The notes under the pieces: model-generated | Databases searched by the model: none | Told to the model about the DNA's origin: nothing | Seen by the model: only the letters and a program-made list of their open reading frames with translations | Virus record (IMG/VR): IMGVR_UViG_2541047679_000011 | Source of the DNA: a virus | Taxonomy: Duplodnaviria > Heunggongvirae > Uroviricota > Caudoviricetes | Direction: 5' to 3' (one strand) | DNA length: 10,969 nucleotides | Program-made: the position numbers and the translations under genes | Shown: piece after piece, positions 1 to 10,969 of the stretch | Numbering within the stretch: the stretch's first letter is position 1 | Layout: the number at the start of each line of letters is the position of its first letter

Positions 1-603
1 GTGCTGATTGGCTATGTAAGGGTATCAACAAATGACCAGAATACAGACCTGCAACGAAACGCTCTTGTTTGTGCAGGATGTGAACAAATATTTGAAGATA
101 AATTAAGCGGGACAAAGACAGACCGACCGGGATTAAAACGCGCTTTAAAGCGCCTTCAAAAAGGTGACACGCTGGTTGTCTGGAAACTGGATCGCCTCGG
201 GCGAAGCATGAAACATCTGATTTCTCTCGTCGGGGAACTACGGGAGCGAGGAATTAATTTTCGCAGTCTGACCGACAGCATAGATACATCTTCTCCAATG
301 GGGCGTTTTTTCTTCCACGTGATGGGTGCCCTGGCTGAAATGGAACGTGAATTAATTGTTGAACGTACACTGGCCGGACTGGCGGCAGCGCGTGCACGGG
401 GGCGCACAGGCGGACGTCGACCGAAGCTGACAAAAGAACAGCATGAGCAAATAGCAAGGCTGATCAAAAACGGGCACGACAGAAAACAACTGGCAATAAT
501 TTACGGCATTGGTATATCGACGATTTATCGTTACCACCCCGCAGGAGAATCAAGCGGAACAATAGAGAAGAGTCAGGAAACAAATAAATATCCTCCGGCA
601 TAG
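1..603 (+). CDS. Serine recombinase / site-specific DNA invertase, Hin/Gin/Pin/Cin family
   Basis: 200-aa ORF with GTG start at window position 1. The N-terminus MLIGYVRVSTNDQNTDLQRNAL carries the catalytic Ser in the YVRVST motif typical of resolvase/invertase enzymes. The C-terminal helix-turn-helix (QLAIIYGIGISTIYRY) and the 190-200 aa length match Pin/Hin/Gin. Upstream sequence, including any RBS or crossover site, lies outside the window. Confidence 0.9.
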   Translation: MLIGYVRVSTNDQNTDLQRNALVCAGCEQIFEDKLSGTKTDRPGLKRALKRLQKGDTLVVWKLDRLGRSMKHLISLVGELRERGINFRSLTDSIDTSSPMGRFFFHVMGALAEMERELIVERTLAGLAAARARGRTGGRRPKLTKEQHEQIARLIKNGHDRKQLAIIYGIGISTIYRYHPAGESSGTIEKSQETNKYPPA

Positions 604-615
604 CCGGAGGTTTTT
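592..615 (+). terminator. Perfect 8-bp GC-rich hairpin followed by a T5 run, overlapping the invertase stop codon; either an intrinsic terminator or the IS200 subterminal hairpin
   Basis: Read directly: cctccggc (592-599), loop ata, gccggagg (603-610), then ttttt (611-615). The invertase TAG (601-603) sits in the loop/stem. It cannot be decided from sequence alone whether this hairpin belongs to the host gene or to the IS200 right end. Confidence 0.45.
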
Positions 616-691
616 CAAATGCGCCTATAAGGCTCTCTTACCAGCCGCGCCCTAACAGGCGCACACGATCTGACATTTGCATCCAACTTCG

Positions 692-1150
692 TTACTTACG
701 GCCCGTAAACGGGCTGCCCGGATAGGGAATCGATAACTGCTCTCCCATTTTATCCTCTTCAAGCTGGTGCTTTATGTAATCCTGTATCTTCGCCGTGTTC
801 TTACCCACCGTATCGACGTAATACCCTCTGCACCAGAACTCCCTGTTCCTGTATTTGAATTTCAAATCACCAAACTGCTCGTAAAGCATCAGACTGCTTT
901 TCCCTTTCAGATATCCCATAAAGCCTGATACGCTCATTTTGGGCGGGATCTCCACAAGCATATGGATATGATCTGCACAGCATTCAGCTTCCAGAATCCG
1001 TACACTTTTCCACTCACACAGCTTTCTCAAAATACAGCCTATTGCTCTACGCTTCTCTCTGTAGAACACCTGTCTTCGGTATTTTGGCGCAAATACTATG
1101 TGATATTTACAGTTCCATCGGGTGTGCGCTAAGCTCTTTTCGTTCCCCAT
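692..1150 (-). CDS. tnpA: IS200 transposase TnpA (Y1 HUH transposase, 152 aa)
   Basis: Translation MGNEKSLAHTRWNCKYHIVFAPKYRRQVFY...HIHMLVEIPPKMSVSGFMGYLKG...YVDTVGKNTAKIQDYIKHQLEEDK shows the HxH (HIHMLV) motif and the catalytic Tyr region typical of IS200 TnpA. The track ORF 692-1201 starts 17 codons further upstream at a poorer start; ATG at 1148-1150 is preceded by an AAGGGGG SD (minus strand). Confidence 0.9.
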   Translation of the reverse strand: MGNEKSLAHTRWNCKYHIVFAPKYRRQVFYREKRRAIGCILRKLCEWKSVRILEAECCADHIHMLVEIPPKMSVSGFMGYLKGKSSLMLYEQFGDLKFKYRNREFWCRGYYVDTVGKNTAKIQDYIKHQLEEDKMGEQLSIPYPGSPFTGRK

Positions 1151-1151
1151 T

Positions 1152-1229
1152 GGGACCCCCTTTTGATTTCTTGTTTGACACTTGCAGTTGCCAGACCGCA
1201 AGGTGTTTTAACAAATCAAAAGGGGTTTT
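1152..1229 (-). promoter_or_regulatory. IS200 tnpA 5'UTR stem-loop that can sequester the ribosome-binding site
   Basis: On the minus-strand mRNA, upstream CCCCUUUU (plus-strand 1218-1229 aaaaggggtttt) is complementary to AAAAGGGG, which overlaps the SD just 5' of the tnpA ATG (plus-strand 1152-1165). IS200 translation is known to be repressed by such a 5'UTR structure. Confidence 0.45.
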
Positions 1230-1262
1230 AATAACTAGCTCAAAGCTGAAAGCTTTCCGGAA

Positions 1263-1285
1263 CCCCCAGCCTAGCTGGGGGTTTT
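1263..1285. other. Perfect palindrome hairpin at the IS200 left end (8-bp stem, 3-nt loop) with a T4 run on the plus strand
   Basis: cccccagc (1263-1270), loop cta, gctggggg (1274-1281), then tttt (1282-1285). This is consistent with the subterminal hairpin / transcription-blocking structure described for the IS200 left end; the assignment rests on position relative to tnpA. Confidence 0.5.
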
Positions 1286-1297
1286 CTGTGCACAAAT

Positions 1298-1326
1298 AAC
1301 CGCTAATCTGACCATTAGCGGTTTTT
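1298..1326. terminator. Bidirectional intrinsic terminator between IS200 and the tail operon end (downstream of U)
   Basis: Perfect 10-bp stem aaccgctaat (1298-1307), loop ctgacc, attagcggtt (1314-1323), followed by ttt(g)t on the plus strand and preceded by an A-rich run, which gives a U-tract on the minus strand. It lies 8 nt downstream of the U stop codon (1335-1337, minus). Confidence 0.55.
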
Positions 1327-1334
1327 GTGTTAAA

Positions 1335-1829
1335 TCAGAACAGCCCTTTAACTGAACTGGCCGCGCTGTTAAGAGATGATGTCACCTTATCTTTGAAGCC
1401 GGACAGCATATCGCTGAACGATGAGGATTGCAGGCGCTCCCGCAAATCCTCATCACAGCGTTCAAGGGTCAGTGAAAATTCTATCTTTTTCGCCTTACCG
1501 TAGCGATCAAACTCGGAACGGGTCGTATTCGTTTCAGTCAGCACATACATGCCGTAAATCTGCCCGACACCATCAATCAGAGGCCAGGGGCGTCCTGTAT
1601 ATGCCTGCGTGGTCAGCAACGAAAGCGACACTTCGCCACCTGTAATTTCAGGATAAAGCACGCCAGAAAGCACAATGCGATCATCACCTGCACCGATATA
1701 CTGCCAGCTTGCTGAGCGGTTAACGCGTTCATTTTTCACATGCCGCCAGCTTTTGTTTTGCTGTAACTGCTGATGCGGCAATGTGCGCAGCTCAAAAACA
1801 AACATGCCGTAGATCATCATCATGGCCAT
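1335..1829 (-). CDS. Phage tail protein, P2 gpU-like
   Basis: 164-aa ORF immediately downstream of the tape measure gene, in the P2 FETU order. Size and position match gpU (about 160 aa). Family assignment is from gene order and recalled similarity, not a search. Confidence 0.78.
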   Translation of the reverse strand: MAMMMIYGMFVFELRTLPHQQLQQNKSWRHVKNERVNRSASWQYIGAGDDRIVLSGVLYPEITGGEVSLSLLTTQAYTGRPWPLIDGVGQIYGMYVLTETNTTRSEFDRYGKAKKIEFSLTLERCDEDLRERLQSSSFSDMLSGFKDKVTSSLNSAASSVKGLF

Positions 1830-1835
1830 GACTCC

Positions 1836-4652
1836 TCAATCTTTATCGTAAAAACTGCCACGTCCGGCACGGGCGCGCCGTTCCATCTCTGCCCTGACCA
1901 TTTCACCGACCAGTTTCGCCAGTTCGCGGGGATTCTGCGTAACAACGTTATGCAGATGGACATGAATTTCACCACCAAATCCGGAGGCAACAGGCTCCCG
2001 GTTACGGGAAGTTACAGGAACTGATGCCACTGGCGATCGTATGGCCTCCGCCACCGGGCGGGAGCTGGCCGCAACAACAGGGACCAGCGCCGGAGGCAGC
2101 GGAGCCGGGACCACGGGGGTGATATTAATTGCGGGGGCAGGCTTACTGACCTGCGCAATCTTCCGCTCCTGCCACTCCCCACGAACAGCAAGTGCGCGGG
2201 GCAGGTTCTTAAAGACAATATCGCCGGGGCCAATGCGTTTTTTCGTCTCATCAACCAGCTTACCTGTGTTATCAGCAATTTTGCTGAGTCTGCGTAGCGT
2301 CCCGGTATTGCTGTCTGTGAGCGGTTTGTTGTCTTTGGGTTTATCACCTCCGGTGCCATTGCCATTTTCCACAGGCTTCGGCGGATTGATTTTCGCCAGG
2401 TCCCCCTGAAGCAAGGCAACCTTGTCCTGAAGAATGGCCGCACGCTGTGCGTCTTCGATTTTCTTGCGCGCCCTTTCCGCTTCATCCGGAAGGACGCCAA
2501 GTTTTTCAAGTATCCACGCCAGCGTATCCAGTAGCATTTTTGCAGGTGTCAGAACAAGTTGTAACGCACCGCCAAGAACGTTACCGAATATCTCGCCAGC
2601 ACTGGTACATTTATCCAGCGTTTCCTTGCTGGACTCCATCGGTGACAGCAGCGATTTAAACCAGTTAAACACCAGGCTGATCCCGCTTCCGATTGCGTCA
2701 AAAACAGGACCAAACCGTTCAAAGGTTTCGCGCAACGGGGTCAGCCTTTCCATAATCCCGCTGAACACCCCGGCAAAAAATGCCCTGATGGGATCCCAGT
2801 ATTTCCAGATAAGAACGGCAGCTCCGGCAAGCGCAGCCACGATAAGACCAACCGGACTGAACAGCGCCCCGATAGCGCCTCCCAGTAAAGAAACGGAACC
2901 CGTCACCATTCCCCACAGCGCAGGCAACACCCTGACGACATTCATTGACCGGGTAAGAATGTCAAAACCAAGACGCAGGGTGGCCAGCTTCCCGTAAAGC
3001 ACCCCAATAACCAGCGACAACGAGCCAATCGTTGCAGTCATTGCCAGCAACGCACCGCCTGCTATCAGTAGCTGGCGCGTCAGCACCGGATGGGCCTGCG
3101 CCAGCGAGGTGATTTTTTCAAGCACCCGCGTGAGCCACTGCGTGACAGAACGCAGCGGACCGTCAACCAGATCACTGATGCGAATACGAAGACCTTCCCA
3201 TGCGCTGTCGAGATTTTTCAGGTCCCCATCAAGATTATCGGCCATTACTTTTGCGACGCGATCGGCCTCTCCCCTTGCCCCCTGCAATTCTCTGGTCAGT
3301 TTTTGCAGCTCTCCTGAACCAGCCGCCGCAACAAGCGTCTGCAAACCAACGAACGCCTCTTCTCCGGCGATGTCCTTGAAGAAGGAAACCTGGTCCACCT
3401 GTCCGTATTTTTGTGTCGCCTTATAAAGATCAAGCAGCACATTCTCCATCGGGCGCATTTTGCCTCTGGCGTCAGCAACTGACACTCCCAGCTCTTTCAG
3501 CGCATCAGCCGCAGCTTTTGGCGGTGATGCAAGGCGGGACAGACTTGCGCGCATGGCCGTACCAGCATCGCTTCCGCGAAGACCATTATTGGCAAGCATC
3601 CCGGCCATGGCTGCCGCTTCTTCAAGACTGATACCAAGTTTTGCGGCAACCGGACCGGTATACTTCATGGTTTCGCCCAGCGCGCGTAAATCAGTATTGG
3701 TCCGGGTGAATGCCGCTGTCAGCGTATCGCCAACCCGGTCCATTTGATCGGCTGTCAGGTTGAACTGTGTGAGGATATTGGAGCCTATATCAGCCGTCTC
3801 GCCGAGTTCGACGCCACCTGCCAGCGCCATATTAAGAACACCGGGCAATGCGGCCTGAATGGCCTGCGGAGTAAAACCAGCCATTGCCAGAAAGCTCTGC
3901 CCACTGGCGGCATCACTCGCAGTAAACTGTGTTTCAGAGCCAAGTTTTAACGCCTGCTCACGCAGCGCCTTAAACTGCGGGCTGTTTTTGTCGATTCGCG
4001 TCAGTGCCTGAACGCGGGACATCTCTTTGCCGAACCCGATCGCAGGCTGCAAAAAACGCCCGGCAGCATAGCCGCCCGCCGCTGCCGCACCAATTGCCAG
4101 TGCACCACCTGTTTTCAGTTTTCCCGCTGTTTCCTGCGCGCGCGAATACCGCTCACGCGCCCGCGTTACACGCGCAAGCGCCTGCCGTTCGCGTTCAAGC
4201 TGGTTGTTGTACTGTTCGGTGCGTCTGATGGCCTGCTGGATGGTGTTATCGCTGCCTGTCAGGGAAATGCCGTGGCGTTTCAGCTCTCCGCCAAGCTCCC
4301 GCATTTTTTGAATTTCCCGTGTGCGCGATTCATTCAGGCGTTCAAGCCGGGTGCTTAACTGCTGCATCAGCTTTTGTTGTTTTTCGCTGAGCACTGTACC
4401 CGTGCGTTGTAACTGATTAAGGGCGTTAAGCTGGCGTCGTGCTTTCACGATGCCCGCATCCGCTTTACTGACAGCGTCACGGGCGCGCTCAAATGAACGC
4501 GCCTGACGCTCGAGATTTTTGATCGCCCCCTGCGTTCGCTGGATGGAGTCACCAAACTGCCCCATCAGGCGGCGGGCGTTTTCGGCAGGCCGGGTCAGCC
4601 TGTCAACGGCGCTGAAAGCGACCCGGATATCAAGAGTCTTCATTATCTGCAT
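1836..4652 (-). CDS. Phage tail tape measure protein (P2 gpT-like)
   Basis: 938-aa ORF with a coiled-coil, Q/R/E/L-rich N-terminal half, a central cluster of hydrophobic Gly/Ala-rich helices (LLIAGGALLAMTATIGSLSLVIGVLYG..., AALAGAAVLIWKYW) and a Pro-rich C-terminus, as expected for a tape measure protein. It follows the E/E' pair. An alternative start at ATG 4641-4643 (MKTLDIR) has better SD spacing. Confidence 0.9.
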   Translation of the reverse strand: MQIMKTLDIRVAFSAVDRLTRPAENARRLMGQFGDSIQRTQGAIKNLERQARSFERARDAVSKADAGIVKARRQLNALNQLQRTGTVLSEKQQKLMQQLSTRLERLNESRTREIQKMRELGGELKRHGISLTGSDNTIQQAIRRTEQYNNQLERERQALARVTRARERYSRAQETAGKLKTGGALAIGAAAAGGYAAGRFLQPAIGFGKEMSRVQALTRIDKNSPQFKALREQALKLGSETQFTASDAASGQSFLAMAGFTPQAIQAALPGVLNMALAGGVELGETADIGSNILTQFNLTADQMDRVGDTLTAAFTRTNTDLRALGETMKYTGPVAAKLGISLEEAAAMAGMLANNGLRGSDAGTAMRASLSRLASPPKAAADALKELGVSVADARGKMRPMENVLLDLYKATQKYGQVDQVSFFKDIAGEEAFVGLQTLVAAAGSGELQKLTRELQGARGEADRVAKVMADNLDGDLKNLDSAWEGLRIRISDLVDGPLRSVTQWLTRVLEKITSLAQAHPVLTRQLLIAGGALLAMTATIGSLSLVIGVLYGKLATLRLGFDILTRSMNVVRVLPALWGMVTGSVSLLGGAIGALFSPVGLIVAALAGAAVLIWKYWDPIRAFFAGVFSGIMERLTPLRETFERFGPVFDAIGSGISLVFNWFKSLLSPMESSKETLDKCTSAGEIFGNVLGGALQLVLTPAKMLLDTLAWILEKLGVLPDEAERARKKIEDAQRAAILQDKVALLQGDLAKINPPKPVENGNGTGGDKPKDNKPLTDSNTGTLRRLSKIADNTGKLVDETKKRIGPGDIVFKNLPRALAVRGEWQERKIAQVSKPAPAINITPVVPAPLPPALVPVVAASSRPVAEAIRSPVASVPVTSRNREPVASGFGGEIHVHLHNVVTQNPRELAKLVGEMVRAEMERRARAGRGSFYDKD

Positions 4653-5168
4653 TCCCGCTGCGAAGTGCCGCCCGCTCGCGCCAGCTAACCACTTCGCCGG
4701 GCGTCATCATGAAGATTTCGGCGGGCGACCAGTTAAAAATGGCGGCAATATCCGCCACCAGATCTTCGATGTGCTCAAAGCACACCAGGGTGATTACGCT
4801 GCCGTCTCCTGCACGCTCTTCGCGCCAGAGTCTGGCTCGCTCATAAAATTTACAGCCACAGCGCACAACTGAATAAAATCGCGTGACGACATTTTTTTAA
4901 TCATCACTTCATCCAGTCGTGGCGAGGTCACGCGAGGCAACAGCGTAAACATGGTATCCGCTTTCAGATTCAGCACATCAGACAGCGACAGACCACGCAG
5001 GGATCCAGCCTGCTCAATAGCCCCGGTGATCTCCACATACGTGATTTTTTCGCCACCACGCTCAATTGGTCGGGTCAGTTTTACGCCACGTTCGACAGCC
5101 ATATCCTCACCTGCCGTCACATCATCCGCCACGGTGTTATTCCGGGTTTCAGTATCGATGTCTTTCAT
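4630..5168 (-). CDS. gpE+E' fusion product made by programmed -1 ribosomal frameshift (predicted)
   Basis: The -1 frame relative to E is open from the TAA at 4897-4899 (minus) down to 4630 and overlaps the T start by about 23 nt. Two slippery candidates lie in the E frame inside this window: an A7 run (minus strand, plus-strand T7 at 4892-4898) and the heptamer A_AAT_TTT (minus, 4851-4845). The feature is a join across the shift site; the exact site is undetermined. Confidence 0.55.
4794..5168 (-). CDS. Tail assembly chaperone, P2 gpE-like
   Basis: 124-aa ORF between the tube gene and the tape measure gene. It has an AAGGAG SD 7 nt upstream of the ATG. Its 3' part overlaps a -1-frame ORF that runs into the start of T, which is the E/E' arrangement of P2-like phages. 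Confidence 0.75.
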   Translation of the reverse strand: MKDIDTETRNNTVADDVTAGEDMAVERGVKLTRPIERGGEKITYVEITGAIEQAGSLRGLSLSDVLNLKADTMFTLLPRVTSPRLDEVMIKKMSSRDFIQLCAVAVNFMSEPDSGAKSVQETAA

Positions 5169-5223
5169 CAGTTGTCTCCTTTTCAGTCAGAGGCGACGCA
5201 CTGCGCCGCCTGCATATTACTTA

Positions 5224-5736
5224 TCAGCCAAGCCCAAGCGCGGAACGGATACGGTCAGGCACAATGTCCTTGCCGTCCTTCCGGTAGATGTGGTTCAACA
5301 GGTCGATTTCCCACAGCGGGCGATCGTTAACGCTCAGCTTGTAGTAGGTGTTTTTGACAGCGTAAGTGTGTGATGTGGCTTCGCCCTGTTTGGCTTCCCC
5401 CATATCAATTTCCGTCACACGCCCGCGCATCTCGATTTCATACAGATCGCTTTCTGCATCGGTGTAGTATTCACCCGCAAAACGCAGCAGCGTGCCGTCA
5501 ATCGTGCCGCCATATTTAAGGAACAGCGCACGAACAGCTCCCCCCATAACAAAACTCGCATCAAGCGCGGAGTCGTCCAGACCGAGATCAATACTTACCG
5601 CCCCCATCATGCCACCACCACGATAGCTGTCGGTTTTGCGCGTCAGTTTGGGCGGCGTGACGGACGTCACCTTACCCACTTCGTTTTCACCATCCACAAA
5701 CAGCGTAAAAAAGCGAAGATGTTTTGGTACAGCCAT
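5224..5736 (-). CDS. Major tail tube protein, P2 gpFII-like
   Basis: 170-aa ORF with translation MAVPKHLRFFTLFVDGENEVGKVTSVTPPKLTRKTDSYRGGGMMGAVSIDLGLDD...MRGR...EIDLLNHIYRKDGKD, resembling P2 FII (tube) in length and motifs (PKLTRK, DLGLDD). The start overlaps the FI stop (TGATG) and is preceded by a GGGAGGTG SD. Confidence 0.9.
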   Translation of the reverse strand: MAVPKHLRFFTLFVDGENEVGKVTSVTPPKLTRKTDSYRGGGMMGAVSIDLGLDDSALDASFVMGGAVRALFLKYGGTIDGTLLRFAGEYYTDAESDLYEIEMRGRVTEIDMGEAKQGEATSHTYAVKNTYYKLSVNDRPLWEIDLLNHIYRKDGKDIVPDRIRSALGLG

Positions 5737-6920
5737 CAGGCACCTCCCAGCACCGCAAATGCGGGACCAAAGAATTCATCAGTAAACGACTGGTAAAGCT
5801 CCATGTCTTCCAGCGGAGGAACGGGCGTATATTTGTAGCGAATACGCACACGCCCCTGACGTAAATTCGTGGTGCTGTTATCCACGATGTCATACCAGCA
5901 CTCCGCGCCAATCAGTTTCCCGGCAGTAACCAGTGAATCCAGTTTTGCCCTGATGGCACTGATAACATCCTTCACGTTCGCAGGCGTCAGTGGACTGTCG
6001 ATGGTTTCAAACTGCGCTTCCGCAATTGAATCAGCCAGCACCTGTGCGGTTCGGGTATACACCTCAAAGATGTAGGCGTTCGTTTCCGGTGTGCGGTTGC
6101 CCCAGAAGCGGAACCCGTTGCGACGAATAATGGTCGTGATTTCTTTGTTGTTGAGGCTGTTGGCATCGCTGTCTTCGGCCTGCAACGACCAGAACACATG
6201 CCTGGACATCCCCAGCACATTTTTAACCGGAACGTTGGACAGTGATTTGTGCCATCCCTGCTCATGGTCAATGTACGCACGAAGGCCGCACGCATAGGCA
6301 GGCGCGGGGAACGTTTCGTTTTTGCCACTTTTCGGGTTGTAGGCGATGAAGTCCGGCCATAAGAGCATCACCTCACGTTCATTGAATTTCTGGCGGTAGG
6401 TAATCGCCTCAGCCATCGTGTTACAGCCGTGACATGAGGCATACACAAACGCGCGCAGTTTACCCGCAATCACGCACAGGGATTTTGTTACCGCCTCCGT
6501 GTCCAGCTCCGGCGCGGCCAGAATACGCGGACGGTATCCGATGCTTTCATCCTGCTCTGCAACAAGCAGCGCATACATCCCCGTATAGCTGCCGTCAGAT
6601 TCAGAACCACCGATAACCAGTTGATCCTGCGTTTTTCCGTCTTCTTCTTTGTGTTCAGCCACGCGAACGACGATCACCTTTGTGCTCACCTGGTCTGCGA
6701 TGGCCTTAAGCGCACGATAAAGCGTCCCCGTTGTTCCGCATTTTCCCAGCACGTCATTGACGCGGGTCAGCAGTGTGGGCTTGTTCAGCGGGAACAGCTC
6801 CGCGTCCGCATCATCCGCCGTTGCCACGATACCGATAACACTGGAATCAACATCATTAATCGCTGTTACCAGGTCGGTACTTTCCGTAACACGGGCACCA
6901 TGAAAACGAGTTTCACTCAT
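5736..6920 (-). CDS. Contractile tail sheath protein, P2 gpFI-like
   Basis: 394-aa ORF with strong resemblance to P2 FI across its length (FPLNKP, KLRAF, WPDF, QGWHKSLSNV, IRRNGFRFWGNRT, YTRTAQV, YTPVPPLE). An AAGGGG SD lies 9 nt upstream of the ATG. Confidence 0.92.
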   Translation of the reverse strand: MSETRFHGARVTESTDLVTAINDVDSSVIGIVATADDADAELFPLNKPTLLTRVNDVLGKCGTTGTLYRALKAIADQVSTKVIVVRVAEHKEEDGKTQDQLVIGGSESDGSYTGMYALLVAEQDESIGYRPRILAAPELDTEAVTKSLCVIAGKLRAFVYASCHGCNTMAEAITYRQKFNEREVMLLWPDFIAYNPKSGKNETFPAPAYACGLRAYIDHEQGWHKSLSNVPVKNVLGMSRHVFWSLQAEDSDANSLNNKEITTIIRRNGFRFWGNRTPETNAYIFEVYTRTAQVLADSIAEAQFETIDSPLTPANVKDVISAIRAKLDSLVTAGKLIGAECWYDIVDNSTTNLRQGRVRIRYKYTPVPPLEDMELYQSFTDEFFGPAFAVLGGA

Positions 6921-7077
6921 AGCTTCAGCCCCTTGTATCCGTTAAATGATTCGGCAACAATCATCACCCACCACGCGCGTAATCTCACCCCTGCGCCGTT
7001 CTCCCGACCCGGCGACAACAAAAAGCAGTAACCCCCTCCGCACGCACATGCGACCATGCCGCACAGGGAGGGAACAG
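6921..7077. promoter_or_regulatory. Divergent FI / D intergenic region; presumed location of back-to-back late promoters
   Basis: 157-bp gap between the divergent start codons of FI (6918-6920, minus) and D (7078-7080, plus). P2 late operons are driven by Ogr-dependent promoters, but no clear TGT-N12-ACA Ogr box was found by eye, so the call is positional only. Confidence 0.3.
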
Positions 7078-8187
7078 ATGACCGATACCACCATGCAATT
7101 GCTCAGTCAGGGCACAGACCCCGTGAAAATGCCGGATTTTGATATTCTCGCGGAGGGTAAAACGCTGTCAGGCGTGGCAGAGCGCCTGATGAGCCTGTCA
7201 CTGACCGACAACCGGGGATTTGAGGCGGACCAGCTCACCATCACGCTGGATGATGCGGATGGTCAGTTGCAGCTACCGCCACGGGGCGCGTGCCTGACGG
7301 TTCTCATTGGCTGGAAAGGAGAACCGCTGACAGAAAAAGGCACTTACATTGTTGATGAAATCGCTCACGAAGGACCGCCGGACAGGCTGACTGTTTCAGC
7401 CAGAAGCGCAGATTTTCGGGATGAATTTAACGTTAAACGTGAGGTGTCCTGGCATGATGTGACCGTTGAGCGTGTGGTATCCGCCATCGCTCATCGGTAT
7501 GGTCTGAAACCGCAAATCAGCGAAATGCTGATGGATATCGAAATCGACCACGCCGACCAGACCGAAGAAAGCGACATGTCCTTTCTTACGCGCATGGCGG
7601 AAATGCTGGGCGCAATCACCACGGTAAAAAGCGGTAATCTGTTATTCATTATGCCAGGCGGTGGCGTGAACGCACAGGGCCAGCCGTTGCCATCGTTCGC
7701 CATTACACGCAGCAGCGGCGATCGCCATCAGTTCCGCATTGCTGACCGCGAGGCGTATACGGGTGTACGCGCCTACTGGCTTGATCTTAATTACGGGAAA
7801 AAGAAAAAAGTCAGCGTGAAACGCCGCAAACCGCCAAAACCCAAAAAGGAGAAAAGCAGTAGCCGTGAAGGTGATTATATGGAAGGCGCGGAAGGCAATG
7901 TGTTTGTGTTACGCAAGACTTATCAGAACGAGCAGGCAGCAAGACGCGCAGCGGCGGCAAAGTGGCAGCAGCTACAACGCGGAGCCGCATCATTCTCCAT
8001 CATGCTGGCACGTGGACGCGCAGAACTCTACCCCGAAATGCATGGCACGGTAACAGGATTTAAAAGCGAGATTGATAATCAGGACTGGATTATTGCGAAA
8101 GCCGAGCACACCATTGATAACAGCGGCTTTACCACGCAGCTTGAGCTTGAAGCAAAAATCCCGGAATGGATAGCAGAAACAGAGTGA
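7078..8187 (+). CDS. Phage late control / tail protein D (P2 gpD family)
   Basis: Translation from ATG 7078 (GGGAGGG SD 6 nt upstream): MTDTTMQLLSQ...PDFDILAEGKTLS...LSLTDNRGFEADQLTITLDDADGQL...GW..., matching gpD-family proteins. The track ORF starting at 6946 adds 44 N-terminal residues with no SD and would occupy the divergent promoter region. Contains an unusual K/R-rich insert (GKKKKVSVKRRKPPKPKKEK). Confidence 0.85.
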   Translation: MTDTTMQLLSQGTDPVKMPDFDILAEGKTLSGVAERLMSLSLTDNRGFEADQLTITLDDADGQLQLPPRGACLTVLIGWKGEPLTEKGTYIVDEIAHEGPPDRLTVSARSADFRDEFNVKREVSWHDVTVERVVSAIAHRYGLKPQISEMLMDIEIDHADQTEESDMSFLTRMAEMLGAITTVKSGNLLFIMPGGGVNAQGQPLPSFAITRSSGDRHQFRIADREAYTGVRAYWLDLNYGKKKKVSVKRRKPPKPKKEKSSSREGDYMEGAEGNVFVLRKTYQNEQAARRAAAAKWQQLQRGAASFSIMLARGRAELYPEMHGTVTGFKSEIDNQDWIIAKAEHTIDNSGFTTQLELEAKIPEWIAETE

Positions 8188-8438
8188 GCAACTTGGATGC
8201 ATTAGCTCAGACCAAAGCTGGCACGCTTACGACGCAGAACCAAACCTAATCTGACAGTCCGCTTTGTACCAGAAGCAGACATTAATAACATTATTTGCAA
8301 TAACCAATTGATATTGTTTTTATTGCGTGTTATTAAAGCATATCCACTTGTGGTCATTACCAACTACTCGTCTATTTTTATTTGTGAACAAAATCAGATT
8401 TTAGCTAGAAACATTTTGTGAAAAAAATAGCGAAATTT

Positions 8439-8467
8439 TTGTAGGAAGTAAGTCAAGCAGATATAGC
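8439..8467 (+). promoter_or_regulatory. Candidate sigma70 promoter for the cargo nuclease gene
   Basis: TTGTAG (8439-8444), a 17-nt spacer, then TATAGC (8462-8467), inside a region of roughly 22% GC about 70 nt upstream of the cargo ATG. Pattern match only, and several alternative AT-rich hexamers exist. Confidence 0.25.
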
Positions 8468-8536
8468 AGCAGATCGGAAGTTATTGGTCATGCGTTATTT
8501 ACTCTAAGCAAAAAAACTTAGTACAGGAAAAAATAA

Positions 8537-10120
8537 ATGGCAAGTAAAGCTAACCTTGTTAATTTGGATGCGATGATTTCAAGAGAGGATTTCTCTGCTC
8601 AATCCGATAATGATTTATCTTTCGAATCTATACAAAATATAGCTATGAGAGATATCGGAATGTTGTCTGGCCTACTCAGAAAACCAGATTTTCAGAGAGA
8701 AACAAATCACTGGACTCCAGAGCAAGTAGTTTCATTACTAAAGAGTTTTGTCACAGGTGATTTAATACCATCCGTGATTTTATGGAAGAGTTCTTTTGTG
8801 TTTGTTATAGACGGTGGTCATAGACTTAGTGTTTTAAGAGCATGGAAAGAAAATGACTATGGTGATGGCACTATATCGCAAAAATTCTTTGGAAATAGTA
8901 TTTCCGGAGAGCAAAGAAAGATCGCACAAAAAACAAGAGAATTGGTTGACTCCACAGTTGGTAAATGGTCTGAGATAGAAAGAAAAATGCAGGATTCTAA
9001 TAATGACCATGATGAGAGTAGAAGGCTTACAAATATTTACGTAAGGGCTTTGCAAGTCCAGTGGGTTAAAGGTGATTCCGATAAGGCAGAAACGTCTTTT
9101 TTCAATATAAATAAAAAAGGTACTCCTTTAGATGAGGTTGAGGAAACTTTACTTAGGCATAGGAAGAAACCTATATCTATCGCTGCGAGAGCAATAATAC
9201 GAGCAGGAAAAGGACATAGATACTGGTCCTCTTTCCCTGAGGATAAGACTAAAAAGATAGAAGAGCTTTCCTCAAATATAAACTCCTCTCTTTTCGATCC
9301 AGACGTTAAATCTCAAATTAAAACACTCGATCTACCTCTGGGTGGCTCACGCGGTGTGAGGTTAGCTCTTGATATCTTAATAGATCTTATGTCTATTTCC
9401 GTGTCCCAGAGCGAAAATTATCAAAAAGAATTGCTTAATCAAATCGAAGATTCAGATGGAAGCGAAACTGTTGTTGTTCTGGAAAAAACCGCAAAATTAC
9501 TAAATTGGATTACTGGAAATGACAAGGGCAGCTTAGGATTACATCCGGCCGTGTATTTTTATAGTGCATCAGGCAGACATGTGAATCCTATGTTTTTAGG
9601 GACGACTCTGTTTATAGCGAAAAAATTAAAATTTAATGATAAGAACTTCTTCAAAAAATTCACAAGTATTAGGTTTAATTTAGAGAAAACTCTAATAAAC
9701 AATAAGTCTATGCTAGCATCGTTAGTGAACAGAGCAGGACATAAGAAAAGAACTGAGTATTACTCTAATTTATTTGAGTCAATGATTGATTTCCTTCTTG
9801 AGGTAAAAAAGAAAGACAAAAGCATGAGTGATTTCAGCCTTACAGAAAGTGAAATACTCCAGCTTGCTCACTTTGAAGGTAATATCCTATCTGGGACAAG
9901 TATCAGCAATGCAACTAAAATTAGTGAGGAAGCGAAGAATGCTGTATTCATTGATACTGCATTAGCTTCAGCAATTACATGTCCTATCTGCCAGGGATAT
10001 TTAGATCCTTCAAAATCTGTCTCATATGATCACATCAAAAGAGTTGCAGATGGTGGTAAAGGTTCGGCAAAAAATACTCAGTTAACTCACCCGTATTGCA
10101 ATATGTCTGTCAAAAATTAG
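8537..10120 (+). CDS. Two-domain nuclease: N-terminal DUF262/ParB-like (DGQHR-type) domain plus C-terminal HNH (His-Me finger) endonuclease motif; GmrSD/BrxU/SspE-like candidate anti-phage defence protein
   Basis: 527-aa ORF with AGGA SD 8 nt upstream. N-terminal motifs KPDFQRETNHW and FVIDGGHRLSVL match the DUF262 signature (xQRxxxW ... DGQQR/DGQHR). The C-terminus CPICQGYLDPSKSVSYDHIKRVADGGKGSAKNTQLTHPYCN is a classic HNH pattern (CxxC...DH...GG...N...H..CN). GC content is about 35-38%, against about 57% in the neighbouring tail genes. Confidence 0.85.
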   Translation: MASKANLVNLDAMISREDFSAQSDNDLSFESIQNIAMRDIGMLSGLLRKPDFQRETNHWTPEQVVSLLKSFVTGDLIPSVILWKSSFVFVIDGGHRLSVLRAWKENDYGDGTISQKFFGNSISGEQRKIAQKTRELVDSTVGKWSEIERKMQDSNNDHDESRRLTNIYVRALQVQWVKGDSDKAETSFFNINKKGTPLDEVEETLLRHRKKPISIAARAIIRAGKGHRYWSSFPEDKTKKIEELSSNINSSLFDPDVKSQIKTLDLPLGGSRGVRLALDILIDLMSISVSQSENYQKELLNQIEDSDGSETVVVLEKTAKLLNWITGNDKGSLGLHPAVYFYSASGRHVNPMFLGTTLFIAKKLKFNDKNFFKKFTSIRFNLEKTLINNKSMLASLVNRAGHKKRTEYYSNLFESMIDFLLEVKKKDKSMSDFSLTESEILQLAHFEGNILSGTSISNATKISEEAKNAVFIDTALASAITCPICQGYLDPSKSVSYDHIKRVADGGKGSAKNTQLTHPYCNMSVKN

Positions 10121-10150
10121 CAATGAGTTAACAATTTTATATCAGATAAC

Positions 10151-10175
10151 AGCCTTCTATAATTGAAGGCTTTTC
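10151..10175 (+). terminator. Intrinsic terminator downstream of the cargo nuclease gene
   Basis: agccttc (10151-10157), loop tataatt, gaaggct (10165-10171), followed by ttt; located 31 nt after the cargo stop codon. Confidence 0.6.
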
Positions 10176-10377
10176 GTATGATGCTTTCTTCAATAGAAAT
10201 GTTGAGTATGATGGAAGATCTCTAATAGTGAATGGTTCGGTTAGGCCAGATACCTACCACTCTACACAAAACTTTGTGTCCGATCCTCGCTCACAGCAGT
10301 CGCTCCCAAGGGTTTCAGTTGGAGTCTGAGCTAGTACAACTTAGAATAGCGGCAGCACCACGTTAAGGGAGGTCGCT

Positions 10378-10638
10378 ATGTTCCGTTGTCCGCTTTGTGG
10401 CGCATCTGCCCGTATCCGCACCAGTCGTCCGGAAAATGATTCAAACACCGTGCGGCAAAAGTATTACCAGTGTAACAATCTGGAATGCGGCGTATGCTTC
10501 TCAACACTGGAAGCTTTCCATAAATTCACATCAAAACACGCCTCCGGCGTTCACTCTTCAGAAGGTATCCCGTGGCATGAGCTGCCAGCTTCACACAGGG
10601 GAAACAATCAGATGAGCTTGCCTTTACCTCAGAATTAA
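10378..10638 (+). CDS. ogr: Ogr/Delta-family zinc-finger late transcription activator
   Basis: Translation MFRCPLCGASARIRTSRPENDSNTVRQKYYQCNNLECGVCFSTLEAF... shows the CxxC...RTSR...YxQCxNxxC pattern of P2 Ogr. AGGGAGG SD 6 nt upstream. The 86-aa ORF is somewhat longer than the 72-aa P2 Ogr. Confidence 0.8.
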   Translation: MFRCPLCGASARIRTSRPENDSNTVRQKYYQCNNLECGVCFSTLEAFHKFTSKHASGVHSSEGIPWHELPASHRGNNQMSLPLPQN

Positions 10639-10828
10639 CAGGCAGAATTGCCGGAGCAACAAAAAAGCGATAGATTACGCGCGGGTGCCTTTCGGCTGAT
10701 GGTCGGAGGGAATACCCGAAGGTCAGATGTGGAAAGGCCCCGGAAAACACTTTTGTTTAACCGAGGCCCTAACCGTCTACCCTAAGCAAGTGATAGGTTA
10801 GCGCCTCCCCGAAAAAGGAGCAAGCGCT

Positions 10829-10969
10829 ATGTCGCAAAAATCGCTTACGGCCATCACGTTCTGCGTGACGGCAATCCTCATCATCTGGATGCTGCACGGT
10901 TCGCTGTGCGAAATACGGATGAGCTTCTGGGGAGCGGAGTTTGCGGCGTTCTTACAGTGTAAGCAGTAA
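10829..10969 (+). CDS. Hok/Gef-family type I toxin-like small membrane protein (46 aa)
   Basis: Not in the supplied ORF track (under 60 aa). ATG 10829 with AAAGGAG SD 8 nt upstream and TAA at 10967-10969. Translation MSQKSLTAITFCVTAILIIWMLHGSLCEIRMSFWGAEFAAFLQCKQ has a single N-terminal TM helix followed by SLCEIR...E(F)AAF, closely matching the Hok signature (…SLCEIR…REVAAF…). Confidence 0.65.
   Translation: MSQKSLTAITFCVTAILIIWMLHGSLCEIRMSFWGAEFAAFLQCKQ

Follow-up and report, generated by a model that had tools for sequence, protein, structure and literature searches.

A 711-bp IS200C element lies at the 3' end of a Gin-like serine DNA invertase gene in the window, by which we mean the whole stretch of 10,969 nucleotides analysed here, and the reading frame of the invertase runs into the element and terminates within it. 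We propose that a P88/Xuanwuvirus-like (P2-related) E. coli prophage received a copy of IS200C by transposition, with the element joined directly to the 3' side of the T-tract in the gpU intrinsic terminator (minus strand). The invertase gene putatively ends inside the same bidirectional terminator, its AAA TAA being the complement of the T-tract TTATTT, and for this reason the element would cut the invertase at its last codon. Translation now runs into the right end of the element, reads N-K-Y-P-P-A and stops at a TAG in the right-end palindrome; the enzyme most likely still works, the altered tail lying beyond the HTH DNA-binding domain. Taken as a whole, from the insertion at the gpU terminator T-tract to the chimeric end of an invertase that is most likely still active, this account seems to us very likely to be correct. 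The earlier note had placed an IS200 at the 3' end of the invertase gene and suggested that it supplied the stop codon and the C-terminal residues, which is borne out by alignment to SCU-387 and phage P88 with the right end of the element at 583-585; the open reading frame, stop codon, tnpA (692-1150) and hairpins that it had described are all where it put them. The features discussed below are as follows.

1-603, plus strand: chimeric coding sequence of a Gin-like serine DNA invertase, 200 aa (translation against the empty-site allele, domains, alignment to Gin)
583-1293, minus strand: IS200C (711 bp; tnpA on the minus strand), oriented with its right end (RE) toward the invertase and the left end (LE) toward the gpU terminator (comparison with SCU-387, 24 other copies, junctions)
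592-610, no strand assigned: right-end subterminal palindrome of IS200C, a perfect 8-bp stem with a 3-nt loop and a T-rich tail on both strands (fold, IS copies, empty site)
692-1150, minus strand: tnpA, encoding an intact 152-aa Y1 HUH transposase with HIH at residues 61-63 (Pfam, translation, RefSeq annotation of homologous copies)
1160-1283, minus strand: IS200 left-end regulatory region, with the tnpA 5'UTR and its SD-sequestering stem-loop, the region opposite art200 and the LE hairpin (Rfam STnc490)
1263-1281, no strand assigned: left-end palindrome of IS200C, corresponding to IS200 nts 12-34 (fold, PMC4513863)
1294-1299, plus strand: displaced native last codon and stop codon of the invertase (AAA TAA, K195-stop; alignment to the P88 and SCU-387 empty sites)
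1298-1326, no strand assigned: predicted native bidirectional intrinsic terminator of the invertase (plus strand) and the convergent gpU (minus strand), a 10-bp stem with T-tracts on both strands (terminator scan, fold)
1335-1823, minus strand: gpU-like tail protein gene, convergent with the invertase, the terminator of which is the insertion target (Phage_P2_GpU, E = 5.5e-39; SCU-387 annotation)

The insertion point was located by comparison with IS-free homologues, as the earlier note had proposed, and this gave the empty site, a native TAA stop codon and a native length of 195 aa. An IS-free version of this prophage is present in the chromosome of E. coli SCU-387, which blast matches in two pieces with a reported identity of 100.0%; compared base by base, the two differ at 2 positions in 10,258 bp and the window is longer by exactly 711 bases. 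The central block is likewise missing from phage P88 (Peduoviridae, Xuanwuvirus) and several relatives, in which the invertase and tail genes match at about 97.5% identity, and the empty site of P88 is the same as that of SCU-387. Among further IS-free relatives whose matches cover the flanks in two pieces are 500465-2 and the O145 and O103 prophages; the empty site was checked base by base in P88 and SCU-387, and that of the others is taken from these two-piece matches. In SCU-387 the empty site reads ...GAGAAGAGTCAGGAAACAAAATAACCGCTAATCTGACCATTAGCGGTTTTT, and the junctions in the window read ...CAGGAAACAAA / TAAATATCCTCCGGCATAGCCGGAGG... on the left and ...GGGGGTTTTCTGTGCACAA / ATAACCGCTAATC... 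on the right. Since AA stands on both sides, the boundary may slide by 2 bases and the insert is 583-1293, 584-1294 or 585-1295; a search for the exact termini, by comparing six and then 28 copies and by the published numbering of IS200 (nts 12-34; PMC4513863), left this 2-base ambiguity in place. AA/TT flanks are found on both sides in every copy compared (six, then 28), which would fit either a 2-bp duplication or an element carrying TT at one end, the two being the same in sequence. On this alignment the gene is split between codons 194 and 195 or within codon 195, and whichever boundary is taken, the right end precedes both the 592-610 hairpin and the stop codon and is not downstream of 615, where the earlier note would have taken both to be host-derived. 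With only 2 mismatches between the window and its empty-site relative, the allele is recent. The opposite direction of change, with the 200-aa form ancestral and the 195-aa form produced by precise excision, was considered and rejected as the primary reading, given that the empty site is common to distinct phages and strains and the filled one is limited to three contigs that are nearly the same.

The invertase open reading frame (1-603) begins with GTG, stops at TAG (601-603) and encodes 200 aa, with a Resolvase domain at residues 3-135 (E = 1.4e-50, Pfam) and HTH_7 at 138-181. Thus an N-terminal catalytic domain with the active-site serine is followed by a C-terminal HTH, the YVRVSTNDQ motif is the same as in Gin, and Gin of Mu (PDB 4m6f/3uj3) aligns with residues 1-183 (E = 4e-101); among the closest known members of the Din family (Gin/Hin/Pin/Cin), Gin of Mu and the P88 invertase, it is Gin to which the catalytic domain is almost identical, and HTH_7 is also present. 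A Fis-dependent recombinational enhancer is likely to lie in the 5' part of the gene, in view of an identity of about 94% with Mu gin over the 5' 380 bp. In the empty-site allele of SCU-387 the native protein has 195 aa and ends ...SQETK*, whereas that of the window has 200 aa and ends ...SQETNKYPPA*. Judged against this allele, the native portion comprises residues 1-194, and codon 195 (AAT, N) through A200 and the TAG belong to the right end of IS200C. The element thus replaces the last lysine and the stop codon by six IS-encoded residues (N195-K-Y-P-P-A200) and an IS-encoded stop, and while the P88-type native allele has 195 aa, the window allele owes the final six of its 200 residues to the element. 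The native AAA-TAA now stands at 1294-1299, directly before the hairpin of the native terminator, with the element between it and the rest of the gene. Depending on the frame, a stop is reached after 0-1, 6 or 24 codons from the right end of IS200C, and the invertase enters in the 6-codon frame. The earlier note had also explained the slightly greater length of the protein by the insertion; this holds for the five extra residues but not for the rest, as the native protein already reaches 195 aa, and that of a relative, Citrobacter phage Shae_phiSM, is 199 aa long.

The inserted element itself is, by its sequence, an ordinary member of IS200C (IS200 group, IS200/IS605 family). It has a single Y1 HUH open reading frame of about 150 aa, a length of about 0.7 kb, subterminal palindromes at both ends and no terminal inverted repeats, its ends AATAAATA... 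and ...GTGCAC not being inverted repeats of each other. The Y1_Tnp match in TnpA covers residues 11-129 (E = 1.7e-37, Pfam), and Rfam STnc490, the IS200 5'UTR/art200 family, matches 1160-1283 over its full length (145.6 bits, E = 1.7e-30). All 24 full copies extracted are exactly 711 bp, and 23 of these 24 are 98.6-99.9% identical to the copy in the window. Matches to the element occur in 3,330 of 5,426 E. coli genomes, where RefSeq annotates an "IS200/IS605-like element IS200C family transposase". The window copy thus shows no difference from IS200C of Escherichia coli in the element itself, its location alone being particular. IS200 of Salmonella is 707 bp long instead of 711 bp, with about 91% nucleotide identity to a Salmonella copy, and shares the LE hairpin, the SD-sequestering 5'UTR stem-loop and the antisense art200/STnc490 (PMC4513863). 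By analogy with its family, IS200C would move as single-stranded DNA ("peel and paste") by means of TnpA; single-strand excision and integration are described for the IS200/IS605 family in two reports (PMC5027513, PMC2806898).

The attribution of the stop codon depends on the origin of the hairpin at 592-610. This hairpin is followed by TTTTT and folds as RNA at -15.5 kcal/mol (z = -5.6), and the new stop codon of the invertase (601-603) lies inside the palindrome, in the loop and the 3' stem. A hairpin with five T's right at a stop codon resembles a normal intrinsic terminator, and it might be argued that it is the invertase's own, in which case the 200-aa frame would be wholly derived from the host or phage and IS200 would begin downstream. 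Yet both the hairpin and the last 19-21 bases of the frame are absent from the empty sites of SCU-387 and P88, and the hairpin is present in every IS200C copy at unrelated loci (24 of the 24 full copies), which refutes this reading and leaves it practically no chance of being right. The stretch AATAAATATCC... is common to all IS200C copies at unrelated loci, and AATAAATATCCTCCGGCATAGCCGGAGG... stands at the same end of the copies in ynaJ-uspE (E. coli 042), pta-yfcC, ybhC-ybhJ and yfeD-gltX, as well as at the IS200C end in a lambda-like ninB-ren spacer and in many prophage contigs. Comparison of copies thus identifies the hairpin as the right-end palindrome of the element, one of the two origins that the earlier note had left side by side, and not as a terminator of the invertase.

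The insertion has also changed the set of predicted terminators at this locus. The palindrome at the left end (1263-1281) has a stem of 8 bp, or of 10 bp when the adjoining A-T pairs are counted, with TTTTCTGT behind it (-20.7 kcal/mol), and the native site forms a 10-bp stem at 1298-1323 followed by the T-run TTTGTGTT (-15.7 kcal/mol, z = -5.9). Between 400 and 1500 a simple scan counted 4 terminator-like sites, where shuffles gave 1.1 +/- 1.1, and flagged the first and third of the plus-strand hairpins (592-610 and 1298-1323); the one at 1263-1281, identified by eye and by folding, was missed because its stem, when extended, takes up two T's from the tail. In the empty site the native hairpin was flagged as a terminator on both strands, after the insertion on the plus strand only: the minus-strand T-tract TTATTTTGTTT is the target of the element and is now cut to TTATTT, so that the T-tract of the gpU terminator has been shortened. 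Terminator activity is predicted for the three hairpins here and has been demonstrated for the LE hairpin of Salmonella IS200 only, in which the hairpin at nts 12-34 is a bidirectional terminator that shields tnpA from outside transcription (707-bp element; Ellis et al. 2015, PMC4513863). The right-end palindrome with TTTTT is probably now the first terminator of the invertase transcript, and we infer that such transcripts would meet the RE hairpin with its five T's, then the LE hairpin and then the native terminator, all as predicted here. All three hairpins in tandem are real, as the earlier note had observed, but its suggestion that they strongly block transcription toward the tail genes did not stand: because the tail genes are convergent and a native bidirectional terminator was already present, the three would add redundancy and not a new block protecting those genes. 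Read-through from gpU, on the other hand, would enter the LE hairpin of the element, the documented role of which in IS200 is to stop impinging transcription (PMC4513863).

Although the protein is altered, the change at its C-terminus is probably neutral. The altered tail begins 14 residues beyond the end of HTH_7 (181) and 12 beyond the end of the alignment with Gin (183), and the C-terminal region differs in length and sequence between relatives (195 and 199 aa), that of Shae_phiSM having the unrelated tail ...HPVGDIQTEETTGQTQENEN; because the change starts past both the HTH and the Gin alignment and the tails of relatives are unrelated, the enzyme is expected to be active. The contrary view is that the element inactivates the invertase, through the C-terminal change or through the altered 3' end and mRNA stability, and that the tail-fibre segment is frozen in one orientation. 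In Hin, the polypeptide that follows the recognition helix contacts the minor groove (Hin-hixL structure), so that C-terminal changes can matter, and the new stop codon does lie inside a strong hairpin. We nevertheless judge inactivation improbable, since the change starts only at residue 195, 14 residues past HTH_7 and outside the Gin alignment, since relatives carry unrelated tails in proteins of 195 and 199 aa, and since the assembly of one contig with this allele breaks exactly at inversion-site branch points, suggesting that both orientations were present.

The evidence for the last point comes from the region upstream of the invertase. The contig OZ040913.1 (locus L010), one of three that encode the 200-aa protein, does not differ from the window over the 6,603 bp compared downstream of the invertase start, and its upstream system consists of a tail-fibre gene (716 aa), a pair of tail-fibre assembly genes in opposite orientations and an alternative fibre C-terminus. 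Gix-like 26-bp crossover sites, TTCTCGTAAACCGAGGTTTTAGATAA, stand in inverted orientation at 3239-3268 and 5921-5950 of L010, outside the window. These inverted repeats flank the alternative tail-fibre C-termini and the assembly-protein genes, as is characteristic of the Din family; the invertase genes of Gin and P88 likewise adjoin a tail-fibre invertible segment with gix-like inverted repeats. In the draft scaffold KE698800.1 (L011), which carries the chimeric allele, an assembly gap begins after ...ACCTCGGTTTAC and sequence resumes at GTAAACCGAGG..., and these gap edges are the exact points where the two gix-like repeats stop being identical, that is, the inner edges of their perfect cores. 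A culture containing both orientations would produce such branching, which hints that inversion continues with the chimeric allele, although another Din-family invertase in the same genome could catalyse the inversion in trans.

The position of the element behind the gpU terminator conforms to a pattern shared by other IS200C sites. Under a rule requiring a stem of at least 7 bp that ends 2-7 nt upstream of LE on the tnpA-sense strand, a GC-rich hairpin (stem 7-13 bp) precedes LE at 25 of 28 distinct sites, and TTWTT at positions -5 to -1 abuts LE at all 28, its final two T's being invariant. The same rule was satisfied in 0 of 14 RE flanks, in 2 of 25 segments 300 nt away and in 7.7% of shuffles; at other TTWTT sites in the same loci the hairpin was found in 14.8% (binomial p = 4e-18). 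The upstream gene is co-oriented with tnpA in all six annotated loci (uspE, pta, ybhJ, gltX, ren and gpU). From the hairpin and TTWTT at the left end and this shared orientation, we infer that IS200C sits directly behind the predicted intrinsic terminator of a co-oriented gene. IS608 and ISDra2, which belong to the same transposase family, also lack terminal inverted repeats and have a short conserved motif abutting the left end (TTAC in IS608, a pentanucleotide in ISDra2, compared with TTWTT in IS200C), and the right end of IS200C terminates in a similar motif (TTATT), like that paradigm. Unlike the IS608 paradigm, however, IS200C sites also have the GC-rich hairpin 2-7 nt upstream of the motif (25 of 28), and to our knowledge such a hairpin is not a stated requirement for IS608.

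An association with terminators was already known in outline. A survey found terminator-like sequences over-represented just upstream of insertion sequences, most strongly for IS200/IS605, and read the association as a niche that limits transposase expression (PMC13548323). When we sought a defined IS200 target sequence or terminator targeting in the literature, this 2025/26 niche study alone was found to report terminators upstream of IS200/IS605; with the association published in 2026, the nucleotide-level spacing is what is added here. How the spacing arises may be explained in two ways. The right end of IS200C, on the tnpA-sense strand, reads CCTCCGGCTATGCCGGAGG then ATATTTATT and is terminator-like itself, and we tentatively propose that IS200C may be guided to its targets by more than a short motif, intrinsic terminators being recognised because they resemble this right end in structure (GC-rich hairpin, T-rich tail of 2-7 nt, cleavage or joining after TT). 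Alternatively, purifying selection alone may leave IS200C near terminators, with no preference of the transposase and with the position seen here as a chance survivor; intergenic positions after terminators are harmless, and the niche reading given in PMC13548323 points the same way. This second explanation is itself possible yet doubtful, as selection would not fix the distance to the nucleotide, while the observed spacing is tight (2-7 nt from the foot of the stem) with TT always directly at LE, a hairpin accompanies only 14.8% of the other TTWTT sites in these loci, and RE shows the same architecture of hairpin, T-rich tail and TT. If mimicry of the right end holds, IS200C would be a terminator-seeking transposon, and now and then, as in the window, its insertion would alter the final codons of a gene that shares a bidirectional terminator with a convergent neighbour and has its stop codon there. 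Recognition of terminators as right-end mimics, which we offer as a hypothesis with selection for harmless sites as its main alternative, is the sole idea of some novelty here; the case is otherwise a real but ordinary transposon insertion, a standard IS200C at a standard Gin-like invertase gene in a P88-like prophage, that would not surprise a specialist.

The case illustrates why IS200 is usually harmless, landing just behind terminators, and it indicates that where convergent genes share a bidirectional terminator the same tendency can trim the opposite gene at its 3' end. Of 18 sites for which both flanks could be compared, a long open reading frame clearly enters the element in the window alone, locus L046 being a possible second. 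The base-level pattern of hairpin, 2-7 nt, TTWTT and left end sharpens the statistical association published in 2026 and could guide experiments on target choice. The case matters mainly for annotation: what is listed as a 200-aa "recombinase family protein" is a chimera of phage and IS200C sequence, the true native gene encoding 195 aa.

The chimeric allele is rare. Its junction was absent from 5,426 complete RefSeq E. coli genomes, in which no place covered at least 80% of window positions 480-700. The top partial RefSeq matches that extend into the flanks were set aside as independent IS200C copies at other terminators, the A-rich and hairpin flanks of which align by chance. The exact 200-aa protein is encoded in three other NCBI contigs, which are near-identical. 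Genes for GmrSD, ogr and hok are also found in the prophage, the IS-free relatives of which adjoin ihfA.

A GC-rich hairpin followed by a T-tract is abutted by the left end of IS200C at 25 of 28 independent insertion sites, as compared across loci L003, L004, L007-L009 and L012-L051 together with window 1286-1326, with a spacing of 2-7 nt between the stem and the left end, and the motif preceding IS200C at these left-end sites is TTWTT. The hairpin and T-tract at IS200C left ends are predicted to be the intrinsic terminator belonging to the upstream gene, which is co-oriented. The right end of IS200C itself has the same layout as these left-end sites, namely a hairpin, a T-rich tail and TT.

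When the right end (window 583-660, plus strand) is entered from outside, the reading frame decides whether a stop codon is reached after 0-1, 6 or 24 codons. At locus L046, a 111-codon ORF has a TAA that was apparently taken from IS200C, and this locus may be a second instance of an IS-supplied stop codon. Within the left end, Rfam STnc490 matches window 1160-1283 on the minus strand, which is the tnpA-sense strand, and the match includes the left-end hairpin. In the literature, STnc490/art200 is described as an antisense RNA of 90 nt directed at the 5'UTR of tnpA; what the Rfam model appears to capture is the sense strand (5'tnpA-like) or else a region of greater length.

The chimeric invertase of the window also occurs in draft scaffold KE698800.1. 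This scaffold contains a run of N (L011 1931-5925, corresponding to L010 3264-5925) bounded exactly by the perfect-core inner edges of both gix-like inverted repeats, and this coincidence suggests that the tail-fibre segment was present in both orientations in the sequenced culture. In the isogenic, IS-free prophage of E. coli SCU-387 (L005 1-3000), the annotation lists the tail-fibre and assembly genes that lie upstream of the invertase as pseudogenes, frameshifted or partial; in L010, which carries IS200C, these genes are intact. Prophage decay in some lineages is independent of IS200C.

Other prophage genes in the window include:

6946-8187, plus strand, gpD-like ORF of 413 aa (Pfam Phage_GPD)
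8537-10120, plus strand, GmrSD-type restriction endonuclease gene of 527 aa (Pfam GmrSD_N)
10829-10969, plus strand, Hok/Gef family toxin gene at the window end

Phage_GPD covers only residues 146-393 of the gpD-like ORF (profile positions 64-304), and in identical prophages RefSeq annotates this gene for the last 267 aa only, with a small overlapping pseudogene. Divergence of the N-terminal part is possible, and so is damage to the gene. The GmrSD-type gene, placed between the gpD-like gene and ogr, looks like defence cargo of the P2-like prophage. In IS-free relatives the Hok/Gef toxin gene lies about 300 bp from ihfA-pheT, and its vicinity to ihfA-pheT marks the border between prophage and chromosome.

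Follow-up and report, generated by a model that had tools for sequence, protein, structure and literature searches.

A divergent FI/D gene order is an ordinary feature of P88-like phages of the Peduoviridae

In phage P2, the tail genes and the late-gene activator gene are colinear in the order FI-FII-E-T-U-D-ogr, all on one strand. The window analysed here, a whole stretch of 10,969 nt, carries P2-like orthologues of FI, FII, E/E', T, U and D (Pfam; 42–49% identity to P2) in a different arrangement: U, T, E/E', FII and FI occupy the minus strand, while D, a GmrSD-like cargo gene and ogr occupy the plus strand, so that the canonical single-operon order is absent. Two explanations had been offered from the letters alone, a rearranged or decaying prophage and a naturally variant layout whose late promoters diverge. 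The comparisons described below make it very probable that the inverted FI–U block is the standard and ancient order of the branch containing P88, PhiSM and SEN4/5, and not the outcome of decay, an invertase switch, a recent event or mis-assembly.

The broken P2 synteny and the strand assignments of the sequence-only reading were borne out by gene calls, Pfam and BLASTP against P2 proteins. The left neighbour of the block is a Gin/Pin-type DNA invertase gene (1–603, plus; Pfam Resolvase and HTH_7 domains) which converges on tail gene U (1335–1829, minus; Phage_P2_GpU, 5.5e-39; 46% identity to P2 U). The block continues on the minus strand with the tape-measure gene T (1836–4652; PhageMin_Tail, 5e-56; colinear with the P88 tape-measure gene), the tail chaperone genes E (4794–5168; a weak Phage_TAC_7 match, with a GpE family protein annotated by RefSeq in the SCU-387 prophage) and E' (4630–4866, in the -1 frame as read from the sequence), the tail tube gene FII (5224–5736; Phage_tube, 2.1e-45; 42% identity to P2 FII) and the tail sheath gene FI (5736–6920; three Pfam sheath domains; full length with 46% identity to P2 FI). 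A candidate slippery heptamer, A AAT TTT, is present at 4851–4845. On the plus strand lie D, an intact tail/baseplate hub gene of 369 codons (7078–8187; Phage_GPD; 49% identity to P2 D over residues 19–369), and ogr (10378–10638; Ogr_Delta, 5.1e-14; 42% identity to P2 Ogr), whose translation contains the zinc-finger motif CX2C-X24-CX4C of an Ogr/Delta-type C4 activator. By BLASTP against the P2 proteins, none of the seven tail ORFs is truncated or broken. Between D and ogr sits a low-GC (~35%) cargo gene for a GmrSD-like DUF262 and HNH protein (8537–10120, plus; Pfam GmrSD_N, a weak HNH match and the name given by RefSeq), which gave a weak NsnA match against PADLOC; in relatives, this interval contains SIR2 or PIN proteins, or nothing. 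As proposed, FI and D diverge from starts 157 bp apart (FI ATG at 6920 on the minus strand; D ATG at 7078, preceded by a Shine–Dalgarno sequence). Further, flipping 1335–6920 would give invertase-FI...U-D, exactly as found in L074, L081 and other loci of the sister clade.

Mis-assembly is excluded, as the FI/D and invertase/U junctions are contiguous in many complete E. coli genomes: a 701-bp FI/D junction probe was contiguous in 1358 of 5426 (about a quarter), and the IS-free invertase/U junction in 621. Of the 1376 E. coli records that matched, 1360 kept the FI/D junction.

The window belongs to a P88-like (Xuanwuvirus-type, Peduoviridae) E. coli prophage, of which it forms the right-hand end. 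It aligns on one strand and in one place with P88, 500465-2, P884B11, Citrobacter Shae_phiSM, PhiR44_2 and Chuche. Against P88, 74% of the window is aligned at 94.1% identity, the gaps corresponding to the IS200 element and the cargo gene, and the P88 annotation itself reads invertase on the plus strand, U-T-E'-E-FII-FI on the minus strand and D on the plus strand. The window thus shows the Xuanwuvirus traits of nucleotide identity and colinearity with P88, and of divergent FI and D with an invertase gene convergent on U. The SCU-387 prophage, which is 100% identical, has a complete P2-type gene set adjoining ihfA. A broader survey of IMG/VR loci gave the same picture. The divergent order was found in 65 of 65 informative loci with an FI 55–99% identical to that of the window, and the colinear order in all nine informative loci nearer to P2 itself. 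Phages of the genera Reipivirus and Senquatrovirus are divergent, while a Gegevirus phage is colinear. In the neighbour-joining tree of FI and in that of D, the divergent loci all fall into a single clade together with the Reipivirus and Senquatrovirus phages; being unrooted, the trees can be read as an inversion in this branch or as the reverse event in the P2 clade. Collectively, the locus survey, the two trees and the conserved elements of the FI/D spacer support the natural variant architecture. In a clade comprising the P88-like lineage, its sister genera Reipivirus and Senquatrovirus, and unnamed relatives, FI-FII-E/E'-T-U is fixed in the orientation opposite to that of its two neighbouring gene groups (J-I-H-G for the tail fibre, and D-ogr), very probably through one ancient, clade-defining inversion. 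In the papers searched, on P88-type phages, SEN4/5 and other P2-like phages including those of Burkholderia, no explicit description of the inversion was found, and the articles on P88, PhiSM and SEN are silent about it.

The alternative that survives best replaces the inversion in situ with module replacement, in which an ancestor took up a foreign FI–U cassette in the opposite orientation. The mosaicism of P2-like phages, and known cases of other rearrangements of the tail operon such as that in Smp131, lend this idea some plausibility. However, the distance to P2 is uniform across the breakpoints, with FI (46%), FII (42%) and U (46%) inside the block about as far from P2 as D (49%) outside it. 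Moreover, the divergent clade appears in the FI tree as in the D tree and is similarly structured within, as expected if FI and D travelled together. Module replacement is hence regarded as unlikely, and an ancient inversion remains the preferred reading.

Since an intact serine invertase gene adjoins the block, and is 93–98% identical to the invertase genes of Mu, D108 and other phages over positions ~1–380, the FI–U block could be imagined as an invertible segment switched by this Pin/Gin-type enzyme. The G segment of Mu, the C segment of P1 and the P segment of e14 have inverted 26-bp crossover sites at their flanks and exist in both orientations. These systems (Gin, Cin and Pin) resemble the window in having a closely related invertase gene beside the block, but the FI–U block has neither crossover sites nor both orientations. 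The window contains no sequence within three mismatches of the crossover site used by this phage type and no match to the AAACCNNGGTTT crossover core, and no inverted repeats were found at the block boundaries. The real crossover sites instead flank a tail-fibre segment upstream of the invertase gene (16691–16715 and 19426–19450 in locus L002). The other orientation was seen in none of the 65 informative clade loci, and many clade members with the inverted block have no invertase gene (e.g. L007 and L011). A switch is thus extremely improbable, and a connection of the left endpoint with the Pin-like invertase is not supported.

The same endpoint had also been associated with IS200. The element, a 711-bp IS200C-type insertion sequence (583–1293, minus), carries a Y1 transposase gene (692–1201, minus; Pfam Y1_Tnp) and the sole Rfam match of a gathering-threshold search, an IS200-derived STnc490 (1160–1283); its ends can be placed only to within 6 nt, since both flanks carry AAATAA. 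Its insertion changed the C-terminus of the invertase from ...ETK-stop to ...ETNKYPPA-stop. As only 40 bp separate it from the block on the left, it might be suspected of having mediated the rearrangement or of having caused an assembly error. However, the window holds only one IS200 copy, at one end, with IS copies or remnants at both breakpoints not encountered; no inverted repeats flank 1335–6920. The site is empty in alignments with SCU-387 and P88, and the invertase/IS junction occurs in none of the 5426 complete E. coli genomes, yet relatives still share the gene order. This IS200C copy is thus peculiar to the one genome and has no bearing on the gene order, and an origin of the inversion at IS200 can be set aside with near certainty. 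The element is a later insertion just upstream of a bidirectional intrinsic-terminator hairpin (1298–1323; terminator scan), which lies between the stop codons of U and of the invertase gene and has T-runs on both sides. Folded on both strands, in the window and in an IS-free relative, the hairpin has folding energies between -16 and -21 kcal/mol whichever strand is taken, and its z-scores range from -3.7 to -5.6. As noted from the sequence, then, U is followed by a terminator and not by D, and its transcription would end at a hairpin that also serves the invertase gene converging on it.

The idea that the prophage of this strain is decaying and was inverted recently, so that the F operon was broken and D lost its promoter, fares no better and has next to no probability: the gene order is unlike that of P2, the upstream tail-fibre genes are annotated as pseudogenes in the closest complete genome and an IS element adjoins the block, but the tail ORFs are all intact and full length, promoter elements in the FI/D spacer are conserved, and functional phages share the order along with the 1358 complete genomes. 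P88 is induced by mitomycin C and forms plaques (PMC5285337), PhiSM is released spontaneously and lysogenises K-12 (PMC6456863), and SEN4/5 form plaques and myovirus particles (PMC5261728). Of the two explanations first offered, the rearranged or decaying prophage is refuted on its own terms because functional relatives, colinear with the window in the case of the P88-type phages, carry the divergent FI/D order as the norm. The divergent FI/D order is an ordinary feature of already known phages.

How D could remain expressed once separated from the F operon is suggested by the 157-bp divergent control region between FI and D (6921–7077), delimited from the sequence and its conservation across the clade, where its length is 151–167 nt. 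It contains a putative Ogr-binding site, TCT-N12-ACA, at 7000–7017, with its centre 88.5 nt away from the start codon of FI and 69.5 nt away from that of D. Every distinct intergenic sequence of the clade has exactly one T[CG]T-N12-ACA site in this constant place, its centre 79.5–88.5 nt from the FI ATG. Distant clade members have TGT-N12-ACA at this spot, in place of the TCT-N12-ACA of the window, and ACAAC is invariant in 17 diverse sequences. Further, -10-like elements are conserved 46 nt on either side of the site centre. The putative -10 of the FI side, GATGAT (6960–6965, minus), follows an nAnnnT pattern conserved at a fixed distance in an ungapped stack, and its position coincides with the -10 of P2 PF in the stack alignment. 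On the D side, the putative extended -10 TGcGACCAT (7049–7057, plus) belongs to a TGn-nAnnnT pattern that is likewise conserved at a fixed distance across the clade; such an extended element could work without the activator.

Late promoters of this type are defined by a TGT-N12-ACA dyad ~55 nt upstream of the start site, the consensus and the dependence on Ogr being cited in PMC3931495. An exact search of the window for TGT-N12-ACA gave no matches; the half-sites annotated for P2's own PF and PO are also imperfect. A loose motif, TT[CG]T-N12-ACAA, occurs three times in the 49 kb of L002, about the chance expectation, with one occurrence inside gene T. The argument for promoters therefore rests on position and conservation and not on the motif count. 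The same motif, GTTCT-N12-ACAACAAAAG, recurs between P and O in prophages of this type.

On this evidence, the inversion would have carried the late promoter PF along with FI, so that D now abuts its upstream side, and the single putative Ogr dyad would lie ~55 nt from two outward-facing predicted start sites. From there it would drive FI–U leftward through GATGAT (6965–6960) and D rightward through TGcGACCAT (7049–7057). One Ogr-type site probably drives both units because the geometry equals that of P2 PF and of the shared site at P2 PP/PO. That the clade inversion turned a unidirectional PF into a bidirectional promoter, with one symmetric dyad co-activating FI–U and a separate D unit, is on balance favoured, and the uncoupling of D may have opened the D-ogr interval as a slot for cargo or defence genes. 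No description of a shared PF/PD activator site in these phages was found in the papers searched. If true, an activator site with dyad symmetry would work a second time in the other direction, and the FI/D spacer is a small case, open to experiment, of the way in which an inversion can stay viable. The main use of these results is corrective: a locus that breaks P2 synteny at FI/D should not on that account be counted as a decayed prophage, a mis-assembly or the product of an invertase switch. Instead, divergent FI and D are a reliable marker of the P88/Reipivirus/Senquatrovirus branch of the Peduoviridae.

Among known phages, the closest match is with the Xuanwuvirus phages P88, 500465-2, P884B11 and PhiSM, which share 94–96% nucleotide identity with the window and are colinear with it except for IS200 and the D-ogr cargo. 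They have the same order of invertase (plus), U-T-E-FII-FI (minus) and D-ogr (plus), and the FI/D spacer and the terminator hairpin are also identical. In P88, D and ogr are adjacent, whereas the window has its private IS200C and the GmrSD-like cargo gene. At a greater distance, Reipivirus (Klebsiella phage ST16-OXA48phi5.4) and Senquatrovirus (Salmonella phage SEN4/5) resemble the window in the divergent ogr-D / FI...U arrangement, in tail-fibre genes convergent on U and in their placement in the same clade of the FI and D trees. They differ in that their FI is just 55–70% identical and their hosts are others; SEN5, unlike the window, has the canonical TGT-N12-ACA site.

The F operon of P2 (PF-FI-FII-E/E'-T-U-D, then ogr) is comparable in its orthologues, at 42–49% identity, and in its Ogr-type zinc-finger activator. 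However, D is the last gene of the P2 operon and overlaps the stop codon of U, whereas in the window D diverges from FI and U ends at a terminator. At P2 PF, a spacing of 47 nt separates the centre of the activator site from GAAAAT and one of 82.5 nt separates it from the start codon, and the FI side of the spacer matches P2 PF in both spacings. A precedent for the proposed shared site is P2 PP/PO, where a single annotated site (3057–3087) serves start sites at 3016 and 3127. There, as in the window, outward-facing late units are 150–175 bp apart with a single dyad ~55 nt from both start sites, although the start sites are mapped for P2 and predicted here, and the arrangement is applied here to FI and D instead of P and O.

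Six-frame ORFs and Pfam place a resolvase-type DNA invertase on the plus strand of the window (1-603) and an IS200 Y1 transposase on the minus strand (692-1201), followed by the minus-strand tail genes U (1335-1829), tape measure T (1836-4652), E (4794-5168, with the E' frame at 4630-4866), tail tube FII (5224-5736) and tail sheath FI (5736-6920). D (7078-8187), a low-GC GmrSD-like gene with DUF262 and HNH domains (8537-10120) and ogr (10378-10638) lie on the plus strand. Identity to the P2 proteins is 46% for FI, 42% for FII, 46% for U, 49% for D and 42% for Ogr. In P2, FI, FII, U, D and ogr all follow the PF promoter on one strand. Here 157 bp separate the FI ATG (6920) from the Shine-Dalgarno-preceded D ATG (7078), and a hairpin with T-runs on both strands (1298-1323) follows U. 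ORFs, Pfam and the P2 comparison confirm the divergence of FI-U from D-ogr described in the sequence-only reading, which was accurate in every detail of layout, strand, spacing and hairpin. In the E/E' overlap, A AAT TTT (4845-4851, minus strand) is a candidate heptamer for -1 frameshifting; as in P2, E' is read in the -1 frame with respect to E. A hok/gef-family toxin gene (10829-10969), mokW-like in the P88 annotation, terminates precisely at the final base of the window, just within the right end of the prophage and adjoining ihfA.

The distribution of this order was surveyed in 80 IMG/VR loci that carry an FI profile (L004-L083), in which U, T, E, FII, FI, D, ogr, the invertase and P2 J/I/H/G were placed by tblastn. 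Among L004-L069, whose FI ranges from 99% down to 55% identity to that of the window, all 65 loci reaching D carry ogr and D on the minus strand, FI to U on the plus strand and G-H-I-J on the minus strand, so that the FI-U block is inverted with respect to both flanks. The loci nearer to P2 (L070-L083; FI ~50% to the window) are colinear in nine of the nine cases that reach D, and in several of them the invertase adjoins FI, the expected product of flipping 1335-6920. As every divergent locus falls in one clade in the neighbour-joining trees of both FI and D, and as divergence from P2 is even across the breakpoints, the sequences indicate one old inversion inherited across a whole branch of the Peduoviridae.

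Two explanations had been proposed from the sequence alone. A natural variant with divergent late promoters is supported by the clade-wide order and by conserved elements in the FI/D spacer. P2 late promoters are Ogr-dependent and carry a TGT-N12-ACA dyad (as cited in PMC3931495), and the P2 record has one activator site (3057-3087) common to the divergently transcribed PP and PO, which start at 3016 and 3127. In 17 diverse aligned FI/D spacers, strong conservation is confined to one core, T[CG]T-N12-ACAAC(A)AAA(A)G. Each distinct spacer of the divergent clade, 151-167 nt long, has exactly one T[CG]T-N12-ACA site, centred 79.5-88.5 nt from the FI ATG. The canonical TGT half-site is present in distant clade members; in the window the half-site of the putative site (TCT-N12-ACA, 7000-7017) is TCT, not TGT. 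When the spacers are stacked ungapped on the site, conserved -10-like elements appear 46 nt to each side: nAnnnT towards FI (GATGAT in the window, 6965-6960, minus strand) and an extended TGn-nAnnnT towards D (TGcGACCAT, 7049-7057). The geometry matches that of P2 PF, whose site centre lies 47 nt from GAAAAT and 82.5 nt from the FI ATG. Further, the same extended motif, GTTCT-N12-ACAACAAAAG, lies centrally in the divergent P/O region of this P88-like prophage type. The loose motif alone is no rarer than chance over the whole prophage; a third GTTCT-N12-ACAAC match, on the coding strand of T (2558-2577, minus strand), is chance-expected at this sequence length and lacks the AAAAG extension common to the two intergenic sites.

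The simplest reading of these sequences is an inversion that carried PF along, with one site shared by the FI and D promoters. PF would have moved together with FI, and the dyad-symmetric activator site would then have been recruited for a second, outward-facing promoter of D. Transcription of U would stop at the hairpin at 1298-1323, which would also terminate the convergent invertase gene. Alternatively, the D promoter could be activator-independent. The shared-activator-site model for FI and D, proposed here, is new only to a modest degree. The divergent architecture is already known as fact because several published phage genomes with an ICTV classification show it; the accessible papers, those on P88, PhiSM and the SEN phages among them, make no comment on it.

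The IS200 and the invertase, which adjoin one end of the block, are bystanders to its orientation. IS200C is a 711-bp insertion at ~583-1293, as aligned to the empty site in P88 and in E. coli SCU-387, the nearest complete genome. It separates the penultimate invertase codon from the terminator hairpin, changes the invertase C-terminus from ETK* to ETNKYPPA*, and includes the IS200-derived STnc490 RNA (Rfam; 1160-1283). The insertion is private to the window's genome: of 5426 complete E. coli genomes, none has its junction with the invertase. An invertase gene is missing from many clade members that carry the inverted block. In this phage type the crossover sites (SCU-387 locus L002, 16691-16715 and 19426-19450) bracket a tail-fibre segment upstream of the invertase; no crossover-like sequence was found across the window, and a search for inverted repeats bracketing 1335-6920, a check proposed with the sequence-only reading, found none. 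The block thus belongs neither to invertase-switchable segments nor to IS-mediated inversions.

The other proposed explanation, a rearranged or decaying prophage, is refuted, on the very condition set in the sequence-only reading, by functional phages with the same divergent order: P88, a plaque former, was recovered after induction with mitomycin C (PMC5285337), PhiSM, described as ~77% identical to P88, is released spontaneously and lysogenised K-12 strains (PMC6456863), and SEN5 is a plaque-forming myovirus (PMC5261728). The SCU-387 prophage, which is 100% identical to the window apart from the IS, is complete, P2-type and adjoins ihfA. Its tail-fibre and fibre-assembly genes before the invertase (L002 15431-19424) are annotated as pseudogenes, and PGAP splits D (L002 26123-26976) into an 801-nt CDS and a fragment; the D ORF is nevertheless intact (369 aa) and the same as in the window. 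Only ~10 bp separate S from V in this prophage type (L002 13080-13092), and no intergenic region there matches P2's PV promoter; therefore the baseplate and fibre operon (V-G) may differ from P2 in its expression. In the PhiSM paper the tail is described as long and non-contractile, of siphovirus type (PMC6456863). Record OR565851 (Shae_phiSM), at 95.5% identity to the tape-measure, tail-tube and D features of the window, looks like a P2-type contractile-tail genome by sequence; micrographs or names may have been swapped. Assembly error is excluded by the FI/D junction (701-bp probe) and the invertase/U junction, contiguous in 1358 of the 5426 and in 621 complete E. coli genomes, respectively.

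In P88-like prophages the D-ogr interval (8188-10377) acts as a slot for variable cargo. The window's GmrSD-like cargo has a GC content of ~35% and only a weak PADLOC match; other E. coli prophages carry SIR2-family or PIN-domain proteins, P88 has none, and D-ogr spacing in the IMG/VR loci ranges from ~45 bp to ~4 kb.

Collectively, divergent FI/D order is an ordinary feature, the norm for these phages and not a lesion. By megablast against phage genomes the window aligns in a single place, on a single strand and at 92-96% identity, with Escherichia phages P88, 500465-2, P884B11, 520873, PhiR44_2 and Chuche and Citrobacter phage Shae_phiSM, the sole gaps being the IS200 and the D-ogr cargo. 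P88 is annotated as tail fibre (+), invertible fibre segment, invertase (+), U-T-E'-E-FII-FI (-) and D (+). The window is thus a member of the P88-like phages, differing only in its private IS200C and its own cargo. Beyond Xuanwuvirus, Reipivirus Klebsiella phage ST16-OXA48phi5.4 and Senquatrovirus Salmonella phage SEN5 have the same divergent order, whereas a phage of Gegevirus is colinear; the window, like its entire clade, lacks the F-operon order canonical in P2.

What the first reader, a model, noticed from the sequence alone, without database searches (positions are those of the whole stretch)
4630..4900. Predicted programmed -1 frameshift generating gpE+E', with two candidate slippery sites
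The -1 frame relative to E is open from 4896 down to 4630 and runs into the start of T, as in the P2 E/E' and lambda G/GT systems, where it sets the chaperone to tape-measure stoichiometry. Two shift-prone sequences lie in the E frame inside that window: an A7 homopolymer (minus strand; plus T7 at 4892-4898) immediately after the -1-frame TAA, and a near-canonical X_XXY_YYZ heptamer A_AAT_TTT (minus 4851-4845) 16 codons before the E stop. Which one is used sets the junction and the size of the E+E' product.
Basis: partly seen in the sequence, partly recalled or inferred. Interest (0 to 1): 0.4.

Follow-up and report, generated by a model that had tools for sequence, protein, structure and literature searches.

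The report
P2-type tail chaperone frameshift site
This is the well-known programmed -1 ribosomal frameshift that lets P2-like phages make two tail-assembly chaperones (E and E+E') from one start. In this prophage lineage the slippery sequence sits one codon upstream of the usual family site, and the A7 run is not the programmed site.

Summary
The window is the tail module of a Xuanwuvirus (P88/phiSM-like, Peduoviridae) prophage on the minus strand: sheath, tube, E (5168-4794), a -1 frame open from 4896 to 4630, then the tape measure gene T.

The -1 frame encodes a genuine P2 E' domain (Pfam PF06528, 3e-12). A fusion joined at A_AAT_TTT aligns with the experimentally defined P2 E+E' in one stretch through the junction (1e-28).

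Comparison with about 90 homologous loci places the shift at the invariant Phe108 codon. Most relatives, P2 included, carry xxT_TTT_TTG there. P88-type relatives have GTA AAT TTT TTG. The window type has GTA AAT TTT ATG, which destroys T_TTT_TTG and leaves only the overlapping canonical heptamer A_AAT_TTT (4851-4845). This allele is fixed in 598 of 5426 complete E. coli genomes and is carried by the plaque-forming phage phiSM.

The A7 run is rejected as the programmed site. Its phasing is wrong (T_AAA_AAA). P88-type relatives have a -1-frame TGA just downstream. Only frame 0 is conserved between A7 and the heptamer.

No stimulatory RNA structure is conserved across the family. The window type has one small, statistically borderline hairpin 5 nt downstream.

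Verdict: an ordinary member of a known system with a minor relocation of the slip site.

The parts
4794..5168 (-). Gene E, the tail assembly chaperone read in frame 0 (124 aa)
   Evidence: ORF with ATG at 5168 and AAGGAG 8 nt upstream. Matches phrog_103 'tail protein' at 1e-36. The Pfam PF10109 Phage_TAC_7 match is weak: 20.6 bits, below the 25-bit cut-off. Aligns colinearly with P2 gpE. Lies between tube gene FII and tape measure gene T.
4845..4851 (-). Slippery heptamer A_AAT_TTT (Asn107 and Phe108 codons in the P and A sites), the proposed -1 shift site
   Evidence: It is the only canonical X_XXY_YYZ heptamer in the E/-1 overlap. Its Phe codon is the invariant Phe codon of the family's T_TTT_TTG site. 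The heptamer is intact in all 599 complete-genome records that matched the window-type 41-mer. About 600 records carry a window-type allele. A_AAU_UUU gives 11.4% shifting with a strong stimulator in E. coli reporters (PMC4066793 Table S3).
4630..4845 (-). E' coding extension in the -1 frame (71 codons from TAT 4845-4843, stop TGA 4632-4630). E+E' = join(5168..4845, 4845..4630), 179 aa
   Evidence: PF06528 at 3.3e-12 and phrog_1756 at 8e-38. In 42 unique homologues the -1 frame has no stops from the Phe codon onward and is better conserved than frame 0 in the overlap. BLASTP of the fusion against P2 E+E' gives 1e-28.
4794..4844 (-). Dual-coding overlap: the last 16 sense codons of E plus its stop, and the first 17 codons of E'
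   Evidence: Both frames are open and conserved: AETE in frame 0 and GGDGE in frame -1.
4821..4839 (-). Small G+C-rich hairpin (CG.GCCAG-ACU-CUGGC.CG) 5 nt 3' of the heptamer, a possible weak stimulator
   Evidence: Folds at -8.0 to -9.3 kcal/mol, in the top 2-5% of equal-sized windows in the tail genes. Absent from the P88-type allele (-2 kcal/mol). Not significant in longer windows (z -1.0 to -1.5). No counterpart in other homologues.
4892..4898 (-). A7 run (Lys-Lys codons AAA AAA + A), rejected as the programmed site; prone to genomic indels
   Evidence: Phased T_AAA_AAA. In P88-type relatives the -1 frame hits TGA after it. Genomic A8 alleles exist in draft and metagenome assemblies, but none in 601 complete-genome records.
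1836..4643 (-). Gene T, the tape measure protein (935 aa from ATG 4643; an alternative ATG lies at 4652); its start overlaps the end of E'
   Evidence: PF10145 PhageMin_Tail at 5e-56. The start is as annotated by PGAP and in the phiSM record.
5224..5736 (-). Gene FII, the tail tube protein, directly upstream of E
   Evidence: PF04985 at 2e-45.

Best explanation
Ribosomes translating gene E usually stop at TAA 4796-4794 and make the 124-aa chaperone gpE. A minority slip one base backwards when Asn-tRNA (AAU) and Phe-tRNA (UUU) occupy the P and A sites on A_AAU_UUU (4851-4845). The two tRNAs re-pair with AAA and UUU, and translation continues in the -1 frame from TAT 4845-4843 to TGA 4632-4630. 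The product is the 179-aa fusion gpE+E', with the junction ...AVAVNF|YERARLW....

By analogy with P2 E/E+E' and lambda G/GT, the shared E part binds the tape measure protein, the E' domain recruits tail tube subunits, and the shift frequency fixes the ratio of the two proteins.

In most of the family the shift site is T_TTT_TTG, with the same Phe codon in the P site. In this lineage a TTG to ATG change (Leu to Met) removed that heptamer, and the overlapping heptamer one codon upstream now does the job.

Shown here: gene order, homology of both frames, the heptamer at the homologous position, and frame-specific conservation that switches at that codon. Inferred: that shifting actually happens there, how often it happens, and what the two proteins do.
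For: 1. Context: sheath, tube, E, -1 ORF, tape measure and U all lie on the minus strand.

2. The -1 frame is a bona fide E' domain (PF06528 3.3e-12; phrog_1756 8e-38).

3. P2's annotated, experimentally based shift site is ggT TTT TTG (TTTTTTG is also quoted in PMC3091744). In codon alignment, P2 V-G-F-L corresponds to window V-N-F-M, so the window heptamer uses the same Phe codon one position earlier.

4. In 80 loci from representative genomes plus phage loci, nearly every locus where both frames could be identified has T_TTT_TTN at this Phe codon. The exceptions are the window type (A_AAT_TTT only) and a Klebsiella lineage (C_CCT_TTC only). Both kept a canonical heptamer one codon upstream, and no identified locus lacks both.

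5. In 42 unique close-subfamily sequences anchored on the Phe codon, the 25 codons upstream hold 53 stops in frame -1 and none in frame 0 (identity 0.26 against 0.49). From the Phe codon on, frame -1 has no stops for 44 codons, and its identity in the overlap is 0.53 against 0.43 for frame 0.

6. The fusion joined at this heptamer aligns with P2 E+E' as a single HSP through the junction (E=1e-28).

7. The ATG allele is fixed, not sporadic. The window-type 41-mer occurs in 598 of 5426 complete E. coli genomes. The same 41-mer with TTG occurs in none. The P88-type 41-mer occurs in 818.

8. Phage phiSM has an identical E/E' region (L001) and forms plaques and lysogens (PMC6456863).

9. A_AAU_UUU is a proven -1 shifter in E. 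coli: 0.07% unstimulated, 0.36% with the IS911 stimulators and 11.4% with the IS3 pseudoknot. The corresponding values for U_UUU_UUG are 0.12, 0.25 and 0.77% (PMC4066793 Table S3).
Against: There is no protein or reporter evidence for this lineage.

Without a stimulator, A_AAU_UUU gave only 0.07% shifting in reporters, close to the 0.055% background. No convincing stimulator was found here. There is no SD-like motif upstream by inspection of the sequence. The downstream folds are not significant (z -1.0 to -1.5). The small hairpin at 4839-4821 is only borderline.

A single-tRNA slip of Phe-tRNA on U_UUU would give the same protein, so sequence alone cannot separate the two.

Conservation of the heptamer within the window-type clade carries little weight, because those copies are at least 95% identical overall.
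Confidence: 0.8

Rival explanations
1. The shift happens at the same Phe codon, but as a single-tRNA slip. Phe-tRNA on U_UUU (4848-4845) slips back by one base, in the A site or in the P site before AUG is decoded, without any need for the AAA triplet. The protein product is identical (...NF|YER...).
For: The feature shared by every homologue is xxT TTY at the invariant Phe codon. U_UUY tetramers are the second most shift-prone tetramers in E. coli (PMC4066793).
Against: In reporters the tetramers needed a strong pseudoknot and still reached only 0.8-1.8%. Both lineages that lost T_TTT_TTG have a full canonical heptamer one codon upstream (A_AAT_TTT and C_CCT_TTC). That would be a coincidence if the upstream triplet were irrelevant.
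Confidence: 0.1
2. The A7 run (4898-4892) is the programmed site, or a second one, either by ribosomal slippage on T_AAA_AAA or by RNA polymerase adding an A. The product would be a 179-aa fusion with the junction ...MIKK|NVVTRFYSVVRCGCKF....
For: In this allele the -1 frame is open from 4896. A-runs are slippery for ribosomes and polymerases. Genomic A8 alleles that encode exactly this fusion exist in several backgrounds, so slippage on this run does occur at the DNA level.
Against: The phasing is not X_XXY_YYZ, and the A_AAA tetramer gives 0.13-0.26% in reporters. In P88-type relatives the -1 frame hits TGA five codons later. More distant relatives lack the run and carry -1 stops between it and the Phe codon. 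Between A7 and the heptamer, frame 0 is conserved and frame -1 is not. The fusion would replace the conserved C-terminal segment of E that P2 E+E' retains. No A8 allele occurs in 601 complete-genome records.
Confidence: 0.03
3. E' is a separate small protein started at an internal GTG. This is how current records model it: GTG 4785 gives 51 aa ('GpE family phage tail protein') and GTG 4866 gives 78 aa.
For: PGAP and phage records annotate it this way. The 51-aa and 78-aa proteins are common database entries.
Against: Neither GTG has a Shine-Dalgarno sequence at a usable distance; the nearest GGAG lies 20 nt before 4785 (sequence). The -1 frame is conserved as protein upstream of 4785, back to the heptamer (GGDGE motif; tblastn matches start at residue 1). 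Kp4848-1 has no start codon at the equivalent position. P2 E' is annotated as a -1 extension of E, from experiment.
Confidence: 0.04
4. The TTG to ATG change crippled the frameshift, so E' in this lineage is a decaying remnant of a defective prophage.
For: The family's standard heptamer is destroyed. Unstimulated A_AAU_UUU is near background in reporters. Many copies are resident prophages, some with IS insertions or indels.
Against: The E' frame is intact and identical at the protein level between copies whose DNA differs. The allele occurs in 598 complete genomes with the heptamer preserved. phiSM has the same sequence and forms plaques.
Confidence: 0.03

Closest known systems
Bacteriophage P2 E / E+E' programmed -1 frameshift (Christie et al. 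2002, J Bacteriol 184:6522; NC_001895 genes E and E+E')
   Same: Position between tube gene FII and tape measure gene T. E and E' are homologous in both frames (33% identity, E=1e-28 across the junction). The E' end overlaps the T start. The shift occurs at the same invariant Phe codon. No conserved stimulatory RNA structure was found, as reported for P2 and its Burkholderia relatives (PMC3091744).
   Different: The heptamer is A_AAU_UUU with Phe in the A site, not U_UUU_UUG with Phe in the P site, so the junction lies one codon earlier. E has a 22-residue N-terminal extension. The overlap is 16 codons against 5 in P2, and E' is 71 residues against 57.
P88-type Xuanwuvirus E/E' allele (Escherichia phage P88, KP063541; 818 complete E. 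coli genomes)
   Same: Same genus and gene order, 89% nucleotide identity, same A_AAT_TTT heptamer, same product length.
   Different: P88 type has GTA AAT TTT TTG and so keeps the family's T_TTT_TTG as well. Its -1 frame is closed by TGA after the A-run. It lacks the small hairpin downstream of the site.
Klebsiella Reipivirus-type allele (Kp4848-1; K. spallanzanii and K. michiganensis prophages L031, L032)
   Same: A parallel case. T_TTT_TTG is broken (TTT to TTC) and a canonical heptamer one codon upstream, C_CCT_TTC, remains as the only candidate.
   Different: The heptamer differs, the E' protein is 58% identical, and there is no downstream hairpin.
Lambda G/GT and the general tail assembly chaperone frameshift of tailed phages (Levin et al. 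1993; Xu, Hendrix and Duda 2004; reviewed in PMC5009743)
   Same: The logic and genomic position are the same: two proteins with a shared N-terminus, made at a fixed ratio from the two ORFs just upstream of the tape measure gene.
   Different: There is no sequence similarity to lambda G/T (stated for P2 in the literature; from my own knowledge). Lambda uses G_GGA_AAG.

Membership tests
P2-type gpE / gpE+E' tail assembly chaperone pair made by -1 programmed frameshifting | The two overlapping ORFs lie between the tail tube gene and the tape measure gene | tested here: met
   FII (PF04985) 5736-5224, E 5168-4794, -1 ORF to 4630, T (PF10145) from 4643.
P2-type gpE / gpE+E' tail assembly chaperone pair made by -1 programmed frameshifting | The upstream ORF is homologous to gpE | tested here: met
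   phrog_103 at 1e-36. BLASTP against P2 E+E' covers the E part. The alignment has invariant residues. The Pfam PF10109 match alone is below its cut-off (20.6 against 25 bits).
P2-type gpE / gpE+E' tail assembly chaperone pair made by -1 programmed frameshifting | The -1 frame extension is homologous to E' (Pfam Phage_P2_GpE) | tested here: met
   PF06528 at 46.1 bits against a cut-off of 23, E=3.3e-12.
P2-type gpE / gpE+E' tail assembly chaperone pair made by -1 programmed frameshifting | An in-frame slippery heptamer lies inside the overlap at the position homologous to P2's mapped site | tested here: met
   A_AAT_TTT uses the invariant Phe108 codon, one codon upstream of the T_TTT_TTG register. 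The heptamer sequence itself differs from P2's.
P2-type gpE / gpE+E' tail assembly chaperone pair made by -1 programmed frameshifting | E' has no translation start of its own | tested here: inconclusive
   No SD precedes GTG 4785 or GTG 4866. The -1 frame is conserved upstream of 4785. Kp4848-1 has no start codon at the equivalent position. Absence of initiation cannot be proved from sequence.
P2-type gpE / gpE+E' tail assembly chaperone pair made by -1 programmed frameshifting | The fusion protein is actually produced at a set low frequency and is needed for tail assembly | not testable with these tools
   Indirect only: phiSM has the identical region and forms plaques. E+E' is annotated as essential in P2.
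-1 PRF signals with a 3' stimulatory RNA structure (IS3, IS911 and dnaX type) | A stable hairpin or pseudoknot 5-9 nt downstream of the heptamer, conserved among homologues | tested here: not met
   Across 75 unique homologues the mean z is -0.02 and the median local percentile is 0.44, with 4 of 75 below 0.05. The window type has only a 7-bp hairpin of -8 to -9.3 kcal/mol at a 5-nt spacing, at a percentile of 0.02-0.05.
Transcriptional slippage sites (long A or T runs) | A homopolymer of about 9 or more bases (own knowledge), conserved, with the alternative frame open downstream in relatives | tested here: not met
   The run is only A7. The -1 frame is closed after it in P88-type relatives, and the run is absent from more distant relatives.

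The most novel reading that the evidence does not exclude
The slip site has turned over within a conserved recoding signal. In a prophage clade present in 11% of complete E. coli genomes, the family-wide U_UUU_UUG was lost. Shifting moved one codon upstream to A_AAU_UUU, a heptamer that depends strongly on stimulators, and a new small hairpin appeared 5 nt downstream in the same allele. This would be a natural example of a heptamer and a stimulator co-evolving to hold the E:E+E' ratio. A Klebsiella lineage (C_CCU_UUC) would be an independent replay of the site relocation, though without a hairpin.
Probability: 0.3. Interest if true: 0.35.

Novelty: new member of a known kind. Interest (0 to 1): 0.22.

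Why it matters
The main value is for annotation. Current records for this very common E. coli, Shigella and Citrobacter prophage family model E' as an independently started 51- or 78-aa protein, or label it 'tail fiber protein'. None of the records examined, nor the protein collection queried, holds the 179-aa E+E' fusion with the heptamer junction.

The comparison gives a precise junction to annotate: join(5168..4845, 4845..4630). It also gives a simple rule for the family: the shift is at the invariant Phe codon.

For frameshifting research the interest is modest. There are two natural alleles, AAATTTTTTG and AAATTTTATG, plus a parallel Klebsiella case. Together they could test how much each overlapping heptamer contributes, and why P2-type sites are reported to shift efficiently without a recognisable stimulator.

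Tried and rejected
- **Downstream stimulatory structure.** The 92-nt fold gives z=-1.53. The 55-nt windows in 75 homologues give mean z=-0.02. A local 24-nt hairpin scan gives a median percentile of 0.44. I rejected a family-level structure. The window-type hairpin is kept only as a weak lead.
- **Upstream SD-like stimulator.** None was seen by inspecting the 20 nt before the heptamer.
- **Upstream 9-bp stem enclosing the A7 run (4935-4927 / 4887-4879).** My 55-nt control window gave z=-3.8, but the tool fold of 71 nt gave only z=-1.56. I treated it as unproven.
- **NCBIfam scan of both candidate fusions.** No hit.
- **Literature.** The Christie 2002 paper could not be opened, so P2's roughly 10% efficiency and the essentiality experiments rest on my own knowledge of its abstract and on the NC_001895 annotation. 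Searches for Xuanwuvirus frameshifting found nothing relevant.
- **A7 site.** Considered and rejected; see the rival explanations.
- **Database A7-junction fusion protein.** I considered whether it supports A7 shifting. It does not: it comes from genomic A8 alleles.
- **Unresolved loci.** Ten of the 80 genome loci were not resolved by my frame-finding script (Symbiopectobacterium pseudogene-like fusions and several G+C-rich loci). They were left out of the tallies.
Full report
**What the window is.** A megablast of 4400-5400 finds Xuanwuvirus phages (Peduoviridae, P2-like): P884B11 at 99.6%, Citrobacter phage Shae_phiSM at 99.4% and P88 at 88.7%. The same 600 bases occur in 1370 of 5426 complete E. 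coli genomes. On the minus strand the window carries:
- sheath FI, 6920-5736
- tube FII, 5736-5224
- E, 5168-4794
- tape measure T, from 4643 or 4652 down to 1836
- U, 1829-1335

Pfam hits match these assignments.

**Checking the observation.** Every coordinate in the finding is right. E is in the frame of 5168. The -1 frame has TAA at 4899-4897, is open from 4896 and stops at TGA 4632-4630, inside the start of T. The A7 run is at 4898-4892. A_AAT_TTT is at 4851-4845, phased (GT)A AAT TTT, with 16 sense codons before the E stop.

The -1 frame is not open by chance. It matches Pfam Phage_P2_GpE at 3.3e-12 and phrog_1756 at 8e-38. Canonical in-frame heptamers are rare in these genes: 5 in 1787 codons, so 0.10 are expected in the overlap.

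One detail of the finding is wrong. The site used does not alter product size, because any -1 shift in the overlap gives 179 aa.

**Where the shift site is.** The P2 reference record marks the -1 shift after ggT TTT TTG, seven codons before the E stop. PMC3091744 quotes the same TTTTTTG. Codon-by-codon comparison puts that site on one invariant Phe codon across the family:

| Phage or allele | Codons at the site | Residues |
|---|---|---|
| P2 | GTC GGT TTT TTG | V G F L |
| YenM06.16-2 | ATT GGT TTT TTG | I G F L |
| KSP20, Kp4872-3 | ACG CCT TTT TTG | T P F L |
| phiT5282H | GTC CCT TTT TTG | V P F L |
| P88 | GTA AAT TTT TTG | V N F L |
| Kp4848-1 | GTC CCT TTC TTG | V P F L |
| Window | GTA AAT TTT ATG | V N F M |

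The window has therefore lost T_TTT_TTG through a TTG to ATG change. It keeps the canonical heptamer A_AAT_TTT, which overlaps the old site one codon upstream.

In 80 loci from representative bacterial genomes, nearly every locus where both frames could be identified has T_TTT_TTN at this codon. The only other exception is the Klebsiella lineage with C_CCT_TTC, again one codon upstream. No identified locus lacks both heptamers.

**Frame-specific conservation.** I anchored 42 unique sequences of the long-overlap subfamily on the Phe codon.
- In the 25 codons upstream, frame 0 has no stops and mean pairwise identity 0.49. Frame -1 has 53 stops, the nearest five codons upstream, and identity 0.26.
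- From the Phe codon on, frame -1 has no stops for 44 codons. In the overlap it is better conserved than frame 0 (0.53 against 0.43), with the GGDGE motif sitting over AETE.

The coding switch is therefore at this codon. A fusion joined there aligns with P2 E+E' as a single stretch through the junction (33% identity, E=1e-28).

**The A7 run.** It encodes Lys-Lys in a conserved I-K-K-M motif and is phased T_AAA_AAA, not X_XXY_YYZ. In P88-type relatives the -1 frame reaches TGA five codons after the run. More distant relatives have no such run and carry -1 stops between that position and the Phe codon. Between the run and the heptamer the two E. coli alleles differ at 2 of 18 residues in frame 0, while frame -1 is scrambled. 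A shift at A7 would also replace the C-terminal segment of E that P2 E+E' retains.

The exact A7-junction fusion protein does exist in sequence databases. This is because some assemblies carry a genomic A8 allele in several backgrounds (L094-L097, 99.25% identical to the window). None of 601 complete-genome records has it. These are indel mutants or homopolymer errors, not evidence for programmed shifting.

**Is the ATG allele functional?** It is fixed in a large clade. The window-type 41-mer centred on the A of ATG occurs in 598 complete genomes, the same 41-mer with TTG in none, and the P88-type 41-mer in 818. Because megablast needs a 28-base exact word, every one of those hits has the heptamer and the ATG intact. 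About 600 records carry a window-type allele overall.

Phage phiSM has an E/E' region identical to the window and forms plaques and lysogens (PMC6456863). Since E+E' is annotated as essential in P2, the lineage most likely still shifts.

**Efficiency and stimulators.** Reporter values from PMC4066793, Table S3, as % -1 frameshifting:

| Motif | No stimulator | IS911 stimulators | IS3 pseudoknot |
|---|---|---|---|
| A_AAU_UUU | 0.070 | 0.355 | 11.4 |
| U_UUU_UUG | 0.118 | 0.247 | 0.765 |
| C_CCU_UUC | 0.193 | 1.39 | 23.2 |
| A_AAA tetramer | 0.125 | not tested | 0.256 |

The background without a motif or stimulator is about 0.055%. The window's heptamer is thus a competent shifter but depends on a stimulator.

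I found no family-wide downstream structure. The mean z is -0.02 over 75 homologues and the median local percentile is 0.44. This agrees with what is reported for P2 and its Burkholderia relatives.

The window-type allele alone has a 7-bp G+C-rich hairpin at 4839-4821, 5 nt from the heptamer. It folds at -8 to -9.3 kcal/mol and ranks in the top 2-5% of local windows. The P88-type allele has nothing comparable (-2 kcal/mol). This was noticed after the fact and is borderline, and the parallel Klebsiella lineage has no such hairpin. I record it as a lead only.

**Separate initiation of E'.** PGAP and phage records model E' as a 51-aa protein from GTG 4785 or a 78-aa protein from GTG 4866. Neither start has a usable Shine-Dalgarno sequence. 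The -1 frame is conserved as protein upstream of 4785, right back to the heptamer. Kp4848-1 has no start codon at the equivalent position. These models are most likely artefacts of gene callers that do not handle frameshifts.

**Conclusion.** This is the known P2-type E/E+E' tail chaperone frameshift. The only new element is a one-codon relocation of the slippery heptamer in a very common E. coli prophage lineage, possibly accompanied by a small new hairpin. It is a new member of a known kind, of low to moderate interest, and mainly useful for correcting annotation.

Noticed in passing
window 549-1297 (ORF 692-1201, minus strand): An IS200-like element (Pfam Y1_Tnp, 2e-37) is inserted between gene U and the DNA invertase gene (1-603, Resolvase + HTH_7), compared with phage phiSM, where the two genes are about 30 nt apart.
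   Followed up: partly
window 8198-10336 (ORF 8537-10120, plus strand): A 2.1-kb insertion relative to phiSM lies between the gpD-like gene (6946-8187) and ogr (10378-10638). It encodes a 527-aa protein with GmrSD_N and HNH domains, which is probably a defence or restriction cargo gene in a prophage variable spot.
   Followed up: partly
L094-L097 (A-run at L094 871-878), equivalent to window 4892-4898: Natural alleles carry A8 instead of A7, in at least five protein backgrounds, which puts E and E' in one frame as a 179-aa ORF. They are seen in metagenome, Logan and draft assemblies but in none of 601 complete-genome records. Whether they are real inactivating indels or homopolymer errors is undecided.
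   Followed up: partly
L010 1153-1662 and L036 1165-1596 (Symbiopectobacterium genomes): E and E' are fused in a single frame by indels near the slip site. They look like decaying prophage genes in symbiont genomes.
   Followed up: partly
window 4767-4787 (minus strand): A perfect 9-bp hairpin (GGUGUGCUU/GAGCACAUC region) lies just 3' of the E stop and covers the GTG that PGAP uses as the E' start. A 6-bp core is kept in P88 but not in Klebsiella relatives. Its function, if any, is unknown.
   Followed up: no
window 4879-4935 (minus strand): A 9-bp stem (UCGCGUGAC / GUCACGCGA) encloses the A7 run in its loop. Its z-score was -3.6 to -4.8 in my 55-nt windows for the Xuanwuvirus group, but only -1.56 in the tool's 71-nt fold.
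   Followed up: partly
window 4794-4844 compared with L002, L091 and L092: The 51-nt E/E' overlap is a divergence hot spot between the two E. coli alleles: 13 of 51 nt differ, against about 7% in the E'-only part. L092 is a mosaic with a window-type 5' part of E and a P88-type 3' part, which suggests recombination around the shift site.
   Followed up: partly
Public records L001 (OR565851), L002 (KP063541), L090 (NC_049341), L093 (NZ_CM167682): Annotation problems. The sheath gene is labelled 'late control gene D protein' in the phiSM record. E' is labelled 'tail fiber protein' in P88. The tube protein is labelled 'head closure' in RefSeq phage records. E is marked as a frameshifted pseudogene in strain NCCP 13983.
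   Followed up: no
window 4056-4050 and 4125-4119 (minus strand, inside T); also 6747 (FI) and 5545 (FII): Other in-frame canonical heptamers occur in the tail genes: T_TTT_TTG and G_GGA_AAA in T, G_GGA_AAA in FI, and G_GGG_GGA in FII. I did not check them for open alternative frames, and they are probably chance occurrences.
   Followed up: no

Follow-up and report, generated by a model that had tools for sequence, protein, structure and literature searches.

The end of this prophage sequence raises three questions: whether the small ORF that closes it, downstream of the late-gene activator gene ogr, encodes a Hok-type toxin under the control of an antisense RNA, whether that gene belongs to the phage or to the bacterial host, and how the toxin would be translated in an allele with no mok-like leader ORF. 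The window, as we call the whole stretch of DNA that was analysed, comprises 10,969 nt of a virus of the Caudoviricetes (IMG/VR record IMGVR_UViG_2541047679_000011), and the features at its ogr–hok end are collected in Table 1.

Table 1 Features of the ogr–hok end of the window, in window positions
Feature	Position	Strand	Details
ogr, late-gene activator	10378–10638	+	86 aa; Pfam Ogr_Delta 52.4 bits; fixed upstream neighbour of the hok module
Predicted weak hok promoter	10648–10676	+	Putative −35 TTGCCG (10648–10653), 17-nt spacer, −10 TAGATT (10671–10676)
Predicted hok mRNA 5′ end, 'tac'-like element	10683–10700	+	GGGUGCCUUUCGGCUGAU; first position of the RF01794 model falls on 10683 (GGGUGCC)
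hok mRNA 5′ leader	10683–10828	+	Full-length match to RF01794; colinear with the hokC and R1-type leaders
Upstream ORF, frame 1 nt off hok (R1 mok offset)	10699–10785	+	ATG at 10699; closed by TAA 10783–10785
Upstream ORF, hok frame	10727–10801	+	24 codons; ends with TAG 10799–10801; GAAGG 4 nt before its ATG
Predicted Sok RNA	10727–10787	−	About 59 nt, running from about 10787 to 10729; start placed from promoter geometry
Predicted sok promoter	10795–10823	−	Putative −35 TTGCTC (10823–10818), 17-nt spacer, −10 TAACCT (10800–10795)
Hairpin sequestering the hok SD	10800–10828	+	AGCGCCUCC ... GGAG CAA GCGCU; in every predicted fold
hok SD sequence	10815–10820	+	AAGGAG, 8 nt ahead of the ATG; read from the sequence
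hok coding sequence	10829–10969	+	46 aa; N-terminal hydrophobic helix (residues 6–22); invariant Cys27 and Cys44

The Hok peptide and its coding sequence

A sequence-only reading of the window had proposed a 46-aa ORF with a strong SD (Shine–Dalgarno) sequence, encoding a toxin of the Hok family with a single TM (transmembrane) segment, and both points are borne out. The translation of the ORF, MSQKSLTAITFCVTAILIIWMLHGSLCEIRMSFWGAEFAAFLQCKQ, matched the Pfam profile HOK_GEF (PF01848) over positions 5–42 of 42 with 29.9 bits (gathering score 22; E-value 4.1e-7), and its residues 1–46 aligned with positions 2–49 of the 50 positions of PHROG 251, 'MokW-like host killing', with an E-value of 1.3e-22. 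Kyte–Doolittle hydropathy reached a maximum of 2.44 across residues 6–22. The nearest named NCBIfam model was HokA (NF007290, an equivalog), which gave 34 bits against a cut-off of 89; HokA itself is ruled out by this score, and with so wide a shortfall the peptide represents a separate subfamily. No PADLOC model matched the hok peptide. Like the toxin of R1 hok/sok (parB; relatives flm, srnB and pndA), the window peptide has a TM helix, the SLCEIR motif and two conserved cysteine residues; unlike the R1 toxin, it has 46 residues rather than 52 and ends AEFAAFLQCKQ. On the profile matches, ORF 10829–10969 is a gene for a type I membrane toxin of the Hok/Gef family.

Conservation of the ORF as coding had been named beforehand as a check, as had alignment to the Hok families. 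A search of 5.8 billion proteins returned 67 homologues, nearly all of 46 aa, the 46-aa homologues coming from Escherichia coli, Shigella, Salmonella and Klebsiella oxytoca and being named 'Hok/Gef family protein'. Cys27 and Cys44 were invariant in 17 of 17 diverse homologues, and the tail AEFAAFLQCK was invariant or nearly so. Comparison of the window gene with the copies at two related loci, L014 and L058, revealed eight and seven synonymous changes respectively, with no nonsynonymous change in either case, and pN/pS between the window gene and its most distant copies was 0.29–0.39. This pattern is that of a coding sequence evolving under purifying selection, as judged from the aligned copies. 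Longer products of 59–81 aa in the homologue list (P0026, P0032–P0034, P0001, P0005 and P0007) trace to hok copies in which the frame shifts after ...SFW (WERSLRRSYSVSS...) or the stop codon is lost; as stop-loss and frameshift variants, they indicate that some hok copies are decaying.

The gene had also been described as unannotated, which is correct only for the ORF track on which that description was based. The peptide has a RefSeq entry, WP_000078916.1 ('Hok/Gef family protein'), in E. coli SK1144, the records of phages P88, P88_4B11, 500465-2 and Chuche label the gene 'MokW-like host killing', and PHROG 251 covers it. Four complete E. coli genomes carry a 331-nt region of the locus with 100% identity, and matches to it were found in 1750 of 5426 genomes, with roughly 1200 E. 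coli genomes at 90% identity or more. The identical peptide is LRP137 (72_1621) in Table S2 of Escalera-Maurer et al. (bioRxiv 10.1101/2025.08.07.668861); it belongs to a high-abundance cluster, Hok cluster 72, and was among the homologues tested for toxicity in that work. Induction was toxic for 42 of the 45 Hok homologues tested, and the three non-toxic ones were sequences other than 72_1621 (bioRxiv 10.1101/2025.08.07.668861), so the test that the sequence-only reading had called for, toxicity on overexpression, has already been run elsewhere. At the protein level, the window peptide does not differ from Hok cluster 72, WP_000078916.1 or PHROG 251. Databases and the preprint already record this gene and its family, along with the prophage enrichment and the toxicity of this exact peptide, and with the gene annotated in databases and the peptide assayed, the module is an ordinary one. 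The preprint deliberately kept Mok, Sok and mRNA structure outside its analysis, and its text makes no mention of ogr, P2-like, Peduovir or Xuanwu (bioRxiv 10.1101/2025.08.07.668861). A literature search on a link between ogr and hok in P2-like phages returned nothing relevant.

The predicted hok mRNA and its antisense partner

The Rfam family RF01794 matched the plus strand of the window at 10683–10842 (model positions 1–157) with 43.2 bits and an E-value of 2.4e-8, under the gathering score of 59. As controls, the sense strand of K-12 hokC, opposite the annotated sokC, gave 118 bits and an R1-type plasmid locus gave 87 bits; in the R1-type plasmid, the match begins at the mRNA 5′ end and stops at the hok ATG. 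RF01794, although named 'sok', is therefore a model of the hok-sense leader and not of the sokC strand. Its strand calls are easily misread and need care. The hok-sense matches of the model included 402–554 (−) of locus L005 and 232–403 (+) of locus L003. SnoRNA-like Rfam matches on the minus strand of the window had E-values above 1 and were dismissed as chance.

Between alleles lying in unrelated flanks, homology starts at the −10 box of the predicted hok promoter (TAGATT or TAGAAT), which in the window sits seven nucleotides upstream of the predicted 5′ end at 10683, and it stops just past the 3′ UTR element AAGGCACCC. A consensus promoter scan returned no promoter above its threshold on either strand; the hok promoter matches the consensus at 8 of 12 positions, and the −10 boxes of both the hok and the sok promoters are weak. 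Both promoters are thus predicted from homology and conservation only.

The window lacks the 3′ end of the transcript, and we took it from the corresponding locus of E. coli SK1144 (L001), which served as a proxy for the window prophage, being 98% identical with it over 6.3 kb and 100% identical over the hok region. The full-length RNA (L001 6045–6400) had a predicted folding energy of −158 kcal/mol with a z-score of −7.4. In both the minimum-energy and the centroid folds, the 5′ sequence GGGUGCCU was paired with the near-3′ sequence AGGCACCC; the 3′ UTR partner, in the element AAGGCACCC, lies at L001 6388–6396, about 57–65 nt past the window end, and is followed by a terminator at L001 6419–6446. 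The closing helix between the two ends and most of the inner helices were kept in a consensus fold of 32 distinct alleles. Changes within this fold were mainly switches between G-C and G-U, with two-sided changes in 14 of 113 pairs, a thin covariation due to the close relationship of the alleles. When the RNA was shortened from its 3′ end, the 5′ end was predicted to refold on to 10701–10717, as the tac/fbi and tac/ucb model of R1 predicts. In every fold the hok SD was paired with CCUCC (10804–10808), and these pairs were kept across alleles with G-C/G-U switches.

The sequence-only reading had suggested that an antisense partner might lie on the minus strand over the 5′ leader, and homology to the loci of R1 and K-12 agrees with this. 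The predicted sok promoter has the geometry of TTGCGC-17-TATCCT on the complementary strand of the R1-type locus. Its −35 box was TTGCTC in all of the 31 leader alleles except the Stx-phage copy (TTGCCT), and its −10 box was kept. When, as an independent check, the annotated ends of K-12 sokC were carried over through the leader alignment, they fell at window positions 10785 and 10727, within 2 nt of the predicted Sok. The predicted position of Sok derives from homology with R1 and K-12 sokC. The predicted RNA would have a 5′ tail of ~11 nt, a hairpin (GGCCUCGG...CCGGGGCC) and then CUUUCC, with a weak U-tract. Its predicted fold, −24.5 kcal/mol with a z-score of −2.3, was only modestly better than that of shuffled sequence. 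For the sok-like promoter and terminator on this strand, the search for which had been proposed earlier as a check, TTGCTC-17-TAACCT and the hairpin are predicted at the position of sokC, whereas the scanner found no promoter and the U-tract is weak.

The leader is nearly invariant save for two patches, one at 10773–10787 under the 5′ tail of the predicted Sok and the other at 10745–10760 in its hairpin loop. Several discrete allele types of the leader occur, one of them with a compensated alternative hairpin (GAGTCAACTTTAACGTTAACCC). Two variable patches of this kind are as expected of specificity determinants, and their positions fit a diversification of Sok and hok between co-resident cassettes.

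The window module thus resembles R1 in its colinear 5′ leader and, in predicted folds, in the pairing of its 5′ and 3′ ends and the sequestered SD, as well as in a predicted antisense RNA of ~60 nt with a promoter of the form TTGCxC-17-TAxCCT between the target region and the hok start. It differs from R1 in being carried by a phage rather than a plasmid and in having a leader under the Rfam gathering threshold. The leader of K-12 hokC/mokC/sokC is likewise homologous to that of the window.

Mechanism, role and the translation of Hok

We consider it very probable, by homology with R1, that the module is an RNA-controlled, phage-borne membrane toxin that would fire when the supply of Sok stops. 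Following the mechanism described for R1 hok/sok (PMC4147584; PMC9841398), the weak promoter at 10648–10676 would give a stable hok mRNA of ~400 nt starting at 10683, and pairing of its 5′ end with the 3′ UTR element just beyond the window would lock the RNA in an inert form, with the hok SD held in its local hairpin. Slow trimming of the 3′ end would then free the 5′ end, which would refold on to 10701–10717 and so open the leader. A 59-nt Sok, transcribed on the minus strand (about 10787 to 10729) from the promoter that overlaps the hok SD, would base-pair with the leader, shut off translation and lead to cleavage by RNase III. Once the supply of Sok ended, Hok, with 46 residues and one TM helix, would enter the inner membrane and the cell would be killed or lysed. 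The phage would likely gain in that its prophage is retained, that other phages are excluded or that lysis on induction is helped. Since P2-type prophages are, classically, not SOS-inducible, retention or exclusion is slightly favoured over lysis help. The documented roles of hok/sok include post-segregational killing and exclusion of T4 (bioRxiv 10.1101/2025.08.07.668861).

A main role in lysis and phage release on prophage induction, rather than in addiction or defence, has its precedent in hokW-sokW of the Stx2 prophage Sp5, a prophage-borne hok/sok system like that of the window. Its toxin and antitoxin activities have been shown experimentally and depend on RNase III and Hfq; it speeds growth arrest and doubles the release of Sp5 after mitomycin C, and sokW RNA vanishes on induction (PMC8621323). 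PHROGs groups the window peptide with MokW-like proteins, and a copy of the window cassette with 83% identity is carried by lambdoid Stx phages in another neighbourhood. However, HokW is a different Hok of 51 aa, and the precedent comes from a lambdoid phage, whereas the 46-aa Hok of the window belongs to a P2-like one. Moreover, the trigger in a prophage that is not SOS-inducible would have to differ. We regard lysis as rather less likely than not to be the main role.

The R1-like control that we favour leaves a question of translation, because R1 requires mok to be translated to at least the hok SD, and premature mok stops upstream of hok abolish toxicity (PMC9841398). As had been read from the sequence, the hok frame is closed in the window by TAG 10799–10801 and only two short ORFs lie upstream (Table 1). 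That TAG, at −30 to −28, closes the hok frame in 36 of 36 alleles checked. The furthest-reaching upstream ORF of the window allele, 10727–10801, ends 16 nt before the hok SD and was not conserved in the Stx-phage or Salmonella diarizonae copies. With TAA 10783–10785 closing the other ORF, the window allele has no upstream ORF through the hok SD, so that the absence of a canonical mok, also anticipated earlier, holds for this allele. Unlike R1, moreover, the window lacks a start codon where R1 has its mok AUG; the site equivalent to the R1 and mokC starts had none in the window, nor did it have one in the copies of the Stx phage and S. diarizonae. K-12 mokC, by comparison, provides an intact in-frame extension from 57 nt upstream of hokC, whereas the equivalent frame of the window is closed by the TAG. 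The offset between mok and hok in R1 is 58 nt (PMC9841398), and mok is in frame with hok in the R1-type plasmid copy and in K-12. Since the frame relation differs among loci, we took as the criterion not the frame but an ORF that reaches the hok SD.

By this criterion, 62 of 87 sister loci had a read-through ORF, in the frame offset by 1 nt, crossing the hok SD and start codon and beginning at ATG −130, ATG −103 or GTG −100. It was absent from the other 25, namely the 16 loci with the window allele and nine others, through TAA 10783–10785 or its equivalents; L014 and L058, both in this class, stop at the same codon as the window with TAG instead of TAA. Among deposited phages, P88, Chuche, P88_4B11 and 500465-2 lack the read-through ORF, and PhiR44_2 and Shae_phiSM have one. 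Its presence or absence flips with changes of 2–3 nt in the variable patch under the Sok 5′ tail (about 10773–10787).

Purifying selection appears to act on the toxin in the lineage formed by the window allele, P88, Chuche and the Stx-phage copy, although no leader ORF crosses the SD there. Tentatively, and with somewhat less than an even chance, we suggest that Hok translation in this lineage is independent of the mok coupling that is obligatory in R1, the leader being opened either through a short upstream ORF that does not overlap hok or simply by refolding of the RNA. Given the absence of an SD-crossing ORF, translation would either be triggered by ORF 10727–10801 or need no leader ORF. 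The short ORF may act as such a trigger, as a ribosome terminating on it would, in the modelled fold, sit on the anti-SD arm.

The R1 result also allows another reading, in which the interrupted leader ORF means that Hok is not translated from its native RNA and the cassette, broken by TAA 10783–10785, is an inert passenger heading for decay. The 25 loci with no upstream ORF reaching the SD, as against 62 with one, would suit such a reading, as would the frameshifted or stop-lost copies in some genomes, and chromosomal hok loci have been reported to be incapable of post-segregational killing (bioRxiv 10.1101/2025.08.07.668861, introduction). However, the class lacking the read-through ORF is itself under strong purifying selection (eight synonymous to no nonsynonymous changes between L001 and L014, and seven to none between L001 and L058), which gives a weak indication of continued Hok expression in this class. 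The four deposited phages named above as lacking the read-through ORF share this layout, and all of the predicted RNA elements are intact. We thus consider a silent hok improbable, and a toxin that is still expressed under R1-like control remains the preferred reading.

The prophage right arm and the edge of the window

The window is the right arm of a P2-family prophage, with tail genes followed by gpD (6946–8187), a GmrSD-like gene (8537–10120), ogr and hok. The hok gene is carried by the phage genomes P88, Chuche, PhiR44_2, P88_4B11, 500465-2 and Shae_phiSM, and among the 80 IMG/VR relatives for which loci were counted (of 310 IMG/VR hits), 74 have hok about 194 nt after ogr, in agreement with the earlier view of a phage-linked module. 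In Chuche, gpD is followed by ogr, hok, com, methyltransferase, the attP region and int. Downstream of hok, the SK1144 locus matches Chuche up to 6456 and again at 6472–6521, so that L001 6300–6521 is of phage origin, and the host DNA found downstream of ihfA restarts only at 6596; the junction between prophage and host thus lies 190–265 bp past the hok stop codon. By these comparisons, hok belongs to the phage, that is, to P2-like, P88-type prophages, and not to the host. That it is instead a host locus marking the integration site, as the sequence-only reading had also entertained from its position next to the prophage end, and as its place as the final gene ahead of that end and the several hok loci of E. 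coli chromosomes might suggest, is highly improbable and was rejected on the gene order of Chuche, with further phage genes, attP and int after hok, the position of the host junction in SK1144 and the empty K-12 site, a 100-bp ihfA–btuC spacer with no hok.

The ORF does end exactly at the window edge, as had been remarked, but the coincidence is an artefact of the record. In 46 of the 80 related IMG/VR loci the sequence ends exactly at the hok stop codon, and over its final 3141 nt the window equals the end of IMGVR_UViG_2541047899_000010 (L038). We attribute this edge to trimming of the source provirus contig at its last gene call, which cuts ~120 nt from the transcription unit (the hok 3′ UTR with its pairing element and terminator) and ~200 bp from the prophage.

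Other features of the arm vary among relatives. The GmrSD-like protein (8537–10120, plus strand) has 527 aa, with a Pfam GmrSD_N match of 49 bits, a weak C-terminal HNH match and a match to PHROG 29172 (function unknown), and is likely to be a type IV restriction or defence gene product. Its gene lies between gpD and ogr in only 4 of the 80 related loci, and in 17 others gpD was not found within 3 kb upstream of hok, so the gpD–ogr interval has the look of a cargo slot with variable content. Another such slot is the stretch from hok to attP (L002 4860–5802; L095–L098 about 2096–3033; L001 6457–6471), holding com and a DNA methyltransferase gene in Chuche, a zinc-ribbon/'TagO'-annotated pair in PhiR44_2, 500465-2 and Shae_phiSM, and nothing in SK1144. 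The gpD ORF (6946–8187, plus strand) encodes 413 aa from its first ATG, and the Chuche annotation has 369 aa; RefSeq gives for SK1144 only a 267-aa 'VgrG/Pvc8 family' CDS and a pseudogene fragment on the opposite strand. Since the PHROG tail-protein match begins at residue 43, the true gpD start is probably internal. In addition, hok loci 98% identical with the E. coli phage version, two of them adjoining ogr, were found in assemblies titled Planococcaceae bacterium UBA3378 and Vagococcus sp. WN89Y, and Xanthomonas pisi DSM 18956 has an 857-bp contig with a partial copy of 72% identity; these loci (L006, L007 and L010) are probably enterobacterial contamination.

Taken together, the ogr–hok pair is a stable landmark of the P88-like right arm, with variable cargo slots on both sides. 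A provirus caller that trims to the final gene boundary halves the cassette and discards the 3′ UTR element on which its interpretation depends. The significance of the locus beyond such bookkeeping is small, and the one point in it that is not trivial concerns alleles such as this one, in which Hok would have to be translated with no leader ORF reading through the SD.
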